From Mytilus californianus (lineage: Eukaryota): a stretch of DNA of 64,000 bases. The notes under the pieces were generated by a model. It saw only the letters and a list, made by a program, of their open reading frames with translations, made no database searches and had not been told where the DNA came from. The stretch lies in the NCBI RefSeq assembly GCF_021869535.1, contig NW_026262745.1:10788001-10852000 (forward strand), given 5' to 3'. How positions within the stretch are numbered: the stretch's first letter is position 1; each line of letters begins with the position of its first letter. A program made the position numbers and the translations under genes. This document shows positions 1-64,000 of the stretch, in pieces.

Positions 1-960
1 ACCAAAAGACAAGGATGTAATTGCCAATGAGATATTCCATCAGAGACCAAAGGACAATGATGTAATTGCCAATGAGATATTTCATCAGAGACCAAAGGAC
101 AAGGATGTTATTGCCAATGAGATATTTCACCAGAGACCAAAAGATAAGGATGTAATTGCCAATGAGATATTCCACCAGAGACCAAAGGACAAGGTTGTAA
201 TTGCCAATAAGATATTCTACCAGAAACCAAAAGACATGGATGTATAGTCATTGCCAATGAGATATTCCATCAGAGACCAAAAGACAAGGATGTAATTGCC
301 AATGAGATATTCCATCAGAGACCAAAGGACGAGAATGTAATTGCCACTGAGATATTCCACCAGAGACCAAAAGACAAGGATGTAATTGCCAATGAGATAT
401 TCCATCAGAGACCAAAAGACAAGAATGTAATTGCCAATGAGATATTCCACCAGAGACCAAAAAACAAGGATGTAATTGCCAATGAGATATTCCACCAGAA
501 ACCAAAGGACAATGATGTAATTGCCAATTAGATATTCCACCAGAGACCAAAGGACAATGATGTAATTGCCAATGAGATATTCCATCAGAGACCAAAGGAC
601 AAGAATGTAATTGCCAATGAGATATTCCACCAGAGACCAAAAGACAAGGATGTAATTGCCAATGAGATATTCCATCAGAGACCAAAGGACAAAAATGTAA
701 TTGCCAATGAGATATTCCACCAGAGACCAAAGGACAATGATGTAATTGCCAATGAGATATTCCACCGGAGACCAAATGACAAGGATGTTATTGCCAATGA
801 GAAATTCTACCAGAGACCAAAGGACAATGATGTAATTGCCAATGAGATATTCCACCAGAGACCAAAGGACAAGGATGTAGTTACCAATGAGATATTCTAC
901 CAGAGACCAAAAGACAAGGATGTATATTAATTGCCAATGAGATATTCCACCAGCAACCAA
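1..960. repeat. 45-bp minisatellite (about 21 copies, continues past left edge)
   Basis: Unit ACCAAAGGACAAGGATGTAATTGCCAATGAGATATTCCACCAGAG recurs every 45 nt (ACCAA at 1 and 46). The unit matches part of the interspersed element seen at 1866 and 42241. Confidence 0.97.
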
Positions 961-1865
961 AGGATTTTTAAAAACAACTAAAGACCACCATACAGCCTTC
1001 AAAAATGACCCAAACATCCATTCTGTAAAATAATCAATAAAAGGTCCCAGCATGACATAACATTTACATGATATTGCATGTATGTAGTAGTAGAAATAGT
1101 CATGACACCATCAGAAATGTTAAAGGTCTAATGGTTTCATTTACATTTTACACTTAACTTGCTCTCCATTCATTGCAAGTTATTAGTCTCATTGTTACCA
1201 TGTACATGATATAGAGAAATTTTCAGTAGTATGTAAATCATTAATGTGATCAAATACTGAACATTTATGATCTCTCTATACAGTAAGCAGCTGGGCCTGT
1301 ATTTTAATCATGTTAATCATATATCCTGAAATGCTTCTGTACATACATGACTTGTCCTAAATAAGTATAAAATACATGCAATTGGACCTTTCAGTAAACA
1401 ACAATCAATAACATACATGATATTGCTATTTGCCTTTGACTTGCTAAACATCATCAATGGGCTTTAAGCACTAGAAATGTAAGATGTCATGATGTGTATT
1501 AATTGAACTAAGAATATAGATGATATAAAATAAGTAGGTATTGACATATAGGTTCCAATATGATCCAATGAAATAGTCAAATTTATTTGTGAAAAGCTGG
1601 AATAATTTGATAATGATAATCTAATAATAGTCTCGAGAATCTGAGGAATCCCCAAGGGATGTTTAATATCCACCAGGTAATATTTTAACATCCAGGACAA
1701 GAACATACTAATTTATCAATATGAAAATAAATTCTGCTATGAACAAGATGTATATGCTTAGTTGTCATTTCAACATGCTAGCTCAAATGGTGATAGTCCC
1801 AAGGAAAAACAGTTTTTCTTACCAAGACAAAAAATGCTGGTTCACAACCAACAATATAAAAACAT

Positions 1866-2045
1866 TAAGATGTGGTATGATTGCCAATGAGACAACTCTC
1901 CACAACAAAGACCAAATCACGTAAAAGTTAACAACTATAGCTCACTGTACAGCCTTCAACAATGACAAATGTAAAACAATTCAAATGATAAAACTAATGG
2001 CCTGACTTATGTACAAAACATTAAACGAAAATCAAATATGATATA
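1866..2045. mobile_element. Abundant non-autonomous interspersed repeat, family 1 (GATGTGGTATGATTGCCAATGAGACAACTCTCCAC end), partial
   Basis: Same sequence recurs at about 961-1060, 28060-28270, 36411-36493, 42241-42425, 45153-45262 and inverted at 51225-51572. Confidence 0.85.
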
Positions 2046-2989
2046 CAGACTTTGCAGATACTTTTAAAAGCTGCATGCTGGCCAGAAAGCAAATACATTA
2101 TTAGACTTTAGTTTGACCTAAAACTTATCCTGGATAAAACCCACAACCATATAAAAAGAATTGATGCATCTTGGCAGTGCTACATGTACTAACAGACCAA
2201 TTTTTTAGAGTATGGACATAAAGGAACAATCTGACTAAAACAAATGTACATAATATTTATGTTTGACTTCCCTTATTAGTCATTGCAGATATAAAGTACT
2301 ACACATTTTTCTTCACTTTCCAGACTCAATTTCAAACAAGTAAAATTGCAATACTCTTCAAAGTAACTTCAAATGAATTCTTTGTAATTTGTTAATCAAA
2401 AACACTTCCACATAATCTAATTGTATGAAAACATATTTAAAATCCCTTTCATATAGGAAAGTACATTTTGTAATCCTAGCATTATAATATAAACATCTCA
2501 AAAAACAGGCTGATTCATGTAAATTCAATTAAACCTTGTATATCATATCTGCTGACTAACACTAAAGAATTATTAAAAAATATTTACAAATAATTTTTTG
2601 CAAGAGTGGTCATGGTTATATTTTTAACAGGCAGACAGGTACACTTTAATAAGTAAGTAGAGATTACCCGTAACAATAAGTCACTGATAATCTCAGGAAA
2701 TTGTTGACTTTAATTCAAGTTAAAGTATTATGTGAGAATTGTCACAACTTAGTACAATTAATCTTAGTATTATCGGCAGTGTAAATTTAAATCTGAAGAT
2801 ATAATTAAATTTCTATTTGGGTAATCTGTCCCCAATTTTGATATGACATGCCTTAATTGAAGTTAAACTAAATTCTCATGGTAACCAACAATATGAAAAA
2901 GGAAATCATACAAATTATTAATATAACTTATTAACTGATTGTCAATATCATTATCAAACTAAGAAGCATCATATTTTAAAATGACAGAT

Positions 2990-3200
2990 TGATTGATTTA
3001 TTGCTTGCTAATAACTTCCAGTGGCAATCATTTATTTATATTCTGGACAAAATTAGGTCCTGAAAGGAGTGATGACAGAGACCAAGGGCAGAAAAGTTAG
3101 ATTTCTACTGGCAACAACGGCATGTTGGACAGAGGTAGAAATTTTACTTTCCAACAGGCCGCTTAAGGACACCTCCAAGAGTTAATGACAGAAGTTAACA
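2990..3200 (-). mobile_element. Decayed retroposon (same family as 11168-11590)
   Basis: Degenerate inverted match (TTCCAGTGGCAATCATTT...CTGGAC, GATTTCTACTGGCAAC...AGAAATTTTACTTTCCAACAGGCC). Confidence 0.6.
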
Positions 3201-5699
3201 TGAAAATATATTAAACATCAATGTGTAAATGACTGTGTGTAATGAATTCAATTATAAAGAAGGGGGATTTGTGTTGCAATCTGTAATAGTAGGGGTGGGG
3301 ACAATCTGTAATAGTAGGGGGTGGGGGGATACAAAAATGGATGAAAGTAATGAAAAAACAGGTAGATTTTAGGAATTATGTCACCGTGAACGAATGTCAA
3401 GAGACATGCATATTGCTTTTCCTCTGTTTCTTCACTATTATTCTTATTCTTCAAACTTTTTTGTCCCTGACATTTCTCATGGACAGTTGGAACGTAATGA
3501 GGACCACCAGCTGTATATGAGCATGAAATCTTTGGAATTTTTAAAATGGCCACCCTTCACCAAAGAAAAGTCTGCACAAATGGAATCGTTTTCTTTCTGA
3601 TGATTAATCATTGTTAATTTGACTAAAAATCATGAAATCTTAATACAGCCATGCTGTCCGCTACATACAGGATTTGGGTAATTTTGGACATGTTGGAGAT
3701 CTTCGGAGCAACATTTTCCAGAACATATTCAACATATATGGGAAAACACAAAAGTAGCATTTTTTTTTAAAGATTATAAGATCAAATGTACAAAGTTTTA
3801 GAGATGTTATCTTTAATGTATAGTTGTGGAATAAGTTATCAAAAAATTAGCAAAAATGTGAAAAATACTAAAATGCATCAAATTGAATGAAACTTTACAG
3901 AAATGTTAACTGACAAATGTAAATGTGCCATTTGACTTTGACATTTTTAAAATAGTGGCCATTATCATCGAAACAGCAAAAATGTTTAAATATTATAAAA
4001 TGCTCCAAACTTTTAAAATGAAAATTTACAGAAATGTTAACTGGCATGTGTAGACATGGTAGATGTGGAATTTGACTTAAGAAATTTCAAAATGACCACT
4101 GTAATCTAGGCAATTGGCGTACCCTATTCCTTGCAATAGCAATTCTATTTGTATTGACTTGTTGTTAGGTCATGTAGGCTTATCCACATGCTTGAAAGCT
4201 TTATTGAAATAAAAAGTTTTGAAAGTCTAAAAATCTTAAAACAAAACTAGGAAAATCAAATGCCTAAATAATATTATATTTCATAAGATAACAAAGTTAA
4301 AGTTTTTTAAAAAATTGTTTGATTCACAATTAGTCCAAAGTTAATATATTTGAATACTTTGAATTATAAATTTAGTACATGTATTAGAATTTAAAACTTC
4401 AGAAAACAGACTTTAAGAAAATTTGAAATTCAACTAATTTGATTGTTTATCATCACGTAGATATGCGAAACCTGATTAAACAAAGTAATTTTGTATTATC
4501 TACAAATTATACCTATTTTCGAAATCACCCTGGATATAGTAATCTGTTTGTTTATCAGACGACTATGGTCCTATCTTAACTTTGTAAATAAACTATGTTC
4601 AAGTCAGTAAACTCTGTATACATTCTTCTATATTGTTGACAAAAGTATTTACAAAATAACAATGCTCGCCTTTGAAGTGAGGTAAACCAATACACTTAAG
4701 CTTAAAAATACACATTTTCCTTCTTTTTTTATTTGAAAAACAGAGATTATTAACACCTTTGCATGGCAGCAATTCTTTAGTTGTAATATATTATATAAAC
4801 ACTGATGTGTATTGGGCATTATTTCTTAGGCTAAAAAGAAAAGTTTCTTGCCGTCCCTACCAATTTTTATTTTGATGTCAACCATGTCTACCCTAAAACA
4901 TTTTTATGCTCATTTTTGTTTAAGAAATTTTTAAAGTCCTGACATTTTTGGTTAATCACTGTTAAAGTTCAGGATAGTTGTATTACAAAAAAATCTTACA
5001 ATTCAAAAGTATTAACTTACAATAAATTGTAGTAGTATAATTTATGTGAAAGGCAGGCCAGAATATTTCCTTGCATCTGGCAAAATATAATATGTCATAA
5101 TGTGTGGCTTAACGGTTTCCCTACCTACTATCATTTTGAGCCCCAACCCTAAACTATGTTTTGTCAATTTTACAATATAAGTACATTTTGTAAGCACTGT
5201 TAAGAGTTGGTGGACAGGAGGTCCCTGATTCACACTTCCCTACCCCCAACTCCCACAACCTTTCCACTCTACTCCCAATTCCCTCCCATCCATCCCCACC
5301 CCCGGGCCTTACTCCTACTTCCCTTCTCCTTACTCTTAAGACAAAAATTGTTCAGAAAAATTGTCCCTTAAATTTAACATGTTTAACATTCCTACATGTA
5401 CATCATGCCCTATTTTTCTGCCAGAAGGCATCGAAAATAAGTAAATATTTTTGTTTACCTTTGATAACTTTTCTTCATGTAATGATACATTTATTTTTGT
5501 GGATACCAATTTTAATGGATTTTAGAAAGAATGTCTTTTTCATGAAAATTTGATTTCTTGATTTTCAAAGTCTGCATAAAATCTTAAATAAAAAATTTGC
5601 ACTTTGTTGGTCGTATAAACTTGTGGTTCATCTAAACTCTGGAAATTCTTGATTATTGGTATCCCATGAATAATAATTAATCCACAGTATACTAAATTT

Positions 5700-5851
5700 C
5701 AGTGGCGGATCCAAGGAGGGGTTCAGGGGGTTGGAACCCCCCTTTTTTTGACGATCAATGCATTTGAATGGGGACATATAGTTGGAAACCCCCCCCCCCC
5801 TTATCCTGGGTTAGGAACCCCCCCTTTTATAAATGGCTGGATCCGCCCCTG
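5700..5851. mobile_element. 152-bp MITE
   Basis: TIRs CAGTGGCGGATCCA / TGGATCCGCCCCTG; AATTT directly on both sides (5695-5699, 5852-5856) is a candidate 5-bp TSD. Confidence 0.85.
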
Positions 5852-7809
5852 AATTTCATTTTTATTCATGAAAGGTGAGTTTAAGTGAGTCTGCAGTTAA
5901 AATTATTGTCATGAAATAAATTTTACTTCAATTTCTGTGCTCTCTCTCCTTTTTGTGTCAGGTCAAAAGGTCAGAGACAGAATGTCAACTAACAACAGGT
6001 ATTTATTGATGGGTGCAACAACAGATAGGGTCCCAGGGGAAACTGTGATGATCATAATTTGGAAGTGACCCTAACAATTCTGACAGGAGAGAGAGGAAGA
6101 AATTTTTTTTGTGTTTAAGGCAAAATACAACTTTGATTTTAGTGGGTGACTGTGCCAGGTGATGATCTATAAATGTATTATACACTAAGAAATATCATGA
6201 ATCACTCTACATTCTGTAGCATGTAAAGGGGAAAAGACAAAGCCCTCATTATCCTGAAGTTCATATGAATAAAAGGTGTCTGTTTCTGTCAATCAATATG
6301 AGACACTAGCAACCAAATGACAAAAATTTTCAAAAAACATCTAAAGGGCAACATGCAATATTCAACAACTATAGACAGGTTTCAGTATTCAAAGTTGTAA
6401 TATTGTTACATCTGAATTGAAGACTGTATTTGAAATTTCCACACATTTTTATCTATACTTTTTAATCATTATATGAATTATTTAAGGTTATTAAAAATGT
6501 AAATTGGATTGCATACATTGTAACTGCTCTTATCACTAAAAGACTTATACTGGTATAGTGTACTGTATAACACACATGGATGAAATATGCAATTAAGTTT
6601 TCATTATATAAAAAATATTTCAGAGAACATGGAGAAAGGTACATTTAACGCCTATCAGATCATTTCAAAGGCAGATTTTAGGGGTGCAAGGCCCCCTGAT
6701 GGAGCTACACATAAGAGTACAGCATAGACTTTTAACATGTCCCACTCCTACGTTGTCTGACACCCTCCCCCCTTTTCAAAATCCTGGTTCTGCATTTTAT
6801 ATAAAGATAGAGCTATTATGTTCATACAAGCCAAACAATATTCAATAAAAACATAATGGAACATTAAGGAACTAACAATTGCTAATACTATATATATATA
6901 ACTCCTGCTCTGTTCAAGGTTTCAAAATGACCACATGTTCATCCTGGGCACCATTTACAATATAGGGTGTCAAAAAAACATGTGTTGGATCGACTCGGAT
7001 GTGACATTTAGCCCTTACTTCAGACTGTCAACAATATCATTCCAATAAAAATATTGAGGTACAAATTAAACTACACCTTTAATTTCATTTTTATTGCTAT
7101 TGGGCATATCATTTTCTTTTTGTTAGTAGGTTTGATTTGCACAATTCTGGTTACTGTATTTGCTTTGTAATATGCAGTTATCATAGTTACTGTGTACTTA
7201 AAAGTATTTTCCGTTGTAATTCGTCTTTAAAAATTGAATAACCTCTCTGTGGTAACTATTATAGTTTTTGACGACAAATTCTTTTTAAAATTCAGGGTCC
7301 ATTTATTTTTATAATTATAATCCCTTGTTGTCTTGTTTCAAAGTATAAATGCATGAATACTATGCGTTTTGTGTAATTACTTTCCATTCAATTCAAGAGT
7401 TTTTATAGAGCGTTTTTGTGAACGATTTTTTATTCCACGGTGACAGCTTGTATTTTTTCCATGGCAAGATATCTCCGACATGAAGTATTTTTCATACATA
7501 TTTTATGCTGAATAAGACTACATTTTTAAATGAATCAGAAAAAAGAAAATTTATTTATGCATTTGTATAAGAATTAAATTATACTGCGTTTCACATGTTC
7601 AGCTGCAGTTGGTTTTTAAAATGCAATTTTTACACGTGCTAACCTCGATGTTTATCTAGCATGATCTTTACACTACACAAGTATAGAAACATCTTCATTT
7701 TGTAAACATTGAAAAAAAATATTTACATTGCCGAAGGCAAATTATGTCAAGAATCTAGGGCATAATATAATTGATGATTTTTGGACAGTTAACTTCCGCG
7801 GATTCTCAC

Positions 7810-7917
7810 CTGTATCCATCGTTCAGCTTCGTGCAGCGCAAGTTCCGTAAAAAATTCTTGCTCAGTATCCTGTCGTAATTTTAAATTCCAACTTTCATCA
7901 TTTTCTTCGTTCGCCAT
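7810..7917 (-). CDS. First coding exon of a calponin-homology-domain protein, LIMCH1/LMO7-like; later exons not found in window
   Basis: ATG 7917 to phase-0 donor CAG|GTGAGA gives MANEENDESWNLKLRQDTEQEFFTELALHEAERWIQ. The end resembles the LIMCH1 CH-domain start (AFSEAQKWIE, from memory). Only 36 aa available. Confidence 0.6.
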
Positions 7918-7919
7918 TG

Positions 7920-8080
7920 TGTCCAGTTTTGTGGTCAAGCTCACACACAGTGGAACATTGTCAGACTGTAAACAATCTCGCGATGATCACTCGAGCATGA
8001 AGACATTCCACACTAGACTACCTGCGCCAATACATCAATCAGTGAACCGCAAACGTTACACTGACATGACCACTTACAAT
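7920..8080 (-). promoter_or_regulatory. Probable promoter/5' UTR of the LIMCH1/LMO7-like gene
   Basis: CpG-richer patch just upstream of the ATG, with TCTCGCGA (7976-7983), a TCTCGCGAGA-like promoter motif. Confidence 0.4.
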
Positions 8081-8849
8081 CGCTAATTTTAATCTAGTTT
8101 GTGTATTGTAATATGATTTCGAGTAATATGAGATAATCTTTAACATAATATAATTTAACAACCCTTTGATGTGCGTTCACACGGAACTACGTAATTACCG
8201 TTTTTTGTTGATTATCTTTTTAAATTTATCATAAAAAATTAGTTTATAATTTTTTTTTTTATATACGCAGTTAATCATTATGCATGCCATGTTATATTAT
8301 ACGAAAGATCGAATGCAAAAAGCATCATATATTTTTTGTAAGGTGATAACTACTTAAAATCTTAGGTTTTACACTTATACAATCGGCCTATAATTATAAT
8401 TCTGTGGGAAATGACAACTAAATTACTTAATGAAAATTTAAATAAAAAGCATCTCTAAATTGGCGGAAACAGGTGGGGACATAGAGTTGATCGGAAAAAA
8501 GTATCATTTTTTTTTACATTAAATAGTTTTTTAGAAACCAATTCGCTATGCTTGGCACAATAATCATTACCATGGCATCTTTTCCCCGAACCCTGGAACC
8601 ACCCTGAACGATTGAAACCAATTGTAATACACCACAGAACCGTAACAGCTGCTAGAAAACGATCAATCGGGTCCTTTTTCCCTCTGCTAGATAGTTCTCT
8701 GATTGGCAATCAAACCACAACTCCTTAGTTTAATGCATACTTGTTTCACTTTCGATAGCTATTCATATCCATTATAGTTAGATGTGCTTGAAGAATAATA
8801 TTTGGAAAAGTAATTTCAAAAATTGCTTAAATAAGAAAGATACCGAGGG

Positions 8850-8940
8850 AAAAAAGATAACGGGCAGCACCATTTATATAACCAATATAAAAAAGATAAC
8901 GGGCAGCACCATTTATATAACCAATATAAAAAAGATAACA
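8850..8940. repeat. Short tandem duplication (about 39 bp x2 plus partial)
   Basis: AAAAAAGATAACGGGCAGCACCATTTATATAACCAATAT repeated. Confidence 0.9.
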
Positions 8941-9869
8941 AGACAAACAAGTACAGTTCATGAAAAAACACAAAAGACATGGGCCCTGGTTTTCTAGAAA
9001 AAAACTTCAAGAGAAGTCATGAGATATATATTTCATTGCATACTTGAGAAGATTCATGTACGTCTAAGACTGTAGATCAAATCTGTTCTAAGATGGTCCC
9101 AGTCAGGATGACAATCAGATTAGGACGGGCCTAAGTATATTTAAAAGACACATTAATATTATAACTATATATTTTATTTACTTTAATATTAATACTTAAA
9201 TTATTAATCTGCCACTGGACGTTAAGCAATAAAAAATCAACTTTTTATAGTACTTAATGATAATGATAGTTTATTGAATGAAAACGACTTATGTCCCAGC
9301 TGGTGATAACAATAATAACAAAATACAAAGAAGAGGGAAAATAATTAAAGATATTCATCACGAATATCAGATTAAAAAACGAAGTATAATAAAGTATTAT
9401 ACAATGTATTGAAGTTTTCTTTGGAGTGTTATAAGATTTGAGAAAAGTGCATGATGTGTTAAAAGATGTCGAGGCTTACACGATTAAAATTTATAGGACA
9501 GATTTCACATGTCGTACATTTGCCTATATTTATATGCAGCGTAATCAAGTCTTTCGTGTGCTCTTTTAATGGCAATAAAAAAAATTCAACTCTTTATGAT
9601 ATGCATTTAACATGTTAGATGATTCAATTAGTCATGTTTTATATTTAACAGACAGTACATATTAGAATTGCAACATGAGATGACTAACTGTCTTCCTTTT
9701 GTTACAACATAGCAGATAGTTATTATTTACAAAAGAAAAAAATTTCTCCTTTTGTTACAACATAGCAGATAGTTATTATTTACAAACTAAAAGAATAAAA
9801 AGTCTCATTTTTATCGATATATTTGAAATTGTAAAGAAAATACTTTTATAACTACCCTGCGACCATCTT

Positions 9870-10070
9870 TGGACATTTTTTTTTATATCCTTTACGTTTT
9901 CTGAGACCAATCCAGTTTTTGGTGGGGGTTAATGTTGTATGCTCATTCTTTAGTTTTTTATGTAGTGTTTTATGGGTTTATTTGTCTTTTCGTCGTCATT
10001 TGATTTTTGCCATGACGTTGTCAGTTTTTCTTCGACATATGAGTTTTAATTTCCTCCGCCTCATTGTTAC
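9870..10070. mobile_element. Decayed copy of interspersed repeat family 3
   Basis: Inverted degenerate match to 19340-19556. Confidence 0.65.
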
Positions 10071-11167
10071 AATACATCCTATGATTTGTCTTAACTTAAT
10101 ACAATTTGAACAATTACGGCTAAGGTGTGTATAAAGACAATCTTAGGATCTGTCTTAGTCCTAAGTTACTTTCGAAAACCAGGATTGTAACCTTATAGAA
10201 ATAGAATGACATTGATGAAATTTATCGTATTTCAGTTATTCTACCTGTCTCATAAAATGTTTAGGAGTAATACTTTGCCTATGATAAAATTTGTTTGCGC
10301 ATTAATTTCATGAACTGAATATGTTGGGTTTTTTTCATGCATTATATATCTATTATGTATAAGTCTTTATTTCAATTTATTGTATCATATCGAGTTGTGC
10401 ATATACTAGTTTTTTTTAACATTTATGCACTTGCGTTTAGCACTTTTATTTCATAAACAAAGTAAAGGACATTCAGACTCATGGATATTAATTACCGGAA
10501 GAAACTAAAAACTTGATTTTTTTTATTTAAGTCGAAATAATCATGCCCCATAAAAGATAGATGACCGGTGCCCAACACAATGCTCCTGATTTTGCCTTTT
10601 AATTAAAGTCAGGATTTGAAATACCTGGTAAGCGACCATATTTAGATAGATACGGGGAACATTAGGAAATTAGTCTCCAAACATTGGAATCCAAAAGTAA
10701 ATAATACGTCCATATTTTGACAATAAGACTCATCTCTATAAAAAGCACATAGTATGCTAGCTGTCAAGCAGGCCAGCCTTTAACTTCGCTTTTTAGTGTT
10801 TAGGAATGCTTCTTATTTTTATTGTGTCTAATATATGTAATTTTAGCATGTCAAATTGTAATCATTACAAAATAAAAGAAAAATGACTTTAATCTGAGCA
10901 CATTTATGACGAATAAACGGTTTCCTGTTCTCGTTAGCTGAATTGTGTTAATATCTCGTTAGAATATTGTTGAATTGGTGGATCAAACCAGTTTAATTTT
11001 GGGGTCTTATCTTGTATTTGAAATAGTCTTGACCTGTAGATGAAGTCATGTTATGTAACATATATATTTTTTTTTGCATTGACGTATAACCTGCATATCA
11101 AGTCGATGAGTAATGTGTGTGTATCATGTAAGTGTTTCAGTTATTAAAATTGAGTTATCTCTCTTAA

Positions 11168-11590
11168 TTCATATAAACTCCCAATGGTGACTGGGGAATA
11201 GGTGGTCTCCTCTACAGACCGACAGTAAAACCCTTGCCAAAGTAGGGCGTCCTTTGGGCGTGCGGGATGTACAAGTACGCAGCAACGTCGCGTCAGAATG
11301 AAGACGTTAAATCTGATGCCTCGCGTAAAGAGAGTACCATGCTCACTGCACGTTACGAACCCTTGCAGCAACTCTTTGAAGCGTCAGTAGATAGACTGTT
11401 GCATGGCCAAATTTCTGTCCCTATCCAATATACCCGCATTCTCCTGTGGCAATCTAAATCTCCCCGACCTTCCAGACGGCCTCTATTACGGAACCTACCT
11501 ATTGTTTTTATTGTTTATTAGTTCTCGTCCTGGCCATGCATGAAATATTTTCAACTGGACATTATGCAACAAACAATCAATCAATCAATA
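11168..11590 (+). mobile_element. Retroposon (SINE or LINE 3' end) with (AATC)n tail
   Basis: Ends ...CTGGACATTATGCAACAAACAATCAATCAATC; second near-full copy at 40290-40720. Confidence 0.75.
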
Positions 11591-12019
11591 CTTCGTATAC
11601 CGTCGTGGTCTTTTGTTCAATGTTCGCTCATAGTGTTCTATTTTCGTTATAATAATAAATTTATTAGAGTGTCACATATTGATTATTATAAAACATTACT
11701 TCCTTCATTTACAGTTTTGAAAGTAAGGTTCCAACAAAAAGATTGAATTTGATTACATACTTAATTGTTTTAAAAGCGGAAGTTACGACGTAATCTTTTT
11801 GATCTTGTTCAAATTTCAATGACTTTTTCATCGCATGTTACTTTAAGAACTTATTTTTTGGGAATACTTATTGAATAGATTTGTGTCATAAGAAGACAAA
11901 CATTTAAATAAGCTTGTATTATACAATATAAAATTGCAATTGACCATTCATAATACTAATGTATGAATCTGTAGCAACCAAACCTAAATGAATATAATAT
12001 ATGAAGATATTTACAAGAG

Positions 12020-12252
12020 GACGACCATTTGCTTTTCTGGAGGGGGAAGATAATTTTGAAAATCCTGGTCTGACAAGAGTTGAAAATAAATAACCTTGCA
12101 TACGACAGGATGAAATACAAAAGTGAAAATAAATTTTCGTGCAGCGAAGCCGCGGAAGAAAATATGCATGCGTAGCAACGGACGAAAATGAATAGGCATT
12201 CCGCAAAAATCCTCCTGTCCCCTCCCCCTCCCCAGAATATCAAATGGTCGTC
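12020..12252. mobile_element. MITE
   Basis: TIR GACGACCATTTG (12020-12031) / CAAATGGTCGTC (12241-12252), extended by TTCTGGAGGGGG / CCCCTCCCCCAGAA. Confidence 0.75.
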
Positions 12253-12304
12253 TTCCAACAGTTACAATAGATAATATGCCAAATAAAGTAGTCATCAAAT
12301 TGTT

Positions 12305-12568
12305 CAATGTAACATACTTTATACTCATACTAGACACACACATTAAGACAATGTAACATACTTTATGCTCATACTAGACACACACATTAAGACAATGTAA
12401 CATACTTTATGTTCATACTAGACACACACATTAAGACAATGTAACATACTTTATGCTCATACTAGACACACACATTAAGACAATGTAACATACTTTATGC
12501 TCACACTAGACACACACATTAAGACAATGTAACATACTGTATGCTCATACTAGACACACACATGAAGA
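12305..12568. repeat. 44-bp minisatellite, 6 copies
   Basis: CAATGTAACATACTTTATGCTCATACTAGACACACACATTAAGA at 12305, 12349, 12393, 12437, 12481, 12525. Confidence 0.97.
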
Positions 12569-13868
12569 CTTACAATTGGTCAATTATTTGAACTGTGTTT
12601 TTTTTCTATCAAAAACTTTATTCAAAACCCAATTAGTATCCTTTCCTTAAATTTTTGTGGCTTTCTTCATTCGATATATGTTAGTCATTGCCCGCTATCC
12701 GACAATCATTATTTCAGTTTGACTCAAGAAAGAACACATGTCTGTCCCCAACCAGTCAGGCACTCCTTTAGTAAATGAAGTTGTGTATATCTTAGTGTCT
12801 GTGTTTGCTGTTTGTTTTTATTCACTAGGAATAAGGATTGATAGTAGATCTTAGGTAGTCCCTGTTGAATAAATTCATAACTTATTTAGATTCGGGGTTA
12901 TTTATTCACTTTAGATATGTATATGGTTACTGACACTCGTCAATTGCATGCTACTCTTGCTGGTACTATTATGAATATATGGTCTTTCACGATCGACACT
13001 TTCCGATTTCCAATACTAGTATTTTGTTTCCATGTTGATGAGAAATAAATACAGTCATGATTGAACATTTATTAATTTAACATGACTTTTATAATTTAAA
13101 TATTTATTTCAATGTTTATAAATTCTGCACCCAATTCAAGTTCGGTATATATTTGCTATTTTGCAGAACTACCATTGGGTCAAGGTAATCCGGTTGTCTG
13201 CAAATCTATTAGGATGGCAAGTACTTATGTTCTGACGTGGTATTAATTTAAAATCAATATTTGAAAAATTAATTCGCCAACAAATGATGTAGAATTGGTC
13301 AAGTTCTTAAACATTCTCCTTGGTTTCGAGCACCACTGCCGAGAAATGAATTCTTTTAATGATCACATGGCACATCATGTGATATCATGTTAACTAATGT
13401 TGCATTACGACCACGGGATAAAAAAGGCGTACGGTACCAAAGGAAGAATCAAAATAGACCGACAAACTATTTTATGGCAATAACGAAAAGCAAATAAATA
13501 CAAACAGCAGTTTAAAAAACACTACATTAAAAACTAGAGACTGAGCAACACGAACCCTATCCAAAACTGGCGGTGATCTCAGGTGATCAAACATCTTCCC
13601 GTTAACTGCAAGTCGCCATTGGTTTCACAGGACCGACAGCCAGTGCTTTTTGATTGGAGAAAATATTACTTAGATATTAAAACCTAAGAAATATTTAGTT
13701 GATAAATAGATATAGAAATTCAAAAAAAAATGTAAGTTATCCTCTGATGCGTTCTTTAGTTGCTTTAAAAATCGTGACGGTGTGACAGAAATGCAGTTTA
13801 AGCATAAGACAATATTTGTAATTCAATGTTTAATTGTAATCCATAATAAATTACCCGTTTAAACAATG

Positions 13869-14646
13869 CGTTAACGAAAACTACATGGAAAATCATCCTT
13901 TTATCCTTGGTTGCTATGAGACTCGTTGTTCCTAGGGTGCTCTCCTTGAGGTCCGCGCTATTGGTATATAAAGACACCGATACATTGCGCGAGTTCGTTC
14001 ATTTGTTATTTGGCTGTTGATGAATAAGCATCGGAAAGAGAATACCAGCAAATAAAGAAAGTCTAACTGAGAAGTTTGTAAACCAAGTTCGAGTTGAAAG
14101 CTTGTGGTTTGAAGCAAGCGGTTTATAAGTCTTTACGATTGTTGCAAGCTACCGGGTTGTTCTGAAACTGTAATTTCCCACGGGAATGGTCGCAGTCCCT
14201 CGAACAGGTAGTTTGTAATAGTCTGGTGACTTCGGTGCTTCGGAGACTAGGTGTTTCAAAACTAGTTGTCTCAGGAACTAGGTGTCTCAGAGACTAGGTG
14301 TCTCAGAACAAGGTGTCTCAGGAACCTATGGTTTTGAAGCTTTTCCTCTTATAGTTTTTGAAAGGTTATAATTGTTGAGCAAATCGGTTGGGACCTCGGA
14401 GTCGGTGAAAGGATTAAGGATAAATTGAGGTTATAGTTTTTAGACTACTTTTTGATACAAAGTTAATTGTGTAAATATTGTTGTTTCTTTATTAAGTTTC
14501 AAAGTTTAAAGGTTGGTCTCATAGTTTTTTAGTAAAGCCTCCAAGTTGTAGTTAGATTTTGAGTTAATTAAAAGATTGATATTGGAGTATCTCAGATTCT
14601 GTGAAAACGGATACGAACAGATAGTTTATAAGCCAAACACGTTACA
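13869..14646 (+). mobile_element. Probable solo LTR
   Basis: Ends in ...CGTTACA, begins with degenerate (T)GTTAACG; TATA-like GGTATATAAAG near 13960, AATAAA near 14050, internal 15-16-bp tandem units (GACTAGGTGTCTCA) at 14250-14330. No clear TSD. Confidence 0.45.
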
Positions 14647-15152
14647 ACGGTTTCAGTTTTGGTTCTTTGCTTATTTATCTTTCAATCATCATTTTTGTTT
14701 TGGTTTTAGAAAGCATGATAGTATTTGCTTTTCATGACACATTTTCGGAAGTCTCCACTAACAGTTAACTTCTAGTGTGTATTTCTGGTTTCTGTGTCGT
14801 TACTAACATTGCTGATCAGTAGATTGCACACCAATAAAAGGCAAATTGTACGAAAATAGAAATCAAATACTGTGCAATATAGATAGATTAAAGTAAGACA
14901 TTTTTCATTTTGAATACATTATTATATTTAATGCAATCCGTAACAACAAAATAAAAATTAATGCTAACGTATAAACATAATATTTTTTATCACTATGCCG
15001 TATCTTGAATATATATATTTTTATTCGAAATATGAACACATGTAATTCTCAAAACTTAAGTCAATATATTAGTACTTCTATTACTATTACTACTTCTATT
15101 ACCACTACCACTAATACAACTAGTAGATTGAAGCTACATTACCAACACGATT

Positions 15153-15720
15153 TTAGTGATTCGAACAGTCATAACACTTACAGAAGTATGAAGGACTACA
15201 CTCTTTGTCATGGTTAAACATAGACCCGTTTGTTAAAATGCTACAATTAGATCTCTTAAGCATACATGTTTCCGGATATATAGATAGTGCCTCATGACAT
15301 TTGTCATTTCTTTCATTAAGGAAAGTGTCTAACACTAACGGAGAGCTTCCAGTGCTCATTGAACTTTTACTCACATCATCTATTGAAGAATCTAGTATGG
15401 TAGCACAGCACAATAGTGGACCGTGTATTTTTCCACAATTGTTTGTTAATTTGTTTGAATTTATTGCCTTTATTGATGAACACTGATGATTTGATGATAC
15501 TTCTGAGTTAGATTGAAATTCCCTATTTTGATCATCACTGTTTGTCGCAACCACCTTAGGCGTTGTTTCGCTCCCTGGTGACATCTGTTGTGAAATTGTG
15601 TTACTAGATGTAGGAAAATTGATAATTGTGCTCTGTTTTGTAGATACGTCATATACCCGGTCTTCGCCCGTTTGTGATGTTGGTGCACTTGTTCTGTTAT
15701 CAACAACAACCAGTGGTACC
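15153..15720 (-). CDS. Gene A terminal exon (cytoplasmic tail)
   Basis: Acceptor TTTATTGACAG|G; VPLVVVDN...CSNH*; homologous to 32384-32930. Confidence 0.9.
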
Positions 15721-15989
15721 CTGTCAATAAAGGAAATGGTAAATGATATTATTAAAACATGCACGAAAAACAATACTCCAGGTGGTCAAATTCTAAGGTA
15801 TTACTCAGCGACACAATAAACGCACTATGTATTTTGTAGTCCAAATTATCTATCATTTGAATGTTTTGCATTATATTTGTTTGAAATTGTGCTAAAATTT
15901 CGGCCTAATGCTTTCTCTAATTAAAATATAATAGCAATATGATTACTTTATTTACCAGGAGATTAACGATAATGGTGGTTTTTGATGAT

Positions 15990-16022
<33 letters not shown>

Positions 16023-19000
16023 TTATATGTTCGCACTCTTGATCTACCAACCACCGATATGTACCAACTCACTACAATTAGAACATATCCAGACTAGTAG
16101 AATTTACATATAAACAGTATATTACAAAATTCTGAATATCAAATACACAAAACCAAAACCTTAGATCAGTTATATACAAAAGAGTTGGACATTTGTGATG
16201 GTCGCAGGTGCTCCAGACTCGAAAGCAGTTGATGCAACTAACCCCACTGAGGTGATTTAGAACTTGACCTGTGGTATTGACACGTTTTTATTGTTTGCTG
16301 ACCTCTGTTTGTCTTTTGGGAATGTTTGTATCTTTAATTGCTGTGACAATGACGTATTAGACTATCTCCTTTCATTCATATTCAAAATAAGAGCGATAGT
16401 CAAGTTCATGTTCCGTGTTAACCTACCTTTGCATGGAATCATTACACTCTACGTTGTTGTTCATGGTAAAATTTCCTGTAAATATAATAATGATAATGAT
16501 GATAATAATAATAGTAATAATAATGATACAGTGTAATAATAACGATGCTAACAATTGTAACAATTGTGATGTTGATGATGATGCTGATGATGACAATACA
16601 ACATCATGAAATAAATTCTCGAATAACATATTTTTCTCTGTTATCCAACAGAAGTTTGCTGAATTAAAAAAGATGTATTTTTGCAGTCGTCCTTGATCAC
16701 TTTATATGCTTAATCTATTTGTTGTGAGTTCAAAATTGGTTCTGTATTTTTTTCACTTATGACTTTTCATAGTGAAGTTCACAGCAACTGAAAACAATGA
16801 TGAATCATTGAATTGGACTTTCACCTATTACGGTGTGTACCAAGTCAGGAATATGGCAGTTGTTATCAGACAGTCCGGTTTTTTTGTACGTTGGCGTTTG
16901 CTTTTGTTGTAGTTCAGTGTTTTTTGTTTGATCCGTTATTTTTCTCTTATAGTTGATGTGTTTCCCTCGGTTTTAGTTTGTTACCCGGATTTGTTTTCTC
17001 TTAATCGAATTATGACTATTGAACAGCGGTATACTACTGTTGCCTTTATTTATATCATAGCTTTCTTTACGTTATCCTTACCGCGATGTCCACTTTAAAA
17101 ACAGAGGAATTAAATGATAATTAGCAACAATACAAATGAAAATGCTGATCGTAGCTGGCATTTACTTTACAGACTTAAGTCTTTTTCTTTATAAAACCAT
17201 ATTGTTCCCAAGATGTGATTTGTCAAATATCACGTATTTACATCTTATCTTATGTCTGTGTATTATATGAAAGTCGGACACTTACCATCTTTTGATTTGT
17301 ACCTCCTTCGTTGGTAAATGAAACATAACAAAACTAATGCTATTACCACACATGAACCAACTGTAGTTACAACTAGGGTTACCAAAATGTGGAATTCTGA
17401 AAAAAAAGTTTGGCATCTAAATTGTAACTGTACAAATCTTTAATCAATGCTTAATAATTGGTTCTCGATTGTGACAAAACTTTTCTCGTCCAGTAGCAAC
17501 ATACCCTTTTCACTTTATAGGGTTTATAACTATATATTTTATGATTAATGATATTTCGGTCGATGTAAAAGTTTTATTTCACCAGCATTTACGACTTAAT
17601 TTTACCATACCTTTTATTTTTAGTGACGTTGGATTTGCTTGTATGCTGTCTGTTACTGGATGTTCCGTTCTGAAAATAATAAGATACTCATTTGTATACG
17701 CCATGCTTATGTCAGTACCTTAGAAAAAATCAATACTTGCATTTAATGTATAAGGCCTAATATAAGGATGTAAGGATCAGAATTGACAAGAGCCATTATT
17801 TGACAATAGTTTACTGCAATTAAAAAATAGTAGAAATCTTCAATAATTTCAAAATCACGTTAGTTATTATCATGACACTTCTGTTTAAAAATGTCAGCGA
17901 AATCATAAAACATGTCGAACTAGGCGTGTTTTACCTAAATTGCAATTTTAAACTGATCTTTAGTGAAATAAGTCAAAAATCTAAACAAATTCAGGTACTC
18001 TCTAAAGTATAACTGAAACACGTTTCACGTACTAGTAATCATGGCAATTAAGAAATCTGTAAATACTGTTCTTGTTTACAACTGTGCTGCCTATAGCGCA
18101 ACTGACGAGTCTTTGGAAGACTAAAACGCAACTGGCATACTAAGTTATATACCTCGCATCTTTGGTGAAAATCTCAACCATTGGGGGCAATTAAGACAAT
18201 TAACTTTTATGAAAATTGATAACATTCAATCCTTTTTTCTTAATCTGTTTTTTTTAGCAACCATTGCTATTTGATGGTCTTTTAGTATCATATTACTAAG
18301 TTAATTAGACTTACTTGATTATAGCACCACATTTTACATCCGATATTGATGTACATTGTTCTATTTCGTAACGATTCTGTTGGGAACAGTTATTACATGG
18401 TTTACAGTCGAAATCCCGTCGGTCATTATAGTATCCAGTAGTACAAAGTACACATGGTGTACATGTAAGTGCTCCGTGTGCTTGATCCCATTTTATTTTT
18501 TCGTTAACCTGAAGAAATGAAATTAAGCTAAATGATTAATTTATAAACTTATTTCTAAAGATTTGCAATGCAAAATTGAGATATAATACAAAATAACCTA
18601 GACAAATACGTTTTATTTTACATAGGATTTTTTCTCACCATGTCCAGACTACCTATGTTATTAATTGTGATCAGTGAAAGGTCTGCGATTCCTCGTTATG
18701 TTTTATATTTAGTCATTCATTCTACGATAAGTAATTGACTCAGCTTAAAATGAAGTGTTTCTGTGTCCCGTCTTTTCTATAGCATGATAGACTCACAGTA
18801 AACAAAAGTTTTCTAAAAAAAATTCATTTCTATTTGTTCTTCATTCAAAGTTTTCTAATCTAAACTCTTAAAGCTAAGAAATTAATTATCAAGAAATCGA
18901 ACAGTACCAAAAAAGTCGAAACTGGAGAAAAATAGAAATATGTTGTCTGAAGATGAATACGGAAACGTTTTCTTCAAGTCCTCCAACCGAAACCATAATA

Positions 19001-22000
19001 TGAAATACTCTGTCAATAGGTGTCATAAACACCTTCTGCAACTGTTATATCTTCTGATACCAAAGGGACAATCAAAATAGTTCGGTAATACTATGGTTTA
19101 CGCACATAAATAAAAAAAAATCAAACAATAGTTTAGGAAACACCGCTCTACTATCAATATTCATTGTGTTTCTCCTGTTAAAATCCGGTAATGAGTGTTT
19201 AAGCAACATTAAAAGTGGATTGTAAAACGTCTCATGTACATAACCTTTGGAAATAAAAAAAATTACAAACCATCGGTACATGTAAAATTTATTGATGAAA
19301 TGACGGCATGTAGAAATACAAAATGAAAAGTTTCTCATGACAGAGAGGGACGAAAGATACCAGAGGGACAGTCAAACTCATAGATCGAAAACAAACTGAC
19401 AACGCCATGGCCAAAAATAAAAAGACAAACAGACAAACAATAGTACAGATGACACAACATAGAAAACTAAAGACTAAGCAACACGAACCCCACAAAAAAC
19501 TGGGGGTGATCTCAGGTGCTCCGGAAGGGTAAGCAGATCCTGCTCCACATGTGGATAGACCATAAAAAGTTTAGGCTACAGTAGTTTACCAATGTTCAAA
19601 TTTCCGAGGTGAAATATACCAAAGTGATATTCAAAATGTCTAAAACAAACTGGAAATGCCATGACATAAAACAAAACAGGATCAAAAGACAAATAACAGT
19701 ATTCAAAACACAACATAAAAAAAACTAAAGACCGAGCAACACGAACCCAACCAAAAAACCCCGGGGGTTATCCCAGGCGCTCCTGAAGGGATACAAATTA
19801 AGAATATACAAATCAAGGTATAATCAAAGTCATTAACAAATAACACAAAAGAAAACTAAAGAAAAATGTTAATTAGTCTTTTTCAAAAGACTACGAGTTT
19901 ACTGAGGTGTTCCGTAGGGGTAAGCAGGCTTGGCTTAACTAGTGTTGTACATCTATAGCAGAAATGAGGAAAGCAGAATTAAAATGTGACATAAATTTTG
20001 TCATCTGTGACGCAGATTTCCAAAACAGTCTCGCTTTTCCTAATGTCGTCTGGAATATCGCATCAAACATATGTGCTGCTGGAGCAAAGCTACACAATAT
20101 GACAGATCAACAATGAAATACTAAGGTCATATTTTTCGACGAGAGGTTTATTTCTTTACCGACCTTCATTGTCAATGTATATAGTGTACGTTACATACAA
20201 AGTAATTAATAATAAAAATAAGTTGAAAACGGGGTTATCATTGATAAATACAAGAAGTCAATATGTATTTTTGTTGGATAATAAATATTGAATATAAGTA
20301 TCAAATATCCGATATAAAATGGTTACTAATTATATAATTTTACTATTTTGTTTTTGGTGTTTTGCTCTCTATAAATGAACATTTCAGTTATGGTTCCATC
20401 TTGTAAAAAGTAAAATAACAAAAATACCAAACTCCAAGGAAAATTCAAATCGGACAGTCCCTTATCAAATAGCAAAATCAAAAGCTCATACACATCAAAC
20501 GAATGGAAAACAACTGTCATACTCCTGACTAAGTAGCTTTCGTGAAATCTGTAATTAAGCTCCATTGTATTATTTGTTTCAAATGTATACCATTCTGTCG
20601 TTTTATTCTCATATATCATGATTTTATTGTCAACAAGCAAATACCCAATGAAAATAAATGTCTGTCTATGAATTTGCATACAAACACAATGATTCTCAAA
20701 TTTAAGTACAACCTTCTCTGGATTTTCAAAACAGTACCAGGAAACAATTCACAGCGTTGCGACAATGCTACATAATATTTCATTTTTTTCACGCAATTCG
20801 TTCCGAGAAAGGGATATCGCTTTATCAAATTTAATTTACATATACACGGTATAAAGTAATTTATTAGTAAAAAAACTCAACGATCGTCTTTTTAAAAGAA
20901 CTATTTGGTGTTTATATTTTTTGGCAAATCTATTGAATTACTTAATTATATTAGGCAAGGACACCTTGACAATTTGTTTGTAATGATTTACGGTTCTGTC
21001 ATAAAAACATAAATACTATACGTATTAATTCCATTTTAGTCTAATTTGATTACACTCTATAATAGGTCAAACTAATTACAAGAAATTCTAAAATTTATTG
21101 GTGGAAATGTTGTTATAGATGATTTTTTTTAACCTGGTATACAGTGCTTTGAAAGGGACACAATAATCAGTAGACAAGCATAACTCAGCACACTTTTACG
21201 TCAAGTATTGAATTATAAATTGAGCTATACAACAGCTCTAGCAAAAATGCGATCAAGCTGCTTTTAACAAAACTAATTGGAAAACAGATTTAACCGTTTT
21301 TTCATTTTATTGTTTAAGAAGAAACGATTGAGTCTTTTGTTAATTTTGAATGAAAGGCATGTTCAACGTTAATGTAATGAGATTCAGTATATTGTATCCT
21401 GATATGTATGCAATCACCTAATCTACATGACATCAAATAATAATATAAAACTACTTTAGTAATACTTCCTTACAATGAAGTGTTATTGATGCAAATGCAG
21501 TATCTGTAGTTTTTATTGTATTTGAACACGTTCCAAGAAATATCTCTAAACCAAGAAATCAAAAGAGGAAATATTTACTGGGAAGACAGTTTCCAAGAAA
21601 CCATAATATCTTCGGAAATGTGGTCCAATTGCCCTTAAGACATCAAGTTATCAAGTTTCTATTCTAAATACTTTCATCGATACAGTCTAGAATTACTTCA
21701 ATAAATCGCTCAATTATTCGCAAATATATAAAAAGTACTGGTGTAGACTTTGTATTTACGCATTCAAAACAGCCCCAGTACTCATCAGAACGGCCTACAG
21801 TCATATTCTGGGAAGTTAATAGTTGTAAAATATTCTATTTTCCAACTACTTTTAGGGAACGAACATTTAGTTGCTTTGAAATTAAAGAACATGTTTTAAA
21901 CGCTGCAAAAATACAGAAACAAGACTAAATAAAATATCTTTTGGGTTCACTTAGGATTCACAGCCTCATAAAATACATCCTATTTATAAATTTGTGAATA

Positions 22001-23907
22001 AGTTAAGTCATATCCTTCTAGCATGTTTAGTCCGCCGTGGCCAAGTGGTCTAAGTAGTCCAATTAATGCATCACTGGCCTGTCAAAACTGAGTTTTTGAG
22101 TTCGAATCCCACACGAGGCAGGTGCGATCGACTTCAATCTTAATTGACTAGGATTGTCAGTTTTTCAGCCGAAAACCGATGGTTAATAAATAATGGTTGA
22201 TGAATCAATAAAAACTTACCGCCGCTAAATAGCGCAATAGTGCAGGAAATGGTGTCAAACATCAATCAATCAATCAAGTATAGTATATTTCTATATTCAC
22301 TAGGTTTTCTTCATATTAATATCATACAATATTAGACGCGAGTTATAAAAGGAAGCTTCCTTGGCGATTTTACCTAGCGAACTCACCAAAACGGATTATA
22401 TTCTTAGTGCAACTGAACTTTAGAATTATCTATAGATTACGATGGAATGATTTTTATATCAGCAGGTTACGTTCTTCAGTTTTTCTTTCACTAACTGCGA
22501 TCACTCTTTGATAAGGTTTACTACTGTTTTGATTGAACTTGAGGTTTTTGTTATCTATTATATCGTTATACGAGGTTTACATGCTTATATTGTATTGTCT
22601 TGCATGTTCCTATTGGAAGTCCTCTGATCGAAATAAAAGGCGAGGTTTTAGATACACACATACTAGCCTCAGACATGTGAATTTTCCGAGCAAGACACCA
22701 GTATGTAGTGGTATTTTGTCGTCAAATCTTAAAATTGATTTTATTTGGTAATGAAGTTGATGGCTGATCTTTATAATTTTCTGCCGAATTTGTGCACAAC
22801 TCGGGAAATTGAAAATTTAACAAATTGCATAAAAACAGTCTATTTTTGAAGACTGTTTGTTGATCTATAGATGTCTTTTGGTTATTTGTGTCGTTGGCAT
22901 GTTGTCTCATATTTGTACCCCTCATTAATATTTTTCATTCCTATATACTAACAGTCGGATAAACTGTTTGATCTTGTAATGATCTTAATGTTTTCTTGAA
23001 TCAGATAATACATGTAGTTGTTTCAACCACGCTAACAAAGTTATCCTTTTTCAGAAGAAACCACGGCTTTAGATGGAAAGACGATTACAAATTTGACTTA
23101 CTTTTAAAGTATCCTTTCCCATTCCACGTAGACAGCTGTCACATTTTGCACACATTCCTAACTGGGGGTTGTAATACATATTGTCGTCTGGTGAACATAT
23201 TTCAGCAAACGCCAAACCAACACAGACCATGAAAATGCATATTTGACGATTTCTGTGCAAAAAAATATCAAATTAGCAAAGAGTGAAATGCATCAAAAAC
23301 AGTACAATGTACTCTTGGAGACATTAAAAATAACCTTCTGTGACAATGCAATCGTATGACGTATGATGGATATCTAGCAGGATATACCTTATCCACGTAC
23401 GAAATAATTCCTTGAATAACATTCAATAAGCGACTAAAACATTTCGAAGCCAAATAAATTAGTCCTTTGAATCACACAAACAAACAAAATCTAAAAGAAA
23501 CGAAATACTAAATCGTCTTGGTTTAATCTTCACAGAGATAAATTTTCACAATACTTTTTTAAATCACTAAAAACACGCATTTTTTTGTTTGTTTATGCAT
23601 ATCAAAAGAAAGTTCCACAGTCTATTAAGATTTTTCACAGCTCACAACATCATATATTTATGTCTTGAGACATGTTAGTTAAAATAATATTTTCATACTT
23701 TATAAATTAAGTATCAGATGTATTTGTATTCAATTGAAGAGCAGTACACTTTTTACTTATTAAAGTCTTTGAACGAATGTTCATTTATTCAATAACAGCT
23801 GATTATTTGAAGACATAATACTTTGGCAATTTTTATTTAAAAGCTGTTGATTAAACCTCCGTTAAATATTTATATACATTAATTTTTTCACCCACTCACC
23901 TGATCAT
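15153..23907 (-). CDS. TNFR-superfamily gene A (EDA2R/TNFRSF19/EDAR-like, 2 CRDs, TM, no death domain), 379 aa
   Basis: join(23900-23907, 23102-23252, 18315-18508, 17611-17669, 17286-17396, 16427-16475, 15153-15720) = 1140 nt, open frame, all GT-AG. Signal peptide MIRNRQICIFMVCVGLAFA, 12 ectodomain Cys, TM ILVTLVVTTVGSCVVIALVLLCFIY then RRR. Exon sizes 8/151/194/111 identical to gene B. Confidence 0.9.
16427..16475 (-). CDS. Gene A juxtamembrane exon (49 nt)
   Basis: TTTACAG|...|GTAGGT, phase 1 to 2; GNFTMNNNVECNDSMQR, homologous to KKFTMNNLSESAQK in gene B. Confidence 0.85.
16484..16605. repeat. (AAT)n/(GAT)n microsatellite region
   Basis: Imperfect trinucleotide repeats in a gene A intron. 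Confidence 0.85.
16835..17055 (+). mobile_element. Non-autonomous repeat family 2b, 5'-truncated within the twister-like motif
   Basis: Inverted match to 51978-52315; begins at TGTACCAAGTCAGGA. Confidence 0.85.
17286..17396 (-). CDS. Gene A transmembrane exon (111 nt)
   Basis: TTTTTCAG|...GATG|GTAAGT; EFHILVTLVVTTVGSCVVIALVLLCFIYQRRRYKSKD. Confidence 0.92.
17611..17669 (-). CDS. Gene A stalk exon (59 nt)
   Basis: TTTTCAG|...AAG|GTATGG; KTEHPVTDSIQANPTSLKIK, homologous to QTEVPVTYST in gene B. Confidence 0.85.
18096..18138 (+). ncRNA. Decayed type I hammerhead ribozyme (retrozyme relic)
   Basis: CTGACGA core, stem II GTCTT/AAGAC intact, GAAA mutated to TAAA. Confidence 0.6.
18315..18508 (-). 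CDS. Gene A CRD exon (194 nt)
   Basis: TTCTTCAG|...AA|GTAAGT; VNEKIKWDQAHGALTCTPCVLCTTGYYNDRRDFDCKPCNNCSQQNRYEIEQCTSISDVKCGAII. Confidence 0.95.
19340..19556. mobile_element. Interspersed repeat family 3, followed by a decayed tandem copy to about 19790
   Basis: GAGGGACGAAAGATACCAGAGGG...GGTGATCTCAGGTGCTCCGGAAGGGTAAGCAG; relatives at 9870, 13430, 59559. Confidence 0.85.
20405..20535 (-). mobile_element. Repeat family 2, partial
   Basis: Inverted match to 32130-32262. Confidence 0.75.
22028..22278 (+). mobile_element. tRNA-derived SINE
   Basis: A-box-like GTGGCCAAGTGGTCTAAG, B-box-like GAGTTCGAATCCC, 3' (AATC)n tail. Confidence 0.85.
23102..23252 (-). CDS. Gene A signal peptide/CRD1 exon (151 nt)
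   Basis: TTTGCACAG|...AAA|GTAAGT; ...FMVCVGLAFAEICSPDDNMYYNPQLGMCAKCDSCLRGMGKDTLK. Confidence 0.95.
23900..23907 (-). CDS. Gene A start exon (coding part ATGATCAG)
   Basis: ATGATCAG|GTGAGT, phase 2; the identical 8 nt plus a donor occur upstream of gene B. Confidence 0.75.
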
Positions 23908-24019
23908 TTTGCAAACTGTGAGACCGCACAACCTTCTTGTGAATGGGTGAAGGTAAGAATGAGAAATTTGTGGAAAACATTTGATATATTAAGCAGAATT
24001 TCCGTATTGATAATAACAT

Positions 24020-24395
24020 AACAGTCACGTGTTTGAATGAAATTAAAGCCAATAAACAACGTCACGTATGTTTATACTTCCTAATATAATAAATAGAGAG
24101 ACTTACGTTGAAATTTAAAAACCACCAATCGGTACCTGTATCTAATTTAGGTTTTATTTTGAAGATAAATATAGCCAGAAAAACACCTATACGAAAACCC
24201 CTTATGCAGTGATCTCTGATTCGTAGTAATCCCTGTTACTACAAAACATTTATCTTATCTTGTTTGACCCACTTAATGAACCGAAAACAAACACGTTGTC
24301 ATAAAGAGTAAACTATTACATAACATTTATACGTTTTACAACAAGATAAAATAAAAATCAATATACTATGTAACATAGTGGGAATATCCCCAGTT
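24020..24395 (-). promoter_or_regulatory. Gene A proximal promoter
   Basis: CACGTG 24026-24031 and ACTTCCT 24076-24082, both at similar spacing upstream of gene B; kappaB-like GGGGATATTCCC on minus strand 24380-24391. Confidence 0.5.
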
Positions 24396-25724
24396 CACCT
24401 ATGTGCAAATACTGAATGACCATTAAATATAAAGAACTAAAAAAAAATGTTTGGGTTTGTTTTGTAGTTAACACCAATTTTTCAAAAGTTGCTAAATATC
24501 TTGGTTGTTGTTTCGTTGATTTATGTCCCGGATCTCCTTTAATTATTTGTTCATAATTAGTTTTGTTGGGGGGAGAACACCGGAGTATTATTCCAAATTT
24601 CTTCTTGTCAATTAAACATAAGTAAACAATATCCGTGTTTCTGGTATAGTCTTCACTCCGGCTTATTCCATCATATCACATATGTGTAGTATACCAAAAT
24701 CACCAGTCAGAGTGTAAATAGTATAATGTTGCATTTTAACACTAGAGCAAAGTAAATCAAAATTGCAAGCTTAAACATTTAGGTAGATTTGTAGGAATAC
24801 TTGCTTTATAAATATGATGCAACAGCGATTTATCGATGTTCAAATTTCGTAAATGCTTTTTGTATATACGAAACAACCGAATAAACAGAAATCAGAAAAA
24901 CCGGAGTGTCAGTCAGTCGTCCTTTCTCTATTGGTAAACGAAGATTTTTTTAAAAACTGTATCAGTATTGTTATCAGTATTTTCAACGCTTACACCACAG
25001 TGCAATACCCTGGTTTTATTGTATTGGTGTTAAGAAATATTGACACTTTATTAAATAAACATATTTTTCCCAAATTAAGTTATTATATATTATATAAACT
25101 TCTCGATTTTTTTTAATTTTACGCACAAAAATGATAGTTCATTACATATTATATAAAAGGAAACAGTAGTTTACCTATGTTGAAATCTCATTAATCCATT
25201 AGGAAGATGCAAATCAAGATTAAAAAAACTAAATTTTACGGAATATATTAATTGAGAAGACCAATAATTTGGCCTTCATTTACAAAAACATTTATGTGTA
25301 TGAATTCAATAACATTCATATTCCGTCATGCCTAGATATCGGTAGTCTCAATGTTACTTTCCATTTATGTTAAGATTGACTAAAACCAAAGTTAGTTTTC
25401 CACAGTTGTAATGTATCTATATTCGTCTCCTTCGTATTACCATTCTAATACACTCAGGTAGTGTTGAACACAGAAACATTACTGATTGAGAAATAAATGC
25501 AATGTTTAAGAAGTCACACAGAAATCGTCACATTATACATTCAGACACGGCTGAGAGTCAAAAGCCTTTTTCTCCTTCTGTAGATGTCACAATTACGGGG
25601 TTAGTTCAAGAAGTACGGTTACATAACATTCTAATGTGTTCTGTGACTATGTAAGCAATATGGTAAGGGAACCGCGTACATGATGAAAAGCTCAAATTGA
25701 GCTACATAATTACATTTTTGGTTG

Positions 25725-26045
25725 AGGTTTCCTCCCAAGGGTATCATCAGCGCAGTAGTCAGCATCTCAGTTTGACATGAATTATCATTGATATGGTCAT
25801 AATTATAAATTAACTGTTTACAAAAATTTGATTTTTTTTATTTACTAAGGTTTTTCAATCCCAGGAATAGATAACATTGGCTGTATTTGGTGAATTCTTC
25901 AGAATTACGGGTCCTCAAAGCTTTTCAACTTCGTACTTAATTTGGCGTTTTTAACGTTGTTTATCTAGCGACACAGTTAAGTCTATAGTAGACAAAAAGT
26001 GCGTCTCGCGTACACAATTTTCATCCTGGTATCTATGATGAGTTT
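25725..26045 (+). mobile_element. Decayed hammerhead retrozyme monomer
   Basis: Ends in a degenerate GCGTCA-CTGATGAG-TCT..AGAC-GAAA-CGCGCG-TC-TGGCGT pattern with mutated core; inverted relative at 42830-43095. Confidence 0.65.
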
Positions 26046-26479
26046 TATTTCTATGATTTTATACTATTTTTATATATCAAGATCATATTAAAAACTTTTT
26101 ATTCTGAATCACTGAGAATAATATAACAATGATAATGATGCTGATTTCATTCTGGAAACGGATGATTCTGATTAAATAACTGTCATTTTGTTTTACTCCA
26201 ATGTTTTTTTTATTAAGCCTAGATTTATGATATTTCATTTTACATTGATATACTATAATCCTATATTTAGGACCAAATACTTCAAGGAATCAAATGAGTT
26301 CATAACTAGTTTGAGATTTTTTCATCAAAAACAAAGAAGAAAGCCTGAAGCTAATACAGAAACAGTTAAGTTAGCTTTGCTTCAGGGCGGTACAACCTTA
26401 CATTTCATCCAAGTGAAGTATTCATAATAAAAAATATACAATTAAAAAGTGTATTTGAAAGGCAGTAACAAAACAATGA

Positions 26480-26910
26480 CTGTTCAACAGAAAAATTATG
26501 CAAAATTTTAATTTCGACTTTTATTTTGGTTCATTTTGGTTTTATCAGCTCTTCAAAGTATGTATTACCTTTTTTTTTGCAAATATTTTGGCTTTGAGCA
26601 TCACTAAAGAGACATTTATTGTTGAGATGCGCATCTGGTTCAGTAGTGTCATGAACATACGTATATTATTTTTTCTTAGAAATTTGTTGCTATAAATATT
26701 TGAAAATCATTTTAAATTAAGGCATGTATCTCCTTCATGCAAAGCTATAACTTCTTGTCCGATTTCGGCTTTTCGTTTGGCCCTTTTAAGTTTTATCAGC
26801 TCTCCAACGTTTGTATTAAGTTTTGTTTTTTAAACAAACTATCTTCTAGCATCACTGAAGAGAAGTTTATTGTAGAAATGTGCATCTGGTGCAGTAAAAT
26901 TGATACCGTT
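26480..26910 (+). mobile_element. Tandem dimer of a 251-nt hammerhead retrozyme unit
   Basis: Hammerhead motifs start at 26598 and 26849, with flanking sequence also repeated. Confidence 0.75.
26849..26892 (+). ncRNA. Near-intact type I hammerhead ribozyme
   Basis: Stem I GCAUCA/UGGUGC, CUGAAGA, GAAA, AUC triplet (cleavage after 26886); first pair of stem II is a G.A mismatch. Confidence 0.65.
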
Positions 26911-28281
26911 AATACTTGCAGTTGTGTTGTCGTAGAAATTCAAGTTAGAGTTCAGCGAGTTGACTAAGACGAGATGATCCAAAAATAATTGATAATATCA
27001 TGTAATAAGATTATATACAGACGAATTTGCAAGCCTTATGCATGTTTAAGTATGGATAGGAAAAACCAACAAAATTAAAGTTTAACCAACAACAATTACA
27101 TTGCTTTTTTGAAGTAAATTTGGCTGTGTGTATAGCGATTCTAATAGATATAGGGTATATCTTTTGTACTTAAAATTTTAATATTTTACTAGTAAAATCA
27201 AAAGCTATAAAATTATAATTTTAAGTAAGATTAATGTTTAACAATACTGATACACTCCAGAGGTCATGTATTTGTTTATGCATTGAAGATAGCTTTAAAT
27301 GTATCTTTGTAAGTCAGTTGTCTGCCCTTTTTGACAATCTTGCAGATATCTTTTGTCAGATCATTTAATTTTGTAATGATTTTCTTCAACGAAAAAAAAA
27401 ATCAATAATTTATCCAAAACATATAACAGTTACATAGAAAGATATTTGATTTACTTTGATTTTTAAATATCCATGGCAATAATGACAGATCGTTTTTATT
27501 GTACATGTATCTCATTGCTTCCTCTGCTCGTTATTTTGTGTTGTCATCTATTCCCCGACAACAGTGGAAATCAACAAAAATGAAAAGCGGATTACCTTTA
27601 AATTGACGATGTGTATAAAACACTTAGAAAACCATATTTTCCAGTAATTCGGTAAAATTAATTGATAAAGTAAAACAAACTTTTTTTTTGCTTGTTGAAC
27701 GTACAGTGGCAAATATCACATGCATATACAGGACGATCATACGCATGACCATTTGATCATTTATACTGAAATAATTTTAGTATTTCTACTATTCATGTTA
27801 AGGTTACAAAATATAATTCAACTTAAGAGGAAAAGAAGATTCCGGAGCTGGCTCACTTGGATGTTGAGGAATTAAATACGTCCAATTTTAATTTAGCAGC
27901 ACCTTCTATGTTTGTAATTAGATGTTATGAATATGGCTTAAGACAGGTTCATAAAGTATATACTAGCAACTGCAATGTAACCATTACACTTTTTTGACAA
28001 GTATCGTTCTTTATATAAACAAATTAGACATATATTCTACCAAGACCAAATGTCGTCGATATATGCAACTAATAACTACGGCCTTTAATGTGGAGCCTTA
28101 GCCTACTCCACATAGCAATCTATATATATATATATATACAGGGCCACACAATGACCAGTGTAAAACAAACAAAAAGAGAAAGACAACGGCTTGATTAATA
28201 AACATAATAATAAACGAAAAACTACAATAATAGAAACACAGCAACAAAACGAAAACCATTGCCTGAACCCCATTCCCGTTA

Positions 28282-28427
28282 CACTATCGCACTTTAGCGT
28301 GCTATACTGTCGCACTTTAGCGTGTCATACCATCGCACTTTAGCGTTTGACTCCATCGCACTTTCGCGTATACCATCGCACTTTAGCGTGACCATCGCAC
28401 CTTAGAGTCCATCGCATTTTAGAGTCC
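28282..28427. repeat. Imperfect minisatellite with about 17-23-bp units (CCATCGCACTTTAGCGT core)
   Basis: About 7 visible units. Confidence 0.9.
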
Positions 28428-28950
28428 TACATATATATACACATAGAACTTCAATATCTCGCAATTTATTTAAACTTGTGATGATGTAAAGATATATCGC
28501 AAAATTATGACAAAGAAAAATTAAATATGGAAAAAAATCAATCTTTAATATTTCAGATCAATAGTTTATATGAATGAAAGCAGATATTGTTATGATCTTA
28601 ATATTCATACTATACACGCAAATACTATTTATTATTATATTATAATTTCCGGGGTTCAGTCTGACAAAATAAATTATTGATTTCAAATATAGCGTTTATT
28701 AAGACCATTTTCGTTTACCAATGGATAAGTTTGTACTAAATCTTTAAGTACACAATATAAACGTGACCAATCCGATGATGAAGTCTCCTTTAAATTAAGT
28801 ACTTGTTAAGTGTTGAAATCCGAGAAGACTTTTATATCAGATTAGAACCAATTATATTCTATGTTTATTTTAAAAATTGAATATAAGGAAGTTAAATGAT
28901 ATGTAGGCAAGAGTATTCCGATATGTTGTCCTTCTATAGTATTTATATAT

Positions 28951-29308
28951 TAGCTGAGTCGGATAGAAATTGACCTAATGCAAGTGCACGTATACATGTA
29001 CATGTATAAGACTTTTATTGATTTTGGAACATTAAAATACGAAATAAATGATGAATTTAGGTCTGCGTCGGATAGAAATCGACCTAATGCAAATGAATAT
29101 AAATTCATCTGTTAAATTATTTCGGGTTGAAAAAATCTCTATTCAAAGTTTGTAACTGTTTGAAAATTGAGTTGATATAAGAACCATAAAAAACAGACGT
29201 AAATTCATCTTTTACCTCGAATTTGAATGTTCAAAAATCAATAAAAGTTTTATACATGCACATGTATACATGCACTTGCATACGGTCGATTTCTATCCGA
29301 CGCAGCTC
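28951..29308. mobile_element. MITE with about 90-bp TIRs
   Basis: AGCTGAGTCGGATAGAAATTGACC...GAACATT at left, its reverse complement at right; extra copy of the terminus at about 29062-29095. Confidence 0.85.
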
Positions 29309-29953
29309 ATATTTTGTATTGACTTACAATATGTTTTTGTTTATCTACGAATTTATTTGTGATGCATAAGACGTAGCATTAGAGAACTCGTGACCCTTTT
29401 GTAGCCCCCCCCCCCCTTCCCCCTTCTCCCCCTGTTTTTGGCCGGTTCTTTAGCTTTCTGTATAGTACTTAGTGGACAGTTGTTTGTAGTTTCTCAATTC
29501 TATTTTGACCATGTTATTGTTTGTCTTTCTTTAAATTCTGGTTATTGATTGCCGCTAAAAGGACGTGTGTTTATGGACTATTTGATGTCAAAAGCATTTC
29601 ATATCAATAAAAGGATGTTTATGTCAACGTGACAAAAAAGAATAACCAACACAAAGAATGTCAGACTACGTGTAGAGGTTTACGTAAGTCTAAATTGCTC
29701 GTATTTTAGAAAAGTTATCAATACATTTATCAGATTGTCAAACCTCTGCCACCAACAGCAGATCGATGAAGGATATATTACCATTGAAGAAGTGCCTAGT
29801 TTTTGATAGGCACATGAACAATCGTCTTGGTTAAACTAGTTTTTATTTTTAGAATCGTCTCGTTTGACTTTGTTGTTTTCTTTGTTGTTGCTATGTTTGT
29901 CGTTGGTATTGTTTTTTATATTTCAAGTTAAAACTTCCATTGCATTGCGAACA

Positions 29954-31280
29954 GTAAAATTGAGAATGGAAATAGGTAATGTGTCAAAGAGACAACAACC
30001 CGACCATCGAGCAGACAACAGCCGAAGGCCACCAATGGGTCTTCAATGCAGCGAGAAACTCCCGCACCCGGAGGCGTCCTGCAGCTGGCCCCTAAACAAA
30101 TATGTATACTAGTTCAGTGATAATGGACGTCATACTAAACTCCAAATTATACACAAGAAACTAAAATTTAAAATGATACAAGGCTAAAAAGGGCCAGAGG
30201 CTCCTGACTTGGGACAGGCGCAAAAATGCGGCGGGGTTAAACATGTTTTTTGAGATCTTAACCCTCCCCCTATACCTCTAGCCAATGTAGAAAAAACAAA
30301 CGTACAACAGTACGAACAGTAAAACTCAGTTTAAGAGAAGTCCGAGTCCGATGTCAGAATAGGAAACAAAAGAAAATAAACAAAATGACAATAATACATA
30401 AATAACAACAGACTACTAGCAGTAACTGACATGCCAGCTCCAGACCTCAATTAAACTGATTGAAAGATTATGTCTTCATCATATGAATATCAGGCACAAT
30501 CCCTCATGTAAGGAGTTAAGTATTATACCATCATAAAATATATGAGAAGAACATAACCCGTGTCATGCCAACAACTGGTTTTAGAATAAATCTGTTAATT
30601 CCGATGCAAAGACCCTATAAGTGAATCAATATTAAAGCCAAAATATGCAATCTTTAATGACCTGACAACAGTATCGTAACTATATCCCTTCTTAATAAGT
30701 CTGTTTAAAGGTTTTGTTAGCTTTTGAGGTGAATACTGACATTTTTGTGCTTTGTAAAGAATATTACCATAAAAGATTGGATGTGAAATACCTGAACGTA
30801 TAAGATGTCTGCATGTTGAGTTATATTTACGAATGATGTCCTTATACCGATGATAAAATTTAGTAAATGTTTTGACTAGTTTATGATATCGATAACCCTG
30901 GTGTAATAATTTTTCAGTAATAAATAAATTTCTCTCGCCAAAATCTAATACGTTGTTACATACACGAGCGAATCGTACAAGTTGAGATATATAAACACCA
31001 TAAGATGGTGACAAGGGAACGTCACCATCTAAAAATGGATAATTAACGATAGATAATGAAAAATCATCTGTTTTATCATAAATTTTGTATTAAGCTTCCC
31101 GTTAATGAAATAGATATCAAGATCGAGGAAAGGACAGTGGTCATTGTTAGTATTAGCTTTATTTAAAGTAAGTTCAACAGGATAAATTTCTTTAGTATAC
31201 ATACTGAAGTCGTCATTATTGAGAGCCAATATATCATCCAAATATCTAAAAGTATTGTTAAATTTTTGTATCTTTGTAAT
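29954..31280 (-). mobile_element. 5'-truncated Penelope-like element (Naiad-type RT C-terminus plus 3' non-coding region)
   Basis: FNNTFRYLDDILAL...CPFLDLDI and (frameshift) ...SPSYGVYISQLVRFARVC...HRN* ending at 30595; the 3' region recurs inverted at 43790-44235. Confidence 0.9.
30193..30282 (-). ncRNA. Twister-like ribozyme, type-P5 permutation
   Basis: P5 GCUAGAGGU/GCCUCUGGC, P2 GGGG/CCCC, GAGGG, U-AA site (30239/30238), GC, P3 CGCA/UGCG, P4 CCUG/CAGG, L4 UCCCAAGU. Matches the rice twister core as I remember it (UAA...GC...CCGG UCCCAAGC CCGG...GAGGG). Confidence 0.75.
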
Positions 31281-31359
31281 ATTGATATGTAGGAGCACGT
31301 CTTTCCACATTTTTTATTTATCCTAAATTCTCTGTTGATAAATTTACAAATTATTTAGA

Positions 31360-31560
31360 AACCATAAGGTTCCAACTCCCTCAGACAGAGTTAACCTTAG
31401 GTGTAATTGGCTATTAATTGTAAGTTCCTTTTGTTTATATAGCCCCTCATGTATTCATGTGTTTATATATACACTGGCTTTCAAATTGTTTGGTTTGAGC
31501 GTTCCTGATTGAGGTAAACCAGGAAAGCTTCTTCGAACGCACCAAATTCATTAATGTTCT
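31360..31560 (+). mobile_element. Decayed hammerhead retrozyme fragment
   Basis: Inverted match to 36860-37060; core reads GCGTTC-CTGATTGAGG...GGAAAGCTTCTTC-GAACGC. Confidence 0.7.
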
Positions 31561-31984
31561 CATTTCTTACGACCTCTTAATTGATACGACTTTTATCTGA
31601 AACCGTTCGAAAGTTTGATAAACTTGTAATTTAAAACTGTTACAAGGAGACAGAGAGGTAGGAAAAAGGTAAATCGGAAAATCATAATTTCACGAAAAAC
31701 AGACAATACCATTGTCAATTATTAAAGAAAGAAAATACAAGCAAACATGGCCTGTAGAATATTACAAAAAAATATTGAAAACTAAAGATAGAGCAACTAG
31801 AATCCCACTTTTGTAAAATTTGAAAATAAAGTAAAAATATCTTTAGCAATAATCTTTCTTAAATATAAAATAAATATAAAGATGGTGTTAATACATAAAT
31901 TCTTTGTTAACCAAAGTCTCGTTTAGTTTTGTAGGTTTGTTTATTTATAAATTCACATCACAAGAAATGCATGCATTCAACAAA

Positions 31985-32262
31985 AGAATATTAATAATAT
32001 TAAAATAATGTCTGTTTTGTTCACGCATCGTTGTAAATATAACGAAATTTGATAAGACTGTCGTACAAGTGAGAGGTTTAGCGCTATAAAACCAGGTTCA
32101 ATCCACCATTTTCTACATTTGAAAATGCCTGTACCAAGTCAGGAATATGACAGTTGTTGTCCATTCGTTTGATGTGTTTTGTCATTTGATTTTGCCATGT
32201 GATTAGGGACTTTCCGATTGAATTTTCCTCGGAGTTCAGTATTTTTGTGATTTTACTTTTTA
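31985..32262 (+). mobile_element. Non-autonomous repeat family 2 carrying a twister-like motif
   Basis: Relatives at 20405-20535 and 50770-50968. Confidence 0.85.
32058..32153 (+). ncRNA. Twister-like ribozyme, type-P5
   Basis: P5 CUGUCGUA/UAUGACAG, P2 UCC/G(U)GA, GAGGU pairing with L4 UACCAAGU, AC/GU pseudoknot, P3 CAUUUUC/GAAAAUG, P4 CCUG/CAGG, site C32099-A32100. Confidence 0.7.
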
Positions 32263-32383
32263 TCATGAAATGTCTGAGAATATGTTAAAATGAATACATA
32301 ATTTTTTTAAAGTTATATACTAGTATTAGACTGATAGATAAAATATCCTGGTTTGTAAAAAACAAATATCAATTGCACCCTTT

Positions 32384-32930
32384 TTAAACTGTAGTAGAAT
32401 TACTTTCACATTTGGAAATATAAGGAAAGTTCACATTACCGTTTCTTAAATCAGAAAAATTACTCAAAGGTCTACAGTCAGATCTTTTAAATACACATGG
32501 TTCAATTTTTGACCGAGCTGTATTTTTATTACATGAAGTTCTTTCTTTCAAAAATGTTTCTGGTGATGAATCCAAACTGTCACAGATGTAGGAGCTTTTG
32601 CTAACATCCTCAATGGACGGATCCAATGTAGCAGCACAGCAAATAAGGTTGTTTATCTTTCCTTTTGTGTCTGCGTGTTCCTGGTGATAAATTTGTTCTC
32701 CTTGATTAAGATGGACAGTGGTTTCTCGATCTTGGTGTTCTCTTGTATCGTCACCACTGGCAACAATTACTTTCGGTGTCGTTTCGCAGTTACAAAAACT
32801 GTTTCTGCTTTTGTCAGCAACAGGAGAGAAAGTATTTGTTCTTTCTTGGTTTGAACTGAAGTTACCATTCCTTTTAGACCATTTCTGACCACTTGAATTT
32901 GATTTATTATCAACGACAACCAAAGGTACC
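32384..32930 (-). CDS. Gene B terminal exon (cytoplasmic tail)
   Basis: GGTATAG|G; VPLVVVDN...STTV*. Confidence 0.9.
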
Positions 32931-35900
32931 CTATACCATAAGGTAGAATATTTAGAGAAAAACACTGAGTCTTTTCAAAAAACAATTATTACGAGACGAA
33001 TATGAATAGAAATTAAATTAAATTTATGTTTGCTAGTTTTTTTTACATTAAAATAAAATTGTGATGTACGCATGGCAATCATATAGTAAGGTTTTTCGCT
33101 TTTCCGTGTTTTGTTCTTTGTTTTTTTTTAAATTTTTGTATATAAGTACTGTACACTATATTTAGTATTTATAGTGTCGAATGAATTACCTAAAAATCGC
33201 TTCTGTTTTTATTCTACCCTGGATTTTGGGTTTAACAGTTATCATAATAAATACTCATACAAATGACATTTTATGTATTTTTATTTTCTTTTCTTTCCTA
33301 TTTAACCAAATTAGATAAAAATAACTAAATATAAATGCGGACATTTTTGTCTAGCTTTCGGTACATTTGCACTGTAAACGTCATTTGACAATAACTTACT
33401 TCTGTGCAGATTCTGAAAGGTTATTCATTGTGAATTTTTCTGAAAAAAAGGAAAAATATATAACATAATTACTGACAATTTCTGGAACATATTTTTTATA
33501 TCAAAATAAGAAATAGAACCTCATGCCGTCCAATATCTAAGAAAGCCCAACATATTAATTGTCTAAACAAAATGTCTTATACAAAGATCTTAATTTGTGT
33601 TAACTATATTTTTCCGTAAAGCTTTTACTTAATAAAAACTCAGATATTATTGCAAGTTTTTATTATTGCGAATAATGCAACTGGGTGATAATCGCAATAA
33701 TAAGAACTCACATTCTGATATCTGATATAATATCTGTTGGAAGATTTTCCTTAAATCGCAATAAGAAATCTTGCATTTTTATCCTTTCTTCAAAAACCAC
33801 AATAAGAAATGCACGCAATGATTTATGATTTTACAGTATCACATTATTTTTTATTAAACGAATAACTGTAAAATGTTCATTTGTCAATTATGATATTATA
33901 GCGACATTTGAAATGACATGTTATTAAATAGAAGGACTAGAATATATCCTTATATCTATTTGCCAATACAATCAATATGATTTGGAAAGGATTGAAAATA
34001 CACCATTTTTGATTTGCCAAATGATGATTATAGATATAAAGAAACTCATCATAGATACCATATATGAATATATAAAACATCCTCATTTACCAGATAAATC
34101 TAATCAGGATAATTTTTTAGAGCACTTACTCTCAGACTGTTTTAACTTTTTTTTCAGCAGTAGCAAGCATACAATGATTGCTACAAATACCAGAACAGAG
34201 CCAACAGCACTGATCACCCATGTCAACAAATACGAAGACTCTGAAAGAAATTATAAGAATTAGTAGGTAAAATCAATTTTTCACGACTCGGTAGAACTTT
34301 TTATTGTCATTATCAATTGATATGCACAAGGAGTCTCTGTGTTCTTGCATAAAAATGAATTAGCTTATTATTGGTTGTTGCATTTGCACTGCCGATTAAC
34401 CATATTGCATTACATCTCCATTTCGGATTTGTCTGTATTCATGATAAAAAATTTTTTTACATTTATCAGCAAATATTTCATTTACATATCGGTTTCGTAA
34501 ATAATAGCCATTACACGAATAAACCAATGCTCATTAGATCATAATTGTTGGATGACAGAATAGCTTCTTACAAAAGGCACCAAATGTGCACCATAATTCC
34601 TACAACTGATCTTCAAACTTCAAAGAATTAATCACTGACTAAAATTTGCTCAGCATATTATCAGATATTCTTTTCTCAAATCCCTTATACATAAGATGAA
34701 AAAAATGTAAAATGTTACATGTTTTTGAAATCAAGATTCATACTGCATGTAAATTTCATAAGATACCAAGGGAGATTTCTTTATCATTATCTTCTAATTT
34801 TTTTTTCAAAAGTTAAACCATATACACACCAAAATTAATTATAAATGCAGTTATTTTATTAGATCTGACAAGAAATAAAGTATCTGAATCAATTTGTACC
34901 TGAAGGGATGGACTCTCTTGTGCTGTATGTTACCGGTACTTCCGTTCTGTCAAACATGTGTACTTTCGTTCTGTCAAACATATTTAAAACACATGATGAA
35001 TTCGTTTCAGTTTGACAGCTTCATGCAACAAGCAACTAATAAAACCTTCAGTTTTTATAGGTTAATAAATTATGGACCTTTCATTGTCATTTTTCCTTAC
35101 TCCAATATATCTGTATTTTCTGTTAATTTAAAAGTCTTGTTTGTTTTTTCTTTTTGTAACTTTTATTATTCAATTGCATTTTAACTGACTGCAATTCGTA
35201 TTCATCCAATAGTCATATTCATATAAAATAATTATCTGATGTAACATTAAAGTGTATAGTACGTCTGGTTATTTTGTATTGTTATCAGTATAATGTTCAC
35301 AAAGAATGGTAAATAACAAACGCAAATTTGACTAATTACTAGTAAATCATATTTGATTTTCACAGTAAGAGTAAAATCGGAAGTGTATCAGACCAAATAT
35401 GATAACACAAATTAACAACATTCTTTTTTTAAGAAACACTTTATGTATAAACCGACCAATTTATCATCTTAAAAGATTTGCAAAGTTAATAAATGTTCAG
35501 ACTTAATATAAAACTTTGGCAAATTGTTTTTGTCACATTAATTTTTATAACGATAGATATAGCAGTTAGATATCGAGTTTGGCAGAAGTGTAGCACTATA
35601 TGTATGTAATTTTATATCTACTTCCAAAAGACAATACATATTGAAAATATTGATAGACACAATCATGGCCAGAAAAAAAAAGACCCCCCCCCCCCCCCAC
35701 CACCAAATAACCAAAAAAACACATACGAGTAGTTATTGTTATGAACAACTAAATACATAAATAGGTATGAACCAAAACAGTCCCTGAAATGTTTTCTCCA
35801 AGGTTTTCGAGACATCCACTAAAGCCAAAACTATTTTCTAAAAAAAAGTCCCAATTTTTCGAGTAACCAATTGTCTGCAATGATGAATTGAATTGATTTC

Positions 35901-38900
35901 AGAGAAAACAATTCTTTCGAAAATTTATTTTATTGTGAAATCAACAAGGAAAATGAAATTTGACCGTAATACTTTAATCTATCCCATTCTGCTTTGTCAC
36001 CATTCATAAAACAAACTACAAAAAAATACTACTCAAAGTGAAAAACTTCCTGTAGTGTATAACTATTTAACTGTCAGTGACCAGACAACATTTCACTTCC
36101 TGGTGTGGGAGTGATCACATATTAGTCGTTCCTGTTTACTTCAGTTAATATCGAATTAGATTCTTATCATTTATGAGGAGAAATTGATACAAAAATCAAA
36201 TAAAAAAGGTAACACAAATATTTGAATAAGTATTGATCTGGATTTCAGCAATGGAAAACAAGTATAATTCCTGAAATATTATCATGTCATTAAATATATC
36301 GATCATATTTGCCGAAAAAGACTTGTCCATTAACTTAATAACATATTACTTCTTTTAAATACTAGAAAAAATCAAGGCATACAATTCTAACTTGTATTGC
36401 TCTTAAAATGAAAATAAGGAGATGTGGTATGATTGCCAATGAGACAACTATCCACCACAGTTAGAAGCAATTATAGGCAACCGTACGGCCTTCTTGTTTA
36501 TAATCCATTTAAAGCATCATATAATCTATTCGATTTGTTTCTGTATTTGCAGTATATCTCATTATCAAATATGTTACTTTTCTTATCTGTAGAAATGTCT
36601 CCATAAGGCACCAACTTCGTATGCCTTCTATCAAAATATACTTGCCTTGTGAACTTGGGTCAATGTCAGCATAATATTAGTTTTATTATGATATGTTGGA
36701 TCTGTGTGTGTGTGTGTTTGAATTTCTATTGTCTAGATTGCATATATTATTATTCTTCAAAGATTAAAATTATAATGCAGGGACCCTAATTTGGGTAAAA
36801 AAAATAATCTTCTTCTGTAATTTGCACAAAAAATTGAAAACAACACGTTTAATAATTTCATGCGTCCGAAGCGCTTTTCTGGATTTACCTTCATCAGGAA
36901 CGCTCAATGCCAAACATTTGAAATCCGTGGGATGTTTAAGTACCGAAACAGTTGAAGAGCTATATGACAAAAATACTTAAAACAAATAGCCAAATTCATC
37001 TAAGGTCAACTTTGCCTGAGGGAGTTGAAACCTTAGTTTCTTTATAATTTCAAAATTTATAAACGGACAATTTTAGAAAAGTTTGTTATAAATCATGAAG
37101 TACTGACTACTGAGCTGATGATACCCTCGGAGACTGATAGTCCACCAGCAGAGGTATCGACCCAGTGATGTAAAAAATTGAAAACAACACGTTTAGTAAA
37201 TTCATGCGTCCGAAGCGCTTTTCTGGATTTACCTTCATCGTATGAGCGTTGTTTACTTTACATATTAAGAAAAAAATGCCATACTCACTGAATGAAGTCT
37301 CCACAAACAGCATTTTGTCTTCTTGTGCATGACAACAACTCGTACCGATTCTCTTGTGAGCAGTTCTTGCATGGTTGGCAACGGAAGGCTCTTCGATTAT
37401 TGTAGTGTCCATTCGAACATGGAATACAAGGTGTACAAGTTAATGCTCCATAATTTTCATCCCATCTAACTTTTTTGTTGACCTTAAAGTGAAAGAAATA
37501 TTTCTGCAAAGATGTGAAATTTCAAAACTGTAAAGGTTATCAATTGACCATTTGGCACGTACAATATATCTGCAAATCATTCTTAGGTTAAAAAAAAAGT
37601 CGTGTTGTTTGTTTATATCAGATTTTTTTATTTTGTTTTAATTCTAAGAGTTAGTGTATTCCTTTGGAATATAATATCAACTGTAATTTCAAAGTGTCTC
37701 AAATTATATATTTTCTCAAATTTTTTAGTAGAGGTGCTTACGGTAACATATGCCCAGTACACAGTTCATCGTTATTGGTTTTATCCAAATAATTCACCTT
37801 TGCTAAACTTTCAATTTAGGAACAGGGTAATTGTATGAAAACTAAAGATGCTGCACCCTCCCCCCGTTCTTGTCAAAGTTGCCTTAAAAAGATTTGCCTG
37901 TACCGTTCCGGTCTATATAATTTTGATACTCACAAAGAGTTCATTCTCAAAATATTTGTTTTGAAAATTCAAAATATTGCTTCGGGAAGGAATGCTAAGA
38001 ACATTAGGTATAATACTTTTTTGAAAGACAGCAATTTACAGAAAACGAAGCGTACAACAGAAATGAAAAATATGTAGAACTGAACAAAGGACAAATTATG
38101 AGTAGCATTGGGAAACTATTAACAATACATGAATAAAGGTTTCTTCCGTAATCTAATTTTAAACTATTTGATCAAAAGTTCATAGATGTTAAAACATAAT
38201 TACTTCAAGAATAATTATTTAAGTTATCAACAATCATCATAAAGTAACTTACATCAACTCTGTCCTTTCCTGCTCCTCGCAGACAACTGTCACATTTCTC
38301 GCACGTCTCTAACTGTGTATGGTAATACACATTGTCGTCTGGCAAACATAATTCAGCAACAGATAATCCAAGACAAAGAACTATTACACTAACACGAACT
38401 ATGCTGCAAAACACAGATACGAAGCTTTATTTCATGTAGGTGGCCTGTTGAAAGGAATATAACCTCAATTTTTCGTGGCAGTTTATATTACCCGTCCTTC
38501 ATTCCAGGGGACATACCTTGCGGAGCCTTTACCTATTGTGTTAATTATCAATTTTTTTATTTCTTCATGACAATGCATGTTTATCACTGGACGCTTATCC
38601 AGCAACAATCAATCATTTCGTGTGCATACTGCTGATATTGGTACTACCTCAGGAATATGGAAATGAAACTTTATAAATGTATATATTTATCAAAACTTAG
38701 GATATATGGAACTAAAGATGACCTTCCCAGAACTCGTTAGTCATATATGAAATAAAAGGTGAACACTAATTTGAGGAAAGGGCAACAAGAATTGTGAATT
38801 CCTACCGATGTTCACCTACTAGTATTTGTGTACAACTGAAAAACCCTTGAACATTGCACCGTTTTAAAAAAATCAATATTATGTGGAATTAGTCTTAAAC

Positions 38901-39321
38901 AGAAAATGTATAAATAATCTTGAATATTGCACCGTTTAGTAAAAAAAATTCAATCTAATGTGGAATTTATTCTGAACACCAAATTTATAAATGATCGATG
39001 ACCATAAAAGTAAACAACCTTGAAATATTGAATTGATACGAATATTGTTGAGGGCAAATAATACTAAAAGTTTTACAAAGTATACAATGTACGAATATGC
39101 ATTACCATTAATCAACAAGTCCTAGATAATACAAAGTCGTTCGTACACATCAAGGTTTTTTCTTTTTATTATTGTTTTATGTCTTATTCTGTCGTATTTC
39201 ATTTTATATTATTGTATAATTTTGTCAGTTTTAAATATATTTTCATGATTTTAAGTTACTTGTTTGTATTGTACAGCATTTGATTAAAATGTGAATCTGT
39301 TAAATGTGCTGACCTGATCAT
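32384..39321 (-). CDS. TNFR-superfamily gene B (paralog of A), 365 aa (373 with the alternative acceptor)
   Basis: join(39314-39321, 38253-38403, 37289-37482, 34900-34946, 34130-34240, 33400-33439, 32384-32930) = 1098 nt, open frame, GT-AG. Signal peptide MISIVRVSVIVLCLGLSVA, 12 Cys, TM LLTWVISAVGSVLVFVAIIVCLLLL then KKK. Confidence 0.9.
33400..33439 (-). CDS. Gene B juxtamembrane exon (40 nt)
   Basis: TTTTTCAG|...AA|GTAAGT, phase 1 to 2. Confidence 0.85.
34130..34240 (-). CDS. Gene B transmembrane exon (111 nt)
   Basis: TCTTTCAG|...GAGA|GTAAGT; SSYLLTWVISAVGSVLVFVAIIVCLLLLKKKLKQSE. Confidence 0.92.
34900..34946 (-). CDS. Gene B stalk exon (47 nt; alternative start 34970)
   Basis: TTTGACAG|...TCAG|GTACAA; TEVPVTYSTRESIPS. 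Confidence 0.8.
36825..37250 (-). mobile_element. Hammerhead retrozyme: one 344-nt monomer flanked by direct repeats
   Basis: About 66-bp direct repeats (TGCGTCCGAAGCGC at 36861 and 37205); the second is truncated inside the ribozyme core. Confidence 0.85.
36862..36903 (-). ncRNA. Minimal type I hammerhead ribozyme, sense to gene B pre-mRNA
   Basis: Stem I GCGUUC/GGACGC (6 bp), CUGAUGA, weak stem II (GG/CC with A.A first pair), GAAA, palindromic AGCGCU stem III, UUC triplet; cleavage between 36868 and 36867. Confidence 0.7.
37289..37482 (-). CDS. Gene B CRD exon (194 nt)
   Basis: CACTTTAAG|...CA|GTGAGT; VNKKVRWDENYGALTCTPCIPCSNGHYNNRRAFRCQPCKNCSQENRYELLSCTRRQNAVCGDFI. Confidence 0.95.
38253..38403 (-). 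CDS. Gene B signal peptide/CRD1 exon (151 nt)
   Basis: TTTTGCAG|...GAT|GTAAGT; ...ELCLPDDNVYYHTQLETCEKCDSCLRGAGKDRVD. Confidence 0.95.
39314..39321 (-). CDS. Gene B start exon (coding part ATGATCAG)
   Basis: ATGATCAG|GTCAGC, phase 2; same as gene A. Confidence 0.72.
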
Positions 39322-39439
39322 GTTGTCGACTATGTTTGCACCACGACCGTCATCTGAATGTGCTTCAACGCAAATTAGCTTATTTCATAAAATAACAACT
39401 TAAAATACTTTTAAATTGAACTTTCCGCTCAATTACGAA

Positions 39440-39500
39440 ATAGGAAGAGATTTAATAAGTTCATCACGTGTTAACTTTATATCTACTTCCTATTAAACTA
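39440..39500 (-). promoter_or_regulatory. Gene B proximal promoter
   Basis: CACGTG 39465-39470, ACTTCCT 39485-39491; same motifs and order as upstream of gene A. Confidence 0.5.
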
Positions 39501-40289
39501 TATACATGTATTGCTGTACAAAGCATTTAAATAGACCAATAAAAGCAGGTGATTATTTTTAATACAGTTCGTGATAACAGTTATACAGGTGCATCTGTAT
39601 CAATAAAGCCCCTTTTAATGTCAGATGATATATATGGCAACACAGATGTACTTATTATTACAAATATCTTTTTTTATATTTAAAGGGTGTTTTACATATA
39701 TTGTTCACATAACAGCATATAAACGGTTATGGATTTTCAATTTACAAACCCGTTTTCACTTGCAATAAGTTTTTCGTAACTCTAAAATATCGGTCTAACA
39801 AAATCAAGAAATCACTGAATTAATCTTTCTGGGTACCTTTGTCTTAGAGAGAATACAGAATTCTACAAAACAAAAAAATCTAAAAACAAATTCAAAATGG
39901 AAAACTTTAAAACATTAGATGAAACAAATGTGTGGAATGTTGTACACAGATTAACGTTGAGAAATTACAAAAGATCACATATTCCTACACTGTTCCTGGT
40001 TTTTTGTATAAAACAAATTAAGTATTTGAAGCTTGCTTTATATCTATTTGTAGTTTTTTTTTTAAATGTACCGATATTATTTAGTGTAGTTTTACTTGTA
40101 TTTTTGTTTGTCATTATGTTATACAACGAGATTGTAATTGAACGTATCTTCAATATAATTTTTGTTAATCCATTCATAGACTAGAAATAGTTTAACCCGC
40201 ATACATGTAATGTGGCTATCAAAAGTCGAGAACCTGGTTAATTATTTTATATACTGCAATTTACGTATTATTGTTCCCTTTAAAGATTC

Positions 40290-40720
40290 GGAGTTGATCC
40301 CATCCAAAGGTAACTGGGGAGTAGAAATATGGTCATCCTTGGTGTTCTTCCGACTATAAGTAAAAAGAGGAGCGTCCGTTTGGCTTTGTGGGATGTACAA
40401 GTACGCTGCCATGTCAGGTCAGAATGGGGACGTTAAATTTGATGCCTCGTGTGAAGAGAGTGCCACAATCTTTTCATACGGTAGGAAATCTTGCAACAAC
40501 TCTTTGAGGGGTCTATAGGTGACCTATTGCAATGCAAAATATCTGTTTCTTTCCAATATACCCTTATTTTCCAGTGGCAGTCCAAATTTCCCGACCTTAA
40601 TCCCTTACGCCCTCTATCACAGGACCTACCTATTGTATGTATTGTTAATGTGTTCTCGTCCTGAACATGAACATGAAATATTTGCCACTGGACGTTAACC
40701 AATTTACAATCAATTAATCG
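40290..40720 (+). mobile_element. Retroposon, same family as 11168-11590
   Basis: Collinear match ending ...GCCACTGGACGTTAACCAATTTACAATCAATT. Confidence 0.75.
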
Positions 40721-41084
40721 GTCGGAGTTGATCTCTGGAAGTAACACGAAGGCGATGTAGTGCTTAAATATTGTATTGACCCATGAATAATGTTAATGTA
40801 GACTCGGTTTTTTAAGAAATTGGGTTGCTGTCACATTGACGGACAACTAACATGTTTTATTAAAATCTAGAAAATGAAATTAAGTGGCATTACATGAATG
40901 ATTGTAGTTAGTGAAAGATAGGCTGAGCGCGCAATATAAGCTTTTTCATAACAAATGCTAGCCAGTGGAACTTTAGAAATGGCTGTGTACGATGGTCAGA
41001 TATATAAAATAAAAAGGCACAATAAGTTTCATTTAGGAATTCTACCACTAAACCAACATTACAATTAATATGTCTTCTTTGTGA

Positions 41085-41175
41085 AAAATTAAAACAACAC
41101 ATTTCAAATTGCATAACCTCCGAAACGCTTTTCTGGATTTACCTTCACTAGGAGGTGAACGCTCAAAACGCTCAA
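41085..41175 (-). mobile_element. Hammerhead retrozyme fragment, core mutated
   Basis: CCGAAACGCTTTTCTGGATTTACCTTCACTAGGA matches the 36862 family. Confidence 0.65.
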
Positions 41176-42240
41176 AACCGAAAACAATATAAAAAAAATC
41201 ATGTAATGTATATGTTGTCTCACATTGAATACTATTCAGAGTAGTGATTTTCATCATAGTTAATTAGATAATTTATTTTGTTTCATTTTATATTTTTAAT
41301 ATTCATTTTCGAGTGTGGGGTGTGGTACTAAAAATACACAGAATATCGGGTTTTATGTAAATTGATACCGTAAAGTATGAACCACGAGTGACAAAGTGAA
41401 ACTTGTTTTCAAGGGAGCGCAGTGCAGCATCACACAATTTTAAGCTACTGATATTTAACTATATTAATATTCAGATAACCCGATAATCTGTTTATAATAC
41501 TTTATCTGGTAATTTTTTTGTTTCCTCCCTTAGATATTATCCGGCATGCATGATTGTTTAGATTTGGTTGTTTTACAAGAAGTTACATTAATTTGTTGTG
41601 CTCTATTGTGACGTCGCAAATAATTTCTCCTACAACGATGTGACGTCAAAACATCGACATTAAGAACAACAAAAGTTGGATGATACAAATATTGCATCTA
41701 CCATTTATTAACTGTAATACAAAAAAGTACATATTTAGTCCACAAATTTTGTATTTACCACTGTTGAAATTGAATGCTACACATGTGCACGAAAACAAAC
41801 ATTTATTTTTTTTTCAAATCAACATATAACGAGAGGAAGAAAGGGGAAAAAAAAAGCGTACAAGGTGATTTCATAACACTTCACATAGCTATGTAATAAT
41901 AAGTGTTTTAATAGTTAAAGTTCACAAATAAACCTGTCGATCACATTTCAATCAAGACAAAACAAGTTGAATGAAACATTATTAATGACTTTTATAAATA
42001 CATTATAAATTTTCCAAAACTATAAAAAAAAATCATGAAATAAAACTGCCTATATGTATTAATAGTTCAGATAAATTTACCTGTTTTAAAGTTGGATCTG
42101 TTGGTACTATGCGGTGAGAGTTTAAAAGGTCAACGATAAGTACTTGAGGTTCGTATTGGTCAGGAAACAACCAATTTTAGCACTCGCACTTCTTTGTTAT
42201 ATTATACTTTAGTTAACTAAAAATCGTTGTATGTGCATAT

Positions 42241-42425
42241 AAAAATAAGAAGATGTGATATGATTGCCAATGAGACAACTCGCCACAAGAGACAAAATGA
42301 AATAGAAATTAACAACTATAGACCACCGTACGGCCTTCAACAATGAGTAAAACCCATACCGCATAGTCAGCTATAAAAAGGCCCCGAAATGACAAATGTA
42401 AATCAACTCGAACGAGAAAACTATC
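42241..42425. mobile_element. Repeat family 1, partial
   Basis: Matches 1866-2045. Confidence 0.85.
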
Positions 42426-42829
42426 GGCATACTTGATCACACAGATTGGTTGGGGTATGCTACCTAATTGATGCAAACGTTTTGATATTTACTATTTTGC
42501 AATGACAAAAAAAGTGTTACAGAAGGACAGCAACCTGCGTTTCTGTTTTGCTTTCTATTTGATCGTCGTAATTTATAAATCCAAATTCAAAAGACCACAA
42601 AAGTATATAGAACGCTGATGAGTACAATAGTTTTTGCAATCCGTCAAAGCATAATTTAGAATATTCTATGGTACTGCAGCATTCATCTACATTGTTTCAT
42701 TATTACATACCTTTATGAGAAGACAAAATAATTTACGATTGACTTACTTGGAAGGCACGATACGAATGATTTCGATGACAAAAATATGCGTGTTATACAT
42801 CATTTTGTAGATTTATAACCAAACAGTAA

Positions 42830-43095
42830 GCTCATCATAGTTACCAGGATTACAAATGTTGTACGTAAGACGCGGGGCTTGCTAAAAAATGTCTCTAGAA
42901 ATAAAACAAAGTTAAAAATGAAAAATAAAGTACGAAGTTGAAGACCATTGAAGGCTCCAGAATTATCAAGGTTTTGCAAATACAGCTTAGGTAGTCTTTT
43001 CCTGGTGTTGGAAATCCTTAGTATTTCGAAAAATTCAAAGTTTTCTTAACAGTAATTAAGAGCTATGTAATTATAACCATATCAATTATAAAGTA
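42830..43095 (-). mobile_element. Decayed hammerhead retrozyme
   Basis: Inverted relative of 25725-26045. Confidence 0.65.
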
Positions 43096-43195
43096 GGATA
43101 GTGTCATTTAAAAAAAATGCGATTTGGGTGAAATCTATTATATTAAGGTATATAGGTAATATTTTTCAGATACAAGTGCCTGTGATCAAAGGCCC

Positions 43196-43475
43196 TTGAT
43201 GTTGAGGAGACCACCGGGCCGGCTTCGTCACGAATTACCTTTGAAAATAGTTGAAGATAAAGTTGTACGCGGAAACGGACCTACCTCAGTCGAATCCAAA
43301 CTCGAGTACTTGCTTTCTGGACCTTTAAAATCAGAAAAATCAAAGTTGTCAACAGCGTCGAGTATTTTAAATGTAGATATTTCAAATAAAACCCAGAATC
43401 ACAACTTAGAAGCCTTTTGGAAGATTGAGGCTATATGAATCGAATCTCCAGGAGTACACGAAAAAGAGTCGGATG
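43196..43475 (+). mobile_element. BEL/Pao LTR retrotransposon fragment (protease-to-RT linker region)
   Basis: KIVEDKVVRGNGPTSVESKLEYLLSGPL...NLEAFWKIEAI*IESP resembles the BEL/Pao GxGPxAxxSKLGYLLSGP and LExFWxLExIGI motifs; in-frame stop. Confidence 0.75.
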
Positions 43476-43789
43476 ATAAAAAAATGTGCCCACATCTGTA
43501 TGACAAAACGTGAAACCATGCAATGAGAAAACCAACTTATGCTACCCATGAATATGGATTCGCATGGTGGGTGATGCATGAATAGCTGGATACGGTTAAC
43601 ATGTCGACGCATTTGGTCTCGCTCCAAGAGTTCACGAGTTTATCTCAATTTTGTTTGTTATCTTGAATTGTCTTCTTAATCGATTGAATCGATTTGAACA
43701 TTGGTAAACTACTCTTGCGTTAATTTATGCTTAAACAATTAATGAAAAACAAATATGGCAGACAAAATCAAACTACAGGTCTGGAGCTG

Positions 43790-44235
43790 GCATGTCAGTA
43801 ACTGCTAGTAGTCTTTGATCAATTTATGTTGATCATTGTCATTTTGCGTAGTTTCTTCTGATACCTATTCTAACATTGAACACGGACTTCTATTTACTGA
43901 GGTTAATTGTGCGTATTGCTGTGTGTTTGTTTATTCCACATTGGCTAGAAGTATAGGGGATGATTGAGATCTCACAAAAGATGTTAAACCCCCCCCGCAT
44001 ATTTATCTCCTGTCCCAAGTCATGAACCTCTAGCCGTTGTATATGTATTGAGATTTCCATTTCGCTGAACTAGTACACATATTGTTTAGGACCCAGCTGT
44101 AACCTACCTCCAGAGCGGAATTTTCACACTGCATTGAAGACCCATTGGTGGTCTTGTGTTGTTTTCTGCTCTTTGCAATTGGTCGGTTGTATTGAGTGTT
44201 GTATATTTGACACATTCCCCGTTGACATTCTTTAT
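43790..44235 (+). mobile_element. Solo 3' fragment of the PLE at 29954-31280, with decayed twister motif
   Basis: Reverse complement of about 29960-30450; GAGGG lost, P5 strands and L4 TCCCAAGT retained. Confidence 0.8.
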
Positions 44236-44514
44236 TCTAAAGAAATTGAATTATTAGATACTGATGCTGACTTGGGACAGACAAAAAAAATGTGACGGCG
44301 TCAAACATGTTTGTGAGTGCTTAAATAATGCCTTAACCTGGGTTAGTGGTGATACAGAAAAAACAAACGAACAAACTGTAAAAAAGCAGTTAAAATTAAA
44401 GAACCTTTGCGAGCACTCTCACATACCCCCCGCCCTCACAATGTTACTGGGCAAACAAAATCTCAACAGATTCCTAATTTCAAAGACTCATAACTCTACA
44501 AAAGTCTAGTGATA

Positions 44515-45005
44515 AAAGTTTCATGCGGATATCTACATATAATGTCCTCATTGCATTGATTATAAAGTTTCATGAAATTCTGTGGTATGGTTTCAGAGAA
44601 GTTGCGATGACAAACTGTTGCAGTTGTATATTCAGGTCAAAACTCTAAGTTAAAAAAGGGCATCATACCTAGAAAAAAAATTGAATCATTACTTACTGTC
44701 GATATGCAGATCTACATAGTATGTCATAATCATCTATAAAGTTTTATGAAATTCTGTTGTTATGATGACAAACTTTTGCAGTATTATATGTAGCCCAAAA
44801 TTTTAAGTTCAAAGGGCATAACTCCTAGGAAAAACAATTAATCATAATTTCATGCCGATATGTCTTTGTTATCTACAAAGTATCGTGACATTCTATTGTG
44901 TGGTTTCAGAGGAGTTGCGATGAAAAGAGCATATGACTGATGGACTGTCGGACGGGTCAAAACATTATAATACTAATGCAACGTTGTTGAGTGGGATATG
45001 AATAA
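44515..45005 (+). mobile_element. HINE/pearl-like non-autonomous element with about 160-170-bp internal tandem units
   Basis: About 3 diverged units (TAAAGTTTT-ATGAAATTCTGT...GATGACAAAC), then a GACT/GACG microsatellite and a terminal hairpin-like GCAACGTTGTTG. Confidence 0.65.
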
Positions 45006-45304
45006 TATTCGCAGCTACTGAAAGCTAAATGAAAGCCAATTTCGAGTGATTTATGGTTACAATCAATTTTTTTCTCAAAATCAATGTATACACACCTAGT
45101 ATGGTTTTTACGGATTTGGTGTAAAGACGATATGAAATGTCTTAGAAATATGAAAATAAGAAGATGTTGAAAACTCTCCACAAGAGACCAAATGACAGAG
45201 AAATTAAGAACTATAGGTCACCGTACGGTCTTCAAAACGAGTAAAGCCCATACCGCATAGTGGTGTAACATAAGAATAAACTATAAAAATCAGTTTAAAA
45301 AATC

Positions 45305-47500
45305 TTAACTCATCAGATGGATACAAATAGAAATAAGTAAAGGTTTTAAGTAATTTGTGGTAACGAAATCTCCGACTTAATAATTTCCAGTAATACATAG
45401 ATTACGTTCATTGAAATCCAAAACGTCACAACATACACGGGCATAGCTAACGAATTATGATATATAAACATCGTAAGATGGTGCCAAAGGAACATCACCG
45501 TCCAAAAAGTAAAATTAGCAATAAGGAACGAAAAATTGTCCCTTTTGTCGTAAATTTTAGTGTTGATTTTCCCGTGTAAAACTGAAATATCTTAATCTAG
45601 GAAATTTATTACTGTTTATATTTGATTTATTAAAAGTAACTACCTTTGAGTAAATTTCGGCACTATTTTTAGAGATTTCTTGATTATTTAACGAAAAAAT
45701 ATCATCAAGATAAGGGTAAGTGTTGTTGAGTGTATGAATTTAATGCAATTTAGACAGGTCTTTACTGAGTTTGGTCATAAACTGTGATTCATAACAGTAC
45801 AAGAACAAGTCTGCTATTAAAGGGGGGCAATTGGTGCCCATAGGAATACCTACAACCTGTCGATAAACTTTATTGCCGAAACGTACATAAATATTATCCA
45901 GGAGAAAATTAACAGCTTCAACCATCTCATCACACCTCTAGTAAGTATATCTAGCATATTACCTATCTCAATAGTGAAGAAGGCTTTAAATGAGTTGCAG
46001 CAAATATATTTGCATTCAGATTTACCAAACGACCATTTAACTAAATAGGAAAACTTTTGTTTGATAAGATTGTGTGGAAGTGTAGTGTAAAGAGTTGATA
46101 AGTCAAAACTGTCAACAGAATCAAAAGAACCATCAAAAGCACGTAATTTATATAAAACATCCAAAGAATTTTTTCCACTAAAAAATAGTTAATTCCAATA
46201 TTTTCATATATTTTATTACAAAAGTTGATGATAAGTTCTTTGATAGTAGTTAAGGAATTAGTTAAAAGCACTGAAAGATTAGTTGTAGAACACTTACTAG
46301 AGGCCAAGATGAAACGATATTTTACTGGATTTTTGTGTAGTTTATATAACTAATACATAGTAGGGACCTTCAAATGTTCAGAAGAGGACTTAAGCTGTGA
46401 TGTGGTTTTGATATGATTGTTTACTATATTATGACTCTCTGTGGAGCGCACGATGTAGAATAATTCAAAATTTCATTCTTAAGAACGTCCGTGTAGTGTT
46501 TATGGCATACCACCACCCCATTGTTGGCTGCTTTGTCGGCCTGTACAAACACAAACCGCTTCTAAAGTACTTGAAGCTTGTTTCTTATTCTCTAGAAATA
46601 GGCGTATTATGTACTCTTTTATTTATTTCTGAATTATTTTCAAAATGTGATATTCGAATATCTACAACATTCATACATTTATAAAAACAAAAATGAAGAG
46701 ATTTTTTACCAGATTTTCCCCATTTACATCAATTTTTACAATACGATGAAAGAGCGTCTTTTGTGACCTGACGACACTGTTTCCAATCTATTTTAGATGG
46801 CGGACGATATTTTGGTCCTTTTTTCAAAATGTTTTTAACTACTCGGTCTTGAACTATATTGAGCTCACACTCCTTGAAAATATCATCAAGATAAGGGTAA
46901 GTGTTGTTGAGTGCATCAATTAAATGCAATTTAGACAGGTCTTTATTGAGTTTGGTCATAAACTGTGATTCATAACAGTACAAGAACAAGTCTGCTATTA
47001 AAGGGGCGCAATTGGTGCCCATAGGAATACCTACAACCTGTCGATAAACTTTATTGCCGAAACTAATTGTTACTAATTGATATTTTACACAGTTTACATA
47101 ATGATTGATGTCTACCATTGGTTTTAAATTTAGATAGAAGATCATCAGGTGGATAATTTGTACGAATTTTAGTTCGTTGATTTCGATTGATACGTTTGTC
47201 ATGAGACCTATTATATTACGTTGTCTTCTACATGTTCTATCAACAATATTCATGATATCAATAGAAGAAGTTTTAGATATGTTCCCTTGTCCCATTATAT
47301 TGTCATTTAGACCCAGGAGATATGTTGTCTGCAGTCGTTTAATCCAAGACATTTCGACAATTTTACGGGAATCTTCAAATTGTTTATGCGATTGCCCTTG
47401 TTGTTTGTGGATCGCTTCCAGTGGTTGGAATCTTGTGATTGTGTTTACCTAAATGTTGGTAGATTATACTTAGAACGCCTAAGTACAGGCGCGATTGTGT
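45305..47500 (-). pseudogene. Degraded Naiad-type Penelope-like element (GIY-YIG endonuclease N-terminal to RT)
   Basis: 5' to 3' on minus: EN end (FQPLEAI...EMSWIKRLQTTYLLGLND), KGPKYRPP, ASSKCSTT, FDLSTLYTTLPH, RQVVGIPMGTNC, YLDD, PSYDVYIS; many frameshifts and stops. EN-before-RT order defines Naiad/Chlamys PLEs (Craig et al. 2021). Confidence 0.88.
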
Positions 47501-48266
47501 AACCATAAACAAAACATTGTTATAAAAATGTGTTCATACACTTACCATGCCTTTAAAACCTCTTTTTGTAAAATTAAATTAAGCAAAAACCAAAAAACAT
47601 TACAATAACATGAACATGATGAACATGATGAATCAATAGAACTAAAAATAGAAATAAACCACAAAAAAGAATTATAATAATAACAATAATATTATTATAA
47701 CAATCATAATAAACATCACATAAACACAACAAGCAAACAAGTAAACACACAAATAATATACAATAACACACAACTAATATACAATAACACATTCATTCTG
47801 TCCCGTATGTCAATCCTATAAGTTATTTTTAGAAAAGGTTGTTTCCATAATTCGTCATTGTCGCCGGTTGGGTGAATTCTCTTTTATTTGAACTATACTA
47901 TATTGATTGTTGCTGCATATACCTTACGGTAAGAAAAGTATCTATTATTGCACACATAATCTAGCTAGAATAACGTATAAGCGTTTATATTAATGTTTTA
48001 TTGTCAGATTTTGAAAATGACATTCTTGCCATGTGTAGACGTGACCCGATTTTATGACGTAATACTTATTCTACAATATATAATCTTTTGACCGAACTGT
48101 AATGTTTAAAAATCATTTATTCAATTATTCTTTTGATTGATTGTAGTATAAACTTTTATGATGCGAAAATTAACAAGATAATCGCATGAGTATTTGATGC
48201 AAAGCAGCCATTGCAGGTTCATTCATTTATAAATCAATGGGGTTAAAATTCCCATTTTCTATTTTT

Positions 48267-49988
48267 AGATACAGTCACAAAAGTGCTGAACATGCAAATA
48301 AAAACCATTTGTGTAATGTGTTTGATTTCAACTTTATAGAGTATTGTTACAATTACATAAAGGAAAGTTATGATTATATCGGTTACGTATGTTATCTGCT
48401 ATGTTACGTATGTCAAATGCTTTCTGAAACGTTTTTTTTTCTTCATTTGATGTATTATCCATTGCGAGAATATCAGTTTTATTATTTCTTATTAAAGAAT
48501 CCCTTACGAAATATTTAAATCAATCAAAATCATAATAATAAAAATATTTATAATTTCTAAACTAACATCACGCAAGTGCAAACATCCTCGATACAGATAT
48601 TAAATTAGAGCTTAAAATGAATAATAACAAATATGCCTAAGAGAAGGAAGCAGTTCAAAGAGGAATAACTCTTTTTAATAAATCTAAATTGATATTTTTT
48701 CTTGTCTCATCTCACATATCTCGAAGATGTTATCTATTCAGATGCAAATTAAACGATGTATTAAAATCTCGATATTCATTTGTCAAAGTCCAGATCAAGA
48801 GTTTTTAAATATAATTTTTCTACAGTTTGAAATTTTCTAAGAGTTCATAAATGTATGATGGTATTCAACGATAACATACAGTTAATTTTCTATTAATTCA
48901 GTCAAGTTTCTAAGTCCTAACTTGATATGATCAAAGAAATATACTTATAAGTCTTGCTCTGTAGTAATTTTAAATGATTTTTAAATTCTACTGTATATAA
49001 TACAAAAAATATTATAATTCTACTGTATCCAAATAATATTCTTATGTGACAGTCTTGGTATATTATACAGCGCCTTAACTGTAAAAATAGGCTGAGAGCA
49101 AGAGTAATTAAAGTAATAATGGAAAAACAATAAGGAAAAAAAAGTGAAAATTGTGTCATAATCAACAGCTAATAAATTTCTTGTTTTATTTGCTGAAATA
49201 TAATAGTCAAATTAACTGAAGCGTCCATGGCCTCGCCTGCCTCCTCTACCTCTTTTAGGATGACCTCTTCCTCGATTTGGGTTGTATTGCCTTCGCGGGC
49301 TGCGTTTGGGTAGGCCTAAAGCTATGTCAATGGAATCTCTGATATTTGACGCAAGCATAGCAGTAGATATAGTCACAAAAGTGGTGAACATGCAAGTAAA
49401 ATCCATTTGTGTAATGTGTTTGATTTCAACTTTATAGAGTATTGTTATAATTACCTAAAGGAAAGTTATGATTACATCGGTTGCGTATCTTATCTGCAAA
49501 TGCTTCCTCAAACATTATTTGTTCATTTGATTATTATCCATTGCTAGAATATCAATTTTGTTATTTCTTATTCAAGAATCCCATACGGAATATTCAAATC
49601 AATCAAAAACATAATAATCAAAATATTTATAATTTCCAAACATACATCACGCGAGTGCAAACATACATACTGATATTAAATTAGAGCTTAAAAATGAATA
49701 ATAACAAATATGCATAAGTGAAGGAAGCAGTTTAAAGAGGAATAACTCTTTTTAATAAATCTAAATTGATTTCTTTTCTTGTCTCATCTAACATTTCTCG
49801 AAGATTTTATCTATTCAGATGTATATTAAACGATGTATTAAAATCTCGAATATTCATTTGTCAAAGTCCAGATGAAGAATTTTTTAAATATAATTTTTTT
49901 ACAGTTTGAAATTGTCTAAGAGTTCATATCTGTGAGATGACATTCAACGAAAACATACAGTTAATTTTCCATTAATTCAGTCAAGTTT
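48267..49988. repeat. Direct duplication of about 630 bp (48267-48909 and 49365-49988)
   Basis: Collinear from AGATA(C/T)AGTCACAAAAGTG to TAATTCAGTCAAGTTT. Confidence 0.92.
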
Positions 49989-50769
49989 TTCACAATGTGC
50001 CAGCAGGTTAAGCTTTCCGGAGCTATTGCTTTTTCATTGATATCATTTCTTTTCTCCAACTTTGTTTATAATAACACATTCTAAAATTGCAGACAAATTT
50101 TCGATTAAAAACGTTGTTCGGTATTGGATAACTTTCGTAACTAAAAGTGGCATTGAATTTGAAACGTGTTTTGAGTTTTCCTGTATCTTGTAGATTTATG
50201 TTTCTATTGTATAGCCAATATGTTATCATGTTCTGCCGGAAACATTTTTTGGTTAACTTCCAAGTTATTCTTACTTCATTTGGTACAAATAGATCGGTTA
50301 ATTTCCATTTGTTCGAACTACGAAACAATGAATTATTTTATACGGGGACGAAGTCTTCAATTACGGTAGAAAAATCAATAAAAAAAAAAAAAAAAATCAA
50401 TTTACTAATGAACTCAAAATCGTTAACTTTTTTTTTAAACATTTTTTCCAGCATTTCCGCAGACATCTCTTTCTATCTTCCGGTCTCATTTGTCCCGAGA
50501 CTTGTACAATATTGGAAGGAGCATCATATTGTTTCCCGTAAATTTGTTGTTTTTGATAATTCTTTGATATGAAAAAAAAACGTTACCTAATGATAGCGTT
50601 TCTTTGTTTATATTGCAAATGACGTTTCGTTTTTAACAGATTCTGCAGTTAAAATATGCTTGAATTAAACAAATAATGTATACAGACTTCGTCCCCTTTC
50701 AAAGGTAACACCTGCCTCATATTATTCGTTATAACATAATAAGATCTTCTCAGATAGGACCCACATTAC

Positions 50770-50968
50770 AGTAGGGGTTAAGTTAGCTATGAAACCAGGT
50801 TTAATCCACCATTTTCTACATAAGGAAATGCCTGTACCAAGTCAGGAATATGACAGTCGTTTTCCATTCTTTTGATGAGTTTGAACTTTTGATTTTGCCA
50901 TTTGATAATTAGGGACTTTCCGTTTTGAATTTTCTTTGGAGTTCGGTATATTTGTTATTTTACTTTTA
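50770..50968 (+). mobile_element. Repeat family 2, twister motif damaged at its 5' end
   Basis: AAACCAGGTTTAATCCACC...GCCTGTACCAAGTCAGGAATATGACAG intact; GAGG and the 5' P5 strand lost. Confidence 0.8.
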
Positions 50969-51224
50969 GCATGTGTTGATTACATTATACAAGGGGAAAA
51001 ATCATCATAACGGTAGGAATGGTAATATATAGAAAATGGAAAAGTCTACTGGTAAAATATCAAACTAAATATTAATTGTATATACATATGCACATTCATG
51101 GCTCTACAATCTGTCGATACCTGTATCTTGGCATTGCACAAGGTCATGTTTTCCTCTGACTGTTAATGACGTCTTTACACTAAATCCATTTATTTTTATA
51201 TATTGTGTTTATGTTGTACTGTTA

Positions 51225-51572
51225 CACCACTGTCCCAGGTTAGAGGAGGGTTTGACACCTTCAAAATTGTTTCACCCCGCCATATTCTGTATGTGCCTGT
51301 ACCAAGTCAGGAGTTGGTAACTCAGTGGTTGTCGTCTGTTGTTGTATATCAAATTTGTTTTTCGTTTCATTATTTTGTACATAAATAAGGCCGTTAGTTT
51401 TCTCGTTTGAATTGTTTTGTCATTTGGGGGCCTTTTATAGCTGACTATGCGATATTGGTTTTGCTAGTTGTTGAAGGTCGAACGGTGGCCTATAGTTGTT
51501 AATTTCTTTGTCATTTGGTCTCTTGTGGAGAGTTGTCTCATAGGCAATCATACCATATCTTTTTATTTTTAC
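51225..51572 (+). mobile_element. Repeat family 1, near full length, with decayed twister motif at 51235-51318
   Basis: GAGGAGGG...TTTCACCCCGCC...GCCTGTACCAAGTCAGGA, then the family 1 body in reverse complement. Confidence 0.8.
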
Positions 51573-51977
51573 ATATAGAGATTTATGTTAACTCAAAAAA
51601 GAAAGACGGCGACGTGTCAATCTTTGTTCTTTTCAGTAATAAAGTATAAGACTTTTAATTAAAGTCATATGAAACGAGTTTCAAAATATTTTGATATTCA
51701 GGAAATTATTGAACCAATGCATGGATATATACTAAACTAAGTCATATATGCTCGGTTTTTTTACATTAATTACAAATCTATAACGTATAATCGGCACATA
51801 ATATTTCATTCGGTGATTGTTGATCGCAAGCTTATTTACTTTCGAGTTTGTTGTCGAAGTTTACCTGATCGTGACATTGATATAGAATCAACACAGAAGC
51901 ACGTGGAGCATGTAAAAAATAAGTGAATTGAAAGAGCGATGTTAATCTATTTTCTATTTTTCTATGCGTTCCAATGT

Positions 51978-52315
51978 GTTTAATAAATAAAGGCAACAGT
52001 TGTATACCGCTGTTCAATAGTCATGATTCGATTAAGCAAAAACAAATCCGGGTAACAAACTAAAACCGAGGAAACACATCAACTATAAGAGGAAAACAAC
52101 GGAACAACAGAAACTCTGAACTACAACAAAAGCAAACGCCAACATACATAGAAAAACGGACTGTAGATAACAACTGCCATATTCCTGACTTGGTACAGGA
52201 CATTTTAAGAAAAAATGGTGGGTTGAACCTAAATTAATGGCTAGCCAAACCTCCCGCTAATATGGCAATTTTAAAAATGCCGCTAAAATGACAACACTAC
52301 GTGACAGGAATACAG
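51978..52315 (-). mobile_element. Repeat family 2b
   Basis: Inverted match to 16835-17055, extended through the twister motif. Confidence 0.85.
52174..52268 (-). ncRNA. Twister-like ribozyme, type-P5
   Basis: P5 UUGCCAUAU/AUAUGGCAG, P2 CCC/G(C)GG, GAGGU with L4 UACCAAGU, AC/GU, P3 CAUUUU/AAAAUG, P4 CCUG/CAGG, site C52225-A52224. Confidence 0.7.
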
Positions 52316-53569
52316 TACAAACAAACGCAAGAAAACTCAGCATATAGACTTTTCAATAATTGTTGTAAAATGATTTTGTGTATTTAATTTGTTCTTTAAG
52401 AATCAATTATTACTATTTAACTTTCAGTGCACGTTTGTTTACATTCTATCACGCTGTTCCCTTGCACTTGCGCTGTGCGATGGTCGCAGTTCTAACGAGA
52501 GGTGTCGTAGTTAAGGTCACTGCATACGGAAAAATATCGACGAATTCGTATACGGGAAGACAATAATTCAATAGCAGTACATTTCTGAAGATTTTAATAA
52601 GATAATGGATTTACTTTCACAAGAAAATCCATGTACACTTGTTTTTGTAATACAACGTAGCCATTCAAGTATATAAAACATATTCAACTTTTTTTTTGAA
52701 TGTGAAATTTCATTTGATTTTAAACAATATGTACACACTTTAAAAACGTTACCTGACAATTTAATAACGCATTCCTTTCTTTTCATAAACATTAAGTCAT
52801 AACTAAAATGTATAATAGCATGACCAACATCAGGACGTTTCCGTATTCCACCACACTTTTTTTAAAAGAAATAAGCCGAGATATTCGTTTATCTTTAATT
52901 GTATTTATTGCTCACTGATGAAGCCAATGACGTAGGGTATTTCCACTGTATGCTATCGAATGTGGTTAAGGTCTTAGGGTGTACGTTGTGTTGTGTGAAC
53001 AATAACTGTTGGTATAATTTTGAAAAAAAGTAATGCTCTTTTAAACAGCTTCTTATACGGTATTTTTTCACAAGTATATTATCCGAACAAAAACTATTCA
53101 ATTATTTTTTTAACTTTCACCAAATGTTAGCTATGCTCCATTTAACAAGATGGATGTAGAACAGGTTCATTGATTAATAAAAGTAATATTGAGATTATAA
53201 TCCCCCTTTTCTAATTGATGACATAGTAACAAAATGAATGAACATTCATGGCAAAGTATATTGTGTTTTTTGTTTAATTTCAACTATATAGATTATTTTG
53301 ACAGTTAACTACAGAAAGGCTATGATTTTGTTTTGTCTGTATGTTATCTGCAAGTTATATCAACAAAACCGTGTTTTAATATTGTTTTAAAATAAAACGA
53401 TAGTAGTTTACAGGTGTTTAAATCTCACAAATCTATAAAGAAGAGACAAATCAAAGTAACAAATAAAAACTTGGGGCATCGCAATCAAAATGTCACAATC
53501 GTTAATAGGACACAATCGGTTAAATTATAGATCATACGAAGATACTGGTATATTAATATCTAAGACCAT

Positions 53570-53865
53570 GAAAACTTATCACTAGTTCGTGATGGTGACA
53601 ATAAACTTGTGTAGTGTCGATTTCAGTAATTCTTCCTCATAATTCTGTTGGAACAGTTTTTGTGTACGAAACACAACCCTGTTAAAGACGTCCACATAGG
53701 GTGAACGTGCAGGAGCAAAGCGTATTAACTGAGGTATATAAACGCCATACGACGGATCAGAGGGTATGCTACTGCTGGTTACTAAGGTTGTAATGGGAAG
53801 TTGACAATTGGAAAGTTGAAATCATCACGTTTGTCATAGATTTTAGATTCCATCTCTGTCAATAT
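53570..53865 (-). mobile_element. PLE RT C-terminal fragment
   Basis: KIYDKRDDFNFPIVNFP...IPSDPSYGVYIPQLIRFA...QKLFQQNY, frameshifted. Confidence 0.8.
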
Positions 53866-54139
53866 CAAGCAAAATATTAAGATTTGAAGCAAACGCACAC
53901 GAAAACAAACATTCATACTTATATTACTGATTATTAAAAGATTAATACTGCATTAGAGGAGAAGAGACAAGCAAAACGAGGGATAAATCTAATTATTAAA
54001 TCTATATGTATATCTTTTTTAGGTCTTATTATTAGATATTCAGGTACAGACTAAATGATGTATCAGAAATTAAATTTTCAGATACAAGAATTTCTGTATT
54101 AATGTTTGTAAAGTTTGAACATTTGAGTTATATTTGGTA

Positions 54140-54505
54140 TTTCCAGAAACGCGTTTCGAACGCATACAATTTATGAAGTGTTATTTTCATTTGTGATAGC
54201 ACTGGGTCGATACAGCTGCTGGTGGACTATTAGTTCCCAAGTGTATCATTTGCTCAATAGTCAGTGCTTCGATACTGACATGATTTATAACATACCTTTC
54301 TTAAATTGTCAGTTAATCATTAAGAAACTAAGGTTCCAACTCAACCAGGCAAAGCTCACCTAAGATAGAAATGGCTATTAGTTTTAGGTCCCTTTTGGTC
54401 ATATAGCTCTTCACATGTTTTGGAACTTATAGGCCCTTGGCTTTCAATTTGTTTTGGCTTTGAGCGTTATTGATAGATCTAGAGGTAACTCCAGCTAAGC
54501 GCTTC
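54140..54505 (+). mobile_element. Decayed hammerhead retrozyme monomer (about 348 nt)
   Basis: Partial ribozyme repeats at 54143 and 54491; body is the reverse complement of 36900-37200. Confidence 0.7.
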
Positions 54506-54758
54506 AGACGGATAAAATTTTCAAGTGGTATCATAATTTATGTTGGAATTAATACATGGGTGAGTGCACTTGAGAACAAAATGCATTTCATTTCTATCAA
54601 GGCAAGTGAAGTGTTGAACTTTGTTATTTGTCATGTTTACAAATGCAGTGCAAAATAACAGGATTATCACAAAAATGCCTAATGTAAATATCTTTATTCA
54701 TTGATAATTGTAATGAAATTGTGATTCTTTTTTATATTTTCAGATATGGATCAGTAAA

Positions 54759-54926
54759 ATGCTGAACATCCAAGTATTTTGTGTTTTGTGTCTAACGAAA
54801 TTTACCACAATTACCTCTATGACATTGCTCTGTGATCCTTTGGATAATGTTTCCTATCATAAGCAACTTGACGAGTGTATCCAATGTGAAAAATGTCCTG
54901 CTGGCTACGGAAAAATTACATTAGAG
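54759..54926 (+). CDS. Gene C signal peptide/CRD1 exon
   Basis: MLNIQVFCVLCL...LCDPLDNVSYHKQLDECIQCEKCPAGYGKITLE|GTAATA; acceptor at 54743. Confidence 0.88.
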
Positions 54927-57900
54927 GTAATATATTTATGCTTGTAATTCGCCTTGATAAATATAGATACAGCAAATTGCAACAAATAAACTATTACAAA
55001 TGTAAAAATTTATATGTATTTTTTATAATTTAATTCGTCTCCCGTGTACATATTAAATTTACCATTTAAATTGCAAAGGTGAATAAATAAAAATTGAGAA
55101 AACAACTGGAGGTAAATAATGAAAATACATTTATCTTGATGAATGTTGTTTTGAACAATATTGAATAGCTTTTAACTAAAAATTAAAAAAAATAATCTCC
55201 TAGTATCGAACAGAAATTAAAGCAAATGAAAAAATATAACATGCATATCCAGATTTTAGATTGCTTATTCTTATTTTTTATATAGTATTTAATATTACCA
55301 CGCCTGGTAAACCATCAAATCTCAACTAAATGGTTAAGCTAGAAAAAAGTTTACTGGCACTTCCTGTTGAGCTTTTCTGGTACAAAATGTCAAAAATTTA
55401 GATAGGGTAGGTCCACTTTTCATCAATTTATTGTCAATCTGTAATTATTTTGTTAAATAGGAGAATGTCATGCCATAGATAACTAAATGAGAGCTTGTCT
55501 CGTTCATTACTCGGACCAATGGATGACTTTTCTCCCGTAGGTAAGTGCGGCCATCACAGAGTTTTTTGACAAAATGACAATGATTTCATCAATACGTAAC
55601 GTATAAATTAGTATATAACTGTTCTTCATCGTCACTATTAACGTACAATAACAGTTTATTTTTCTATTTCTTTACGAATATAATTTTATTAACCTGAATA
55701 TGTTATAAAGTATGTCAGGTTGAGATTGTCTGGTATAGGTTGTGATATTCTTGAACAATGTTGAGATTTTAGTCAAATAAAACGTCCAATTAGCTAATTG
55801 TCAATCGGATACGATCGTCAAAATTCATGAATCCTCTGTATAATGGTTGTCATTTATATAACTTGTTTCTTGTTTTGACATTAGTTTTGTATGATCGAGT
55901 CCTGTTAGTTTATTATTACAGATACTAAAGAGTAGTGGTTTTTAAAGCCTAGAAAACGAAATGTAAAGTATAGCGCTGAAGAGGCTGAAGATGTTAAGTA
56001 AGCACTCGAGAAGTAAAGTCGAGCGCTGTAGGTATTAGGTAGCAATACACAGTTAGGAGTTTGGTTTCGCAATTCGGCCCCGGTTAAATAAGAAAATTGG
56101 TGTTCACTAAAATTTATTCTAAGATAGCTGAAGAATAATATAACTTTCAAAAAGAAATGTTCAGAATGTTGAGCTCTACCAATTGTTTATATACGTCAAA
56201 ACTGTAAGACGACTTCTTATAGGAGTTGTTGCCCTTAAATGACAAATTTTACCTTTTTTTCATGTTTGCTTATTATCTTGAAAACTGTAATAGATAGAGA
56301 GAACCTTTAAATTGCAAACATGATCAGCAAGACAAGTTCTGCACATAAGTGTCATGGTCGAAATCGTCAGTCGACTCTTTATCAGAGTTATTGCTCTTTG
56401 ATGACGATTTTTAACAATTTTTTACGTTGTGTGCCTTACATCATGAAAATTATAAAAGATAGACAGAAACTTAAATAAGCAAAAATAATCATCAAGACAA
56501 GATCTACGATTAAGACAATATGGAGGAGATCGTTCGACGATTCCTTATTGGAGTTATTGCCCTTTAATGACGATTTTCACCATTATTTTTGCGTTTTGCC
56601 TTATATGATAAAAATTATAATAGATGAATAGACCCTTTAAATCACAAAAATGATCAGCAAGTCAAGATCTACGAACAAGTCAATTTTTGCCGATATAATT
56701 AGTAGATTGTCACTCTTTATAGGAGTGATTGCCCTTAAATGAGGATTTGTTTACCCTCTTTTGTGTTTGGAGCAAAAACCAAAGAAGATAGAGAGAAACT
56801 AAACAGACTAAATGATCAGTAATAGAAGATCAACAAAACAGAGATTTTTGTCATGAATTATATTCTCGTCTTCAATGTTGGAGTGTGTCCTTTGTTGAAT
56901 ATGCACATAGAGCAAGGTGAGCGACACAGGCTCTTTAGAGCCTCTAATTTATTGAAAAATTATGTTAAAATGCATATGGTTTTTATTTGACATCTAGATA
57001 GATAAACTGTCAATGGTTTCAGAAAAGATGTCATTCAAATGGATAGTATTTCTACTTTAGACATTATTTTCGGGACATTTGTGACATTTTTATCCCCCGT
57101 TTTGCAATACTTTGTATCAAATAAATGAAAATTGTTTCCTTTGTTACACCTAAAAGAGATTATATTTTACCATTTTACCTATTGTAAATCAGATCTATGG
57201 AAGATGCTGTTTTCATACATATGCACATATATGACACAACAGTTAGCCTTATTTGTTAGGAAGCAAGGCAGGACTTTGAATCGACAGCTCTGAAAATTGA
57301 GATCTACAGCTCTGGACTTTGCATCTACTGCGCCGAACTTTATACGTACAGCGCTTGACTTTAAATCTTCAGCGCTAGACTTTCCATCTCGTTAGCTAGA
57401 CTTTAAAAACACATCTCTTTAGTATCTGTATAAGACCAACAGGACTCCATATAAAACTAATGTCAAAACCAGGAACAAGTTAAAATGACAACCACTATAC
57501 AGAAAGTTCATGAATTTTGACGGTTGTGTCTGATTGATACGTAGCTAGTTGAAAATTTTATTCGACAGTAGATCTCAACATTGTTACAGAATATCACAAC
57601 CTATACCAGACAATTTCAACCTGGCATACTTTATAACATGTTCAGCTTAATAAAATTAAATTAAATTCGTAAGAAATAGAAAAAAATTTCTTATTATACG
57701 TTTATATTGATTAAGAAGAACACACTAGTATACTGATATTTACGTTACGTATTGATGAACTCACTGTCACTTTGTCAAAAACTCACTGAGCTGGCCGCAC
57801 TTACCTACGGGAGAAAAGTCATTCCGATGTCATTTCAAATTACATTGGTCCGAGTAATAAACGAGACAACCTCTCATTAAGTTATCTATGGCATGACATT

Positions 57901-60900
57901 CTCTTATTTAACAAAATATTTACAGATTGACAATAAATTGATTATATTTTTGATATTTTGTACCAGAAAAGCTCAACAGGAAGTGCCAGTAAACTTTTTT
58001 CTCGCTTAACCATGTGGTTGAGATATGATGGTTTACCAGGCGTGATTAATAACATTAGATATACATATAGTTAATAAATTATTGTGTGACTTATGTAAAC
58101 ACAGATAAAATTCGTGTAATTATTGCAATTATTATTCTTCCTATTGTTTTTTGAAATATACTACTCATGAAAAACACGTTTGCCAAATCAACCTATCAAT
58201 TTATTTCAGTCGACTTACAATTCAATAAATGATTGTATGTTCTTAACTATTTCATTATTTATCAGATTGGAAAGGCATTTTGTCATTAAATGCACCAAAA
58301 AGGTAATGAGGTAATTAAAAGCACATATGTTTGTTTTTGTTTCAATAACTTCTTTTTAACTCCGCAAGAATGCAACTTGTATATCAAATGGACAAAGAAA
58401 AAAGTTATTTTTAAAGGGTCTAGTAACATATAGGAATATATTGTATTATTAATATTTCACTTCAAAATTTATATTTATAAATATTCCCTGTTAAAAATAC
58501 ATAGCCAAAATTTATTTTAGCTATACATTTGGAAAGTGTTAAAATCTATGTATCTTGTTAATGTAGTTTCCAATGACTTGTAAAATTAATTTATTTAATA
58601 GTTCATCTTGCGCTAACATCCATGCTCGGGAAACTTGCTACCAAACAAATAATATGCGTATCCTCATTGCAGCCGAATACATACAATAACCCATGGCATG
58701 TCCTTTATATGTCAATTAATTTTGATGGTTTTTATCAATACGTTAGTAGTTATCTTATTCATTTATTAAAACTTTGTGTGTTGTGATTTATTGTCCCTGT
58801 TTAATACAAATGAGTAAGTAAAATCTCCCGAAATGAAAGTTAATTTGTTTCAAGGGAGGAAGATGTGTGATTCTAGGTTTTGACCAGTTAAGTTACAGGT
58901 ACAAATACTATTCATGACAGAACAGACCTGGAGGGGGTAATTTAATAAAAGAATCTCCGATTGTCTTCAATGCAAACATATTTCTTAAATTGAATTTATA
59001 CCTTGTTTTTCGTTAGAAATTAGTAGCTTTCATATATCATTCGTTAAGGAACAAATGTAGTCCCATCTTTTCCAACAATCAAAACCTAGGGTCATGTGGC
59101 TTTTGGGGGAATTCACATGGCCTTGTTTACAAACACTAGACGTTCGTACCAAATTATTACATTTACCCCAATTACTTTTCTATATTGCTGTAAAACATTT
59201 AAGTGCATTCAGCATTTAGTTTGCTTGAAATTTTTGTAAACCGTAGTTTTGATCCATCTTATCTACAAATATCCATTTCAATAATTATTTACTAATCAGT
59301 GGTGCACATGTTTTCAGTGTTATCCAGAAAGCTCCCCCTATTAGAGTGGTACTAAATTCACCCCTGTAAGGAAGTAACGAATACGATCTACTTCAACCCC
59401 GAAAACTCTAAGAAGCTAAGCAAAGTTTGAGTCTAATGGGAAATCTGTTCAAACGAAAACGAATATTTTGTGTATATATGTGTAATTTTCACAATTCTGA
59501 CATTTCTTCAATTGCGACATCATCAAACGAAACTCATCAGCGAACTTGTACTTACCACGAGCAACCCGACATGCGCCACTAGTTAAGCAGGATCTGTTTA
59601 CCCCTCCGGAACACTTGAAATGACTCCAAGTTTTTGAGGGGTGCGTGCTGCTCAAACTTTATTTTTCTATGTATTGTTTTGTAAATGTGTTTGCCGTTTC
59701 GTCGTCATTTTGCGATGGCCTTTCTCTCGACTTATGTGTCGAATGTCCTTTTGATATATTCTGCCTGTTTTTAAGTGATTGTTGATGCACATAGTGTCTA
59801 CCTTTGAACACCTTTATCTTGTAAAGTAATATAAAATGTAAGATTGAATGATAGACAAATGTAGTTTGATCAACAAAATAACGTCTCTAAGTAATGAATT
59901 GAGAAAATTGTTTACAGATCGAGCTACATATGTCTTTTCCCGTCTGAAATGTCTTGTGTTGCATGTATAGAATTCTCTACATGATAAACGACAAGCCAAA
60001 TCTGCACATGGCTTTTGTGTATAATTCACTAAATGAATAAGTTAAGGTGTCATGAAGTGTCCTTTGTAGAAATGTTTGATTTACTCATTTTTTTTCAGTG
60101 CCACATTCTGTGGTTCTATGTTTGTAATGTTTAAAATTTACTCTATGCATGTTACGTCCTGAATGTTTGACGCAATATAGAGACGTTTCCTCAGTAGCAA
60201 GTAATGTGTACATGTGAAATGAAACAACATCTATAATTTGAAAAAAATTAGAATAAACAGATTCCAGAACTATTATTTAGGAAAATAGGTAAACTAATAA
60301 AATGTGATCTGTACCTGAACTTATGGATTTTGATGCTGTATTAATTAAATAGCAATGCGTAAAGTGAGTTTGTCAAATTTATTGTTCACAATACCTCTAT
60401 GTTATAAACATGAGTTATGCTGAAGTTTGAATTGTATACTTCTTTTGTCATTATATACCATCAACATTTCAGACTACAGATGGAAAATTGAAAGAAAAAA
60501 AATAGATACCAAATATTGATTATGTTGCAAATTATTAATCTGACATAACATAATGCGTATGTAATGTGCATACAAGAAAAGATGAGTCGACTGCAAAGTA
60601 TCCCTCAATTTGAATATTTATCTCCGTTTCCGTATGATTTTCTGTTATTATTTCATTGAAAGTGATTTTAAGCCTTTTTTTTTTTTATACCGGATCAATT
60701 ACGCCATAACCATTTTATCTAACTTTTTTTCCAATTGTGTTGTTCGTTACCTACAGGAATCTGACATTGTAATAGATCCACCATATGGTTCTTCTAGCTG
60801 TATACCATGCCGCCCATGCAAACCAGGGTATTATAGTGATGTACATGCATACAAATGTAAACTATGTACCATCTGCACAGATTTAAACAAGTCTGAGCGC

Positions 60901-63900
60901 AAACATTGTACATCAAAGGAGGATACAGTGTGTGGAGAACCGCAGTACGTAGAAGTACTGTTTTTATTAGTAACATCTACAAGTATAGTGTGGCAAGTAC
61001 TACAGTTGTTCCGGAGACCATTAATATAATTATTTAAAGGGTTAAAATTACTCAATCTGTATTTTACTGTGTATTGTATCATGTTTCTCTTTGTTTTTGT
61101 TTATTTACAATGTTGTTTTTTCATTGCCCCTTTTGATTTCTTCTCATGTTAACAACTTATAAAGCAAGATCGTCGACTCCGAAAAAAAAACCCTGAAAAA
61201 AACAATAAATTTCATGCGTTCGAATCACTTTTCTGGATTAACCTTCATCAGGAAAGCTGAAAGCCGAATATTTCCCAAATGTCCCGAAGTTTTGCATTTG
61301 CATTTGATATTTGATATAGTGATGAACTCAATAAAAGACAGTGTGCTTTTTTGTCCAATTATTTTAAGAAGTTTAAAAAACACTAATAATTTGTACAAAC
61401 AAATCGTTTTATTGTTATACATATTTGTAATTTATGTTTTAAGGTCAATTGTTAAAAAGGACACAGTTGAAACAGGTAAGTGTACAATATTTGAAGGAGA
61501 TTGTGATCTGACAACTGAATGAAAACTTAAAAGCCGCGATCCGTCTTTCAGCAACCAAATCAGTTTCCATTGAGAGTAAAACTTGGAATAAAAAAAGAGA
61601 AGAGCAAATTTCCGCAACCATACGAAATAAAAGAAAGCAAAGACACAAATTATGTAAGCTTTGATTGAAAACTTCAAACTTTAAAAGTTTGATTACTACT
61701 AGTAATTATATCGAAATAGTAAACGAGTTATAGCAATAAATAGTATTAATGGTCAAAGAATTTGTTAAAATATTCAAATAAAATGAAGCAGGCATTAAAT
61801 CCAATATACTGAGATGGAAAACAGAATTGTATAGTACAAACCATACAAGCAGATTAAAGACTTGATAACTTGAAAGATCGAACTTGGTCTGATTTTCTCT
61901 ACATTCATTCGTTTCATATGGTCAGTGTTATTCAATATGGACTGCTGATAGTGTATATACATATTTCCGCCAAATATATCGCTTACAAGTAGACAATGAT
62001 TGATTATTGATTAATTGTTGTTGTTTAGGTAACGTTGAATTGCAAATACTTCATGTTCGAGAAAATTCTAGGGATGACCATATTTCTATACCCAATCAAT
62101 CCCTGAGATTTTTTAGATTTGCAATCGAAAGTCCGTCGTAAAGTTATGATGTTCCGGTGTGAGTTTTTGGTGAACGTTGACCAGGTAAATTCTTAGCTTT
62201 GCGTTTTAATGAAAATATTCATAACGAATTATACATACAGGATTGTTTTAACAAACATATCCGTTTTACAAAGTTATAAGAATGCAATCATAAATATACA
62301 TGTTAAGTCTTGAACGTAATAATTTGATTTGTAGATGAAGGTGACGGACATACGATTTCTGTGGGATTACAATCAGGTATACCTATTATACTTTAAACAT
62401 TGTTCTTTAATTCGCATTGTATATTTTCTATCTCAAAGGATTCGACTTTATGGAAATGTAATACTTCCATGCAATTAGGAGCTTTTGAAAGTTCTATTGC
62501 AATTCACAATATAAAAATATTATCATATGTTTTTTTTTATTTTTGTATTGTAATGTTTTCATGTTTATAGCTGTTGATTCTCACTTTGAATCTTTGCATA
62601 GCTTTAAGGTTATAAAACTTCTAATAACTGTATTTACGACTGTCATATAATCATTTAAAAGTAATGGAATGCAATCATTCATTTATAGATAAGAAGTGTT
62701 TTATAGTTATTCCTTCCTTGTAACAATCATTCAGCAGATATTCAACAACTGTCATAATTTAGAAGGCCACAATAAAACACATGTACTACCATAATAATTG
62801 CAAATGAAACTTGCCGAATATGATTCCGTAAAATATTCCTTAATGCATAATTACAATTTCATATTTGCATTCGTTTTGTTTGTTTGTTTGTTTAGCGCTT
62901 CCAGCGACTTAAACCAAATAGAAAACACACAACACAAAACAAAATAAAATAAGAACACAAAACAACAACAACACACAAATCACTACAAAATGTATGAATG
63001 GACGGTATGTAATCAATATTTATATATGAGCAACAGTAGTAGTCACTAAATCCCAAATGTTCTTTTAGCTGTGTGTATTATTCATATATATATCAGATGT
63101 CTTTACTAATATCAAAGCATAAAATTGAAAATTAATTCAACAAAACAAATAAGATATGTCTGTTTTGCAGAGAGGAAATCTAGTGTTGTTAACGGATAAT
63201 TTTTATTATTTTGTTTTAAATTTTACGTCATCTTAGTTAGTCAAGGGTTACGGTCAGGTTTCGTGAAAATGTGGGGGCGGGATCGTAACTCTTTGCTACC
63301 GAAGATGATTTCACGTATGTACCAAGTTATAATATTAAACCTCCTCATTTTCAAATTTGTATTTGTAGATACAATTGCAGGAATTGTGTCTGCAGTAATA
63401 ATCATAATAATAATTATAATGATAATTGTTGGAGCATTTGGATATAGATACTGGAAATCGAAAAGAGGTAAAATTTAGTGAATAGCAATTGAATGGTTCG
63501 TTTAAGACACGTGTCATCCAGCTAAAATGGTAAAGTTTATAAAAGTCTATATCAAATGCCAAGCTCTACGTTTGAATACTAAAATGCCTGGGTGATAGTA
63601 TTACGCTCGATTATTACAAGTGATATAGACCAAGTGGCAGTAAATTCAGTTCAAATATGTAGCTGATCTTAATCCTTTGGCCTTTGTTAGATAGTCCATT
63701 GTCTCACTGGCAGTCACACATTTCCGTGTTTTAATCTACTTAATAGATACGCAACTGGAATACTACATAGCTTAAAAGGTAGTGCAATCTTATGACGTAA
63801 TTAAACTTGACCCTTTGGTATCCTACTATTGATGATAATAGCATGTACTTCCATTCGTATCGACCAAGTGTTATTAAATAAGAATTAAAATAAATTACAT

Positions 63901-63968
63901 TGCTGCTGTTGCAATAAAGGTACTGAATATTTTTCATCAACGTTCAAAAATTGTCGATTCTGGAAACA
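54759..63968 (+). CDS. TNFR-superfamily gene C (divergent paralog), 3'-partial
   Basis: join(54759-54926, 60757-60944, 61444-61475, 62335-62376, 63369-63467, 63920-63968, ...), open frame with phases 0/2/1/1/1/2 like A and B plus one extra stalk exon; same 12-Cys pattern; TM IAGIVSAVIIIIIIIMIIVGAFGY. Confidence 0.88.
55285..58060. mobile_element. Foldback/long-TIR non-autonomous DNA element (arms about 55285-56030 and 57345-58060)
   Basis: Arms are diverged reverse complements (e.g. ACTGGCACTTCCTGTTGAGCTTTTCTGGTAC / GTACCAGAAAAGCTCAACAGGAAGTGCCAGT); 21-bp subrepeats at 57285-57390. Confidence 0.85.
56160..56948 (-). mobile_element. HINE-like element with about 165-170-bp tandem units nested in the foldback element
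   Basis: TTATAGGAGTTGTTGCCCTT-type motif at 56217, 56379, 56546, 56718; terminus GGTGAGCGACACAGGCTCTTTAGAGCCTCT. Confidence 0.7.
59559..59760. mobile_element. Decayed repeat family 3
   Basis: AAGCAGGATCTGTTTACCCCTCCGGAACAC matches the reverse complement of 19500-19545. Confidence 0.7.
60757..60944 (+). CDS. Gene C CRD exon (188 nt)
   Basis: CTACAG|ESDIVIDPPYGSSSCIPCRPCKPGYYSDVHAYKCKLCTICTDLNKSERKHCTSKEDTVCGEP CA|GTACGT. Confidence 0.93.
61216..61257 (-). ncRNA. Hammerhead ribozyme relic, core intact
   Basis: GCUUUC-CUGAUGA-AGGUUAAUCCA-GAAA-AGUGAU-UC-GAACGC; stem III palindrome lost, one mismatch in stem I; antisense to gene C. Confidence 0.6.
61444..61475 (+). CDS. Gene C stalk exon 1 (32 nt)
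   Basis: TTTTAAG|...ACAG|GTAAGT, phase 2 to 1. Confidence 0.8.
62335..62376 (+). CDS. Gene C stalk exon 2 (42 nt)
   Basis: TTTGTAG|...TCAG|GTATAC; DEGDGHTISVGLQS. Confidence 0.7.
63369..63467 (+). CDS. Gene C transmembrane exon (99 nt)
   Basis: TTTGTAG|DTIAGIVSAVIIIIIIIMIIVGAFGYRYWKSKR G|GTAAAA. Confidence 0.88.
63920..63968 (+). CDS. Gene C juxtamembrane exon (49 nt)
   Basis: AAAG|...CA|GTCAGT, phase 1 to 2, same length as the gene A equivalent; GTEYFSSTFKNCRFWK. Acceptor is pyrimidine-poor. Confidence 0.6.
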
Positions 63969-64000
63969 GTCAGTTAGCTTCCTCGTTTCTATGGAAGAAG

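What the first reader, a model, noticed from the sequence alone, without database searches (positions are those of the whole stretch)
30193..30282. Twister-like ribozyme in the 3' region of a Naiad-type Penelope-like retroelement
Seen: about 310 nt downstream of the RT stop, sense to the element, the RNA folds by eye into the twister core: P2 CCCC/GGGG, P3, P4 CCUG/CAGG, L4 UCCCAAGU, GAGGG, a U-AA cleavage site, both pseudoknots (CCC/GGG, GC/GU), closed by a 9-bp P5. Known: canonical PLEs carry hammerheads in their pseudo-LTRs, while N-terminal-EN Naiads were reported to lack canonical hammerheads (Craig et al. 2021). Inference: this PLE lineage uses a twister instead to process tandem transcripts. 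I do not know of this pairing being described, but could not check the literature. The Naiad assignment of this copy rests on RT similarity to the EN-RT copy at 45305-47500.
Basis: partly seen in the sequence, partly recalled or inferred. Interest (0 to 1): 0.9.

Follow-up and report, generated by a model that had tools for sequence, protein, structure and literature searches.

The report
Twister ribozyme motif in Naiad retroelements
A 90-base RNA motif with the complete fold of a twister self-cutting ribozyme is a fixed, conserved part of the tail of Naiad "jumping genes", a group published as lacking the ribozyme its relatives carry; the cutting itself has not been shown.

Summary
Window 30193-30282 (minus strand) has every conserved twister nucleotide, P2, P3, P4, a 9-bp P5 and both pseudoknots. 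Rfam's Twister-P5 model aligns end to end, but at 23.1 bits it is below its 37.6-bit threshold.

The motif lies 312 nt after the RT stop and 238 nt before the 3' end of a 5'-truncated copy. Full-length copies are 4,020-bp tandem units with Naiad hallmarks: N-terminal GIY-YIG, CxC, DKA, four in-frame UGA codons and a SECIS. They have no hammerhead.

About 30,000 pattern matches occur in this genome, in at least four tail families. Homologous motifs lie 343-569 nt after the RT stop in six other assemblies. Compensatory changes support every helix and both pseudoknots.

P1 is absent. Two loop-less palindromes replace it, which suggests pairing between two copies, as proposed for the minimal hammerheads of other Penelope-like elements.

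Cleavage is not shown. RNA-seq gives no pile-up of ends at the predicted cut, and genomic copies neither start nor end there more often than at control positions.

I found no paper linking twisters to Penelope-like elements. This scan has already flagged the same motif on other pieces of this genome.

Verdict: a real twister-class fold and a new variant of a known kind; activity is likely but unproven.

The parts
29955..31272 (-). 5'-truncated copy of a Naiad-type Penelope-like retroelement (family A). Its 3' end at 29955 is shared by 29 other genomic copies; 5' ends are ragged.
30595..31014 (-). C-terminal part of the RT ORF (stop codon 30595-30597), 92% identical to the RT of full-length copies
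30480..30544 (-). SECIS-like element between the RT stop and the twister. It scores 25.1 bits here, 31.7 bits in a full-length copy, and 39 bits (above threshold) in a second genome.
30193..30282 (-). Whole twister-class motif, type P5 (ends in P5; P3 closed; no P1)
30274..30282 (-). P5 5' strand GCUAGAGGU
30193..30201 (-). P5 3' strand GCCUCUGGC
30267..30270 (-). P2 3' strand GGGG
30262..30266 (-). L1 GAGGG; its last three G pair with CCC of L4 (pseudoknot T1)
30250..30261 (-). Palindrome X (UUAAGAUCUCAA here; UUGAGAUCUCAA in most copies, as RNA reads show T>C at 30259 on the plus strand). It sits where the P1 3' strand should be.
30239..30248 (-). Palindrome Y (AAACAUGUUU) ending at the scissile U-1 (30239). 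It sits where the P1 5' strand should be.
30237..30238 (-). A+1 and A+2 of the conserved U^AA; the predicted cut is between 30239 and 30238
30233..30236 (-). P2 5' strand CCCC
30231..30232 (-). GC that pairs with GU at the end of L4 (pseudoknot T2)
30219..30230 (-). P3 hairpin CGC-AUUUUU-GCG
30203..30218 (-). P4 CCUG/CAGG enclosing L4 UCCCAAGU
29955..30192 (-). 3' tail of the element downstream of the twister (238 nt). It is present in all truncated copies.

Best explanation
The 90 nt are a circularly permuted (type P5) twister-class self-cleaving ribozyme. It is an integral, selected part of the 3' UTR (and so of the terminal repeats and tandem junction regions) of a clade of selenoprotein-coding Naiad Penelope-like retroelements.

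Shown: the fold, its conservation and its fixed place after the RT stop.

Inferred:
1. The RNA cuts itself between U30239 and A30238, leaving a 2',3'-cyclic phosphate and a 5'-OH, 284 nt before the element's 3' end.
2. The helix next to the cut (P1) is replaced by two self-complementary segments. Efficient cutting therefore needs two copies to pair, either two RNAs or two units of one tandem transcript. A single-unit RNA stays intact as the template for target-primed reverse transcription, while multimeric or read-through RNA is cut to unit length.
3. In this it plays the part that the minimal, dimer-dependent hammerheads play in other PLE clades.
For: Fold:
- Rfam Twister-P5 aligns full-length with all conserved nucleotides.
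- On an unfitted MAFFT alignment of 27 copies, the twister structure with both pseudoknots has 80.6% of cells paired. Column shuffles give 72.4 +/- 0.9% (0 of 500 reach the observed value). Sliding the partners gives 31-45%. The covariation score is 0.285 against 0.162.
- On my own structural parse, 90% of 606 cells are paired against 72% in shuffles.
- P5 is perfect over its inner 5 bp in 17 of 27 copies, against 5% with a cross-family partner.

Selection:
- Only the ~90-nt motif aligns between tail families A-D.
- Ten lineages from seven assemblies keep it 270-570 nt after the RT stop, with 159 of 168 cells paired.
- Pair types vary in P2.1 (5 types), P3, P4, T1.1 (CG/AU/GU), T1.3 (CG/AU) and T2.2 (UG/UA/GC).
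- U/C-AA, GAGGK and the L4 core are kept throughout.

Element identity: 4,020-bp tandem units with GIY-YIG, CxC, DKA and RT, and no hammerhead.

Palindromes:
- Intact members of every lineage have an even, loop-less palindrome directly after GAGGK, and most have a second one ending at or next to U-1. The sequences differ but the symmetry is the same.
- The insert folds at about -3 kcal/mol alone and at -16 to -21 kcal/mol as a homodimer.

Precedents:
- Twister variants with relaxed or missing P1 cleave in vitro and in vivo (PMC8501958).
- Metazoan PLE hammerheads have a palindromic, unstable helix next to the cut and are thought to act as dimers (PMC4209133).
Against: - There is no direct sign of cutting. 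In four RNA-seq runs, reads span the site and no excess of molecule ends is reported at 30238/30239. Most of those reads are read-through RNA from many truncated copies on both strands, so this test is weak.
- Copies that begin exactly at A+1 number about 20. That is no more than begin 6 nt upstream (about 26), though more than 4 nt downstream (about 5).
- Only 4 copies end at U-1.
- The Rfam score is below threshold.
- There is no canonical P1.
- Some lineages have a U-U in T1, a 2-3 bp P2, or C instead of A at L4 position 5.
- The two-palindrome dimer does not reproduce the topology of a normal P1.
Confidence: 0.6

Rival explanations
1. The RNA has a twister-derived fold, but it is kept for another job and cuts little or not at all. 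It could be a recognition or anchoring structure for the element's RT in the 3' UTR, or, through its palindromes, an RNA dimerisation site that helps template switching and the formation of tandem copies.
For: - No RNA ends at the predicted cut.
- Copies neither start nor end at the cut more than at control places.
- All retrotransposed copies carry the intact motif plus the 238-nt tail, so the templates were uncut.
- P1 is missing and the Rfam score is sub-threshold.
- The core deviates in some lineages.
Against: - The nucleotides around the scissile bond (N-AA) and the whole catalytic core are kept across lineages whose RTs are only about 50% identical. A mere scaffold would be freer to drift.
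- P1-less twisters are active.
- The same uncut-template paradox holds for the hammerheads of other PLEs.
Confidence: 0.27
2. The twister is a separate selfish module (a ribozyme-bearing tail or non-autonomous element) that has spread among unrelated retroelement tails and merely rides on Naiads.
For: - At least four tail families with unrelated flanks share only the motif.
- Most copies are short tails with no RT nearby.
- Craig et al. raise the same idea for hammerheads.
Against: - Wherever an RT is adjacent, it is a PLE/Naiad-type RT and the motif lies at a similar distance after its stop. This holds in this genome (families A, B, C) and in six other assemblies.
- Ragged 5' ends with a fixed 3' end show that the short copies are 5'-truncated elements, not distinct units.
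Confidence: 0.1
3. Chance resemblance, or a decayed relic with no conserved structure.
For: Rfam score below the gathering threshold; nothing found in whole-window scans.
Against: About 30,000 matches against about 300 in the control, covariation in all helices and both pseudoknots, and conserved position across assemblies.
Confidence: 0.02

Closest known systems
Type-P5 twister ribozymes (Rfam RF02684; class described by Roth et al. 2014)
   Same: Same conserved core (GAGGG, U^AA, GC, GUCCCAAG), P2, P4, optional P3, ends in P5 and two pseudoknots. The model aligns over its full length.
   Different: There is no P1 stem; a 21-24-nt insert with two palindromes stands in its place. The score is below the family threshold. 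The host is an animal retrotransposon with about 10^4 copies. Variant L4/L1 pairs occur (UACC/GGU, UGCC/GGU, UCCA/UGG).
[quoted passage not shown] 2021, PMC8501958); twisters at 5' ends of RTE elements mentioned as unpublished in PMC7761336
   Same: A twister with a weak or absent P1 built into a retrotransposon; there it was shown to cleave.
   Different: There the ribozyme sits at the very 5' end, and the cut defines the element's terminus next to the target-site duplication. Here it sits in the 3' UTR, 284 nt before the 3' end, in a different retroelement class (PLE), and copy ends do not coincide with the cut.
Minimal hammerhead ribozymes in the pseudo-LTRs of canonical Penelope-like elements (Cervera and de la Pena 2014, PMC4209133; Lunse et al. 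2017)
   Same: Same kind of host element, same place (near the 3' end, in the terminal repeat) and massive copy number. The helix next to the cut is replaced by palindromic sequence, which implies action in pairs.
   Different: A different ribozyme class with an unrelated fold. It is found in the N-terminal-EN Naiad clade, which was reported to lack hammerheads.
HDV-like ribozymes of R2, RTE, L1Tc and related non-LTR elements
   Same: A self-cleaving RNA as a fixed part of a retrotransposon transcript.
   Different: A different fold; these sit at the 5' end and release the element from a co-transcript.

Membership tests
Twister ribozyme (Rfam clan CL00120) | Highly conserved core nucleotides: GAGGG, U-AA at the cut, GC, and L4 UCCCAAG | tested here: met
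   All are present in the window copy and aligned by the Rfam model. They are kept, with paired variants, in 10 lineages.
Twister ribozyme (Rfam clan CL00120) | Helices P2 and P4 (plus optional P3 and P5) supported by covariation | tested here: met
   P4 occurs as CCUG/CAGG, AUCG/CGAU and ACCG/CGGU. P3 and P5 differ in every family. P2 is weak (2-3 bp) in families C and D.
Twister ribozyme (Rfam clan CL00120) | Two pseudoknots linking L4 to L1 (T1) and to the GC after P2 (T2) | tested here: met
   T1.1 is CG/AU/GU (U-U in three lineages), T1.3 is CG/AU, and T2.2 is UG/UA/GC. The cross-genome members were found with a descriptor that required part of these pairs.
Twister ribozyme (Rfam clan CL00120) | P1 stem formed by the strands flanking the cut and L1 | tested here: not met
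   There is no complementarity between the two strands; two palindromes stand there instead. P1 is known to be dispensable in some active twisters.
Twister ribozyme (Rfam clan CL00120) | Score at or above the curated Rfam gathering threshold | tested here: not met
   23.1 bits against 37.6 for Twister-P5; 20-21 bits against 67.2 for twister-P1 in a second genome.
Twister ribozyme (Rfam clan CL00120) | Site-specific self-cleavage 5' of the conserved AA | tested here: inconclusive
   No pile-up of RNA ends in 4 RNA-seq runs and no footprint in copy termini. Neither data type is designed to detect cleavage.
Naiad clade of Penelope-like elements (Craig et al. 2021) | GIY-YIG endonuclease N-terminal to the RT in one ORF | tested here: met
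   The L048 reading frame runs IIYLLT..GIQYVGET..LNWIKKLQTVYPLGLN upstream of the RT motifs. Pfam itself gives no hit.
Naiad clade of Penelope-like elements (Craig et al. 2021) | CxC motif in the linker, and DKG changed to DKA | tested here: met
   CNC and PADKAANN are in the L048 ORF; the criteria are quoted from the paper.
Naiad clade of Penelope-like elements (Craig et al. 2021) | Tandem or partial-tandem insertions (pseudo-LTRs), body of 3.4-4.4 kb, very high copy number in bivalves | tested here: met
   4,020-bp period in three arrays; more than 32,000 candidate RT matches.
Naiad clade of Penelope-like elements (Craig et al. 2021) | No canonical hammerhead ribozyme | tested here: met
   No hammerhead family at E<=5 in a full-length unit, and none in the window.
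Selenoprotein-coding Naiads (Craig et al. 2021) | In-frame UGA codons plus a SECIS element in the 3' UTR | tested here: met
   Four in-frame TGA in L048 with the ORF ending in TAA. SECIS_1 scores 31.7 bits after the stop and 39 bits, above threshold, in L081.

The most novel reading that the evidence does not exclude
All endonuclease-bearing Penelope-like elements need a self-cleaving ribozyme that works only when two copies pair. Naiads meet this need with a P1-less 'double twister' instead of the 'double hammerhead'. This would be a convergent swap of ribozyme class that keeps the same logic. Unit-length cut RNAs, with 5'-OH and 2',3'-cyclic phosphate ends, would then be ligated into circles and copied by rolling-circle reverse transcription. 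That would explain the 4,020-bp tandem arrays and the pseudo-LTRs.
Probability: 0.3. Interest if true: 0.9.

Novelty: new variant of a known kind. Interest (0 to 1): 0.78.

Why it matters
Naiads are the most abundant Penelope-like elements in many invertebrate genomes, with tens of thousands of copies here. They were reported as the exception that lacks the hammerhead found in other PLE clades, which cast doubt on whether the ribozyme matters to PLEs at all.

A conserved twister in the same place suggests the need for a self-cleaving RNA is general and that the ribozyme class is interchangeable. It also gives the twister class, whose biology is largely unknown, a second retrotransposon host type and thousands of natural sequence variants.

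The replacement of P1 by two palindromes is a directly testable case of a twister that may act only in pairs.

Tried and rejected
- Rfam at gathering level on the whole window, and at E<=10 on 700 nt, found no twister. Only a 106-nt slice brought the hit out.
- An Rfam family search of the whole 1.65-Gb genome returned nothing, and its control rang nowhere, so it is uninformative.
Diversity within the genome therefore rests on 79 loci plus the window.
- Roth et al. 2014 is not held, and no supplements of Craig et al. are held. I could not scan published Naiad consensus sequences.
- My first regex for L4 (T[ACT]CCAAG) wrongly suggested that several related elements lack the motif. Relaxed descriptors found them with variant L4 and L1.
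- A strict descriptor gave 2 hits per 1.04 Mb of unrelated DNA.
- In three RNA-seq runs, coverage for reads whose first mate lies on the plus strand dips relative to the other orientation over 30182-30322 (ratio 0.4-0.6 against 0.7-1.4 beside it). The fourth run shows no dip, and library strandedness is unknown, so I treat this as inconclusive.
- A simple monomeric P1 pairing, and X-Y pairing, were considered and are not supported by the sequences.

Full report
**Observation**

On the minus strand, window 30282-30193 reads, in order:
- P5 5' strand GCUAGAGGU
- AUA
- P2 3' strand GGGG
- GAGGG
- a 22-nt insert
- U^AA
- P2 5' strand CCCC
- GC
- P3 hairpin CGC-AUUUUU-GCG
- P4 CCUG
- L4 UCCCAAGU
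- P4 CAGG
- A
- P5 3' strand GCCUCUGGC

This is the order of a type-P5 twister.

Rfam's Twister-P5 model aligns over all 58 positions and matches every conserved nucleotide. It scores only 23.1 bits against a threshold of 37.6. The hit appears only when a 106-nt slice is searched, and not in window-wide or 700-nt searches. The low score comes from the long insert where P1 should be and from the P3 insertion.

**What carries it**

The motif is highly repeated:
- The 151 nt around it have at least 632 near-identical genomic candidates.
- In 29 fetched copies the similarity always ends at window 29955, but it begins anywhere from 30322 to 31272. This is the signature of 5'-truncated retrotransposed copies.

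The upstream ORF fragments are a PLE-type RT.

Full-length copies form tandem arrays with a period of exactly 4,020 bp. In one unit (L048 2524-6543) a single reading frame holds, in order, a GIY-YIG-like domain, a CxC motif, DKA and the RT. Craig et al. 2021 give these as the marks of Naiads.

That frame has four in-frame TGA codons and ends with TAA. A SECIS-like element follows the stop, scoring 31.7 bits in L048 and 25.1 bits in the window at 30480-30544. This is therefore a selenoprotein-coding Naiad of the kind that paper described in clams.

No hammerhead or other ribozyme family is detected in the unit.

In the window copy the twister starts 312 nt after the RT stop and ends 238 nt before the 3' end.

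**Is the fold selected?**

Within this genome:
- A loose pattern (GAGG..AA....RC..GUMCCAAGY) matches 30,332 times against 305 for its reversed control.
- The window alone holds seven P4/L4 words.
- The copies fall into at least four tail families, A-D. Each has its own fixed 3' end and ragged 5' ends.
- Only the ~90-nt motif aligns between the families.
- Families A, C and B follow PLE RTs that are 35-53% identical to each other over the aligned parts.

Pairing statistics:
- On an unfitted MAFFT alignment of 27 copies, the twister structure with both pseudoknots gives 80.6% paired cells. Column shuffles give 72.4 +/- 0.9% (0 of 500 reach the observed value). Sliding the partners by 1-3 columns gives 31-45%.
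- On the same alignment there are 51 doubly changed cells against 19 +/- 4, and a covariation score of 0.285 against 0.162.
- On my structural parse, 90% of 606 cells pair against 72% in shuffles.
- P5 differs in every family and is 9-15 bp long, or 5+6 bp in family B. Its complementarity is not an artefact of my choosing the best 5-mer: it is perfect in 17 of 27 copies with its own partner, and in 29 of 546 with a cross-family partner.

**Other genomes**

RT homologues 51-63% identical led to contigs from six other public assemblies.

My first, narrow regex missed several of them. A relaxed descriptor then found a homologous motif 343-569 nt after the RT stop in every lineage that had at least about 600 nt of 3' flank. 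One of them also has a SECIS above Rfam's threshold.

Across ten lineages, 159 of 168 cells pair. The variable positions include both pseudoknots:
- L4 position 2 with L1 position 5: C-G, A-U or G-U (U-U in three lineages)
- L4 position 4 with L1 position 3: C-G or A-U
- L4 position 8 with the first base after P2: U-G, U-A or G-C

Two caveats apply. The descriptor required part of these pairs. The lineages are also related by descent, so cells are not independent events. However, P3, the palindromes and the position after the RT stop were not part of the descriptor, and they agree.

**The missing P1**

Between GAGGK and the scissile U there is no P1. Instead, intact members of every lineage carry an even, loop-less palindrome X directly after GAGGK. 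Examples are UGAGAUCUCA, GGGAUCCC, UAGCGCUA, UGGCUAGCCA, AGGUACCU, AUGGCCAU, GGGCGCCC, CGGGCCCG, AGGCGCCU and UUGGAUCCAA.

Most lineages also carry a second palindrome Y that ends at or next to U-1: AAACAUGUUU, AAACUAGUUU, AAACCGGUUU or AAGCCGGCUU.

In every X the central dinucleotide is self-complementary. A hairpin loop would not need that. The insert alone folds at about -3 kcal/mol, but as a homodimer it folds at -16 to -21 kcal/mol.

Metazoan PLE hammerheads show the same thing at their helix III and are thought to act as dimers. Twister variants with relaxed or absent P1 are active.

I therefore infer, but have not shown, that this twister is meant to work when two copies pair. The two-palindrome arrangement does not simply rebuild a P1 in trans, so its geometry is open.

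**Does it cut?**

Nothing here shows it.

- RNA-seq: in four runs labelled as the same species, reads cover the motif on both strands. No excess of molecule starts or ends is reported at the cut. Many reads run on past 29955 into diverse AT-rich flanks, so most of the signal is passive read-through of truncated copies.
- Copy starts: genomic copies that begin exactly at A+1 number about 20 (9 of the first 100 among 219 matches). About 26 begin 6 nt upstream and about 5 begin 4 nt downstream.
- Copy ends: only 4 copies end at U-1.

The RNAs that were reverse-transcribed therefore carried an uncut motif. The hammerheads of other PLEs pose the same puzzle. It fits a ribozyme that is silent in single-unit RNA.

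**Literature**

- Craig et al. 2021 report that Naiads lack canonical hammerheads, and they do not mention twister.
- Twisters are known at the 5' ends of Perere-3/RTE non-LTR elements.
- Full-text searches found no paper joining twister with Penelope-like elements or bivalves.
- The scan's own notebook shows that the same motif was already flagged and followed up on other pieces of this genome, with similar conclusions. I treated those notes as leads and repeated the tests here.

**Verdict**

This is a real, selected twister-class fold in Naiad tails (about 0.9). Self-cleavage is likely but unproven (about 0.6). Pair-dependence is plausible (about 0.35). It is a new variant of a known kind.

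Noticed in passing
window 30480-30544 (-); L048 3057, 3150, 3183, 4458 and 5955-6019; L081 4674-4741: The element is a selenoprotein-coding Naiad. The EN-RT frame of a full-length copy has four in-frame TGA codons and ends in TAA. A SECIS follows the stop; it scores above Rfam's threshold in a second genome.
   Followed up: partly
window 32128-32143 (+), 44009-44024 (+), 44266-44281 (-), 50831-50846 (+), 51296-51311 (+), 52184-52199 (-), and a 5'-truncated one near 16836 (+): Further twister-bearing retroelement tails of families A, B, C and D lie in the same 64 kb. Several are decayed. The one at 44266 (-) lies about 800 nt downstream of the worn EN-RT copy at 45305-47500.
   Followed up: partly
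window 29947-30040: RNA-seq depth is 5-10 times higher over the last ~50-90 nt of the element than over the rest. Hundreds of reads diverge at 30006/30007 into one other consensus sequence. The terminal ~50 nt therefore seem to be shared with another abundant, expressed repeat, possibly a non-autonomous partner that uses the same tail.
   Followed up: no
G000 C13:18.890-18.898 Mb, C1:66.496-66.501 Mb, C165:87.239-87.243 Mb (L047-L049): Head-to-tail arrays of the full-length element occur with a period of exactly 4,020 bp. More than 32,000 candidate RT matches are found genome-wide.
   Followed up: partly
window 29955 and flanks of other copies: RNA reads that run past the element's 3' end continue into diverse AT-rich sequence. 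This fits the (TA)n insertion bias reported for Naiads.
   Followed up: no
L083 3674-3777: A long, near-perfect inverted repeat (hairpin) matches several plant and animal miRNA-precursor models at 44-49 bits, well below their thresholds. It is probably a MITE-like palindrome beside the Naiad copy in another assembly.
   Followed up: no
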